From Sphagnum compactum (Eukaryota), in NCBI GenBank assembly GCA_965153455.1, contig OZ234493.1, positions 34,152,213 through 34,216,212 of the forward strand: DNA of 64,000 nt, read 5' to 3'. The notes beneath the pieces are model-generated. The model saw only the letters and a list, made by a program, of their open reading frames with translations, was not told the DNA's origin and searched no databases. Shown in pieces: positions 1 through 64,000 of the stretch (position 1 is the stretch's first letter; every line of letters starts with the position of its first letter). The translations under genes and the position numbers were made by a program.

Positions 1-3000
1 AATCATTTGAGATATTGTTCATTGGTCCATTGGAATAAAATTTTCTTATTTATTTAAGTCGTTTGTATTATATTTTTCTTGTCCAAATGTGAATAATAGT
101 CAACCTATATGGCCAAAGTGAACCAGCACCTACCAGCACACCATCCACTGGATGCCCATTATAATTTCTCGGTTGTGGATGAACCTCAATTGAGTTAATA
201 TTTGATTTCACACTTACAAGTATTGGTTTTGGGAAAAGCTAAAATTTAAATTAGAAACATGGTCTTGAAGTTTTAATGTCCAACCAAACATGTACTAATG
301 CACTATCCATGTTTTCATATTAGCCTTAAGGTCCAAGTATGCTAACAATAGCCAAGGATGTGTTGAATTTCAAAAATCATGCACTCCCATGACTTTGAAA
401 ATGAAGTATATCAATTTTAAAGGTTGAAATGTAATTTGTTTGATGGACAATGTTTTTATATTAGTGAATTTGTATTTAAATTATTTTCATAAAATTTTGA
501 AACGTTTCATTTGTTCATTTATTGATATAAAGATTGGGTAAGCAGTTGTTGATTGGGTCTTTTTTATTTCAATTGTGCGAAAGTTATTATATGTGAAACT
601 AAACCATTTATTTTCAAAATGCATGAAAACACATATATTGATGATTATGAGGGCATCTGGAATTGAAAAAAATTGACATTATGTTTTAATGTGATGATAC
701 ATTGATATATTTTGAATCTACTTTTGATTATTCAAAACACATAATTCGATAAACTTCATTGAAGAAGAAATGTTCTTTGCTATATAAGAAAAGGCTATGT
801 TTCATTTTGATGAAAAATGGATGTGCTATTATGTTTTTTCATATTAATATCATGTTTTGAAAACTACATGGTTACTGATATTTAATACAAAACTTGATAC
901 CATAGAATAAAATAAAATAGTAAATACATGTTATTTGTTGTTTCAAAATTAGTTTTTTTTTGAAGGGCAAACCCATCCTTGTGTGATACCACTAGGAACC
1001 AACCATCTTAAGGAATGGTTTACAAAATAAAATAAACCAAATAATGTTTTTGGGCCCTTTCCTTTAAATGTTTTCATATTTATAATTTTTTTCTCATGTT
1101 TATCCATTGCATGCACAAGGATATGGTTTTAAGGTTTTATTAGAATAGAAAAAGGTAGAAATGGATACAAATTTGTATTCATAATTGTCATGGTCTTTGT
1201 AGAAATCATGCTCTTGAACTTTGAAAACTCATAATTAAATTATATAGGCACTCAATTAATTATCTATATTAAAAAAACACCATCAAAACTACATTAAAAA
1301 ACATTTCTCAAAACAAATCTCAAAACATGTTTCAAATTTGAGTTTTTAACCAAAAAGTTCAAATAAAGAAAAGACCATTATATTTCTTAAAGTTTTTTAA
1401 ATTGCCATGATTAAAGAACATCAAAATAATAATTATTTTTGATATCATTAAAGTTTCAAAATCCACATGACCAATAAGTGTACTTACCAAAACATCATAA
1501 TGAAAATCCTTCTTTAAGCATTTCTTATGATTTTTCAAAATTCCATGGGTTCAAGAAAATGTAAGTGTGACATTCTTAGTTGTACCACTCAAGAGTGTCT
1601 AGATTGAAACACACTATGCCAAATTAATGTTGTAAGTGAAATTAGCATTGAACTACACTTTGAGATTAAAAGAGATCATACACACATTACGTAATAAATT
1701 TTCATCTCATAAATTTGTGAGAAACTATTTGGTACATGACAATTACATGAGTGTTTTGTAAAAAAAATACTATGGCCTTGGACTAGGTGGCTCATATTAC
1801 TATGTTTGCATCCCTTATTATGATTCGAGTCATTGATGATTTGTTGTCCATGAAACTTAATATCCTATTTAACTTCTTCATATCATTAAAGCTCAAGTAG
1901 AGATTCTTAGGGTAATATAACTATTTTACCTTACAAGCAACATTATAGTGAAGTAGCATACACAAGAATATGCTCAAACAAACTATATATGATTATTGAA
2001 AGATTTCATCAAAATTTGTATGTTCAAATGAAAAAAGTTTGTAAATTTATAGAAAGTGGACTGCTGAAATTTGTGTAGGCCATCAAATTAATTCAGAAAT
2101 GATTGAAAAGCTGACGAAAAGAAAAGTGAATAAAATCTAATTTCTATTTACAACTAAATTCAAACCACATGCAACGGAAACACAAACCAAAGAAGAAAAC
2201 GCAAGCGCATATAAATTTCCTAATGTGCAACTGAATCAATTTATAGGCGACTAAAACCCAACTGAAAACAAAATAATTTTCTTGTGCATCTATAACCAAA
2301 ATTTGAATACCCGGGAGTTCAAATGTGCTGAATGGAATTGCTTTGCTGTGTGTTTTTACAGTTGTGAAAAAAAGACCACAACAATGTCAGTATATAAATG
2401 ATTTTATGTACCAAACAGTTGAGGTTAGTGGAAGTATGTGCAATGAATGGATCAATTTCATGGCCCAGCAGCAAAGGTGAAATGGGGTAATTTGTACGCC
2501 CATCCTGCTTGCACAAACACAAGTACAACCTCATGTTTAAAACGCTGCCTGGGAATACACAAGAATTCCATGAGAAAATCAACACTTTGGGCTGTGTGCT
2601 AAGTGCAATCAATCACAGGAGCTGTTTCAACAGGGCCAAAGTGAACAAGCACCCACTAGAACACCATGCAGGATGGATGGTGTGTGGACAGGAAACCCTC
2701 TTTGGTTGTATTCCTGTCCCATGACTAACCACAGTTGTTAGCTAACCCTAAACCCTAAACTAACATCGACATGTGTCTACTTACCTAATAGCCACAAGTG
2801 CCTTACTTACTCACATATACCTACACAGTAGATCGACCACTACTATTCCCTACCTACTTATCTATAATACTTACTCACATACACAAGTATAGTTACCTAG
2901 ATAGTGTGAGGTGGAAGGAAGTAGGAGGGCTTACAGGATTCATTACCAACATACAACCTTGGCAACTCAGTTGTAGTCCATCCACATCTAATTAAGTCAC

Positions 3001-5188
3001 AACATTCGGTTTCCAATGGATGGTGCACAAATGGGTACTGGGTCACATAATCCTTTCACCAAAAAGCTTTATAATACTTCAATATCTGTTGTGTGCACTC
3101 TTGCATACCATCCACACTCTTGCACATCATCCAAACCCCATATATGTGTGGATAACTTCAACTATATGGAACCATACAAGGTTGCCCAAAAATTGTTGCT
3201 GTTGGAAACAACTTGGGACACAGAAAAGTAACTAGTCAGAAACAGCAGCATACAAAAAAACATTTGGCATGTGTACACATTTAACAATTATTGTATCAAA
3301 TATGTATACAAATGTAAAAAAACTACTGGTCTGTTCCAGAGGAACCTCTCATCAGTATCTATGTCTAGGGTAAAGCCCGAAGATGGGGGCACTCCCAAAA
3401 GAAGGGGCCTAGGACAAGATGGTAAACAAGTTAGTTGCACCCTAAACCCTAAAACAGTTTACATATATGTCCACCATCTGTGGACTTTACCCGGTGGAAA
3501 GCATGAGGCAAAGGTTATCACACCTACTCTTCAAGGCCTAAAGTGTGAGCGTGTAAGATCCCTCCCAACTCTTTCTTTTTTTATTTTTTTGAAACACAGC
3601 AGTAGACCCAACTAATAAGCCACTGGGCAAAACCCAAATCAAGTTCAGTGGCAGAGGGCCAGGAGGGGCTTTCTTTCACCTGCACAGCAGTGGGTTTGAT
3701 CCCACAACCTTTCTTGAGGTCCCAGGGTCCCAGACAGGGGCTATACCGCTGAGTATCACCCCCAGGGAGATCCATCTCACTTGTAAGGAATAGCTCAAAT
3801 AGTTCTGACCTATTGGCATATACTAGGTGGCCCTCAAATACACTAGGAAATTTCTCCCCGCGCTCTATGTCCTCATGCTGAGATTGAGAACATATTAGAA
3901 ACATCTTTCAACAACAAGGTCCAGTAATTTTTTGCGACAAGGGTCATGTGACCATAATGGTTATAGGGGATGGACTCCACCCTTAAACACAACACCACAG
4001 CCTTCTTAGGGTCTATTGCTCTCTCAAATGCATGTGACCAGCACATAGAAAATAGTGAGATCTAGCAAATACCATACTTGTACCTTGGCAACTTCAGAAA
4101 TGTTGACATTTTTTTATTAAGAAAAATTCAAAGAACAAATTTTTTGTGAAGGGAAATATTGAATCTTCAATGATATTATATTTGTAAAACTGAGAATTTA
4201 AAAATGAATTAATTGTTCAAAAACATGTGTTAAGTTGCCAAGGTACTACAGTCTACTAAGGATGTGGCAGAATCTATTCTGAGTGCCAATTCTGTCATAA
4301 TGGCCATGGGTCAGACCTGGCTGACAAAATCACTCCTCAGGGTCCTCCCAATGGCCATTACATAATACACAAATGTGCTGCAAACAGAGTGAAAACAACT
4401 TAGAAGTGGAAGACATTGTTCTATTAATAGGTCACTGCCGTGTTGCTTAGGTCCTTAGGCCTTGTGGTACGCTGTCCTGGGTTGACCTATTCGTCCATTA
4501 CAAACGAAATAAATGAAGAAAATAAATCTTAATGAGTTGCATGGGTAAATGAACTTACAAGTACATCAGGGACAAGCTTTGATAATCGCCAGACGCATGC
4601 TTCTTGAGCTTGCTTTCAGCCAGCTTTTCCCTTTAAATGTTCGGTCGAGATTTGGCTTGACAGGAAGAGATCCCCTATGCAATACTCTTTGCACAACTCT
4701 TTTTTTTCAGAACCTCACAGACCTAATTGAGGCTCGTGTGAATAATGTAGTTGTCCTAGAGACCAGTATCCCCCAAATGCAGATCCAATGATATATGTGC
4801 ATCGAGCATTGGAGAGTGTCCAATCCTGCAACCATTTCAGCTTAGAGCAGCCCTACTGTTGGTCTCCAGATTCTCAGCTCGCTCATACTGTCCAGAGTAA
4901 TTTGTAGCAATTGGGGTTATCCAGGACATGCCAGACTCCAATCTACATATGAGTCAAGGACGGCCATTGCACCTTTGCCACAGATGGGTACCACCGCTTT
5001 CTCCGACAACTGCTGGACAAGAGATAACACTCGGATGAACTCGACCAATTGTTCAATGCGGAGATGGAAAATGTCTCTTTGACGTTCCTGGCACTGCCAC
5101 ATTATACGTCGAGGGTGTTATCGAAGGTGTGGAGCTGCAGTCTGTCGTAATCAAGCGATTTTGTTCAAGGGCTTATATGTCTGCAAAA

Positions 5189-6618
5189 CTACCTCAGAGG
5201 CTGATCCCTGAGTGTAGACTTGGTAGCTTGAATGGAAGAGAGCATTTTGGCCACGACAAGATCCTTGGATTTCAGCTGAGTTTGAGTGACTGAGAATGGA
5301 TGTCTACCATCTTCATTTTTTACTGCACAAGGTTTTGTGGGACCATTTGCTGGCATATCAGGCGCGAGAGCCTCCAAATCAGATGATGAAAAACGTGAAG
5401 AAACCTCGGGCTTAGGAGGAAGAACTTCTTTGCTAACATGGTTGGTACCTGCTTGGTCACAGAGGTTCTCTAAGGCAGCAGGTGTTTGGTATGCTTCTTC
5501 AAGGTTTGTGACACTTGCTATCAGGACGTGTTTGGCTGCAGGAATGCCTGCCGCACGATCGCTTGACCTGAGCTCAGAGGATCGTGCAGCTAATATATGA
5601 CGCCAGTGTGTATGAAGACTTTGTTGGACGTTCTGTAGAACGGGACTCGAGATTTTGGAGGCAAAATTTGGAGGCAAAGTTCCCGCAATAGTTTGATGAC
5701 TCGAGTGCGAACGTGAATATAAATCTTGTTCAAGTTCCTCCGAAAGACGGACCACTTGCTTCTCGAGTGACACAACCTCCTCTTCCAGCACTGCTACTTC
5801 AAACAGCAATTTTCTTGTCTGCAGAACATGTCCAGAATATATCGCATTTTAGCTCATTCAAACTTCTTTTGTAGATCCAGAAACCTGACTAGAGTTTCAA
5901 GGTGCCCGACCTCTCGAGAGGTGGATCCATACATTGAGTTCTGTGTACTGACCTCACCAATATTGTTTGCAAACATAGCTAACTACTTCTAATAGGTTTC
6001 CAACCCTCTAAGAACAGTGTTGAAGTATTATAGCATAGAATCTGAGAAGCGAACCTGAACCGGAAGATTGTTTGGAATACGAGGCAGCGATCCCAAAGCT
6101 CTATGGAAACCGCGATTGAGTGCATTGCGCAGGCTCAACTCCTGCGTCAGGCTTTTCTGTAGCCTGTTTACCTTATCATCCACACCAAAAACTTCCGTAA
6201 ACCAAAGAATCTCAGGCTGCTGCAAGTGAAATCCCGGGGAAAAATCCTGAACCCTATATATCGGCGCTTCAGACATAGATCTAGATGTGTAGACACTACA
6301 ACTTTCAACTGGACTATAACATTAAAGCCCGGGGCCGAATGTTCTTGATCAAGTGCAGGTCGCAAACCAGGTGTATAGCTACAATGAAGATCATCATCAA
6401 TCGCGGCTTCAAAACAAGAGATCTGATCGCGCGAATCTTCTTCACAAGGTGAACAAATACAAGTTTTCAATCCTGACCAAAATGTAGGAAACAAGTATGC
6501 TCACCTCTTTCTCCAGGGCAGTGATCCGCTGATCTTGACGACATTCGGCCCGTCTTGTGTTGTTTACTGCAGAGATCCTCTTCGACGGTCTTGTTTGATT
6601 TATGTTTCCGAGAAACAT
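5189..6618 (-). CDS. Lzipper-MIP1 (ternary complex factor MIP1 leucine-zipper) domain protein; predicted exons 6618-6505, 6171-6055, 5818-5189 (~286 aa); no DUF547 seen
   Basis: Spliced translation ...ITALEKE|VNRLQKSLTQELSLRNALNRGFHRALGSLPRIPNNLPVQ|TRKLLFEVAVLEEEVVSLEKQVVRLSEEL matches the Lzipper-MIP1 pattern (L..EV..L...L..E...R.AL.R....LP.....L..E.AVLE.EV..LE). Both introns are GT..AG phase 0 (donors 6504, 6054; acceptors 6172, 5819). The start codon is uncertain. Confidence 0.75.
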
Positions 6619-7750
6619 AACAGATCTCAGACATAACAAATCTGTCAAGCTTCTAGAGATCTCTAGAGTTCAGACAGGCTGATCTTGGTCTGTAAGACAC
6701 GCTCTTCAGAAAACAAAAATGCTGTGAAGCATTCCTAAGGGAAAGAACAGGTCACCATTCTATCAAAACGAAAGGGAATGATCAAGACGCTGTCACTGCG
6801 GCTTCTGAGACAAGCGGATCAGAACGAAAGAAATCAACTTTCAAGGAAGAAAAGATGTGGAAACAGAGAACGAGATCAGGCACGTCAAGCCAATAGCCCC
6901 GGGTAGTTAGCTGTAATACTACTACTACGCGGATGCTCGTATGGCGAAGATTTAGGAAGGGAAATACAGATCTGGAGTTTGTACGAAAAGGAGAGATACA
7001 AGAAGCTAACGATGATTACACGGAAATTGATATTCAGATTCCTTGTGCGCTCTAGCGTGTGTTCCTTCTTTGATTGAGAGAGAGCCCGCCGCGTGACAAA
7101 GCCAATTGACAGTCGAATTGCATCGCTCCTGTTGACCACATCGAGTCTGTACATGCAACATCGAAACGTCATTTGAGGTTTTTTTTTGCTTCATGGAGGC
7201 TCTCGTTAAAGTCATGACGACAAGACCTGAAGCAGCAGCGTGAACGCACCCCCAAAATTGAAAAGCTCTAGATCAGAATTAGCACTCGGTTATCTGTATT
7301 ACCTGCAATGGCGCGGATTCGGTACCAAGTCTATTTTCTGTATCATCGCATTGGAGACGAAAAAGAACGAAAGAAACAAAGGGTCTCACCAGACCAAAAC
7401 GAACTGCAAAAAGAAAGCTCTCTGTGGCGAGCTCACGAACGAATCTGGCAGACATCGGCGCGACCGGACTAGTATCCAAAGCATCGCATCGAACTACAGT
7501 TTTGCCACGGTCAAGAACCCCCAAAATCGTGTCACACGCTTCGATCCGGATCGATTCGGGGATCGGTTTTCCGTTGTGCTAGGCAGCGTACAACAACGCA
7601 GACAGACGGGCAAGAGTCCAAGAGAGAGAGAGAGCCAAAAAGCTGACAAGAAATGCGGTAATAGTCTGCCGCAATCGACGTTTGCTTTCTGGCAACGTAA
7701 CCGGTTTTGGTGTCTTCTTCCGCGACTGTTTTAGGGTTGTAACTTGTTTC

Positions 7751-8155
7751 GGCCAAAGTGAACCAGCGCCCACTAGTGAGTGCATCATGATGGATGGATG
7801 ATAACTGGTCATGAAATAGTTTTCTATTGGGTTCCAGTTCACTAACTAACTATGGTGGTTAGATCAGCTGCGTTTTTTACTACCTACCTATTAACAAAAC
7901 ACAAGTTGGCGGGCCGTTAATAGGTAGGTAGTAAAAACAGCCCTTACCTATGTTTAAACTATCTATTTTATCTAGTAGTCACCCATTTTATTACCTATCT
8001 ACTCATATGTAAGACCTACTTCTTACAAAATAGGTCACCAAGGTGAAACCAGATATTAACCCAGGTAAAGTTCATCCACAACTGATTGGTAGTGGTCATC
8101 TAGTGCATCTAGTGGATGGTGAGTTGCTGGGTGCGGGTGCTGGTTCACTTCAGCA
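7751..8155. mobile_element. ~400-bp MITE (family with terminal AAGTGAACCAGCRCCC repeats)
   Basis: 16-bp TIR with one mismatch (7756-7771 / 8135-8150) and an internal perfect 22-bp hairpin. An inverted homologous copy lies at ~40441-40805, with fragments at ~112-190, ~2634-2680, ~24745-24900 and ~46200-46330. Confidence 0.7.
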
Positions 8156-10385
8156 GATTTTCCCTTGTTGGGACAACTGGAACCAGCAAGTGGTTCTGTC
8201 AGTTGCACTTGTGACGTGAATCAACCTGTTGTAACAAATGCTCTGGAACCGACAACTATTGGTCTGGAATATCCCTAGCAGTGTTTTTGGGCAGTACTTA
8301 AGATTGAGGGATAGATACCCAACGGTTATCAACCAATGAGAACCCCATATGCAAAGAACCGCTTTTGATATATAACTGCAGTTCTCAAAAGGTATGAATG
8401 AAGAGTACCCAAAAAAAAATTTGCCCAGCAAATGGCAAGTTCTTTGTCAATTCTTTCATTGAAAACCATGCATTCTGTAAGCTTTTTGAAATAATTGAAA
8501 CTCGTGGGTTATGTATTATATTCTGAATTTTTTTCAAAGAACCGAAATCAACGGTTCTCTAATTCTAGAATATTTAAACAACCCAAACTAGTGGTTCTTT
8601 CGGAAACTCAAAGAACTGCACAACTATTGTATATCTATAGGCTTACAGTGGCTGGTATCAACACGGGTAGCAAGGAGCCTAACATATAGTAAGAGCTGAG
8701 GCAATACCAGCCTTTATACCAGTAGTAGTCTGGTGGGTACTTGAGATAAAACCAGAGCCTTTCTACCTGTTTTATACAAGTCTCAATACCACACATATGT
8801 GTATATATATATATCTGCCTCCTGATACCAACCAAACATCAGTCTTGGACCCCATAACAGGACGAGACTGGTATGAAAGTTGTGAAAAGTACCCACATGC
8901 ATTACCAAAGTCACATGTGACCAAAGCCAACATCAGATGTCCAAATGAATTCCCAGCAAGAAGAAAAACCCTGTAATTAAAAATCAAGGATGGGAACCCA
9001 TCCAGCAAAGGTACAAGGCAAATGAGAACACAAGTAGACAAAACAAAAAGCAAACAATCAACAGAAATCAAGTAAAGACCCTATGCAAAGAAGATTCATG
9101 ACTATGAAATGACAATCAACCATAACAAAAAAGACCTAAGAAGAAAGAGTTGTCATCTGCCACAAATCAGATAGTGACAGAGGTGCACTAGCTATGATGT
9201 GTGGAAGAGATGAGGAACCCCACCAAGGGCAACAGAGATGGCCCAAATTTCCAGCTGGTACCTCACATGTCAGAAAATTTATGTTATTGTCACTCATGAG
9301 AGAGATCCCACCTTTCACTCTAAGCTTCTAAGAGTCAATTGGTCTTTACAATGAGTGCAACTGGCACATAGTTGTTCTCTGTGAAGTGTGGCAAAATAGT
9401 CTACAAAGGTTTCTCCTGATGTGGTAGAGTCTCAATTGAGAAACCATAATAGTCACCTAATAGAGAAATGAGATGATGCTCATACTTTTGAAATTTTTGG
9501 TGAACAGACCCTTGAAAATCTAGAAAATTCCAAACCACATTGCTTAATTTTTTACAATTCAAGATTTGTTGTTTGAACACAGAAAAAAAATTATGCATCC
9601 ATTTGTCACTTATAAAAGAACCCCCAATACTTGTAGTCAGATGAAATTTCAGAAATGTGTCATGTAAAACTGGATTTGAGAAATCTGACAAGTTTGTTAG
9701 GTAGTTGAGAAATTTCAAGATACATCTACTGCTTTGCTACAATGAACAGGATACATTACCAGAATTTCACTCAGCACAAATGGTTGAAGTAATAGGAATC
9801 ACCATGTGCCAAAATGTAAAATCTTCACCTTGTCGAAACCAGATATGACAAATGCTTGTGTTGTCCAAAATAAATTCATTGATCAGACTTATAAACCATC
9901 ATCAGATGGGATAATGGCATCTTTTCATTAGGCTACTGGGCAGTGTTTTTTCTGGTGATTATTTTTGTAGAAGATAAGATTTTTTCAAACATTCTCTTTT
10001 AAAGCAAGTAGTCAAGATATAAAAGAATTCTAACACATTTATACTTTGATAGCTAGTCTGTAGCCAAATGTGGCTAAATCTCCTCTTTGTGGATGATTGC
10101 CAGAAACGAAATTCAAAAAACAAAAACAAAAACTGTCACACGGATCAGCATTGGTGATCAGACCAATTTTCCCTTATGTTGTTTAAACACATTGTGTGCA
10201 AAGTCATCTCACAACTCTACCAGTCAAGAATTGACCAATCGCAGGAGCTGTGAGAGTTACAAGTTAAATTGTGACTCACCGTACAGTGACTTTTGTCTTT
10301 TTTATGAGAACATGTGTTCTCAGAGTTCCTAACACAATTAATTACTTGCAGCTCTTCCATGGAAAGCCTCTGACCTTGCAATAAG

Positions 10386-10598
10386 AAACAAGGCCTTATG
10401 TCAGTGGCATTCTCTTATGCTACTGTGATCACAACATGTAATGATCACAACATGCTATGTGTAACTAAACAAGACCCTATGTCACTGGCTTTCTCTTATG
10501 CTACTGTGATCACAACATGTAATGATCACAACATGCTATGTGTAACTAAACAAGACCCTATGTCACTGGCTTTCCCTTAGGCTACTATGATCACAACA
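10386..10598. repeat. Tandem duplication, 81-bp period, ~2.5 copies
   Basis: Unit TATGTCA(G/C)TGGC...AAACAAGACCC starts at 10397, 10478 and 10559; the copies are nearly identical. Confidence 0.9.
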
Positions 10599-11501
10599 CA
10601 CTAGTGTTTTTTGTTCTGGCAAAGAATAGCCAAATTCCTATTTTTTTAAAAGGGTAGCTACTCATACAAAGGAAAAAAGGGGGCGGGGGATTAAGAAAGT
10701 TTGTCAGAAAACATTCAGTGCTAGATGTCATGGGCCAGATTGCACTGCATCAGCAGTCCCAATTTGCCAACCTAAGCCCTAAACCCTTTTAGGGTGTTGC
10801 TGAGTAGAGATGCCGATAGTCGTCGATTTCGTCAACAAGCAAAATCTTGATCGTCCAAAGAGCCAGGTTGTGAAGAAGTCGTCTTTTTCCTTGTTGGCTT
10901 GTTTCACACAAGAGTTGCAAGAATTCACCAAGAGTAGCTCTCATTTATTTTTTGTTCTCGCCAAGTCTTTCCCATAGTGTATGCACTATCGTCAAAGCCT
11001 TGTTTGTGCTTGCCAAGAGGGCAGGTCTTCATTGTGGCAGATGAGATGTTTCTTCAATGTGCATGGAAACAACAGAGTTTCGTTCGTGTTGTTTGGAGTT
11101 GACATTGATGTTTGTTTTGAAACTCTTGCCAGTGGAGGGAGTACTTCTTCCTCCAAACCCATTGTCTTTATTTGTTGAAGTCCTTTTGTGCATTGTGTAT
11201 TGAATTGTCAAGGCATTTTTGTGCTTCATTGCAATGTGTAGGACAAAGGTTTATTGCAAGCATGGTGTGCGTCATTGGTTTCAAACCAGGTTGGTGTGCT
11301 TGTGTTTCAACAAGACTTGCTAGAGATTTTTCATGCATCACAATCCTATAGAATCCCAAGAACATCCATGAAACTGTTGTCGAAATGTCCATTGAATAGG
11401 ATTTTGTGTTTTAATTTTGTAGGATTGTTCATGTGTCCAAAACGTAATTTGAGGTCAATTGGGTTAATATTCTATACACCCCCCCTTGTTCATATCTTGT
11501 T

Positions 11502-12380
11502 TATTGCAACCCTAATGTCGAGTTCACTAATAAATGTGAAGTGTAAGGGCACATAAGGCCAAAAGAGTGTGCTCGAAAGTGAAACACAGTCTCACAAGTG
11601 GGGGAGAGTGTAAGAAATTGAGCCCAATGACTGCCAAATGCACTCTCACTTTGGGAACTACATTCATGCGAGAGTCCCAAATATTCAGAACGTTGGTTGA
11701 AAAAGCAAACAAGCATGAAATTGTCCCCCCAAGATATCATTGGAAAAGTATCAAAGTGTAGATGCCTAAAGTGCCCTCTCATTGTTCATTTAGATCTCAA
11801 ATGCATGAATTATGTCTCAAAAGAAGGGTTGACAGTCAAATTGGGAATTTGAATCCCGACCACAAATCCCCTTAAATCAGGGGTCAAATGATTTATGATT
11901 GGGGCATGTAATACAACGTTGCAAAGATTTTTTTGAGGGCTATAACATATTGCTCTTGCATGATTTGAAGAAGACATGAATGTCCAAAGTCTTGGGATAG
12001 CAAGAATCCCAATTTTGGGGAAAAAATGTCATTTGATGTAACCCCTTTAGAAACTCACAAAGGATATTATAGGGAAGGGAGTGATGCCTCCTCCCAAAAG
12101 TTACGGGCCGTGTAAAGTTTATGCTTGAGGTTGTCCCTACTAAGTTCATCGTACCACTTGCGTTCGACTTGCATTAACCGCCCTTTTTCTTTGGTTGTGT
12201 AGGTTGATTTCATTTTGAACTTTTGCTTGTGAATTTGTTTTAATCTCATCTTGGTGCTCTAGCATGCCCTCCTACACTAAACGAGTTGCGAACTAGGGAA
12301 CGTGCCCTGACTTTTTTTTTTTTCATTGTTTAATTCTAGGAACCCCTTTTGGGTTTCCTAAAGAATTTGGGTGTGTGTCA
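11502..12380. mobile_element. Probable solo LTR (~880 bp) of an LTR retrotransposon
   Basis: Begins TATTGCAACC (degenerate TGTTGCAACC) and ends GTGTCA. Flanks TTGTT / CTGCT differ only by C/T changes (decayed 5-bp TSD). It interrupts one copy of a local repeat whose uninterrupted twin lies at ~12495-12655. Non-coding. Confidence 0.6.
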
Positions 12381-12820
12381 CTGCTAATGTTGGTTGCTTA
12401 TCAACTCTAACTTCTTTTGGCTTGTGTTAATGCAAATTGCATAATGCATTCTCAACTTCCTTCAAATCAATTCATTCATAAAAAGTCCAAAACCCAATTT
12501 AGGCTTAATTTGGGTTAGCGTTCTAGAACACCCCCCCCCCCCCCTTTTTCATATTTTGTTGGCAGTTGGTTACTTGTTAGGTTGATATAACTTCAATTGG
12601 CTTATGTTTATGCAATTTGCACACTGCATTTTCAATTTCTTTCAAATTGATTCTTGAACTTCTCTTTTAAATTTTCTAGATTGTAAAGGTTTAGACTCTA
12701 AAGGTGCAATTTAGGGTTCCACAAAAAGTCCACAACCTAGTTCAAGGTTTAAATATGCCTCCTCAACTACCACGATTTTACACATTCAAATTATTATATT
12801 TTCGTAGGAACCCAGTTGCT

Positions 12821-15338
12821 ATGGATGTACCTCTTCTAATCGATGAAGATGGTGTTTCTTTTTTTCATGATCCTTTTACATCATCCCCCCCTCCACTGTT
12901 TTCTCTTGGTATTTCTAATTTGTCACAACTAGATGATGATGATGTTGTTATGTTCTTTAGAAAAAATTTCACCTCCCCAAAAAAGGTTTGCCTAATGTCC
13001 ACCCTTTTAAAGAAGGTCTACATACTGTGAAATGTAAACCAGAGTCAAGAAATGAAACAATGACAACTAGAAAATTTCAAGACTCGTGGGCTACTAGCTT
13101 CCTTGGGTAGAACTATGTGTAAGGCTAGATGGCAGTCTGCATACTATCAAGTGCAGAATTTGTAATGAAGTGGAAGGGGAAAATAAAATGTTATATGCTA
13201 AGTGGGATTCTTTGGCCAAGCATGTAGGTCATAAAAAGGCTACAAAGGATATTAGGACTGATGGGAAAAAAAGGGATTAGTATTACTATAAGGTTTGCAA
13301 GCATGCCAAGAACCAAAAATTGTTTGTTTTTCATGGCCGTGAATTTATTGCTACTCAAGTTGCACATGGTGTGGTTAGAGAAAATGCGAAGAAAGTGGTC
13401 CAATTTGCCATTGTGTTGCATTTGTTGTAGCAAGGATGTCCTATGCTAGAATATGAAGCATTGAAACCTTTGTTTAAGTTCCTATAGGTGCCAAAAAATA
13501 GCAAGGAACACTAGAATGATAACTTTGGTTGGACAATAGCAAAGTTCATGTACCAAGAGATTTCGAGGGTAACTAGCGCAATAGTGCGGGTTGCTTGCTA
13601 TGTGGCTTTCAACTATGATGAAGTTCTTATAGTGTATAACTAATCTTGGTTATTTGTGCATTGTTATGTAGTGCAAAATTAAGTTAAGATTCTAATCCTA
13701 ATTTCTTTGGACCGAATTGTTAAAGGATTGGGGAGTGATAATTTGACTAAGGTGATTATGGAGGCTTTTATGATAGGTGGTGGTATGCCAAGAAACCAAA
13801 TTGCCCAAATTTTGATTTGCTTTGGGGCAGATGATGTTAATGTATTTCAAGGCATTAAAAGTGGTGTTGCAAAGCAAATCAAGGAAAATTATGCTTCTCA
13901 TTTTATTGGGGTCTATTATATGGCCCACCGCACCAATTTGGCAATGCAAACCTTATTAAGACTACCTCTGGTGATCCAACTTGAAAATCTATTACAAACC
14001 TTGCATTCATACAAGTTTGCCCATTCACCTAAAAGGCAGTTGGAGTTCACAAAACTTGCAGAACTCATGCAAACAAAAGGAAATAAAATCTTCTGGAATG
14101 TGAAAACTAGATGGATTTCTATGTTGAGCCTCACCAAAATAATGATGGCAAAATATAGGACTCTATTGGTGAAGATGGCTTTGGATAGTCCTACCAATCA
14201 ACAAGTCAAGTTGAATTATGAAAACTTGTGTGACCTTCAAGTTTTGCTTAGGCTTGTTTGTATCTTGCCATTGTTGCAATCTATCCATGCCCTCATTAAA
14301 TTTGCACAAATGAGGGATCTCTATGTGTGTGATCTAGTGGTAGTTATTCAAGTAAATCAAGGTGACGTATACATGATGTATTGTGATGAAACCTCCAAGT
14401 TCACAATAGACAACTTTTGGGCTTTCAAATCATTGTTGGAGTTCAAGCATGAGAACATCTAGGTGCAATGGGTACTTGACTTGAATTATGGTGTTCAGCA
14501 CTTGTCCTCTGAAGCAAATGGCCAACATATCTAGGTAGTGCATTGAGATTTGGAGACTAGCTTTCCATCCTATTTGACAAAAGATGTTTTTGCTATTGTT
14601 GAGTCATTGGTGAAAAACCAATGCAAAGGTAATGCCCTAAAACATTTCCATTTTTTTTGTGCTTCTTTTTGTTGATTTCTTTCATTTGTTTTTTTCCTGT
14701 TTATGTAAATGTATGGTTTTTGTGTGGTTTGGCAAGAGCTACAAAAAATTTGATGGAGCTAAAAATTAGGTTTCCAGCCCATGGTGTCATGAATGTTCTT
14801 GGGATTATGTATCCCTATAATTAGCTACAACAAGACTGTGATGCATTTTTTGCCAATCACCTTCTGGCTCTTAAAATAGCTTTTTATTGTGGCAAAACAA
14901 TACGCAAGGTGGATGAACAAGAGGTTCAAATGCACAAGCTCCTATATGTTATTGATTTTGACTGCCAGCAAAGCATGTTCAAGCTCACAATGAAGTTAAA
15001 TGTAGTAGCTTGTATGGTGCCCCCTTTTGACACTAATTCGTTAACCAGAATGCGGCGCTTGAATTGTGACAACATCTTGGATATTAGTTTCCAGCTTCCC
15101 TAAGTATGTCAAATTGGCTGAATTGGCCATGATATAAATAATATGCAGCATGGAGGATGAGAAATGCTTCTCAACTCTAGCTTTTATGAAGTCAAAGCTC
15201 CACAACAAGTTCACTACTCATCTCCCAATTGTTGTGCGCATGTTTGCATAACAACTTTACACTTTGAAGAATTTCTCATATGTTGAATGTATTGAGTAGT
15301 GAAAAGCAACACAACATCACTACTGCTTTGATGGTTAA
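12821..15338 (+). pseudogene. Degenerate hAT transposase (ZNF862/Tip100-like)
   Basis: Motifs across stops and frameshifts: KFQDSW..., IKCRIC...AKWDSLAKH (Zn finger), DEV...SWLFVHCYVV (first D), FGADDVNVFQG (second D), YMAHRTNLA (degenerate CxxH), VKTRWISM, and SMEDEKCFSTLAFMKSKLHNK (hAT C-terminal dimerisation). Longest open piece is 13707-14462. Confidence 0.85.
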
Positions 15339-18300
15339 GGTGCAATTGTTTTGTGGAGTTGTTGGTAGTGTTTCCACAATAGCAAAACCTTTTGTGGTTT
15401 GTTGAGTTGTGGGCTATGTTTATGTAAAGGCCAAAAAAATTTGGCCCTTTACAATGTGCTATTCTATTTGTTGAATTTAATGGTTATTTTACAAGTCTAC
15501 CAACTTTTGGACTCCAACTGCAAATTTTTTTCTTCTTGCATTAATTTGTGAAGTTGGAATTGTATGCTAACTTGATTGACGCTATAGGTCACTTGTGTTG
15601 GAAAGGCCAATTTCAAGAGTTCAATTCCCCCACAAGTGCTTGTGTTCACTAATGTTAGGAGTTACTTTTAATGCATTCAAATGAATCAATATCCTTGAAA
15701 ATTCTACAGTCTGCCCCCAAGCAGTTGCCAAATTCTAACAACAACATTTTACACTTCGCCATATGAGCTCCAAATATAATTGTTTAATAACCAAAAAACT
15801 CTATGTTCATTTTAGATCTAGTGAACTTTTTTCAACCAACAATTTTGTGAAGGGGTCAAATAATTCTCCTGGAAAATTGAAGTGGCAGCCAGGTTTATAT
15901 AAATAAAATACTAGTGGGGCCATAAAGAACTCTTACACCAGCTTGCTTTTAGCAAGAGCAGCACCAACTGTACATTAGAGGGTTTCAGGTGGCCACAATG
16001 GCTACTTTGCAAAAATGAAAAAAAACACTAGTACTAGTAAACAAGACCCAATCCCCAAAAAAGTAAAAGTTGGGGGGAGACTTCTCCCCCAACTTTTTTT
16101 TTCTTCATAAAAAATTAATCACCAAATTTTGGAATTAGTTTGACCTTGTGGCAAATTTTTTCCCAAAAAAACACTGAAATTCGATATACTTCATACAATC
16201 CCAAGAATTTCAGGAGTTTCATAACCAGTTTTGAGGTCTTTTTCCAGTCTGTTTGTAAGTTCTTTCTTATGTATAACATGGGCACTGGTGGTCTAATATT
16301 TCCAATATTCAGGATTACTACTAATAAGCACCCTTGTCTTGCATAGTACATTAATTGATCAAATAGCATTTTAAAACTTATTATCTTCTTACAAGAAGAA
16401 TTGTTAAGGTCTCTTTTATTCAATTTTGTGACAATGTAGCTGAAGTGGCAATTATCTAATAAGCCAATTTAGCTATACTAGATAACCCTTCTATATTTTG
16501 AGCTAGCTATTGAAACTTAATATACAATCTGGTCAATTTTTTTAATTATAAAAATTATTTTTCAAAATTTGCCAACCTAAAAATCAATTTATTTTTCAAA
16601 AAAAATCACCATTTTGAAGAAAAAACTCATTTGTGTTTTCAAGGTCACAAAATCTGGAACTCTACACCTATTATTAACAATATAGTGTAAATTAAATACT
16701 GGTTCTCTTCATTGGTAGATAGATATCTTATTACATTTAAGCATTGTGGACATTGAACAACAAAAATAAAATAAACGAAGCGTGTGACTCCTTTCAAGGC
16801 CAGAGTGAAATGCACCCAATTTGGATGGCTGTTGGTAGGGTTTTCTTTTTGCCATTGGGCTCCTGTCTCCCAACTAACTCACCACCCGTGGTCAGAACTT
16901 AGGTTAGGTAGTCTATTCAATGTTCTACCTACTTGCACTTGCTATTTTATAAAAAAGTGGGTACTTTTCTTTTCTTTCTTTTACTAACATGCATGCATGC
17001 TTGCCTACCACCTACAGACTACCAACTTATTACATAATGGACTAGATACCCAACTTTTGGGCATTTGCAAATTAAAGTGTTCATAAATGAATGTCACTAT
17101 GTCAAATCTTTTTTTGCATTCTTAGGGATTGGAATGTCTCTCATGTCAAATGTTTTTATTAACCTTATGAAAAAGGACTTGTTCATATGATTCTTATGTA
17201 ATTTAGTGTGATATAAAAATGAAACCATTTGAAACTGAAAGTCAGACATCAAATGGAGGGGACTTTTTAAAACAACCAACTTATTATGTCACTATCTTTA
17301 TAAAAGTTTAAAATGTACTCACTATAATCATGCATTTGTAAGGAAATAACATCAATTTCTTTTCAAAAATCATAAATGTGATTTGCAATTCAAAATGAAG
17401 CTCTAAACCATTTTTTTAACATCATGGAAAAGTTTTATGAACTTTTAACAAGATAAAAAATCAACAAAAGGGGCATAGTTCTTGATGTCATGATTTTGTG
17501 ACATTAGAAAAAAAAAATTCACAAACATTGTAACATAGGCTATATTACATGGTCACTAATCATCATTTTTTGAAAAATATCAACTACTTTTACAAAAGCC
17601 ATGACTTTACAATATGAAAAGTATTATTAAAACTTCAAAATTTTGCCAAATTTACTGGTCCACATTAGCTTGTAAACACCCTTTTACCCACTAACTTGGC
17701 CCTACCTATATATGAGCCCATGACCTATCTCCCTACTATTACCTCCTACAGATTAGTGACAAACTAAACTAACAGAAACAAATTTAATGCCATCGTTGTA
17801 AAATGAAGGTGTTACAAAAATTTGGTCGTCCTTCACAATGATGATTTTAAATTAATCTGACACCACAATTTGTGAGGAACTCAACTATGGTGTCGTGGTT
17901 CTATAAGTTCTTGCAAACTTTTTTAAATGAAAAAAATGAAAAACAATGAAAAGTTAAAAACTCTTTGCAAAACATTAAAATTATTATTTTTATATAAAAC
18001 AATTCAACCCTTTTGCATTTCATAGTGTTTGGCTCCTCACAACATGTAATTATGCTACTTTAAAAAATTCTTAAAAAAAGGGGGTTGGTAAGAAGAAATA
18101 TCTTAAAAGCTTGTTTGATCATTTGTTTCCTTCATAGCTCAAGGAGCTTTCCCTTCAAACTACCTAGAAGCAAAGTTTCAAATAGAACTTGGCAATGGGC
18201 AACACAACTTAGAAGGCAACTTGTTGATTGCAATCGAAGGAATGCAACAAAAAAATGGGGGGTAACATCATGACTGTGACAACAATTTTTTTTTAAGGTG

Positions 18301-21300
18301 GGCTAAAGGTGGGTTGATAGGTAGGAAGGATGTAGTCAAGTAGGTAGGTAGTCCAAGGTGGACTAACCTAGGTGGGGTTGCAATTAGGGTTCATCCATGT
18401 GAGCTCAAAAAGAGGCAAAATGGGATGGTGTGTTTTGTCAATGTTGTGTCACATGGGACCATTGTCAACCTTGGGTAATGTTTTGTAATAAATCTAGATA
18501 ATGCAACTTGCAATCCTCAAGTCATAGGTTATCATTTTGACTATTTAAAAGTTTTGGTGATGTAATTTTGGATACCAATTGTGATAGGTACATCATTTAT
18601 TTAATGTAAAGGCCCATGTTATGCAATTATTAAAAACAATGACAAACCTCCAATGGCTATGTACTCAAGCATATATCCACTTAACTATTGGCAGAGAATC
18701 AAAAGGTCAAAAATATTTAAAGAATCAAAAGGTGTAGGAGCTCTTTTGGAGGCATAGGTGCAACATATTCTCACAGCTCAAATAATTGTTGGCATGAAAA
18801 AGTCCCACACTTTTGTGAACTCCAATAATTAAGGTTTCATAAAAGTGTGGCTAGTTTTTTTGAGGTGGGTATTCATGAATGGTGAATGGCAAATGTGGCA
18901 CAACATACACATCACATGGTCATGGAATTATCTACAAAAAAAATTGTGCACTACTATTATGACTACAAGTCCATAATTGTTAAGCTCCTATGCCACATTG
19001 GAAACTTCAGGTTCAAATCATGATGTTAGATTCTAAGGGTTTTGTATCATCACTTTCAAGTTGAAAGAGACTTATTTAGGAATGAGGAGAGAATGGAAAG
19101 TGATGGAGATTGGAATTTCATAAGTCTAATGAAAGGAAACCCTCAACTTTTCAACTAGTTTGATGTGCTTAAGAAAATTGGGGGAGGGGGAGGGGTGGAC
19201 ATTTGCGAAACTTACAAGGGATGATGGAAGGTTAATGTGCAAACTATGGCTAGGAGATGTGAAGGTTGCAATGTTCCAATTATGAGGTGGAAGCAATGAT
19301 GGTGTTAGTGCATCCAAAAAAAGACACCAAGTATTTTATACAAGGTCCCAATCTCATTTTTATATTGGAGTGTAGATGAAAGTGAAAAATAGTTGTGAGA
19401 GATAGAGATTAATGGTTAGATTTTGCAAATTCTAGCTAAGGTTGTAGCTTGCATGGGGTGTTGAGTATTTGCCAAGACTTGAAGTTGTCAAATATGCTAG
19501 TGGGTGCACATGGATAGGTCAAGATTGTTGCCTTCAACTAGGCAAGGACAATATATATGAAGATGGAATCAATTGGTCATTTGACCAATGCATGGTTGGA
19601 GCTTTTGAATGAACCTCATGCAAATGCATTAGATGTTCACATTAGGCACAATAATAATTTAGTGTTCATTTCATCCTTGTAAGCATTTCCAAACTCAACC
19701 GCAATGGACCATAAAATAGAAGATAAAATTATAATTTGTGAAAAATATCTCTTTGGATTGCAACATCTGCCACAAATTTGGGGTAAATTTTGTTATAGGT
19801 CATGCTTCAACTCACACTAAGCAATATTTTGTTCTAGGTCACAAAAGGGACTTTTTCAAAATAAAAATGGTAAATAATTCAAAGTTCCACATGAACTACC
19901 ATGATGAAGGGAACAACCACAAAAACACATGGATGTAGGGCATTAATTCACATTATTCAACTATCAACTTGATAAAAGAAGGAAATGGTGTTCACAAAGA
20001 TTGTTTACAATTAATTCACAATGTAAAAAGTTCATCAAGAATTTAAAGGACCAATTCAAAACCACCACCAATGTGGAACATGGGCAAGGTTTTTTAAACT
20101 AACAAATTATGGTATATAACTACCTTTTTTGGTTTAAAGATAATTGGCCTTGTAAGGAACCTTCACATTTGAAATTTGAAAAAGTTAGAATTGGAACTAG
20201 GTTTTTCAACGATTCACCCAAAAAAAAATCAAATTCAAACCAAAGGTTTTTTTTTTCAAATTTTCAAAAACTACAACCAAATCTTATTTCAAAAATCAAA
20301 TAAATGCACAACATTGCTAAAGATTTGCCAAAAACTTTCTAATATATTTGGGTGACACATGTTAAATTGAATTTTGACCTCCAATAAATGCTAAGGCCTT
20401 CCAATTTTGAAAAAGGCTCTTCCATTGTAGGGAAATATTATCTTTCGTTTTGTAAGAGGTATCTCCCAATTTTCCACAAGGGTCTTCCATTTGTTAGCCA
20501 AGTTTAACATGATCCACCTTGTGATAAAAAAAAAATCTCATCTATTGAAATTTTCAGCAAGTTTTTACATTTGATAAAGCCTTTAATAAAAGGAATTACC
20601 ATTGTAATTGAAAACTAGTTGATACTAACCATACCCTCAATTGATGTTAGATTTGATGTAAATGAATCAAAATTTGCAATGTTGAATTTTTTTAGAAAAT
20701 TCTCTTGATATGTTTGAACTTTTTGAAAAAATATACCATCATTTTGCTTAATAATTATTTTTAAAAAAACCTTCAATACATATTAAATAGGTAAAAATTT
20801 GAAAATACAATATAATCTTTTTAAAGGTTACTTGATTAATACAAAGTGTAGATTTTAAAAAACTAAAAATTGGTATGAGTTGTAATAAAATTATCAATGA
20901 ATAGGCATTGGAAATATGTGGTGTATGATTATTTTGTACCTATGCAACATATTTATAATAAGTCATATATAGAATTTCATAACATTTTACTAATTTTATA
21001 AACCATTGAAATGGAGATTCTAAAAGGAAGGGATTTGACTAATGGTTCACAATTGACTTTAGTTATGTAAACCAAATTTGACCCTCTGGATGTCAAAATC
21101 TTAAAATAGTTATTCATGGTGCAAAAGGCACCGAATACCCCAAAAAAAAATTTGACATTTGTGTGCCAAATCAAACATCAACTTGTGGTAATTGAAGTCT
21201 TTTGTGTGAAACTTTTGTAGTTGTGGCTTGCCCAACATGTCCATATACCAATGTTGGCTAGTTATTAAATTTTTTTTCATAATTGTTTGTTCCAATTCTC

Positions 21301-23149
21301 AAAATTTTAAAATTTAAGAACCAAACCAATTTTCACATTTAGAAAATACCATGTTCAATTTTTAATTTTTCCTTATGCCAATCATTTCTTTCACAACCAA
21401 TGCTTAACTCATTTAAATTAGTTAATTATATTAAGCTAGTTTTTTAAACTTCACTTTCAAATGTTAAGATTGAGATCTTCAAATGTTTTTTGAAAATTTC
21501 ATAGTCCAAAAGAAAATCCATCATTATTACAAAGCTTTAATATTTAAAGAGAACTATGTGGTCATATTTCAAACATGTACTACAACCAAAAAGTGGGGCA
21601 ACTACACACATACAATTGTTCAAGATATTTCAATATCATATTATTCTCTTACATTAGAATTCACATAACTCCACCATTGAATTGCATATTATATAAATGT
21701 TGTGTATCGTCACATTAACACATGCCACAAGTGTAACACGTGCTTAGTTTTTCACGTTTAGAAGCCACAATTTAATCTAGTGTTGAAAGTATAAGATTTT
21801 TTATATATATTATGGTTTATAATATATCATTGGACATGTGACTTAATCTAAAAAATATCCAATGAATAAAAGGATTTCAAAAGCACTCATTAAACACTAG
21901 AATGTATGTTTTTTAGCACTAAAAAGATTTATAAATGAACTTCAAAACTTTTGAAATTTACATATATCTTGAAATCATTTACATAAACCTTGACATAATA
22001 ATGTAAAGAAAATTTTAAGGAATTTTGAAAAAAAATTTAAAGGTTTTTTAAAGAATATTTTTAAAAACATTCTGCCAAAATTAGTCCCTTTAAGCAAGTG
22101 GGTGTGGCTCATGTTACCCCATTTGCACCTTGTTAATATGTTGGTTTGAAACTTCCATTATGATTACAGGCATTCAATTATATCAACACAGTCTGGACCT
22201 CCTTTCATATAGACTATCAAATCTTTAGGTGTGTTTGTTTTGACAAATTGATGCCACAAATTTTGATCACATACCCATCCAACCCTCAAAACCACAAATA
22301 TGAATTGCATTGAACATCACTCAAGGATGGTACAAACAAACATAACACCCAAACTCCTTGGCACATTACAATTGATTTTTAGAACTTAGAATTACCCATC
22401 GTAAAAAATAAGTATATTAAATTGGGCAAGAAGAACCACACACACATTAGCCATATGATCCCTTTGAACTTGTCATCGTTTCTATTGAATGCTTCTAAGG
22501 ACTCTACAATATCCAAACTTTTGTTCACTTTTTCACATGCACATTGAAAATTTGAAAGAGAGGCGAATAGAACTACAAACTACGTACAATGTGGGCATTC
22601 ATCCCATCATAAAAAACAAGTTACATTAAACTCCAAAAACATCTACAACATCATGTGCAACAAAAACACAATCCAAACAAAGGTAGAAGAAAATTTTAGT
22701 GTTTAGCTTCTATATGATCTTTTTTTATCTTGTTTCATTCCATCACCAATGTAACTGTAATGACACACATAGAAAACAAACAAGCAAGCATATCCCACAA
22801 ATTTTGCTCCTTCGTAACTTGTGCCATCATTGTCACCACCTCCACAAATTAAATCCAACTCCACTGAATGATAAAAGACAAAATACAAGTTGCTTTGTGG
22901 TGTTTAGTCATGGACATGTAACATATTTTGCACACTATAAATCTTAAAAGATAACTAAAAAATAATTTTGGGCTACAATACAAGACAAAAGATATTAAAT
23001 TAATCTTCTTTCAACTCATCTCACTCAAATGAGCCTTCAAATTCATATAACTCCTACTTTAAATCTAATTCAAAATCCATCAAATCTACCAAATTATTAG
23101 GAGCTTTGCAACCCATGCCACCCTTCCATCATTTGGTCAATCCTTATCA

Positions 23150-26100
23150 CAAAAATTAATTTATCAAAGTTATCTAATTGTTAATGGCATCTTTTCAATT
23201 TGGTGAAAATTTCAGCAAGGGAAATCATCTTTCAATTTCAATTTGAGAAAATATAGTCCCTAATATTTAATTACTAAAAGGCCAACAAATGGGAACATGG
23301 TTTCATGTTTCTTCCACCACTTTAAAGTGCATTTGATATCTTTTGGATCCACTTAATATTTATGAAATATGAACAATATTTGATTAACAAGGTTTTTTGC
23401 AAGTTTGTTGGTGTCGGCCACCATTTCAAAAATGTCCAAGCTCTTATTTTCATCAATTTTGTAAGCAAGGGAACTTTCAACCTCAAACAATGGATGTAAT
23501 TGATGATAAGACTTCAAGAGCATAGGAAATAAGGATTTCCTATCATATTTTTCAATTATGGCCATTGACCAATAAAAGGAAAGACTAATTTCAAACTCTT
23601 ACATCTAGGATCTAACATTAAGTTAGCATATTATGAGCCCTATCCTTATCATATCTTGTCAAGAAAGAAAGGAAATACTTAATCACCCCAATGACCTCCT
23701 TCTTAATGTTCTTTGCAAAAGTTCCTGACTCAAAAAATAAACCATAATCATCATCATCAATCAACACATCAGATAAAAGGAGATGGTTCATTGCTTCCTC
23801 TTGTTTCAAGCCCATAGATGTGGTTGCATTCAAAGCATCATTCAACAACTAATGACCCTTGGACTAGTTAAAGACGTAAGTAGTGACAACATGAAACAAA
23901 ATGCCTAACATAATCAATGAAATATCCCATGTGAATGAAAGGGGCACATGGCTAATGACACTAGGACCAACCTACTTGTAATAATAGAAGGCAATGGCTT
24001 CTTGGAATTGAAGAGTTTCCTAAAACATGATCATTTTGCTTGCAAACCTACACAATTTAATCTTACTAATCAAAAAGAAACATTTGAAGTACAAAGTTTC
24101 AAAACAATGAAAAGGAAAAAAAAAAAAAAAAAACTTTTATTTTACATTGTTTTTATTAGTGTGTTCAATTGTTTGGGCTTGAGGCTTGTAGTAATGCAAG
24201 CCTTCATCCATTCTTATCTTCCTTTCCTTGACATTTGAGGCCATGTAATACATCTCTACAAATATGACTTGGAAGATTTAATGGAAACATATTTCAAGCC
24301 CTTAAAGACTCTTTCTTTAGTAATTATTACATATTGATGAACCTTAGAGAAGGCATGTCCAAAGCAAGGCCCCCAAAAGTTTTCTATCATACCCAATGCT
24401 TCGAAACTTACTATTGATTTCAAGGTAGATCTCATGGTAATCATATTTGCACATTCAGTTTTAACATAAACAATGATATTTTTTGTCAAGCCATATTGTT
24501 CTGAAAGGTCTAGTAAACTTCTTGTCAATGTTTGTCAAATGCTTCAAATAAGAAAATTATAATGTGTTTAAGCATCCAATCTTCCCCCAAGAAATTCACA
24601 ACTAATGCAAAAACATTAGGTGCCATTTCAAAGATCCGCAAATCAAAACTTGTAATAATCGAAACACATTTTACCAAGACTAGTGAGAAATATGTTTGTT
24701 TTGTCTTCTTAAGCAAGTTTGGTAACATTTTTTAACTAACGGTGGTTACCTAAATTGTTTTTTTTTTGTACCTACCTACTAACAACCCCCAAGTAGGTTG
24801 TTAATAGGTAGGTAGTAAAAACAACCTTTACATATGTATAAATAAACCATCTACTTACTTAATAGTTATTATTTTCCTACCTACCTACCTATGCATGAAA
24901 CCTATTTCCTATCACAAAAGTTGGAATTTCTTGGCATTTATATATTTGATGGGGAGTTTGTCACCCTCTTGCATACACATTCCTAAGGAATTTACCACCC
25001 TCTTTCCATACCCTGGTGGTTTTGTAAGACTTGACATTTACATTTACATCAAGTACTTCGAAAAAACCTATAATGCACTTGGAAGGCACCTTATATCCCA
25101 TCAATTTCCCTCCTTGAAAATGGGAGGGATACTATGCGTACTACTCAAAAGTAGGAAGGTTCTTACACCTAAAAGTAGGCATAATATCCCTCTCACTCCT
25201 ACGCCTCATGATCTATATAAATTCAGTTCATGATAAATTTTTCTTCATGTTTTATGGTAGGTAAAGCCCATGGGTGGGGGACATTCCCAAAATGGGGGGC
25301 TAGACTTGGCGATTGTCTCATCCTAGACCCCTTATTTTGAGAATGTCCTTATCCTAGGGCTTTACTTTACACACGAAACTTGGAATGGGGAAATTCTGAA
25401 AAGAACAAATTAAATCTAAAACTATATCCAAACTCATCACTTTAAGAATTTTTCAAATTCTATGAACTTTACAAAAGTGGAAAGTCCCATTTTTAATCAA
25501 ATTGGGATCTACCCCAAATGGAAGGTGTTACCCAAATTTAAAAACATGTGACCTAATAGGTTGAAAATGTAAGCAAATTGTTAAACTTAACTTATTATTT
25601 AACCTAACCATATTTCTCTGTGTGTTATGAGTGTACTAAATTTCACTATAATGGCAATTTTGGTACAAAATAAAGTACGAGTGGAGTAATTTCACAATTG
25701 AACAAAGTGATGTTGTGATGATTTTTCTTACTATCTTCAAATGTGGTAGTTGATAATCTCTTGAGATCGTAAGGTTGGGCGGAAAATATCCTCCCATTGT
25801 TGTGCAAGAATCTTTTGCAATATTTTTGTACCTTGAGTGTTTGACAACTACTTCGTCGTTCATTTAGCCCTAACATGCAAAGAGAAGCAAATCATTTGGC
25901 TTAGTGGCCTAATTATGAGCTTGAAAAATTAATTATGAAAGAAATCATGTATCTCTTATTTGATTGAACCCAAAAGAAGCAAAGGGACGCCCCTAAATTT
26001 TACTTACTAACAAAATTTAAAAAATGGGTAATTGGTTTTACACAAAATTTTAAGTAAAACCCAAATGAATTTTCTAGTGAGCAATTTTGGACAAGATTGC

Positions 26101-26810
26101 AACTTTTGCAAGGTAGGTCAAAACTCACAAACCACACGAAAATTTAAAGAAGTGAATTCACCCACCCAAAAGAATCTTGATTCTTGCCTTCTTTCTCTAA
26201 AGGAGATAGAACAAAACAAAGGCTCAAATTCTAGTTTTTAGAAGGGAAAATAATGTGAGGGCATAACTACATTACTAAATGTTTTAGCCAAATACTATCA
26301 ACTACTTGAATGGGCAAATGGTTTTTGATAATTAATAAACCCAAATTCTTCACAAAATCTTTTTGGTGCACATTATCCTTTTTTAAAGGATATATGGCCA
26401 CATAAAAATGGAGATTTCTTTTGTATTCATTATAGGCCTTTTCTTTGTAAGTTGACTTTCCATTGAACTTTTTAGGTTGTTGTTCATTTCTTTCCCAATT
26501 TTTTTGACAATTAGTCCATGGTTTACATTCACATGTTTTTTTTTTGGCAATTATTCCATTGTTCTTGAAATATGAAATAAAACCTTTCCTTAACATTATT
26601 CTTTATTCCAATGTTGCATCACATGTTGGTCTATTGTAACACAATTGTAACACAATATACAACGCATGACCTATGGCACCTTAACATCAACTAGTGATTC
26701 ATTATTAACACAAAAATTGCCCTAATTGGATTTGTTTTGCCAAGAGATCTCCACTTTAACCTTTGTTCATGCAAGTTTTTCATAATTAATTCCATAGGAT
26801 CATCATTTTT
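23150..26810 (-). pseudogene. Degenerate hAT (Ac/ZBED-like) transposase, interrupted by a ~1.5-kb insertion (~24740-26230) and by the CACTA element at its 5' end
   Basis: Fragments: VMRCILCY...YFKNNGIIAKKKHV (BED finger, ~26670-26530), HLPIQVVDSIWLKHL, ITSFDL...FALVVNFLGEDW (first catalytic D), CFGHAFSK (CxxH) and WWKKHETMFP (dimerisation domain, ~23319). Many stops and frameshifts. Confidence 0.8.
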
Positions 26811-26854
26811 GATTGAGAGTTTGAAATTTCTTTACACTACTACATATTGTGCCC

Positions 26855-27380
26855 TTTTGCGAAGGGCCAAACAAAAAATCTGAAGGTTTTGCGAAAGAAA
26901 AACAAAAAACCTGAAAGGTTTGCGAAGGAAAAAAAATTTGCCAAATTTGCGATGCGTTCCACATTGCAACTTGTGGCGCACCATTCATCGCAAATTTAGA
27001 ATGAACCTTTAATCATCGCAGCACTTTTGCGAGATACACAACAAACAAAACTTTGCGATCCGCTCAGTCTCTGTCCACCGTAGCGAAATTCCACCCTTCG
27101 CAACGTTTAATCATACTCAAAACATCGCAACCTTTACAATACACAGAGTATCGCTACAGACTTTGAGATCCACAACACATCGCAACGTGCGGTATGTGGC
27201 GCCTCGCAGTTTGCGTTTCAATATGTATCGCAAACCTCATCACAAATTTTTACAAAACTTTTCGGTGGTGGACGTATCGCAAGGTGCGATGTGAGTTAGC
27301 TCGCAAAGTAGTGAAAGGGTTACTGGAGAAGGAAGTTTCGCAAAAGGGTTTCGCAATGTCATCTGATTCTCAAAACGCCA
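26855..27380. repeat. Left subterminal repeat array of the CACTA element (TCGCAA / TTGCGA motifs)
   Basis: Roughly 20 copies of TCGCA-like motifs in both orientations, e.g. TTTTGCGAA at ~26856 and ~26887, CATCGCAA at ~26986 and ~27123, TTCGCAA at ~27337 and ~27350. Confidence 0.85.
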
Positions 27381-27625
27381 TAAAAAAATAAAAAATCTTT
27401 TAGACCAAATGGAAGCTATAAATCCACTTAACCATTATTATAATCTATGTTGCCTTAGTAGACTGAGTGAAAATATCAATAAAGTACGCATAGCAGTGCT
27501 CCTATTCTTGAAAATAAAATTACACAATGGAGTAGAATAGGCAGAAAATGACACAATGAACATTGTGCAGTAATATAGAATCACAAGCCTCAATGGCAAT
27601 TTGCATAAAATTAATGAGTAGTACA

Positions 27626-30600
27626 TTATACGTGGTCATCATCCACCTCAGAGGTTGTAAACACAACCTCTGGTTTCTCACCTAGAATAGAATGGGACCG
27701 TGGCACATATGTGACAACAAGTGACCACTCCTCTGGGTTTGGGGGATAAGGAAGATAAAAGCATTGTTCTACATGACTGGGAAAAGTAAATGGCTCTGAA
27801 GTTTGCCAATGAGATGGCTGATAACTGGTGGCAGATGTCTTTAACCGTGTGTGTCCGCACTCATCCTGAATTACAGTGCAATTTGCACCAGCAAGGTTCA
27901 CTTTAAACCACTTGCACTTAAACACATACTCTTCAAACTTTGAATGTGCATCATAAGATACCACCAAGATCTCTTCCAGCTTTCCATAATGTGGCACAAT
28001 ATCTCGAACAATATTCCTGTCATGCCGACTGCTTCTAGAGTCCTGAATGAATTGCCCTTGAACTCCACAGTCAAAGGTCCGGCCCCTTTTTTCATCCAAA
28101 CTGGAAATCCTGAAATTAATATTGTGTTAGGCATTGTGAGTCCTAAACTTATATGATAATAGAAACTTCATGCCCATAAAAATCATCCTAGAACATTCTA
28201 AAAAACTTGTCTGGAATATGAAGATGAATTAATATGCCTAATGAAATAGAAAAAATGAATACCTGAAATGTCTTCCTTGTGTCCACATTGCTGAACGTGT
28301 TGTCACAACTTTCAATGGTCCATGAACCATGGTGCGAACATCATCTGTGATCTCTGGAAAACATGCTATACTTTCTCCTTGTGCCAACAATTGATCCACT
28401 TCAACCAACTTCTCTTTCATGTACTTATGAAACGTAGGAAAAATCCTTGATCTCCCACTCATACTTTTGGCATTCTCATAGAAGTTCCTCCACTCTTCCA
28501 TGACATTACTATTATTCAACATGAATGTGGTCAGCTGAATTAACTCTGTAGGTAATAACATACGTGTTTTGATGGCACCAGTCAAATGGTCTTCCTCCTC
28601 TTCTCTTTCCTCCATCCAGACATGAGGACATGATGGATCTATAGTGGCCAAGATGTTGGTGCAATAAAACATGCTCTCTGCTGCCAAGTGTCCTGCTGCC
28701 ATGCTTCCCTCCACTCGTGCATGGTTACGGACATAACCTTTTAATACTGCCATATATCTTTCAAGCCAATACATCCACCGACAATGCACAGGACCAGCAA
28801 TGGCTATCTCATCCACAAGGTGAACTAGTAAATGCACTTGACAATCAAATAATGATGGAGGGAAGGCCTTTTCCAACTTGCATACCACCTCTGCTGCTAT
28901 TACCCTCATTCTTGGAATCTCCTCTACAAATAATTCCTTTGAGCATACCCATCTCAACAGATATCCCAATGACCAAAGAGCATCTTGTACTTCTGCACTA
29001 GCTAAGCCTATTATTGCCACAGGCAATATGTGTTGCAGTAAACGATGATAGTCATGTGTCTTGAAATACCTTGGCCACTTGTGGTCATCGTCCCTACCAA
29101 AAGCTTTTTGAAGATTAGCTCCATAACCTGCAACAAGGTACCATAAAATTATACAAAAGTATTCTAGACATCCAACAGATAACATTCTATACTTCAAACT
29201 CTTTTTCCAGTATAAGGCATACATATTTAAATATAAATAAAAGCAATAGAGTACTTCTAAATTCAACCCTTGCCATCAAAGTTCAAACCTGTAGGGAATC
29301 GCATCTCTCCTATGCGATTTCGAAAGTTTCTTCTTTCTTGTGTAGTAAGTGTCCATGGAGCTGATGGTCGCTGCTCAATACCTGTGTTAGGATCAACAGT
29401 AATCCACACATCGGGATGCCTCTCAAAATCCTCACAGGCCTCCCTAAAGTTACTGTCCTTCTCTCCATAGAGCTGTTTTATGATAGCCTTTCCCACATTT
29501 CCCTCAATGTGCATGGGGTCCAAGAGATGACGTATTTTCAGCTCACCCCAGTAAGGCAAGCTGTTGAGTATACCCCACCTTGTCAATCCACTACCCTCAA
29601 ACACCATAGAATCATTTAGGTCAATAACTCTATTGGCCACATCCCTCTAATATGCAAAAGTGGTAGCTTCTGGAATATCACGCTCATCACCATAAGGCAT
29701 GTCAAAAGATGAAAATAAAAGTGGGTCTGATCTCATATCATGTCCCAATGGAAGAAACTTTGTATGGCCAAGGTAAACAATTTTGCGAAGATGGCTTGAG
29801 TATTTAGCCATGTCCTCGAAACTTGGGCCACATGTAGAGCAGGCCTTGTAGCCTTGAGTTTGCAGCCCACTTACAAAACCAAACCCTGATTGTAGAAGAA
29901 CGGAATATTAGAACAACAAATAATCACAAAACAGAATAATAAAGAAATATATAGAGGCATGTGCATGATTTCTTACCAGGATAATCATACATTGTCCACA
30001 TGCAAATTGCCTTCAACTTGAATACACGTGGTATTCCTCCAGTGGTCTTCCTCCCATCATATGCCCATACTTCATCCCACAATGTTTTGAGCTCATCGAC
30101 CACTAGTGCTAAGTAGGTGTCTAGGTTTTTCACCTTACTTGGCCCTGGGATAATAAGAGAAAGCAGCAAAAATCCTTTTTTCATAGACAACCACGGAGGA
30201 AGGTTGTAATTCATGACAACAACTGGCCAAACAGAGGTAGGTCGTCCCTTTCCTCCAAGTGAATGTGGACTAACACCATCTGATGTTAACCCCAACCTCA
30301 CATGCCTAGGGTCACGCTCAAACTCTAGCCATGTTGACTCCACATGCTTATGAATAGGAGAGTCAACCGGTAACCTCATAACACCAGGCTCTGATCGATG
30401 TTCCTTATGCCAAACCATTAACTCGGCCAAGTCTGTACATCGATACATGTGCAACAAGCGAGGAATAATGGGAAACCACCTTACTGATTTCCTGGGCACC
30501 TTCTCTGTAAGCATCTGAGGATCATATCGAGCCTCTTCACATGTACTGCACTCCGTTAAATGGGCATTGTTCCCATGAAATAACATGCAGTCATTAACAC

Positions 30601-32450
30601 ATGCATGGACAATTTGATACTCCATGCCTATGGAGGATAAGATCTTTTTAGCCTCCTTCCAAGATCCTGGCAAAACATTTTCCTCAGGTAGCAAGAGGCT
30701 ATGACAAAACTGGAAAATGTCTGACAACATAGTATTGCTTGCCTTGTGTTTTGCTTGGATGTTTAACAACCCCAGTATGGCTGCTAAACGGCTTAACCTT
30801 GCACCTTGAAAAATAGGTGTTTGAGCATGTGCCTTCGCCTCTTGCCATTGCCGTTGTGCCTGGGCAGTATGTTGATGACGTGGATCATCTGCATTGGCTC
30901 CTTCATCATGTGGGTTGCCAGACATATCATCAACTATGTCAAGTCCAAACCAGTCAACCATGAAGTCATCCATTGCTTGTTCTTGGTTTGCAGGCAGTGG
31001 TGCTTCCTGAACTGGTTGAGAGACACCTTCATCATGAGCAGACAAGTCATTTGATGAAGAATGAGTTGATGAAGAGTCTGATTTGTCTGGCATGCCCATT
31101 TCCCGATATGTTGCTCTCAACCTCCGTGGCAGCATGTCTTCAGAAGGCCGAATATTCTATGCAATACCAAATCCAGAAGATCTTAACTATATACCAAGCA
31201 TAGTTGCATATTACATTATAAATAAAAAATGCCAAAATGCATGTATATAGATATGGTATGTTATGTCTTAAACAAAGTACATAGTTTAGAAATGGTGGAA
31301 TCCTAATTCCACTCATAGTGTGTAAACAACTCATCTCCTGATCTGATCGTCCTAGTAGCTAACACCAGGGAATGGTCTTCATGATAAGTCTCGCCATATG
31401 GTGCTGGAGGAGGTCCTTCAACAAAAACCCACTCACAATTAGCCCTACGCTTAGGCCGACTCCCCACCGTACTGTTGATGAAACCAGCAATGTTTCCAGA
31501 ACGTATGGGGTCTCCATCTATCACCCTCACATCACTATGCCTCCTAGTGCTACCAGCAAAGGTGTCCATCTCAAGAGCAAAGGTCTTCCACTCAGGATGT
31601 TGTCTGAGGATCATGTTCCAATGTCTTCTCTTATAGATAGGCCCACCATAAGGGAACAAAGTAGGACCCTCTCTACGATAACTAGTTGAATCCTCTACAA
31701 TGATGTCCTCACAAGCATATACTCCATAGCCATGCCTCTCTCCAAGTGTAGAGGCCTTAACAATCCATCGTCTACCCCAAACCACAACCTCCTCATCATA
31801 GGGCAAACTATCAAGCAACCCAAGAACTGCAGGGTTCCATGACTGGATAATATTGGCACATTTGCCAGTGAACTCACACATACCCCATCTGCCCTCAACA
31901 ATAGTCCTAGCATGACCCTCACTTGGACGTTGTGCTTTGGATCGCTGTCTAACGGAGGGCAGACATGGCCTTGCCTCATGATGTGGATTACTGGCCTCAT
32001 GAGAGGCACCAATCCCTACAGCAAATGCATGCGAAAGTGCATTTCCTATGGCAGCTAAAACCCCTTGTGATAGAACATAGGGTGGTGGTGTCATACGGGA
32101 ACCCTATTACATTCAAAAAACCACAACAAACCATGGAAGTGAAAATAGTTTCAAAGAGGATTTCATGAAAAATAACATGTATCAAAGAGGAAAAATGACA
32201 ATGGTAAAATGACACTTACCACATGAGATGAAGAAGCTCCTGGGGTAAGACCACGATGACGCCCAAATCGCTGAATGTGTTGAGCACAAACATATGACTT
32301 TTGTGAAATCTGACCAACACACTTGGTGCATTGGCAAAGCTGCCGAGGTGGACCATGAGGAGAATGAGACACCTCTGCTTGTGTATGAGCTGATGTGCCT
32401 TCATTTGAGGAGGATGAGTCACTAGTGGAGACAACGGAGGAGGAAGACAT
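27626..32450 (-). pseudogene. CACTA TnpD transposase; predicted exons 32450-32220, 31156-29977, 29885-29289, 29127-28263, 28109-27626 (1,118 codons) with one in-frame TAG at 29649-29647
   Basis: All introns are GT..AG with matching phases (total 3,357 nt). Motifs: CQCTKC...CAQHIQRFG (transposase-associated domain), HACVNDCMLF...CSTCEEARY, WFPIIPRL, RHVRLGLTSDG, SVWPV...YNLPPW, DYPG, GYKACSTC, LDPMHIEGNV, RFPTGYGANL, KTHDYH, HLLVHL...GPVHCRWMYWLER (DUF4218-like), YGKLEEI...FKCKWF...EPFTFPSHVEQCFY (DUF4216-like). The single stop in FAY*RD is probably TGG>TAG. Confidence 0.92.
31303..32103 (-). CDS. SET-domain protein (lysine methyltransferase-like) carried by the CACTA element; intact terminal exon (ORF 32094-31303, 263 aa), probably spliced to exon 32450-32220 to give ~343 aa
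   Basis: All four SET signature blocks occur in order: HGYGVYACEDI (GxG), LFPYGG (YxG), IDG...GNIAGFINS...ANC (RFINH-like) and VLATRTIRSGDELFTHY (ATRxIxxGxELxxxY). A TAG acceptor at 32106-32104 is phase 0 and in frame. No stops or frameshifts. Confidence 0.88.
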   Translation of the reverse strand, partial: GSRMTPPPYVLSQGVLAAIGNALSHAFAVGIGASHEASNPHHEARPCLPSVRQRSKAQRPSEGHARTIVEGRWGMCEFTGKCANIIQSWNPAVLGLLDSLPYDEEVVVWGRRWIVKASTLGERHGYGVYACEDIIVEDSTSYRREGPTLFPYGGPIYKRRHWNMILRQHPEWKTFALEMDTFAGSTRRHSDVRVIDGDPIRSGNIAGFINSTVGSRPKRRANCEWVFVEGPPPAPYGETYHEDHSLVLATRTIRSGDELFTHYEWN

Positions 32451-32589
32451 ATCATCTGTCACATTCATAAGGCACAAATGTAAGGCAAAGACCAGATAGG
32501 ACTTTCAAAAATCATGTGATACAACAATATAAACCATTGACAACTCATAAATTGAAACTACCTAAACCAAAAAGAAATGCATACCTGCA

Positions 32590-33076
32590 TCCAATGTGGG
32601 CTCAACAATGCCTATAGGACTGGTTGCCCGAAACCCTTTGGCATATGCACAACAGGAGCTCTCTGACCTACAACTCTCGAGAAGAAACCCTAAACCCTAA
32701 AACTTTGCGAGCCCCTTGCAAACCCCCTACCATCGCATCCCTTTTCGCATCTGCATACGTTACTTAAACCAAAGCCCTAAAACCTTTAACTTCCTCCTAC
32801 GTTAGTGAAGCCCCCGACTTCGCAACCCTCATTCGTTGCGATACGAACAGCATTGCACGGCCGTTGCGAGCAATACCGTATCGTAGGTTGCGATGCGGGT
32901 TACATCGCAAGCCCTGAATTTCTGAAAGTCCTTAAGCTGGAACGGAATAAGGTGTCTGCCCAAGCTTTCTGGGGGTCTAGATTAGAGTACCACGGCGGGT
33001 GAATTTGAACTCATTCTCGGCATTGCTCGAGAATTGTAGAAGGAAAGCTTGGGCAGATAGGAGGGGGCGAATTGCA
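32590..33076. promoter_or_regulatory. Putative bidirectional promoter between the TnpD/SET transcript and ORF2
   Basis: Lies between divergent genes. Contains tandem telo-boxes AAACCCTAAACCCTAA (32685-32700) and a CpG-rich TCGCA/TTGCGA cluster (~32705-32910). There is a 5' UTR splice donor CAG|GTATGC at 32584 on the minus strand. Confidence 0.55.
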
Positions 33077-34897
33077 ATGGCTGGGACTGGTGGAGGGGGA
33101 GGGGGTTCTGGGTCTAGAGGAGGTGACAACAATGAGGAAAGGTTGAGGAAGATGGTTGCTGATCACTTGAGAGCTTCAGAGCTGTTTGCAATCGATACTA
33201 GGACACCCGAAAGGCTACCATCCCTGACAGCCATCTTAGGTCAAGCATTGCAAGCAGGGCTGACTGCTGGGGAAGCACAAAGAGAGGAGGAGGCAAGGAA
33301 GGCTGCAGAAGCCAAGGCAGCAGAGAAGAAGAGAAAGAGAGATGAGAGAGCAACAACAGGAGCTCTCTCACCTAGAACGCTCGAGAAGAAAAGGAGGAAG
33401 GATGAGAGGGATGCCATCAGAAAGGAGAAGCTCGATCTGAAGAAGAAGGAGGAGGAGAGGAAGAAGCTCCCTTTGATAACATTGGCAGAGGAGGGAATTC
33501 CAACCGAGCTGGCATACACTGGGGCCAAAAGCACCATTAGGCACATTGTCTTCACCAACTTTGCACGAGGAGTTGAGTGGGGCACTCTCTCAAAGGCAGA
33601 GCAGAGGAGAGTGATAAATAAGGTCAAGGGAGCATTTCGAAATGGAGGAGAGCTTGATTCACAGTGGATTACAGACAAGATCTCCAATTCAATGTATCAA
33701 GTAAGATACCATGATAGGATGAAGATTTGTGCTCACCTGAGAGACCTGAATGTGTACAGGAACTTGGAGAGGCCGCTTCAGTTCTCAGAAGACATCTGGA
33801 ATGCCTTCTACCAGTCTGAGGTGCAGCTAAAAGCAGCAAGGCAGTTGAAGGAGATCACAGAGCAGCTAGCCAAGGCCAAGAAGGCACGAGAGTCTGGGAG
33901 GTCGGACCGTGACCTGAAGGCACTGGAGCTGAAGCTTGCTGAATGCCAATCAGTGGTGGACGAGGTCGGTGATCCACCATTGAAGTTCCTCAAGGCAGCA
34001 GAGCGAGTGAAACTGGTTCCACCCACCACCCACAGGCTAGGGCAAGGTGGCATTCCCGGCCTCAAAGCAGCATTTGTAAGTACACTCCCTACCCTCCATT
34101 TTTTTTCTGCAAAGATTCGTTTCTGTCGAGTCACATAGGACTGTTTGGGATACCTTTTGTGATGCAAATTGCATCGCAAAGATGTGTCAAATGGCGTTTA
34201 ATTCGCAAAGTTACGATGCTATTTGTTTCGCAAACTGCTTCGCAAGATACAGTATGCGAAAGTCTGCGCTTCGCAAAAGAGTTCGTAGACTTGAACAAAT
34301 CGCAAACTGCTTCGCAAGTTAAAATATGCGAAGTTCTACGCTTCGCAAATATGCGAAGTTCTACGCTTCGCAAATATGCGTTTTTTTTGACCTGTTGTTT
34401 TATGGGGACAGTACAAGAGGTACAAGAGGAAGATCACAGCTGCAGAAATGACAATGGGCCAGGAGCATGGCAAGGAGCATCTTTTTTAACATGTTGATGC
34501 ACTATTGGTGAGTGGGTATTGGTTGGGATTGAATTTCTGTTTGTGTTGAGATTGTTTTCATTTGAATCAAGATTTTCATTGTTGACTAAGCTTTGCATGT
34601 TGAAATGCAGGCATCTGAGGGTGAGAGTGAGAGCTCTCAGGGCAGCAGTGATGAGGAGGAGAGAGGCGCTAGCACTGCTCCCCCCAGTGTAGCTACCACT
34701 AGCAGTGGACCCAATTCATTTGTTAGTCGAAATGCAGGTTCTGCAGGGGGTGTGGGTAGGGAGGAGGATGAAGACGAGGAGGAGGGCAGGGGGACGATGA
34801 AGAGAGGGAGGAGGATGAGCAGCCTCCCCCTCCACCAGAGAACACTAGGAAGAAAGATTCAAGGAAGAAATCCAAGAGGGGAAGGAGGTCTAGATAG
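33077..34897 (+). pseudogene. CACTA ORF2 (TnpA/Ptta-like accessory protein); exons 33077-34075, 34412-34507, 34611-34897; TAA at 34487-34489 and a probable 1-nt frameshift near 34790
   Basis: Long first exon with a K/E/R-rich coiled coil, a helical region with IWNAF, and HRLGQGG (resembles the H..G.GG motif of En/Spm Transposase_24 proteins). Introns are phase-0 GT..AG. The shifted frame after the G-run gives a natural-looking acidic/basic tail GDDEEREEDEQPPPPPENTRKKDSRKKSKRGRRSR*. Confidence 0.7.
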
Positions 34898-35039
34898 ACA
34901 GCTAGTGTGTTAGATACCCGAGACTTGCAAACCCTTTTACATTGTAACTTTTGAAATTTTGATATAGATTTTTTTTTTCCGGCCCAAAGTGACTCCAAAT
35001 GAATATAAACCCTGCGTACAAAATAAGAATATAGTGCCA

Positions 35040-35680
35040 TGCTCTTGCGATACACAGTCAATCTCAAAACTATTTGCGAGTCATATTTCTTCGCAACACT
35101 ACAAAAGCCAAAAGACCAAATATACCATCTCACAGACATCGCTAAACTCTGACGGTTAAAATCATTCCAGAACAGGTTTGCGAAATCCTACATTTCGCAA
35201 ACGTTTAGCGACATTTTGCAAATCGCAAACTCTTTGCGTTAGATATTATATCGGAAACCGATAGAGTTTTGAGTCGATTCGCTAAGTTGTAGCGTTGATG
35301 AGTTTGTTTCAAAACGTTTCCGATGTTTGTTTTATCGCAAATTCGTAGCGGCATCGTAAACATCGCAAAACGTTTGCGTTAGACGTTATATCGAAAACCG
35401 ATAGATTTTTGCGTCTATTCGCTAAGTCGTTGCGATGTTGGGTTTGTTGCAAATAATTTTCGATGTATTGTGAATCACAAATCATGTATAGAAGACATTA
35501 TAATCGGAAATGTTTTGCGATTATTTCAGTTTCGGGAGTTGCGAAGAGCTTGCGATTGTACGGGTGCGAAGGTGAGGGTTTCGCAAAGGCTTAAGAGTTT
35601 GCGAGGAATTGTTGTTCGGAACTGCGGGTTTTCGGAAACTGTTTTCTTTGTTGTTTGCGATGATATTTGGATCGCAATAT
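35040..35680. repeat. Right subterminal repeat array of the CACTA element
   Basis: Many TCGCAA/TTGCGA/TCGCTAA motifs, plus a larger duplicated block (TTTGCGTTAGA..TTATATCG.AAACCGATAGA at ~35233 and ~35373). Confidence 0.85.
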
Positions 35681-36689
35681 GCCCCTCTTTTGTTGTAGTG
35701 TTAGACCAACTCTTACCTTCAATCTCTCCTCCAATTTTATATCATTTTCATTTATGAACACATCACATCCCTCATCTAGAAAATTTGATTCAATTTCTAG
35801 GATGTGTTAACAAACCAAGGCTAAGAAAATTAAATAATTACATTCTTTTTAGTTTTGCAAAATGTGAAAATGCACACAAATTATTCACCAGTTGATTCAC
35901 TTTTCACAAAACACAATATGCAAGTAAAGTGTTTAAGTGCAAAATTGCTTCAAACTAAATTTAAACTCCCCATTCCTAGACCCGCAAGTATTGGACCTAG
36001 GGTTATTTATATAACCTACTCAGGTATCAAAATTTGAATTAAAGAAAAAGACTTAGTTTTTTGTGAATTAGCCATTTCAAGTTACATACCCTAAACTTTG
36101 GGTTTCATGTCAAATATCATTGAGTGATACTTGATTAGTTTTTTGCATGAGAATGGATTGAAAACCAAGCCAATTTCTGAGCACAATTTGGTACTACCCA
36201 ACACTAGCAATATTAACAAAAGGGAAAAACACCATAGAAATAGCATAACAAGTTTGACACCACTTAATAGGGGCCTAGTGGCTATTAGTTAACTAGATGC
36301 ATATAAATGATTAGTACATGGGTAAAGATTAATGGGTTGTTAGTAGGTAGGTAGAAAAACAAGAACTAAGCTAACCATAGTAATAAGTTATGGAATTAAG
36401 GCTAAAATGAACTAGCACCCACCAATGCAATAGTTGACCATTCTATCTGTAGGATGGGCTACATTTCTTCATCCAATTTTTGACCTTGTGTTAACCCAAC
36501 GTTGCACCACATTCAACTTTTTTGGGTTGCTGACCTTTGACCTTTTTTATTTTTTAGGTGCTTTTTCCCCAACCTTGACCATAGTACCCACCAATTTAGT
36601 CACCTTAATTCTCTAATGACCCTATTGACCTACCTACATTATTGACCTACATCTTGGTTTTACTTACCAACCCTTTACTTACCTACCTT

Positions 36690-37440
36690 TTATTTTTTCA
36701 TGGCTAAACCTTTGCATTTTGGCAAACTTCTAATTCTTCTTGGTTAAACTTATATCTTTTGGCAAAAAAATTCATCTTTTCATGGTTAAACTCTACATGT
36801 TGGCAAATACTTTATATCTTTATAGTTTCTCTATCTCTTGGCAAAACTTTTAGCTCTTCATGGCAAAACCTTTACTTTTCAACAATAACCTATATATTTT
36901 ATTAGCTAAACCTTTACCTTTTGGCAAAAATTCTAACTTTTCTTAATTAAACCTATATCTCTTTACAAAACCTCCATCTTTTCATGGCTAAACCACTACA
37001 TGTTGGCAAAAGTTCTATCTATTCTGATTAAACTTTTACCTCTTGGCAAAACCTTAACCTTTTCCTAACTAAATTTTTACCTTTCAATAAAACCTATATC
37101 TTTTCTTAGTTAAATGTCTACCACTCGGAAAAACTTTTAACTCTTCCTAGCCAAACCTCTACCTTTTGGCAAGTTTTTTTTTTTGGTCTAAACTTTTACC
37201 TCTTACTATGTAAAACTTTATCTCTTTTTGGTTAAGCTACTAAAAATTGGAAAAACTTCTAATTTTCATGGCTAAATCTATATTTCTTGGCAAAACTTCC
37301 ACCTTTTCATGATTAAACCTCTACTAGTTGGCAAAACTTCTATCCTTTCTTGGTTAAAGTTTTATCTTTTGAAAAAATAATTAATTTTTCATGGCTATAC
37401 TTATACCTATTGTCAAAACTTTTACCTTTTGACAAAAAAA
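36690..37440. repeat. Degenerate tandem minisatellite (~20/40-bp units, GGCTAAACCT...TTGGCAAAA)
   Basis: Recurrent CATGGCTAAACC / TTGGCAAAAC motifs; non-coding. Confidence 0.65.
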
Positions 37441-39842
37441 TTATATTTTCTTGAATTAACCTAAAGTCCACTTTTTTGACAAATTTTTTTAACAAAACCT
37501 TTTGGCTACTTTATTGACCTAACTATTTTATTGACCTAGTTACATTATTGACGTAACTTGTCTTTTATTTGTGTACATACCTACTTGTTTAACCACCAAC
37601 CTCCTTACATACCTATTTACTTACCCACCTACCTATACTCCTATTTATTTATTTACCTACCTACCCACCCACCTACTCACCTACCTACCTACCATTTTTA
37701 TGTTTACCAATGTATGATATACAAAATATTATGAAGGTATTGCATTAAATGATCTAACAACCATTTTAATCATATTTGACCCTTTGATGTCAATAAACGG
37801 TAACCTTGAATGTGGGTATTGCACATTTGATCAACTTTTATAACCCATACATAGGTATTGCATATTTTGGTAGTTATTGCTAGAAGCTAAAATAGTTGAA
37901 GATCTAATCGCAAAATACAATGCTCACATATAAAAACAATATCATTTCAAATACAATACATTTCAATAATTATGCATGATAAGTTCTTGTTGTTGTAACC
38001 ACCTTAGTAGCATGTTGATGAGTGTAAAGTTGATAGTGATACAATTGGAGTTGAATGGGATGGGTTCCAAATTGGTGTTTCTTAGTTACTCAAAGTTTGC
38101 ATCAAACACATGATACACATTAATATGCAAGTTTGAAAAATGTAAACCAAACCCAAAAAAAATTTATTTGGTGTGAACATCACATCATCTATTGGATTTT
38201 AAAAAAAAGAAAAATTGGAAGAAATAAATTGAAATAAGAAACAAAGGAAATAGAAAAACAAACTTCATCTTATGGAATTTTAAAGACCAAAAAAATGGAA
38301 AAATAGGGCAAAAGAACACATAAAATCTTCTTATTATTAAAAAAACAGAAAAAGGAAAACAAAAAATTAAAAGGAAAAAAATAGAATTCTTTGTCTTAAT
38401 TAAAAAAAACATCTTTTAAAAAAACTAAAAAAAGGAAAAGAAAACAAACTTCTTCTTCTAGAATTTAAAAAAAAAGGAAAAGAAAAAGAAAAAAAATAGT
38501 CTTTGTCTTTTTTTCTTTTCATCTTCTTTCTTTTTAAATTTCATTTACTTCTCCTTTATTCTTTTGTCTTCTTCTCTTTCTTTTTCTTACTTTCCTTTTT
38601 GCATTTGCTCTTGTTTCACAAACCAAAACAAACAAAAAGACAAGGAAAATGATAAAGGCATACCTAGTGTGTTGTGCATTGCTAAGTGATGATGCAACAA
38701 GCAATGACAGTAGGCGCAACAATGTGATTTTAAAAAAAAAGCTTGAAAAATGAGAAGGAAATGATGAAAAAGTTCTAACAATAGAAAAAAAGAAACAAAC
38801 AAAAGATGAAAAATAAGATAAAGTAGTTACAAAAATGAAAGAAAAAAATGATAAAAAGAAGAATCTATAGCACCAACAAAAGGGAAGAAGAAAAAATAAT
38901 AACCAAAATAAAAGAAGAAAAAAAATGATGAAAAAAAAACTCCAGGAACAATGGAAGAGAAGAAGATGATGGTGGAAAAAAAACAAAAAACAAAGAAAGA
39001 ACAAAAGAGAAAAGAAGGAACAGGAGGAAGAAAAGGGGGGGGATTTTTTTGAAATCTAAGGGAAAGGTAGGTTAGTGAAAAGAAAAGAAAACCCACTTCC
39101 ATGTTTGGTTTGGTTTGGTTCAGGTTAAATGGTTTGGGTTCATCTCAAAACAGCCAAACCAGCTTCATCCACAACTGGTGCATTGGTGGGTGCTGGGTCA
39201 CAGTAGCCTGGAACTGGAGTCCAAAAACTGTTTCCTGTCCACCCCTTGTTGTCTGCTCATAGTTCACTCAGACAGCACATCAGAGATTCTCTGGTGAGAA
39301 AGGAAGACTGTTGAAGAAAAGTGCGAAAGCTTTCATCATAGGAACCAAACCAGTTGAAATGTAAGGCTGTATGTAACAAGCCGCCCATCACATAATGACT
39401 CTGCCCTTTAAATGATTTCCATAGCGATGATGAATAATCAATATACAAAAAATTGGAAACGCATGGGTAGCATGGTGAATCCCAAGTGGATCCTTCAGTC
39501 ATCTGGAAATATTTCTATAGTGGACGGACTCCACACAACCCTAGAATGTAGAGACACCCAACTTTGGCCCACTTCTGGGTGCATCCCAATGTTTCTAGTC
39601 TTTACCCTCAAAGGGGTAGAGCCAATAAACAATACTAGTCAAAAGTCATGGAACTGGAGAAATGAAATAAAAGCCTCTATTGCAAAAAAGAAAGAGTCAC
39701 AAAGCTAAGTGCAAGAGTATGAGGAAGAAGAAACCTAAACTTAGCGAATGGAGGGGAAAAAAAAAGCATGAAGCGGATATATAAGGTGTAAAGAGCCTCC
39801 AATTTGTAAACTGTGGAGTTTTGAACTTAAAAAAACAAAGAA

Positions 39843-39985
39843 TTGGTAACTCTGGCAACGAGGTTTACCCCTGACCACCAGGGTACCTCACTATCCTCAC
39901 GAGCATAAGGAGAAGGGGTCCAGTTGGGAATTGAACTCCACCAGCTTCACAGCCAAACCCTCAGCCACTGGGGTAGCTCACTGGT
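39843..39985 (-). mobile_element. Probable tRNA-derived SINE
   Basis: The minus strand reads CCAGTGAGCTACCCCAGTGG (A-box-like) then GGAGTTCAATTCCC (B-box-like) about 25 nt later, followed by a ~90-nt unique body ending TTACCAA. No full tRNA cloverleaf. Confidence 0.5.
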
Positions 39986-40440
39986 CCTGGAGATTTGAAC
40001 TTCCACTTTAGGACAGAGAATCTATGAAATCTTCATATTGAACAACCCTAAATCTACATTAAAATTATGTTGGACCTGCAACAAAGTTATATTGGCCTTT
40101 CAGTGATTTCTACCCATCTTGGTTCAGTTATTGGATTTGTACATATTTGTAACAAGAATCTCATTTGCACTCCATGGTTAGAGGCTTCATGCAAGGATTT
40201 TTTATGCAAACCTGCCAAACTAACTTTTTTAAGTCAAGGCACCAATCCAGAGAGGAAGTGGAAAAACAAGAGAAGAGTACAAGAGTACCTTAGTGCAAGT
40301 TGAATTGCTACAAGTCAGATGTCAAAGTCTGGGGACTGAAAGTTGACACTGGAGATCCTAATTCAACTGCCAAGTCCTTGCCTCATTGAGCCATGCTCTA
40401 CCACTTTTGTCCTGTGTTCAAGCAATTTTCCATCACCAAC

Positions 40441-40805
40441 GTGAACCCACCACCAGTACCCACCAGCATTAGATAGCTGTTATCACTCAGTTGTGGATGA
40501 ACTTCATCTGAATCAATACCTGGTTTCAACTTGGTAACCCATTCTGTAAGAAGTAGGTCCTATATATAAGTAGATGTGGAAAATAAGTGACTACTAGGGA
40601 CTCGTAGATGTTTATTATACATTTGTAAGGGCCGTTTTTACTGTACCTACATACTAACAATACCCTTGCAGGGTTGTAAGGAGGTAGGTAGTTTAAAAAC
40701 CAACTGAGCTAATCACCATGGAACTGGAACCCAACAGAAAACTGTTTCATGGCCACTTACCATCCATCCTTCACGGTGCACTGGTGGGTACTGGTTCACT
40801 CTGGT
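40441..40805. mobile_element. Inverted copy of the 7751-8155 MITE family
   Basis: The reverse complement of 40721-40770 matches ~7792-7840 (GGATGGATG...CATGAAA.AGTTTTCT.TTGGGTTCCAGTTC). Termini are GTGAACC / GGTTCAC. Confidence 0.7.
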
Positions 40806-43800
40806 GCCTTTTTTAATTGCTTCTTAGAACTATAGTTGCTCCTTCCCTTTGGTTTGTCCACATTGGTCCATTTGCAAGTACAGGACTGTGAACACCAGTT
40901 TCCGGTTTGGAAGACTTGGTCTGATTTGCACTGTTTTCATTTGTACTCATTTGCACACCTGACTTCTTTTTGGTTGGGAAAACTGGAGGAACCAAGACCT
41001 TAGGCTCCATCTGTCATATGAATCCATCCATATGAGTCCATCATTCATTGCATATTTCATCCTCATAATGTCAGTCCCAACCCCCAACTATACTTTGAAA
41101 ATTGAGGCGTGTCCTATCTTGTTACACCCTTTTTCCATCTGTATATCTTGATGAACCATGACCTTCTACCCACCAGCCCAACATTCTGGATGGATGGTGT
41201 GTGGAAGGGAAACATTTTTTCATTTTATTCCTGCCCCACACTAACAAACCACCGTGATTGGCTATGCACCAAGCATCCATTTGAATAGCCACCAAGCGCC
41301 TTGCAATCCTAAAACCAGGTCTATACCCGTGTTGGGTGGCTATGGAACATGCTTTTAGAACTAGATTGAGTATCAGCAGCTGATTCTTTCTCCAAAAAAT
41401 CAAGTGGTTATCATCCAGGGTGATACCTGGGATGATACTCGACCTCTTAGGAGAATCGATCATTTGAGAACCATCTTGTAAATGCAGAAATATGAGAACC
41501 ACCCAGCGTATTAAAAACCCAAAGGCAGTTCTCCATTTTAAAGGTTGAAGATCAAGGGACTATCTATTAGTATGCAATTCATTTTTATTGGTTGTGGGTG
41601 CATCCCAAAGCTCAGTGTTTTCATTTCAACAAATAGCATTGATCGACACTATTTTCATTGCTCTCCAATATAGATATCTTAAGTGCACATTCCACACCTC
41701 ATTGTTTAAGTAGAATCATTGGTTTGTGAGAACCATTGCAAATAGTCGATTGATTTTACATTTATGAGAACCAGTAACTTGAGAACCGGCTGAAATTTTT
41801 GATACCTTGGGTGGTTTTTCATAAAATTAAAAGAAAATTGAAAGAATTGAGCTAATTCTTACAGCTCTATGAGAACCAAAATCACTAGTTCTCAAAAATA
41901 TGTGAGAACTGTGTAACACTAGTTTGTACTAGTGTTGTGCAAGTATGTTGTTTCTGATATATCCTCAGTTAGAGATATATATGTTTTCAATTTATCTACC
42001 CATCTTGTAAGGGTACATTAGCATTCAAAATTGTCCATCAAGTTAGGGTTCAAATATACAAAAAATTAGTGTTTTTTTATAGATGGGTAAGGTCCAAGCA
42101 CCCCTTAATCATTACCCCTTTTGACGTAAAAAATGAATATGTATATCTTTATTTACTTAAAAGTTTAAAAAATCCACATTTTGAAAATTCTAAAACAATT
42201 TTTAGAGGCCAATCCAATGTCAAAATGTAAGAATCAAAGTGTTTAGTTCATCCTTGACTAGGGTAAATAAACATACAAGTGAACATTTAAAATATCATAA
42301 GACAATGGCATCATGGTTGATGTTCAGCAGGTGATTGAGTGTAAAAATAATTTGTACCTTATCTTTGTCATTCTAGTAAGCTTTTGAATCATCCAATTTA
42401 GTTAAATAACATGAAAATTATGGCACCCCAAAATAAGGTCTTTATCTTTAAATATAATTTTACCACACCTAGCACTACTAACATGTGCATTCTTAGGAGT
42501 GGTAGGTGTGGTAAGTGCACATGTTAGCAATCCTCATATTTATTTCATATGGTTTGCTCAAAGTTCTACCTTTTTTAAGTCTTATATAGTTTGGCCAAAG
42601 GGGAGGTGTTATATTGTTATATATACATTTTCATTTTGGGGAGCTCTCAATTTTTAAAAACTAAAATTTAATTTAAGTTTTTTTTTGTTTGTGATGGGCC
42701 AATCAATCACAAAATCATTTTATATTGCCATTGTAAACTGAAAAGAGTGACATATGCCTCAATAAAATCTCACTACACACCAATAAGAAAAATTGCTTAG
42801 TCAACATCCAAGATTGATCCATCCTAGTTTTCTATATATTTGATCTTAGGCGTGAAATAATTTCACACTTGAATTTAAAGTTCACAAGATTGACTAACCA
42901 TCTTTCTGCCTTTTAACCTAAAACACCTTAGGTGTTGATGCTACACCTACACATGTAATTGTCCTAACACATGAACCATTACATTGGAAGCACATTTTGG
43001 ATTGGACAATCTCTTGAATGTTCCTTTCTTAATTCAATTACATATACCAAAGCTTCTAGATATCCAACATTACAAACAAAATCCTTGATGTGTCTCTTCA
43101 ACACACATGAAACCTTTTGACTCTCACATTACAACATCTAAATTCATTATGAAAAAGGAAGGGGTTTTGCAACCCTACAATTGGATTTTCCAATTGCAAT
43201 GATCAATTGGAATTCTAAGTATTTTTACACCTTAAGTGTTATTGAATGAATTGCATCAATTGCATTAGACATGTCATAACATATATCATTGAGAAATACA
43301 TGCAAATTGGTCACAATAAAAAAAAATTAATTTATAATGTTCATGATGAAAGTTTTGATGTCATGTTGGATTATTTTGAGTCGGTGCTAACATGGTGTTT
43401 GTGTGGATCATGTGCCATGTTGAATTGACAAATAAAAATGAACCCACTCTACTTTAATGTTCATCGACATTATGGATGAAACATTAGAATTGTAAAGCGA
43501 CTAGAGATTTTAACTTCTAAAACACTTTATAACACTAACTTGCAACTTTGTTTTGTTTAAAAACTAGTATGCAATAAACAAAATATTATTTTATGAATAA
43601 AACTCCTAATTTGGAATAGATTCTGAATTTTTTAGCAACTTAGGACTTGGCAATGATACTACCTTGCAACTTACGTAAAACTATAATTATAGTCTTTCAT
43701 AACTTTGCAGTATTATGATGTCATGACATCTAAAACATCTAGATTATATTTTCATTTTTTAAAATGCCTTTTTATATTTCAATGTTGAACTAGAACAAGC

Positions 43801-45820
43801 CATAATTTCTTCATTCCATCATATTTACTTTTGAAATATTTCATATTCTAATACTCAACATCAAATGAAAATCAATATCGTATAGATAACTTTTTAATCG
43901 AAAAGATATCTAGATGTCCAAACTTTCAACCTAAATAAAATTCAATGGGGCACATTTAGTGTTACAATTCTACATTACCTATGTCACGCAAGGTATTGTT
44001 TATGGGCCATTAGGTGAGGGGACCTTTCTTTCCCACCTTATTATTACTTTTTAAAAAATATGCACATACTTAAAGCCACTTTTTGTTTGCATTAAGTTTT
44101 GATACCCTAGTATATTTATTTAAAATTTTACTTGTAATACTTGATCAAGAAGAATGAACAAATAACAACTCTCATTTTTTGAAGGTTTCAAAGATGTAAT
44201 GAAAGGAATATAGCCATTGAAACATTATTACATGACATAGCTTTTATGATTGAAATTTTAATCACAATGGACAATGGAAAAAATATCCTTAACCAAAACT
44301 AATCATTTGTAACACAAATCTAATTAATTTTTTTTAGATTTAGAGGACTAAAAATACAACTTGATACATGTGGCAATATTAATTTAGTTATTTTATAAAA
44401 ACTAAGGGTATCAATATTAATATTCAAAATTTTGATATTTTTGGATTAAACTGAAGACAAGTCCAAATCATAATTGCATTAAACTTGTGATTCTAACATC
44501 AAGAAATTATATTAAAACATTTTGGTTTGATTACAAATAGTTTGACAAACCCTATGGCATGGCATGTTGTCATGAATGATATCATGATCACAATATGTTC
44601 AGAGTGTGGTTTGAACCTTCATATCTTTGACCACAACCTGAAACCTTCACCATCCAACCACCACTTCACATGGTAATATAAAATTTTGCTAACAAAAAAA
44701 AAAAAAAACACCTTTTTGAATATTGCACATTACAATGTTATTATATAATCAATTAATTTCATTATGAAATTGATTACATTATGCACAATGTATCATTATT
44801 CAATTTAATTCACTTTTTAGTTTCATAATTACATTGAAATTTATAATGCCTTTTAATTTCAATTTAAAAATATATTATCCGATTTTCAAATATCTTTAAT
44901 TAAATTTTATTTTTTAAAATCTCATAATGAAATGAATTTCAGTTCTATAATTATGTAACTAAAATTCACATGTCTTAAATTTTAGAAATTTATTCATTTT
45001 TTGTTTGAATGTCAAACTCAAAGACATTAAATTAGTGCAAAGTTGTCAACTTGTACATTAATTAATATGTTCTAGTTTTGTAATAAATTATGATTTTTAA
45101 AAATAATTTAATCTTCCATTTTTCACATGTCATTTTATTATATTTTAATTGAATTATCCTTTTTTTATGTGAATAATTACAAACAATAAATGAGAAACAT
45201 GACACCATTAATTTATTTTCATTTTTCAATAGTTTTTTAATTAATATTTAATATTTTCACATCATCAAATTAACATTATAATCATAATCAGTCATATCTA
45301 GAAGATTGATTTTAATCACATTAGTCAAGTTAGACAATTCCACATGGGTGCCATATATGCCATGTATCCATTTTGATTAAATAACTAGTTTTTTAAGTCA
45401 AAATGAGCATACTTAATTTTGACTTTAATTAAATGAAACATAGTTAATCAATTTAATCAAATGAATTTGACTATACAATCATCTTAGTTGCAATGCTACT
45501 TAGACTTTTAAAATCATGTTTTTGTAACAATGAAAGGATTACATCCATTTCATCCTTTGGATGACTAAATATTATTCTTGCAAAAAAAGTAGCATACAAA
45601 GTGATGTTGTAAGCCATCAACCATTCCATTTCATTCAAAACAAAGGTCGAAAACAAATATGAACATATGATTTTCTTTAAAAAATAAAATTATGCTTGCA
45701 AGTTTTGTTATAATCAAAACTTTTATGTAAATTGGATTAGTTTGTTTATTGATGAATTTAATTCATTTATTAACTTAATAATTGAACCTATTAACAAATA
45801 AGCCCTAAGTTTTAAAATTA

Positions 45821-47467
45821 TATGGGTGAAAATCCTTTTAGGTGTACCATACAGGACAAAAAACGCCTAGTCCATATTGCAATCCTGTTTTACTCTATAT
45901 TTTGATCCCCATTAAAAAATAATGAATCAAACATTGTCAAAATTTTCAAAAAGATTATATCTTAGACTATTACAATTCTAGATTCCATCATTCTTATAAA
46001 TGTCATGTAAAGTTGTCATTTATAAAATTGTTTTGGGATTTGTTTTCTTGCACATTTTGGTTTGGATTACTACACAACAAAAAACACATTTCATGAAATA
46101 GTTATTAACAACTTAACAAAATTGTATAACATCATACGCATTTTTTGTAAAATATATTTTTAAAACACAATCACTATTTATTTATTTATAATCTACCAAT
46201 ATCTAAAACCTATTTCTTACATAATTACTAAGGTGAAACCAAATATTACCTCAATTGAGGTTCATCAACAAGTGAGTAATAATAAACATTCAGTGGATGG
46301 TGCATTGGTGGATGTTAGTTCAATGTTGCTGGGTAAAAATACATAAATATTTTCATTTTATTTTGAACTTTCCCTTTGGGTTAAGCCTATTGATTAACTC
46401 ATCCTAAATGCCACATTATTTCAACATGAAATTGCAACAAAACATTTTCTTATATAATGTTCAAGATGAAAATGGAAAACAAAAAACATGGGATAAAATT
46501 TGAGGTTACAAGTAAATATGTAAGTAAATAGGTAAAATAAATAAGCAAGTAAATAAAATAAAGTAAGTAAGTAAGTGATTAACTACCCACCTACTTACTT
46601 ATCACCCTACCTACCACACTATTTTTAATTTTATAATAGAAGCAATAACTATTATTTAATAATTATTATCAACTAATGAGTTAGTCAATTACATATATAA
46701 TTATTGACTATTATTTATTTTATGACCTAACTAATAATTAAAAATAATATTTAACTAATCAAATTATTATTCTAAAGCTATTAGTTAATAGTTCAAAAAA
46801 TAATAAATAAACGAATAGTAAATATTTTAAATTAATAATTATCAATTAACTAATAAGTCTTGAAATATCAATTATTATTTAAAAATTATAATTAAAAAAA
46901 TAATTATTGGTTATTATTATGATTAATTAATAATACATAATTAATTAATCACTACTAATTAATCAATATTATTATTTAATTAATTAAATTGTAATTATTA
47001 ATATCATTACTTATTAATATGATAGGTACCAAAACATGTAACATCATTACAACTTTACATACCTTTAATACCTATACATTTATTGGAACTATAATATCAA
47101 AATCATTTAATCTTAATATTATAAACCTTGGACACATATGTAATATGGACATTATATATTCCGTATATAATATCTGTAATACAAATTTAATATATTCGTA
47201 ATATACATATGGGTCCAAATTATTTTGAAATGTACCAGAATCTTGTCATAGCGTCACCCTTTTTTATCTTTTTTATTTAGTCTATTTTTACCATGTAAAT
47301 ACACATTTATGGATGATTATGATGAAAAGTATAATTGTAATGGTCTAAATATAATCCTTCTGAAACTTTTGACAACTTTTGACAGTGTTAAAAGATAAAA
47401 AAGGACTACAATAAGGACTAAGCCTTTTTCATCTTGTGTGGTACACCTTAAAAGATTTTCACCCATA
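45821..47467. mobile_element. Non-autonomous TIR element (~1.65 kb), TA-flanked, Tc1/mariner-like
   Basis: TATGGGTGAAAATCCTTTTAGGTGTACCA... pairs with ...TGGTACACCTTAAAAGATTTTCACCCATA. The imperfect inverted repeat extends ~150-170 bp with an indel. TA on both flanks; AT-rich non-coding interior. Confidence 0.7.
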
Positions 47468-47973
47468 TATAATTTATGTATGATTAATATAATTTAATAT
47501 GTTGTAATATGAATTACATATGACTTCAATACATCCATAAGACTACAACTAATTTTGGTCACATTTGCGATTAATGGACCATAAAAAACTTTCTAAGAAC
47601 AAAATATTGATAACAATCATCCCATTGAACAGATGAATAAGTCATTTGTCACAACATAGTCGCAAAATTGACCCAAAAAATTGGTAACTTGACTTATAGA
47701 TGCAAGTGACAATTAATCGCACATAGTTGTAAATGAAGGGATAACATTTGAACCTATTTCTATTAGTGGTTGAGGTCTAGATCCTAACCTGTAGTTGGAC
47801 CAAAGGCTCATTGTTTTACTCAAATTAATATTGGAATTGAATCAAGCAAAAGGTCTTTTTAAGAATTAAATTACACCCTGGACCAAGAACATATTGTTGA
47901 CTTGTCTTCTTAATTAACCTTGGCAATATCTCTTGTGAAAATTATCCTTTTCTAAAGAAGTTCAAGTTCTCTA

Positions 47974-48161
47974 ATAGATAAGTACAACTTTTCAAAACAA
48001 GTAAAAACTTTACCTTTTTCAAATATGTTCAAATGGTCCACATAGTTCCAGAAGAGATTATATAACATTAATATTAATCATGTACAACCAATTAAAATTA
48101 ACTGCTTGCATCAAGAATAAGGTTAAGTTTTTACTTGTTTTGAAAAGTTGTACTTATCTAT
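47974..48161. mobile_element. 188-bp fold-back MITE-like element with a perfect 37-bp inverted repeat
   Basis: 47974-48010 (ATAGATAAGTACAACTTTTCAAAACAAGTAAAAACTT) is the exact reverse complement of 48125-48161. Confidence 0.7.
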
Positions 48162-49568
48162 ATATATAATGGAAATGGAACCATTCTTAATCTTAAACCA
48201 AATTGGTCTCCAATTTTGTAAAAAATGACCAAAACCAAAACAATTAGAATTCCAAAGAATAAACCAAAAAGGTTTAAGAACTAGGACTGAATGTTCCAAT
48301 TTAAATCATGAACTTGAAAAAATTGGTCATCACTAGTGTTAGTCATTGAGTTTTGACACCCAAGTAACCAGTTGGTATGAATAACCTACTAGTGAATTAT
48401 TGATTTTTAAAAAAAAAATCAACATGTGACCCACCAATTGATATATATTTTATTTTCAAATTATAATAATAACTTACTTTGAAACCTACGTGGATGATTG
48501 GAATTTCATCTAGGTAGGTTACTAATTCTAAAACCCTAAACATGCTAGGTTACTTATTCTACAACCCTAAACATGTTCATGATAGAAAACTTGAAAACAA
48601 ATCTTTTTTAATAAGAAAAAACTGTACAAACTACCCTAGCTAGGAAAACAAAAAGGAAAAGAAAAAAAAAGATTGCACCCAACACCTATAGTAAAGGGTT
48701 TAGGGTTTGGAGTCCATTGATTCAACACCATTTCTGAAATCCAGGTAGTGTTTTTTTCCCCCAGTCTGCTTGCCGCTGTGAAACATTAACCGTCATCTCT
48801 AAAAGGATTTCGCATTAATTGGCAACCAAGTTAGAATTGTTGGGTTCCGGGTGCAGAACCTCCTAAACTAGAATTGGAATTGCTTTTCTTGAAGAATGGA
48901 ACTCAGAACTGGCTTCCTGATTCCATTATGTGTGGAACTGGACTTGTTCTAATCTACTTTTTAGAACTGCAGGCAACCAGCTTCGATTCTTCTTCGTCAA
49001 AATAGAGAACTCCCAACAACACTGGTACAAAGCTGTCCAAACTGGCCAAAACAAAAGCTGCCCCAAAACAATTTAAAAGAATTTACAACAAACTATTTAT
49101 TCAAATTGTGGAAAAGATATCCAATATTTTAGCAATTTGATTGTTTAAAAAAACACAGATTATTTTGTGATAGAAATTACCATCCCAGGTCACAATTTCG
49201 GGAAATTTCGTCACAATTTTTTTGATGATCCACTGATGTTTTGAAAACAAAAAAAATTGTACATTTGGAAATTTTGGGAAATTGTTTTTGGAGATTTTTT
49301 ATTCAGATCCCTTCCTTGTCACTGTAACTCGATTTGTTTTGGGTACATCGGAACCTCTAGATGAGGAGGCGATCATTCTCTCCCAATCTGCAAACCTAAA
49401 TTCTGAACCAAATTTTTCTCTCATCACTGCTCTTAATTTCAAGCTTCCGCAAAGGCCAAAACTGGTAATTGCCATAAGAATTCTTGGTTTTGTTCTACAC
49501 CTAAGTAGCCAAAATTTTGGATGCCATTCATGCCTAGGCTGAAAATTTGATGATGATGATCATCATCA

Positions 49569-50177
49569 TCATCGTCTGTAGCTCCACAAGGATGGCTCAA
49601 CGAAACTTGAGTCGTTCTCGTCATCAGAATCGTCGAGTTTCGGACTAGGCGGAAAGATGATGTTCTTAACCCATTCGCGCTCGTAAGGGTCGTCGTCGAA
49701 ATCCACCGAATTTTCCCAGCTGTGACCGTTGGAAGAAGCCTGGGACATCGCCAGGCGGTTAATGGATTGCGCCGCCGGTTCATAGGTGATGTCTTCCAGT
49801 TGTTGTTCTTCTTCATCGCTGTCAGACGCACTGGGGGAAAGGAAATCGCTGTAACTGAAGGGGCGACCGACGGAAGCGGCAGCTGAAGCTGCAGCGGCAG
49901 CCTGAACCTGGCGTGTGGTGTAATGACCCGGCGTAATTCCGCTCGGAATGGTGGGGAGGTGGTGAGGGAAATTGAGCTGGGAATCGGGTCCTCGTATACA
50001 CACCAGGGCTGCGTCGTAAGCGTGTGCGGCTTCTTCGGCTGTGCGGAATGAGCCCAGCCAAATGCGAGATCGGGTTGAAGGGTCTCTGATCTCAGACACC
50101 CATTTCCCCCATCGCCGCATTCTTATTCCTCGGTACCGCCGCTGCGAGCCCCCGCTTCTCTGGTACCTCCCGGACAT
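49569..50177 (-). CDS. AP2/ERF transcription factor, DREB subfamily (group II/III-like), intronless, ~202 aa
   Basis: AP2 domain [57 protein letters not shown] with DREB-type V14. It is followed by [10 protein letters not shown], an acidic region and a C-terminal LWSY motif. First in-frame ATG at 50177. Confidence 0.95.
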
Positions 50178-50423
50178 GACGATGGTGTCGAATTGAGATA
50201 CTGTACTCAATAACACTGTAGACTTACCTGGAGGCAGAAAGATCTGAAATTCAGGAGGCCCAAAAAAACAAGAAAAACAGGCTTCTAGCTAGAACCCAAA
50301 GCCAATTTGGGATCAATCTACAGCTATCCAAATATCCTCTCCCTCGCAGCTCTTAGGCGTAATTCGGAGCCAATGGCTGAGACGGGAATCCTCTTTAGCA
50401 CTGGAGCGAGGGTTTGATTAATT

Positions 50424-51014
50424 CACGTGTCCAAGCAGTGCGAGGTAGATTAATAAATGGGTGCACGCAGAAGGTCGGATTCCAACACTAGATTGGCATG
50501 CAAGAAGCAAGAGCTATTCAGACTAGCACGGAATGAAAAGCTAAATTTTCAAATGTTCCTTCTCAATGCATATTAAGAAATTGTTCCAAATTTTTGCAAG
50601 TTCAAAATCCTTGTCGAATTTGCTACTCAATTTTGAGCTGCAACCTCCGATGATATAGCCCAGTGATCAATCGAGAGCATTTAATTGGAGAATTCTCCAA
50701 CTCTGCTTGGGCAATTTCGTGTCCAGACTTGCAGCTACCAGGTACCTGGCGCATGCGTGTGGCTTCACCGCCAAACCTCGAAGGAGCAGGCAGGGTCGAA
50801 CCCGGGCCGGACCGGGTCTGCCTAAGCGGGGCTTCCACTCGTCCAAGTAGAGCTATCTGAGTAATCCCGGGTTAACGCCCACGTGGGCCATTTCCAATTG
50901 ACCCATGCGCTGTTTACGAAATTTAATTTAATTTTCTTATTTAGTTTGGGTCCTCCACACGGGTAACATGTGCGCATTGATGTGTCATGTATTATTCCAG
51001 GCATTATTCCGCGT
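50424..51014. promoter_or_regulatory. Upstream region of the ERF gene with G-box/ABRE and CGCG-box motifs
   Basis: CACGTGTC at 50424, perfect palindrome GCCCACGTGGGC at 50877-50888, and CCGCGT at 51009-51014, within CpG-retaining DNA. Confidence 0.4.
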
Positions 51015-54000
51015 CTTTAAATTTCCACTACATAACTCATTTTCCCAAAAATTTCCCAATCTTTTTGTCAAGAAAAGAAAATAAAAATCGAAATAAAAAT
51101 CATTGACTGGTAGTAGTTTATTTTATTTATTTTCTTTCTTTCTTTCTTTCTGATGTTGCTGAAGTGGCAATCGTCAAAAAGATAATCTAGCCAAATTTGG
51201 CTATATAAATGATGGAAGTAAAAATAATTTAAGCATCCTTCTATATTGTTGGTTACCTATTGGAACACATAATATAGAATCTTAAAGTGATTTTAAAAAA
51301 AAACTTAAAGTCTTGTTCAAATTTTGGCAATTTGAAAAACAAATTCACCAAAAGAAAACTCGGAGTGGAGATGAGGATCATCCATATGCCGATTTATCAG
51401 CTATAAAAAGTCAAAAAGTTTAAGCATCCTTCTATATTTTTTATTGCCTGCCAGAACCTAATATGGAAATAGGAGGACCTTTATTTTATTTTTTCTAGAA
51501 ATCTGGCGAAATTGGGAATCTTTTCACAAAATATTCTTTGTATAAGTTGAAACCAATCTTTTTTTTTAGTTGCGAAATTTCATATGAAGGTGACACTTTC
51601 TTTCTTTCTTCGGTGCCAAATTTCACATGCACAGGGCACTTTCTTTTTTTTTTGACTATCACAAGATTCTTTTTATCTGCCTTTTAGTTCACAAGTTCAC
51701 AGATTCCACTCTTTCTCCCCCGCGTCGAAGAGCTGATCACAAAGCTTGTCGGGTAAACACACCATCACGGGACGGATGGATGACTGGATGGATGGACGGA
51801 TGAATGACGGAACAGATGGATGGAAAGTTTCACGACGTCCTCACTATATTTAGCTACTGTCCGTCCGGATTAAGGGGAAGCTTCATTCTTCCTTTAATAT
51901 ATGTAATGTTCTGGGAAGAAAGACCTGGAAGTCATCATATTTACACAACTTGGTTCTTCGAGGTTGCCAAAACATAGAAGGATTCTAGAAAATGTCTATT
52001 GTTGTCCCTCTCTCACCTGTAGCCAAATTTGGCTCTTTCCTCTTGGGGATGGTTGCCAGTGTTTGTTTTTTGGGGGCGAAAAAATTTTCGCAACCTGGCG
52101 ACAAAAAAAAAAGGGGCTGGCGAATCCAACAAAGGGATTTTTGAGATTTTTTTAAAAAATTCGCCATATCCTGACAAAAAAAACTTAGAAGTCGCCAGAT
52201 GTAGACAGTGTGTTCCTGCAGAGAAGTCGCCAGAGAACTAGACAGGATTTCAAAAAAGATCTACTAGTCCACTAGGACAGTCGCCATATTTACTGCTAAT
52301 TAATGTTGAGGATCCTAGCCAGTGCACCTACTCGAGGAAGTTGAAAAAAACAAACACTGATCCTGCCACTCTGTCTACATCGCAAAATTGAAAAAAGAAA
52401 AACCCTCGATGAAACTTGAAATCAGATTTTTCAGGTGGAAAACTAACTTGTAAATATTGGCCAGGGAAGTGCCAGAAAAGGCAGCTCCCCATCTGTCCAA
52501 CCGATTCTGGTTGCGGAACCGGTCAAGTGCAAATTCTGCCATCTCAAAGGAATTGAATTTCTATAAAATAGATATAGACCTCTGCTACTTGCGAAAAGGC
52601 CAAAAAACCATTTTGAAAGTAAAGGTTTCTGTGTGGGACCAGTTTGAAAATGGGGAAGAGTCGGTGTTGATCCCTTGTCTTATGTGATGGAAGGTGGAGT
52701 TAAGTAAGGGGAGGGGGAGATGGCTCGTCCACTTTAGATTGGGTGGATGCAGTGTGTATGGCTTTAGACGCCACAGAGGAGTGAATCATAAGAGCCATGA
52801 GGAATTTGTTTTCCTTTATGGAGAAAAAATAAATTATATCCCCAATTCAATAAGGAAAACATGGCCAAGCTCCTTTCTTTGATGACAATGCCAAGAAAAA
52901 GTTGCATCCAACAATCAAATGATGCACCTCTAAGTTTGCTTGTTAAAGGGAAAGCGAGGAATATCCCACCCACAATATGTTGTCAACCCTTGCCCTCTCG
53001 CCACAACTTGCACCTTGCTCATATGTGTCCAAATCCACTCCCTTCCTGTCCCTTCAAATCCCTATCTACCCACAGGTATTTGCAACTTGTTGAATCTTTT
53101 GACATGTTCCAAACAAGACACAATGAGCCTTGGCCAATCCTCACACCCAAATCATTTGTTATTTTTCATTCCTATATAAGTATAGTTCATCACATGGTCA
53201 TTATCTAGACCATCCATTAAGGAACAATGTAGATTTGGCCACCCATGCAGGGTTTTCTTTTTTGCGAATTGTAAAATGTGCTCAAGTGGCAATGTGCATA
53301 AGTGGTTTCGTATGTAATTTGATGGACGAACAAATGATATCTTGGTCACTTGTGGACTTTGTTGTTCGCAAACCTGATTGTTCAAAGAACCCCAAGGTGG
53401 CTATTTTTTTTTGAGAAAGTCCAATTGGCACGTACCAAAAAGAATTAGAACATAATAAAGTTATCCACAAAGTTTTCAAAAACTAGGGTTTTGATCCTAA
53501 GTGTGAGCAAAAGAGACAATGACCACAAAAAGGCATGACAAGCAAATTTTCCCAATGGCAAAAAAGATAGAAGTGATTGAAAATCACTCCTTAACTTGGG
53601 ATCAAATGGGGTTTTTTTTGCATCTTTCATTGTTTTCGTGTTTTGTGAAGTAGGTATGCCTTGAACAAAGGTGAATGAAAGAGTGCTTCTTTGTGAAGGA
53701 TATATTGAGCAAAAGTTAGTGAGAAGCACAAAACATGTTTGCAAGGAAAGGATCTTGGCAAAACACAAAGAGGCAAGCAAATAACATTTCAATAAGGCTT
53801 TGTAATAGTGGACAAAGTTTTTTTTGGCAAATACACATTGGAGTTTCAACAAACTTCAACATTGCTTACAAGGCAAACGAGTTCAGCAAAAAAACAAGGA
53901 GGCAAGTAAATCACATTTCATTTGAACTTCAACAGTACTAACGAGTTTTTCGTTTGAGCAGATACACATGCTAAAGTTTCAACAATAATGGAACTTTGAA

Positions 54001-56809
54001 AAAAAATTTAAATCAATAGCAAGTTTTTAAAAGTGGTAAAGCTTCATGAATTTTTTGTTTCCAAAGCAAATTTCCAACAATGATAGAGTTTGTAGGCTAG
54101 AGCTTTTACAAAGGTCACAAAATGTTAACAAAGGTGGAATTTCAATAAGCTTCAACCACGATGGAATTTTGTGCTTTCATAAGGCTTCAATACCATTTCT
54201 TTCTTTTCATTCCCATAACTACAAGCCATATGGTCTTCATTTCCAATCTGTGGGAAAATGAAGATTTCTTTTGACATTCTAGACCATGATTAAATTCTAT
54301 GGGAGGCATTCCTCCTATCATGTTGGTGTTTTTTTTAACACCTACCGTAAGCTTTGTAAACTTATCACCCTAATTGCATCAATTTTAATGCAATGTTTGA
54401 ATTGTCATGACTTCCATCCTAAAGTGCCAAATTATATCACTTCTCGTTTCCAAAACCCTCATCAACTCTTCATAACACTAATTGTTGATGTTTGCCAACT
54501 TCTATCACCCCTCACATATGATGTAATTGTGGTTGCACACAATTTTCAATGTTTACCCATGACCCCATCCATGCTTTGTCATCTTTGCTAAGTAAGCAAG
54601 GAATGGTGGAAGTTGATGGGGGAAACAATTGCATGAAATGCTTTGGAACTTATCAAAGTCAATAATCATTCTTATTATAAGGCTATAACAATGCATCAGC
54701 ATCATAGATTTTTTTCATGAACAACTTCAAAATAGATTACATACAAAACAATTTGGAATGGTATGATGCATGCTAATCATTTGAGAATGTGGAACTAGGG
54801 TGTCGACAAGGTAAAGTAGACAAAAAAAGTAATTTGCCCAAAGTTCAATTAAAAAATGAAACAATTTTTTATATGGACACAAGAAAATATATTCAAAATA
54901 TTTTGAAATAAAAATATAAAACCATAGCCGCCTTATATTTAGTTCATGGGAAGTTGGATACAAAATTTGAACAACTTTTCTATCATAAAAGTAGGTTGAA
55001 AATACATTTGAAACTAATTGGGTCAAAATAATGTTCAAACTTACTTCATATTAAAAATTGGATATATTATGATTATAACATTCATAATTTGATAATACAT
55101 AAGTATTTTTTAGGGCTCCACTAAGTTGAAATTTTTTTAAAATCAATATTTCATTTACATGTAGCCCATTTTGTAAGATCGAACATTTTGTGCAAGTAAA
55201 AATTATTTTTAAAATTCTACTTAATTCTACTTTCAATACATTAAAACTTTTTCACAGCTACATGTAATTGTTTTTGACAAGGAGCAGTGAACCATCTATT
55301 TTACCTTGCTTGCACTCACTAAATGCAAATGAAGAACTTTTTCCTTTTCATTAAGGTTTTAAGGTGTTAAACATTTTGTAATTTGTACAAACTACAATTT
55401 ATAAAATGTTTGGGCAATTGAATCATGTTAAATTATTAAATGGTTTGAATCTATGTTAGTTTTCCTCTCTTGTTAAATTACTTCAATCTATGTTAGAGTT
55501 TAGCCCCTATTTCCAAAATCCACTTTCATGGAAAAATTCTTAAAGGTAGGAATAAAATAAAATTGGGTAAAAGCACATTAAAAGTGAATCACTTTTCACC
55601 AAAAGGGTGATGTATAATGAATATCATAATACACAATTTATTAACACAACAACACATCTTGGGTTTTATGACCAATTAATACAACGACTATTATCTTTTT
55701 TTATTACAATTGTAACTACAAGTTCATGTTAATGAATGTGTAGTTGTAAAAGACATTGTGATGCCACATGGCATTATCGTTTTGCAATTGTAGTCGATAT
55801 CACAACTTGATGGTTTTTACACAAATATCAAATTTTCAAAAATGCATTTTTTAATGTATTTTTAATCATTCAAAATTAGGTAATAACAAAATTCCATTCA
55901 TTCTAACAATTTTTGATGAATAATAATGACTTATGGTCGTGTGATGATGATGTGGCATGTCACATGGCATCGAGGTTGACTAGTAGTCACAACACCTTAT
56001 GACTTGTGACACTAATTTCACATCATGATTCATGTCATTGATTTGATGAATTAATTTCATTTATTAATTACTTGAAAATATTGATGTCTTTTGCGATTAA
56101 TAACGACTCTATCTTCCATGTGATGATGACATGGCATGTCATTTGGCAACAAGGTGTCACAAATTTTCATGGCAATCCATGATCTTTTGTGAAATTGTCT
56201 CTTAAATAGCTCTCTTAAATAACTCTTAAATAGCCCTTTATGTCACCCCTTACTTAAGAAATCTGTAGGCAGTCTCTTGAATAACCCCCTATGTAACCCC
56301 TAACTTAGGAAGTTCCTAGGTAATTTCTTAAATAGTCCTTAAGTAGCCCCAAAATAACCCCTTGGGTAGTCCTTAAATATTGGTTGATAGACCTTGAAAG
56401 TATAGACTTCTAGAAAATATGTAACATAAGAATCTCATGTTATTCCTATGTATGTATGTTCAAACTAAACACAATTTATAGATTCAAATTCAAAAAATAA
56501 TAAGATAAGCTTTTACGCATGTTATTACAAATGGACAAGAATACAAAAGATTCAAACTCATCTTCTTATATAGATTAGGTGGATCTTATTAGTAACTAAA
56601 GTAGTTACCTAATTAAATAGAAATTAATAGGTTTAAGGATATTCATAGGTTGGTTTATTAATATTTATGATTAAAAACATAGGGGATAATTATAAGACTT
56701 ATGGTTTGATAATGTTAAAACTGCAAAAAAATCGTTAGTGTTAGATTATGGATTTTCAAACGCCACTTTTGAGCCACCTAACCATGCTTTCAAGGCTTAA
56801 TCCAAACTT

Positions 56810-57055
56810 TAAAACTAAAACTTTAATCCTAACCCCTAAAATTAAAATTTTAATCCAAACACTAATTTCAAATCTCAAAATTGAAAGCTTAATCTTGACC
56901 CCTAAAATTAAAACCTTAAATCAAAACCCCTGAAACAAAAATCCTAATCTTAACCCCTAAAATTAAAACCCCAATCCAAACCTTAAACCTGAAACCCTAA
57001 AACTAAAACACTAATCTAAACTTTATGTTTAAACCTCTAAAACTAAAACCCTAAT
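56810..57055. repeat. Degenerate telomere-like (CCCTAAA-derived) tandem array
   Basis: Repeated AACCCCTAAAATTAAAA / AAACCCTAA units. Confidence 0.55.
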
Positions 57056-60000
57056 GGGCACACCCATCCTTGGATGAGACCATTAAAAACCATTTCACCA
57101 AAATTCAAGGACAGGTAGACCTACTTTAATTCAATTAAAAAATTAATCTTTTTAAATTGTGATTTTATTATTGACTTGCACCACATGGGTTTTGTGTTCC
57201 TCACCTATGTATACACTATGGAAAAATTGTTGACACTTACATAAATTCTTAAAATGTTTTGGGTTTGGAATATGGGTTTGGTTTATGATTTTGGATTAAG
57301 ATTCTAGTAACCCCTATATACACCTAAGTAGTCCTTATGTAATCCTTAATAAGCATCCCCTTAAATAGCTTTCAAATAGCTCCATGGTAATATAATGTTT
57401 ACACAATTTAATTTAACATGTACAAAAGTCAATTTTATATTTAATACATTTTTAACATCAAACTAACAAAATAACTACAAATTAATACTTATAAAAATTA
57501 GATTTGTATTTATTACATGTTAAAAATAGCCCCTATAAAATCTCGCAAGTATTTTCTGAATATCCCCTGACTTAGGAAATCCTTAGGTAAGAACCTAAAT
57601 AACCCCTTATATTACACCTAAATAATCCCCTATGTAATCTTACAAACAATCCATAAATATCCCTTAACTTAGGAAATCTTCAGGTAACCCCCAAATAACC
57701 CCTAAGTACGTCTTAAATACTTTCATAAGTAATCCCGAAATGGCCCATGGGTAGGTAAATGGATAAATAGTTCTTAGGTAGGTAATCCCTAATTATAAAT
57801 AGCTCTTTCATGGGTTGATAGCCTATAAGTAAGAAGATAGATAGGTCTAACCTAGTTAATCCCTATTAGGTAAAACCTTTATTATTTTAGTCTATGACAA
57901 CGGAAGTAAACCATAATTTGTGATTAAAAAAGTGATATGGTAATCATTTTTACGAACTTTCTCTTGTGTTTTGATGACCAGTCCTCATTTTTTTGTGCAC
58001 GTTTCCAGGTAAATTAAGAAAGGGAAAATAAGTGGGACAATCAGAATCAAAGTGAGGCTGAAATTTAAGATCACTTGATGGATAAGTCTAATATGTGTTC
58101 AGCTTATTTCCTATATACTTAATACTTAGTGTAGAGAGTCAATAATATTCTTTTTTTGGGAACCTTTTTCCCTTTAATCCTTTAGCCACAATCTATTTTT
58201 TTATGAACCTTTTGGCAAAAATTCACACAAGAAAAAACAGACTACACCCATTGCCTGCCATTTCATTCATGTTACGACCAATTTGGTTGATTTTTTAAAT
58301 TTAAAATGAGTTCGCATCACTGTGAAGCTCTTCCACATCTTTTAGATCTTTATTTTTTAATGATTTCAATCACATCCATTGGTACAGAATACAATCTAGA
58401 AACATGGGGCATACAAGCATAATCTTGCAATGTGGGCAGCCTAATAAATCCATGTTCCTGGGTTCAAGATGAGTTGATTTTCAAGTGCTTGGATTTCATA
58501 AACTGTGATTTTTTTCTGGACAATATCTCAATTTTTTTAATGTTTGAAGCTTTTGCTCCATGATTCTTCCTACCAAACCTATATACATCTTTTAGGTGTA
58601 GACCATAGCTTGCCAACACCCCAAATAAAAAACAACTTTCAAGTTTTATCTTTTGTCTTCTTCTTTGAGCACTATATACTAATAGTGGGTGGTGATGTGA
58701 AACATGAGTTTTAGGCAATATTTAATCACATAAATAAACTTACTTTTGATATTTACTTAGTAGACCCTTCATACTTTTGAACCCTACAATATACACTATG
58801 TCATAATGTGATTTTCATGATGAGAACAACTTGTGAATACTATCGTAATGTAATTATGTAGTCGTAATGTGTTTTGAATTGCTCCCATTTTTACAACTGG
58901 TCAAAATTATGATTATGTGACTACAAATATGACTATAAATATTTATGACTGTACTATTAATAAGGATTAATAATCATGTGCACTTAGAGTTGACCTTATT
59001 TGTAGGGCACCTTTGTGAAAATTAACACATTGTCATGCATGTGCTGTTGATGTAAATGAAGTCCCAAATCTTTCTAAATGTTTTGTGAACTGATTGCATA
59101 GATATGATTTTCAAACTTCTTTCACCAATGCATGTAAATAAATTTACTTTAGTTTAAATAGCTTAGTTTAACCTAAATTAACATAATTTAACCTATTTTA
59201 ACCTACTTTATTTTAGTGTATTTTAATCTAGGTTAGTCTAAGTAGTCAATTTAGCCTAATATAATAATGCACACCTTATGACCAAACTTTAGATGAAAAA
59301 TAAATTTTTTGATACTTTGCAAAGTGGTGTCCTTTCATGGAAAATTTGTGTTTGCCCATGGGTTTTGTTTATAGCATATTGTAAAGACATGCTTTCAAGG
59401 GTATAAATAAACTTGTTTGGTGATGGGCTAGGAGTTGTAATATATCTTAACATAAGCTTGTACATAGATTTGAAAAGGTTCACATCATGGGCCACGAAAA
59501 GTGTTTGTTGAAACATCTTGTTCCAAGTTATAATTTTTTTTTCATGATGTGGGATTATTGTTTTGAGTTGGGCTTATATGTGTCACATCACAACAATGCA
59601 CACAAAAGATCACAGAATCACCAAAAATAAATCTTTGTTGGTCTTGAATTGCTTGGTTTAAGGTAATTATGATTTTTAGGGAATATCTACAATGCTTGCA
59701 GTTCATTAAATAGGATGTTGTTTAGTGATTAGAAAATCCTAATACATTTGTAACAATACAACATCACAATTGCAAAGCCCTTGCACATTTTCCATGCAAA
59801 ATCAGATCACGCCAACTTTAAAAAATCAAAAACATCTTTAGTCCTACTCTTTATAATTTCTCACCAAATTTAAGCAAACATCACAAATTCAATTCTAGAA
59901 TGCATGAATTCACTTTTCCAACAAGCAATCTAACATTCTTTGCAAAAGTTAAGTATGTCTTGGAAAATGAACTCCAAGAATTCACTAAACATTTATTTCC

Positions 60001-60699
60001 TATAGCAACAAGTTTAACATCAAAAGTAGAAAATCAACAATTGGAGGTGAAAGTAAAAGATAAACAAATAGAGGTGAAAGTAAAAGATAAGCAAATTGAA
60101 ATGAAGGTATAGGACCAATCTCTTGAGTGCAAATCCAATTTAGTGACAATGCATACAAGAAAAGGTTTAACAAATATTTGCACTATCAATGGATAGTTAA
60201 ACATGTAGTTTCACAATGAACATAGAATGCAAATAGAATGAGATGCAAGCTTCAATGTGCTTGAGCCAATCATAGCTTAAGATTTACATTGATAACTTGC
60301 ACAACAATAATAGATGAAGATTTGATGTACGAAAAAAATTTAGACTTCTTAAAATCAATATACAATTGCTAGAAACATAACAATATGCATTTGAAACATA
60401 CATTGATTTAATTGAATTTTTGTGATCATGGTTTAGTTTCTAAATCCTGATGAAAGAATACAATTAGTGAGGCATTAGTGCAATCACTTTGTCTTTTGGA
60501 GTTTAGGGCTAGGAGGATCAAAGAAAGATGGTTTTCAATTTGCTTCACAAACAAAGCAAAAACTTGTTGGATTAACCAACACAAGTCATGGAAAGTAAAA
60601 TCCTAGTTAATCCAACTAAAGATAAAGAAAACATCTGACCTAATCAAGCCAAAAGATCAAAGCAAAAAAAGGTTGCAATGAATCTTGGTTTTCTAAGGA

Positions 60700-61750
60700 G
60701 AGGCAAATGGATAATAAAATAATTAAAAGATGTCACAAACATAATAAAAAAAAGGCATAACATTGATAGTTAATTGGAGTTAGCAAAATTTTCAACATTC
60801 CTTTGACCTCATCATTTGGTCATTTGAATGGAAAAATTAGGTCCATAAAAGATGGTTTGTACTTGGTGTGTTAATAAAGGAAAAATAAATTATTGTTGAT
60901 TGGATTTTTGGAATGCAAGCTTGTGGGCTTTTAATCACATTTCAATAACTTAGCTTTAGGTGGTGAAATTTACCCAAATTCGACCTACCCTGTTTCAGGG
61001 TGGGTTACTTGGATATTCTTGATGGTTTTGGTTTCAATGTAAAGATCTAGAATTGTCAATTAGACTTACAAAAGGGTTAAAGGTTTGTAGAGCATAAGGT
61101 TTGCAATGCATGTACATCATTCTATTTAACAATCTTGCAACATTGTACATTCAACACAACTATCCCACAAATCGCATATGGAATTGTGATGAGATAAGGA
61201 TTCAAGCAAGGTGATAATCAGGGGTGAAACTTCTAGCAAAAAGAAGTTCACAATAAGTCTATAATGCCATTCCCAAGTCTAAAGAATGGATGATTATAAA
61301 CTATGTTATAAATGCAATTGGGGGATTTTGTTACGATTCTTCACATTTCAAGGTAAAAGGATTAGAAATGATTACATTAGAAATTGTAGGCTAGGGACAT
61401 GCATGCCAATGGAAAAACACATGGATGACATCTTTCCTTTTCAAGGAATGTTTGTCATTTTTCACAAGGTTAATTCCTTGAGGCATTTCTCAATCTAACA
61501 TGCATATATTGATCCTAGATGGGCAGGGGTCACATGTAACCTTAGAGGCAATAAAAAAACATAAACACTTGGCTAAATATGGTGATTTTATTGTCATTCA
61601 CATCTTAGGCATTGCATCCCTTAAATGTGAGTTGTTTCGAGCCCTTCAAGACTAGATTTAGAAAGGAAGAGACAACAACATGGTTAATAGGTCCAATTAT
61701 TAGGAACCAAACAAAACAACTCTTATTGGTTGGGTTGATAAAACATTGGA
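60700..61750 (+). pseudogene. Degenerate pogo/Tigger-type (CENP-B/DDE_1) transposase
   Basis: Fragments WNCDE (~61179, first D), IPKSKEWMIINYVINAIG, HILILDGQGSHVTLEAI (~61503, second D, LDGHxSH motif) and ALHPLNVSCFEPFK (~61609, degenerate QPLDV). Many stops and frameshifts. Confidence 0.85.
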
Positions 61751-64000
61751 AATTTCATGTTTTCAATAACTCATTTGTAACAAATTAATATGTTCAAAGT
61801 CTTGTTAATACTAATATGTTAAGGTTTATATATTAAATATTTGCCAAAACTATGCCATTTAAAAAGAAATATAATTGGTTTTTTGTTCTTATTGTTTAAT
61901 TACCATTTAAAAACATTGGTACATAGCATAAAAATTTGTTAAAATTGTGTATTTCGTATTCATTAAATTGATTTTAAATTATTTGGATATGTATACCAAT
62001 ATTTTGAAAATAAAATTGCATTAAAAAAAATCCATTGTAGTTTTTTAATGCTTTTAAGTTTGAAATTCACAAAATAAAGTACGTAGTGGTTACTATTGTT
62101 AATGGTATGTTTTAGTGTGATTGCACCATACCCAATATATCAAGTATAGAGGTTGTTAAAACAAAAAACAATGTTGAAAACATGGAGCTTAATTATTTAA
62201 ATTAGTACATGTGGAGTGCAACCTAAATGCTATATTCTTGAAAAGGAAATAAGGCTAGTAAACCAGGTCATTGAACTAACAAAAATAAAAAGGGCCTACA
62301 CATGAGCCTTAACCTAAAGAGCTTAATTCTATAAGTCAAATTCTTAAAACAATTCATTTTGTAAATTTGTTGTTGTTGTCCCATTTATTCATAAGGAGGA
62401 CATGAGGGATATAAGGTCCATTAGTTGTTTACAACAAATCACATGTTGTCACATCTAATGAGTATTTTTTGCAATATGTAATAAAACATTTTGGACAAAA
62501 AAATAGTTGAACAAATTAGAAAGCCAAAAAGGAAGGAAAGGGAGGAAATGAAAGCAAGGAGAGTAGTTGAATCCCTTAACTTAGTTGAATGAACAACTCA
62601 ATGTATGGTTAAATGCAAGTAATAGTTGCCTTCAACAAGGTTTGGTCTATTGTAACCATTAGAGGTGCAAGGGATAGATTTCACAACTTTTAAATTAGTT
62701 ACAAAGTTCATCTTATTGAATACAAAGGTGTCAACTTAGGCTTTAAAACACCACAATAGATAAAGGCTAAGGCTAGGGTTAGGGCTAGAATGCATGTGAA
62801 GGACATGTTGTATAACAAGTTTACAACATGTAAGCAATGGATAAATTTCCAAAAACAAGAGGAAATCATGATTCAAGTTTAGGGTTTAAAACTTGGGGGT
62901 TCAAACAAGAAGAGGTCAACTAGTTAAAAGCTTGAGAGAGGATGTAGTTTAAAACAATATTTTTTTAAAGAGAAGCTGAAGCTTATTAAAAATAGGCTTA
63001 AAGTTTAAAAAGAAGTTATAGCTTAGAGAGAGGTGTAAGTTTAAAAAGAAGCTATGGCTTAAAGAGAGGTGGAAGTTTGAAAAGGTGCCAACTTAGAGAA
63101 ATGTAGAAACTTTAAAAAATAAGCTACAACTAAGAAAATAATGGGAAGTTTAAAGAGAGGTTGTTGTAGCTTAAAGAGAGGCAATGATTAAAAAATTGGA
63201 GGGAAAAAAATGTAAAACTAGAATCAATGGGCCAAAAAAAAAATCGTTTGAAAGGGATTGATTTTGGAAAAAATATTTAGACAATTGGAAGGGTGTCACA
63301 TTTTAAAAGAAAGATGATGAAAAAGGAAAAACATCGTTTGAAAGGATTTGATGAGAAAATTAACCCAAGAGATATGGAAGGGATCTATAACATTTAAAGA
63401 GAGATTTAAAGAAAGGACTCAATGAGAAAAAAAATTTACCTAAGAAAGATGGAAGGGAGTTATAACATAGAGAAAGGTGATGAAAAAGGCTTAAAGGAAA
63501 AACTTGGTGAGAAAAAGAAAAACCCAAGATAGATGCAAGGGAGTCATAGTGTAAAAAGAGGTGGTGAAAAAGGCTTAGAGAGAAAACTTTGTGAAAAAAA
63601 AAATTAAACCAAGGCAGATGGAAGGGAGTTGCGGTGTAAAGAGAGGCGACAAGAGAGACAATGAGAAAAGACTTGTTGACAAAGAAAAAATAACCGAAGA
63701 AAGATGGAAAATAGTTGTAGTATAAAGAGAGTGATAAAAAAAAGGTTTGGTGAGGAAAAAAATTGGTGGGTGTTGATATATAAAGAAAAACAAATAAGGA
63801 AAGAAAAAGTGGTGGCTCTAAGTGGTGGGTCAAAGTGTACCAAAAAAAGACCAACAAAAACAATGTATTAGCTTCAAACATGTGACCGACTAGAAAGGGA
63901 TGAAAAGCTCAAAATCAGATTGTTGGTACTTGTAAGCATATTACAACAACAAGAAAGGCTATCATCACATTGTCACAAATGTTGATGAAGACAAATAAAA

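Follow-up and report, generated by a model that had tools for sequence, protein, structure and literature searches.

In maize, the En/Spm element makes TnpA and TnpD by alternative splicing of one transcript. The Sphagnum compactum element described here belongs to the same superfamily and resembles En/Spm in its CACTA ends, 3-bp duplication, subterminal repeats and tnp2-type transposase, and in deriving more than one product from one unit by RNA processing. It differs in that its second product is a predicted SET-domain protein and not a TnpA-type DNA-binding protein, in that the switch seen in reads is between splicing and run-on with termination and not a choice of exons, and in carrying a further gene on the opposite strand. 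SETMAR, the primate SET–mariner fusion, belongs to the host, and its dead transposase was captured downstream of the SET part. There too a SET domain and a transposase are linked via splicing at one locus; in Sphagnum, however, the SET gene is part of a mobile element present in many copies, which yields either SET or transposase and not one protein that joins the two.

Transposon-borne SET genes are already known, including one in a red-algal CACTA/Plavaka element. Plavaka (EnSpm/CACTA) of Bostrychia moritziana is reported to carry an accessory gene, PAG2, with DNA methylase and SET domains (bioRxiv 10.1101/2025.02.11.637652). Both are CACTA-superfamily elements with a SET-domain accessory gene; the Sphagnum element is set apart by lineage and host, and by a SET protein that is small, lacks a methylase domain and is encoded in a same-strand intron of the transposase gene. 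SET genes have also been described in HarbingerS and oomycete MuDR elements, along with Helitron captures (Kojima & Jurka 2014, cited in PMC12730594 and bioRxiv 10.1101/2025.02.11.637652). These DNA transposons likewise carry a SET histone-lysine-methyltransferase cargo of presumed epigenetic action, but they belong to other superfamilies and hosts, and the descriptions consulted mention neither nesting in a transposase intron nor a shared exon. No SET gene in a land-plant CACTA element was reported in the literature searched; Repbase Reports and supplements lay outside its scope and may hold one. CACTA elements themselves are reported to be the most abundant classified repeat type of Sphagnum genomes, at 6.8% (PMC9946827).

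A complete CACTA element in Sphagnum

The window analysed is a 64,000-nucleotide stretch of S. compactum DNA. Positions 26835–35700 of this window (8,866 bp) are a complete CACTA (En/Spm superfamily) transposon, with its transposase/SET transcription unit on the minus strand. The left terminal inverted repeat (TIR), CACTACTACATAT, occupies 26835–26847 and the right one, ...TTGTTGTAGTG, 35688–35700; the two (CACTAC.../...GTAGTG) were found by script to be complementary at 10 of 13 bases. The 3-bp flanks are identical, TTA at 26832–26834 and at 35701–35703, a target-site duplication (TSD) of CACTA type. Within the left 600 nt the motif TTGCGA/TCGCAA has 15 occurrences and within the right 1,400 nt it has 20; the 6.9-kb middle has 12, and all 55 kb of the window outside the element together have 15. 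Coverage by multi-copy contigs begins at 26843, near the left end.

The ends were spotted by eye and then backed by a looser TIR plus TSD script; this filter is unspecific on its own, because one further pair in the window passes it too. A stricter TIR script, requiring 14 of 20 matches, returned nothing relevant in the window, and the sole result of an inverted-repeat scan of the window was a set of TACCTACCTA palindromes outside the element. The class assignment rests on the combination of CACTA TIRs, 3-bp TSD, subterminal motifs and tnp2-type transposase.

Splicing of the transposase transcript

All read-junction counts were taken from one stranded poly(A) RNA-seq run (X20), about 12% of which was used and mapped at 92% likeness. 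Junctions with fewer than three reads do not appear in its junction table, and depth was judged in 301-nt bins, exon depth being uneven threefold. Most X20 reads are 95–99% alike to the window and therefore come from sister copies and possibly from another Sphagnum species. Metatranscriptome contigs (X1, X2 and X6) are collinear with the DNA even over verified introns and are therefore uninformative on splicing, save for one X6 contig spliced at intron 1. A metagenome scan with the Cys/His exon described below returned 18 related loci, all of them unspliced, collinear genomic copies.

The mapped 3' portion of exon 1 (32585–32627, minus strand) ends at the donor CAG|GTATGC after 32585. In X20 this donor is joined to 32455, 32450 (+3 nt), 32421 and 32339, with 17 reads over the four acceptor variants, and the splice to exon 2 is also present in the spliced X6 contig. 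The GT of the donor was found in 17 of 17 loci covering it and the preceding CAG in 14; L002 and L016 have CAA, and L001 has a 2-nt gap. Exon 2 (32220–32455, minus strand) is the Cys/His exon, with an ATG at 32450, 77 codons and a phase-0 end, GTG|GTAAGT; this donor is identical in 18 of 18 loci.

Reads join exon 2 to the transposase. Junction 32220>31156 is covered by 17+1 reads with 15 start positions, and seven further loose-end reads at 31157 have overhangs of exon 2 sequence. The intron so removed, intron 2 (31157–32219, minus strand; 1,063 nt, GT..AG), holds the SET gene. It is followed on the same strand by exon 3 (29977–31156), which encodes the transposase N-terminal region and the start of Transposase_21 and whose acceptor, CATAG|AAT, is present in all three loci reaching it; exon 4 (29289–29885), with the remainder of Transposase_21; exon 5 (28263–29127), with DUF4218; and exon 6 (27626–28109), with DUF4216 and the stop codon at 27628–27626, the last two being backed by Pfam and by reads. 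Junctions 29977>29885, 29289>29127 and 28263>28109 have 18+1, 29 and 21 reads, respectively, and Pfam matched the downstream exons to Transposase_21 (E 3.2e-36), DUF4218 (7.6e-32) and DUF4216 (3.6e-07). The RNA-supported junctions give a single frame of 1,118 codons with a stop at codon 1,119. The initial annotation, drawn from the DNA alone, had placed on the minus strand an exon with ATG at 32450, a Cys/His motif and a phase-0 donor at 32220, and had joined it in frame to an acceptor GCATAG|AAT (first base 31156) to give 1,118 codons; the sequence agrees at every point, and this junction, one of two it proposed looking for, is seen in 18 reads and seven loose ends.

In the window copy the frame contains one premature TAG, at codon 550 (29649–29647, exon 4), where copy L012 has TGG; judged by this one TGG>TAG change, the transposase of the window copy is knocked out. 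The codon-550 TAG was absent from the initial annotation. When long proteins were searched with exon 3 as query, a chimeric model of 1,720 aa was the sole long match, and a Sphagnum transposase model of full length was not among the results.

Transcription of the SET ORF within intron 2

The SET-domain ORF (31303–32103, minus strand) comprises 266 codons when read from a candidate acceptor at its 5' end; counted from the ATG of the ORF itself, at 32094, the product has 263 aa. The stop lies at 31305–31303. The ORF is transcribed in sense, inside intron 2 and on the same strand as the transposase: X20 depth is 15.3–15.6 in sense (first mate on plus) and 0–0.2 on the opposite strand. Transposase exon depth is 18–56, so that SET lies at about half to three-quarters of exon depth.

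The A+U-rich 3' flank of SET (31157–31302, minus strand) is a candidate site of intronic polyadenylation. Depth in bin 31117–31417 is 10.1; by arithmetic, a flank without coverage would be expected to give about 9.9, and one covered to SET depth about 17. The apparent fall in depth before 31157 fits an intronic poly(A) site and a SET unit that is alternatively terminal, and polyadenylation shortly 3' of the SET stop is probable at the resolution of 301-nt bins. Poly(A) reads were not seen in X20 at this flank, nor were transcript start sites. At the 5' side, the same arithmetic puts the Cys/His exon at a depth of about 32–37, against a transposase junction count of 18–25, and the 116 nt between this exon and SET at about 11–15. 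The excess of exon depth over the junction count, together with coverage of the 116 nt, hints that SET RNAs extend upstream.

The SET domain

Pfam matched the 266-aa ORF to SET with E 9e-05, at 23.3 bits narrowly above the gathering cut-off of 22.4; across the family, 41 of 52 members matched PF00856 at E<=0.01, the best at 5e-09. A first AlphaFold model, built on 13 sequences, had a pLDDT of 51.5 and was discarded; the model used here has a pLDDT of 92.5 and a pTM of 0.87. Foldseek searches of this model against PDB returned 287 matches at E<=0.001, and the 50 best listed were all SET enzymes. The leaders were the SET lysine methyltransferases LegAS4 (8swi, 5czy), SET8/SETD8, MLL1, G9a and ATXR5, with about 150–160 aligned columns, E-values from 1.6e-07 to 1e-05, probability 1.00, 14–23% identity and query TM of 0.43–0.49. 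A sequence search of PDB gave chance matches only (E 0.18 and above). On the strength of the model, the predicted protein has a true SET fold; compared with the nearest solved SET enzymes, it is without pre- or post-SET Cys clusters.

The cofactor and catalytic motifs of SET enzymes are GxG, YxG, N-H-S-C and E-L-x-F/Y-D-Y. The family alignment has invariant blocks GxG, F-P-Y-x-G, D-G-D, I-N-S and E-L-x3-Y, and the ORF conserves H-G-Y-G, F-P-Y-G-G, the Asn of I-N-S, the second invariant Asn and E-L-F-T-H-Y. In aligned members the His of canonical N-H-S-C is Ser, with about ten residues inserted before the second Asn, and methyltransferase activity is not assured because of this replacement. Lysine methylation of chromatin, at the element or in its surroundings, is the most likely role of the protein and has been proposed for SET accessory genes of other transposons. 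Substrate specificity is not readable from the Foldseek matches.

The Cys/His exon as part of the transposase

The exon 2 motif, CQCTKC-x9-V-CAQH, follows the pattern CxCxxC-x9-V-x3-H-I-x2-F-G. It had been labelled a transposase-associated domain, and direct searches did not bear this out: the 77-aa exon matched no Pfam family at E<=0.1, and PF13963 had no match at E<=1 to the proteins P0001, P0015 and P0040. Indirect matches are weak but consistent with the label. The exon aligns without gaps to the N-terminal end of P0051, a transposase relative of 1,135 aa (BLASTP E 3e-05), which opens with the same Cys/His motif and continues directly into transposase; this N-terminus in turn matches PF13963 at E 0.0056, its 17.3 bits being under the cut-off of 27.7. 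Angiosperm transposase relatives have PF13963 at the same N-terminal place, and hhalign set the exon on the CPCxxC columns of such transposases (of 1,111) with E 0.0017 and a probability of only 15.5%. These comparisons are best explained if the exon is native to the transposase, as an N-terminal CxCxxC...H module with a divergent Transpos_assoc-type motif. Exon 2 opens with a Ser-rich stretch that might have been duplicated from, or into, a Ser-rich part of exon 3; their alignment scored within the range of 500 shuffles, and the idea was rejected as low-complexity likeness.

A probable pair of RNAs from one transcription unit

We think it probable that the minus-strand unit of this CACTA element gives rise to two poly(A) RNAs, a spliced transposase mRNA and a SET mRNA ended by intronic polyadenylation. 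In the former, the leader exon is joined to the Cys/His exon (32455–32220) and this, with removal of the 1,063-nt intron, to exons 3–6, for a tnp2-type product of 1,118 codons. In the latter, the long splice would go unused, and the RNA would continue into the intron through the SET ORF and end soon after its stop; how much SET is made relative to transposase would then depend on whether a transcript is spliced across the intron or polyadenylated within it. If the 116 nt upstream are kept, the SET protein would start at the ATG of the ORF and have 263 aa; alternatively, it may be made only as a 343-aa Cys/His–SET fusion, from RNAs whose small intron is spliced under conditions outside the sample. 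The translated form of the SET protein, its enzymatic activity and its target are, like the poly(A) site, inferred.

The interval between exon 2 and SET (32104–32219, minus strand; GTAAGT...TAATAG) is a candidate short intron of 116 nt. The initial annotation went further and let donor 32220 choose between two phase-0 acceptors, with the 343-aa fusion as a regular functional product and the Cys/His module as a common means of targeting; we hold this full scheme to be a tentative alternative, the first of those considered. Its acceptor for SET, TAATAG|GGT (first base 32103), is indeed in phase 0 and in frame (77+266 = 343 aa). Such a fit counts for little, because the odds are one in three and the frame upstream of the SET ATG is open for only three codons, being closed by the acceptor TAG. 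The interval resembles the verified introns in its GTAAGT, U-rich tract, TAG|G and 71% A+T, and in a size within 91–161 nt. Its length is 116 nt in seven loci and the window, 117 in four, 118 in one and 121 in one, so that insertions and deletions of a kind that would shift a reading frame are tolerated. It also contains four upstream ATGs, one of them as ATG-TAA, which would block scanning to the SET ATG. A SET RNA running from exon 1 and keeping the interval would have at least eight ATGs before the SET ATG, whose own context is poor; this makes it harder to see the 263-aa form being translated efficiently, and favours a fusion.

Removal of the interval was not seen in the sampled RNA: junction 32220>32103 had fewer than three reads in X20, against 18 for the transposase acceptor and a SET depth of about 15, and no loose end at 32104 was among those listed. 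The X1, X2 and X6 contigs do not contain the joint either, though such contigs cannot show absence. Of what had been proposed, SET as an alternative terminal exon in intron 2 holds insofar as the ORF is nested there, on the same strand, with sense RNA and a drop in depth, while the splice that was to attach it stayed below three reads in this one run. As for conservation, the transposase acceptor stands in all three loci that reach it; the SET acceptor AG is kept in 11 of 13 loci, which favours a fusion, and is AA in L007 and L012.

Among proteins, gene models of 343 aa are found in S. fallax (BDL97_20G002100, BDL97_01G001900) and also in S. jensenii, S. troendelagicum, S. balticum and S. compactum, from two annotation sources, and models of Calypogeia fissa are joined at the corresponding point (SSSHM|GSSM). 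In Riccia, the Cys/His motif precedes SET in models P0113 and P0125. A distant relative, P0120, holds both parts in one 423-aa ORF on a 2,141-nt Logan contig; it aligns to the 343-aa model in a single match from the CxCxxC motif to the SET C-terminus (E 7e-49) and has no Met at the SET start. Against the fusion, the RNA-proven transposase junction occurs in none of the 18 proteins found with the Cys/His exon, which makes gene models poor witnesses, since predictors favour the short intron. All 13 metagenome copies spanning the interval retain it, being genomic, and three ENA/Logan ORFs with the exon (P0251, P0253, P0256) read straight through it, the way in which Logan ORFs were called being an assumption. 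Models of 263 aa starting at the SET ATG exist in S. magellanicum (CY35_04G110300, CY35_15G051900) and S. fallax (BDL97_17G082600), and SET opens with a Met repeatedly, in Sphagnum as in P0013, P0036/37 and P0040. Support for the Cys/His–SET fusion is indirect, coming from gene models, a conserved acceptor and one distant relative, and the idea of one exon serving two enzymes stands half demonstrated, on its transposase side. Targeting of SET to element ends through a shared Cys/His module is speculation.

The recurring Met and the 263-aa models, which come from both annotation sources, would suit a SET gene that is independent and merely nested, with its own promoter in the Cys/His exon or the 116-nt interval, a 263-aa product only, a coincidental in-frame acceptor and a Cys/His exon belonging to the transposase alone. 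We rate this somewhat lower than the two-acceptor scheme, as possible but rather unlikely. Many short-contig relatives that start near the same N-terminal helix without Cys/His (P0013, P0023, P0028, P0039, P0041, P0110, P0115, P0121) fit it, as does the lack of the fusion junction in X20. The interval is, moreover, conserved to an unusual degree, which would be in keeping with a promoter or a leader: its G/C sites changed in 2.6% of cases, against 7.4% in intron 1, and its A/T sites in 0.4% against 2.3%. On the other side, the depth arithmetic hints at SET RNAs reaching upstream of the proposed promoter, X20 read starts did not cluster near 32100–32220, and P0120 encodes both parts in one ORF.

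One may, with considerable reserve, carry the fusion scheme back to an old bryophyte CACTA lineage in which the Zn-binding exon would be an N-terminal module common to two enzymes. Removal of a regulated 116-nt intron would yield a Cys/His–SET methyltransferase and the long splice the transposase, so that RNA processing would decide between self-marking of chromatin and excision, with the unspliced RNA as the 'off' state of the SET arm. This is a conjecture that we think doubtful.

Conservation of the SET gene

Searches returned 49 SET relatives among bryophyte proteins and 135 clusters at E<=0.001 among 1.84 billion representatives. Identity is 63–65% to the Calypogeia models and 33–40% to Riccia and other relatives. 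Riccia gene model P0050 consists of SET then transposase, and P0182 of Cys/His, SET and transposase; in these models the order Cys/His–SET–transposase is conserved in liverworts as in mosses. Intact SET ORFs occur in many copies and in at least six Sphagnum species, and in a 360-member cluster, of which 40 were read, all 15 members listed have 263–348 aa. By such comparisons SET is a real, old gene. Among close Sphagnum copies the pN/pS of the ORF is 0.81–1.26, near 1, and therefore lends no support to recent selection. One of five metagenome copies spanning the ORF is intact and four have premature stops, and C>T/G>A decay is strong across the element family. That the ORF is a decaying captured fragment, functionless in Sphagnum and present in reads as retained-intron noise, would agree with these last figures and with the broken transposase of the window copy, but is improbable given the intact copies, the cluster lengths, the liverwort identities with invariant SET motifs, and a SET depth that is near exon depth and drops before 31157, unlike that of a uniformly retained intron.

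Implications of a SET gene inside a transposase gene

Transposon-borne chromatin enzymes are, to our knowledge, rare, and among the few routes by which an element could act directly on its own epigenetic state. The locus offers a conserved SET gene built into a transposase gene, a verified long splice that skips it, and a simple switch, open to testing, in which a transcript is either spliced or ended inside the intron, and in which a small regulated intron may or may not take part. Should the fusion exist, nature would here have given a chromatin writer and a transposase a common DNA-binding module; should it not, what annotations of Sphagnum and Calypogeia list as 'SET domain-containing proteins' are still transposon genes. 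Fusion or no fusion, current gene models miss the real transposase junction.

The element's second gene, on the opposite strand and transcribed divergently, begins with a 385-aa open frame (32981–34138, plus strand) that matches no Pfam family. In X20 it is covered at a depth of 4–10 by reads whose first mate maps to the minus strand, and a GT..AG joint nearby, 34506/34610, is supported by three reads.

A SET gene in intron 2 of a CACTA transposase

The robust result of this analysis is that transposase intron 2 (31157-32219, minus strand, 1,063 nt) of a CACTA element holds a conserved, transcribed SET gene. The element is complete, spanning 26835-35700 and carrying the gene; its termini (left CACTACTACATAT, right ...TTGTTGTAGTG) are complementary at 10 of 13 bases, with TTA at either flank. 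Because one further pair within the window passed the TIR+TSD filter, the identification rests on TTGCGA/TCGCAA repeats concentrated in both subterminal regions, and on multi-copy coverage beginning at 26843 in the RNA-run mapping. The closest proteins in a protein search came from Sphagnum species, which identifies the window as peat-moss DNA. In Sphagnum genomes, CACTA elements are reported to make up 6.8% (PMC9946827).

The SET frame opens at TAATAG|GGT (first base 32103) and runs for 266 codons; joined by coordinate to the upstream Cys/His exon, it gives 343 aa. The 266-aa ORF matched Pfam SET (E 9e-05; 23.3 bits, cut-off 22.4), as did 41 of 52 family members. A profile from 13 SET relatives recovered 135 clusters at E<=0.001 among 1.84 billion representatives and did not reach ordinary SET proteins in that search; the family is therefore a small, distinct clade. 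A model of residues 58-263 built with 52 sequences (pLDDT 92.5) had 287 PDB matches at E<=0.001, the best being LegAS4, SET8, MLL1, G9a, and ATXR5. Motifs of SET domains include GxG, YxG, N-H-S-C, and E-L-x3-Y. Conserved blocks of the family match GxG, YxG, the Asn, and E-L-x3-Y, and the His of N-H-S-C is replaced by Ser in the aligned members. Since mutation of this His abolishes the activity of SUV39H1, methyltransferase activity is not assured here.

Among liverworts, both Calypogeia (63-65% identity) and Riccia (33-40%) have relatives of the SET ORF. In two Riccia models (P0050 and P0182) a SET part precedes the transposase part; P0182 also begins with a Cys/His motif, so the order Cys/His, SET, transposase is old. 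SET accessory genes have been described in HarbingerS and oomycete MuDR elements (PMC12730594), as well as in Helitrons and red-alga Plavaka elements, the latter likewise members of the CACTA superfamily (bioRxiv 10.1101/2025.02.11.637652). Within the full-text literature, a scope that leaves out Repbase Reports and supplements, no SET gene was found in land-plant CACTA elements. The Sphagnum case differs from this known cargo in its nesting in a transposase intron, the order conserved across bryophytes, and the possible sharing of an exon.

The Cys/His exon and transposase mRNA

The Cys/His exon contains a minus-strand ORF of 77 codons from ATG 32450 with the motif CQCTKC-x9-V-CAQH-I-x2-F-G, ending in phase 0 at 32220 (GTG|GTAAGT). 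From the second acceptor, GCATAG|AAT (first base 31156), the transposase frame begins; joined by coordinate to this exon it gives 1,118 codons, and Transposase_21, DUF4218, and DUF4216 were matched by the downstream exons. All exon and acceptor features and frames claimed by the initial annotation were thus located on the minus strand by reading the sequence and joining coordinates. Its label for the exon, a transposase-associated domain, was not directly confirmed: the exon had no match in a Pfam search. A 1,135-aa relative (P0051, ENA contigs of 3.9-4.6 kb) starts with the same motif and passes directly into transposase; the exon aligned with it gaplessly by BLASTP (E 3e-05), and the P0051 N terminus scored E 0.0056 against PF13963, short of the cut-off. 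A bryophyte exon profile was placed on the CPCxxC columns of 11 angiosperm transposases (E 0.0017), with a probability of only 15.5%. We take the exon to be a putative divergent Transpos_assoc-type N terminus native to the transposase, outside formal Pfam membership.

Fourteen RNA runs from 11 studies contained part of the stretch. Those examined were three metatranscriptomes, as contigs, and the stranded poly(A) run X20, as raw reads, with ~12% of X20 read at a likeness of at least 92%. Contigs of runs X1, X2, and X6 are uninformative on splicing because they are collinear with the DNA even over verified introns. X20 first mates map to the plus strand, making the gene strand clear. The proposed splice from the Cys/His exon to the transposase is real, since junction 32220>31156 was crossed by 17+1 reads (15 starts), and 7 further loose ends at 31157 had an overhang matching exon 2. 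Further junctions were 29977>29885 (18+1 reads), 29289>29127 (29), and 28263>28109 (21). The exon 1 donor at 32585 was joined to acceptors 32455, 32450 (with 3 other letters at the joint), 32421, and 32339 by 2, 6, 6, and 3 reads (17 in all), so that intron 1 (32339-32585, minus strand) has multiple acceptors among the reads. In the window copy an ATG at the exon 1 end reads a different, overlapping frame of 80 codons; another intron 1 form, 2 nt shorter at 32451-32455, would bring it into the Cys/His frame.

A single premature TAG at 29649-29647 (minus strand, transposase codon 550), where locus L012 has TGG, leaves the window copy incapable of full-length transposase, though its SET ORF is intact. 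In S. balticum, the public gene model P0061 (1,720 aa) combines a WRKY domain (PF03106) with a stretch 96% identical to the transposase exon of this element, and is probably an annotation chimera that joins an inserted element to a host gene.

Transcription and possible expression of the SET ORF

In X20 the SET ORF had a sense depth of 15.3-15.6 and an antisense depth of 0-0.2, with transposase exon bins at 18-56. Taking depths of ~30 for the 40 exon bases and ~15.6 for the final 115 bases of SET, bin 31117-31417 was expected at ~9.9 if 31157-31302 were uncovered and at ~17 if covered like SET. The depth found was 10.1, and by this arithmetic from coarse bins we read SET RNA as terminating shortly past the SET stop. 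Similar arithmetic weakly suggests coverage of ~11-15 on the 116-nt interval 32104-32219 and ~32-37 on the Cys/His exon. Because exon depth is uneven, this hints only weakly that SET RNAs reach upstream through the unspliced interval. The long splice 32220>31156 yields transposase mRNA, and a run-on RNA, probably terminated inside intron 2, carries SET.

The initial annotation had also proposed that the Cys/His exon is spliced to SET as an alternative terminal exon. SET is nested in the intron and transcribed in sense, but the splice itself was not recovered: joint 32220>32103 is absent from the X20 junction table (fewer than 3 reads), and the loose ends listed include none at 32104. A functional Cys/His-SET fusion is nevertheless a plausible, if tentative, reading. 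The 116-nt interval shares every hallmark of this gene's verified introns and is rich in ATGs, and the SET ATG stands in poor context. Models of 343 aa occur in S. fallax (BDL97_20G002100, BDL97_01G001900) and five other Sphagnum species, and Calypogeia models have the identical join. P0120, from a 2,141-nt Logan contig whose ORF we assume was called without intron modelling, gave a single match to the 343-aa model from CxCxxC to the SET end (E 7e-49) and has no Met at the SET start. Against this, the same annotations also contain 263-aa models, Met recurs at the SET start, and many short-contig relatives lack a Cys/His part and begin close to the same helix. A search with the exon found 18 proteins, and joins were examined in 17 of them: 12 had the SET join, one used another acceptor, one (P0015) was joined differently, and three were unspliced DNA or RNA read-through; none had the RNA-proven transposase junction. 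Gene predictors clearly favour the short intron irrespective of the cell's use.

Only slightly less likely is that SET forms a nested gene independent of the transposase and driven by its own promoter; the recurrent Met would suit it, and the upstream reach weakly suggested by bin depth would not. A relic is improbable. Whatever likelihood is left belongs to a 263-aa SET protein translated from the shared run-on RNA, or to some other outcome.

Conservation among family copies

Scanning with the Cys/His exon gave 18 metagenome loci (L001-L018), all genomic copies, 84-96% alike, with no spliced copy among them. The splice sites of the proposal are largely conserved: the donor at 32220 is identical in 18/18 loci, the SET acceptor AG is kept in 11/13 (AA in L007 and L012), and the transposase acceptor in 3/3. 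Lengths of the 116-nt interval are 116 (7 loci and the window), 117 (4), 118 (1), and 121 (1), and the interval is therefore not read as protein. Its changed cells numbered 15/567 at G/C sites and 6/1,385 at A/T sites, against 57/774 and 36/1,548 in intron 1, the copies being related and the counts not independent; across L002-L018 its conservation exceeds that of intron 1 two- to sixfold at both kinds of site. Four ATGs lie in the interval, one of them an ATG-TAA start-stop immediately before the acceptor. This suggests a regulatory role, as splicing control, leader, or promoter.

An intact SET ORF is present in the window and in one of the five loci that span it. Between the window and these spanning copies pN/pS was 0.81-1.26, so recent selection left no sign within this set. 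Family-wide, 120 of 126 G/C-site changes in the Cys/His exon are C>T or G>A, and X20 reads have the same excess (C>T at 118 places, G>A at 121), which is the pattern expected of methylated-cytosine deamination in silenced repeats. At a subfamily break (32627-32698), L006, L008, L012, and L016 carry ~365 nt in place of ~70 nt of the window; 28 X20 reads diverge from the window at 32627, which places the expressed copies in that subfamily.

Second gene and other repeats

On the plus strand, the element contains a second open frame (32981-34138, 385 aa), Lys/Glu/Arg-rich and without a Pfam match. It is transcribed in X20 (minus-strand first mates at depths of 4-10), with an intron at GT..AG joint 34506/34610 (3 reads), and may be the element's TnpA-like partner. 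Outside the element, palindromic short repeats based on TACCTACCTA at 7874-7937, 24760-24888, and 36334-36368, with complementarity up to 100%, may represent the ends or the remains of a different repeat family. An inverted repeat of 47 nt at 47974-48161 (96% complementary, spacer 94 nt) has the size of a MITE-like hairpin.
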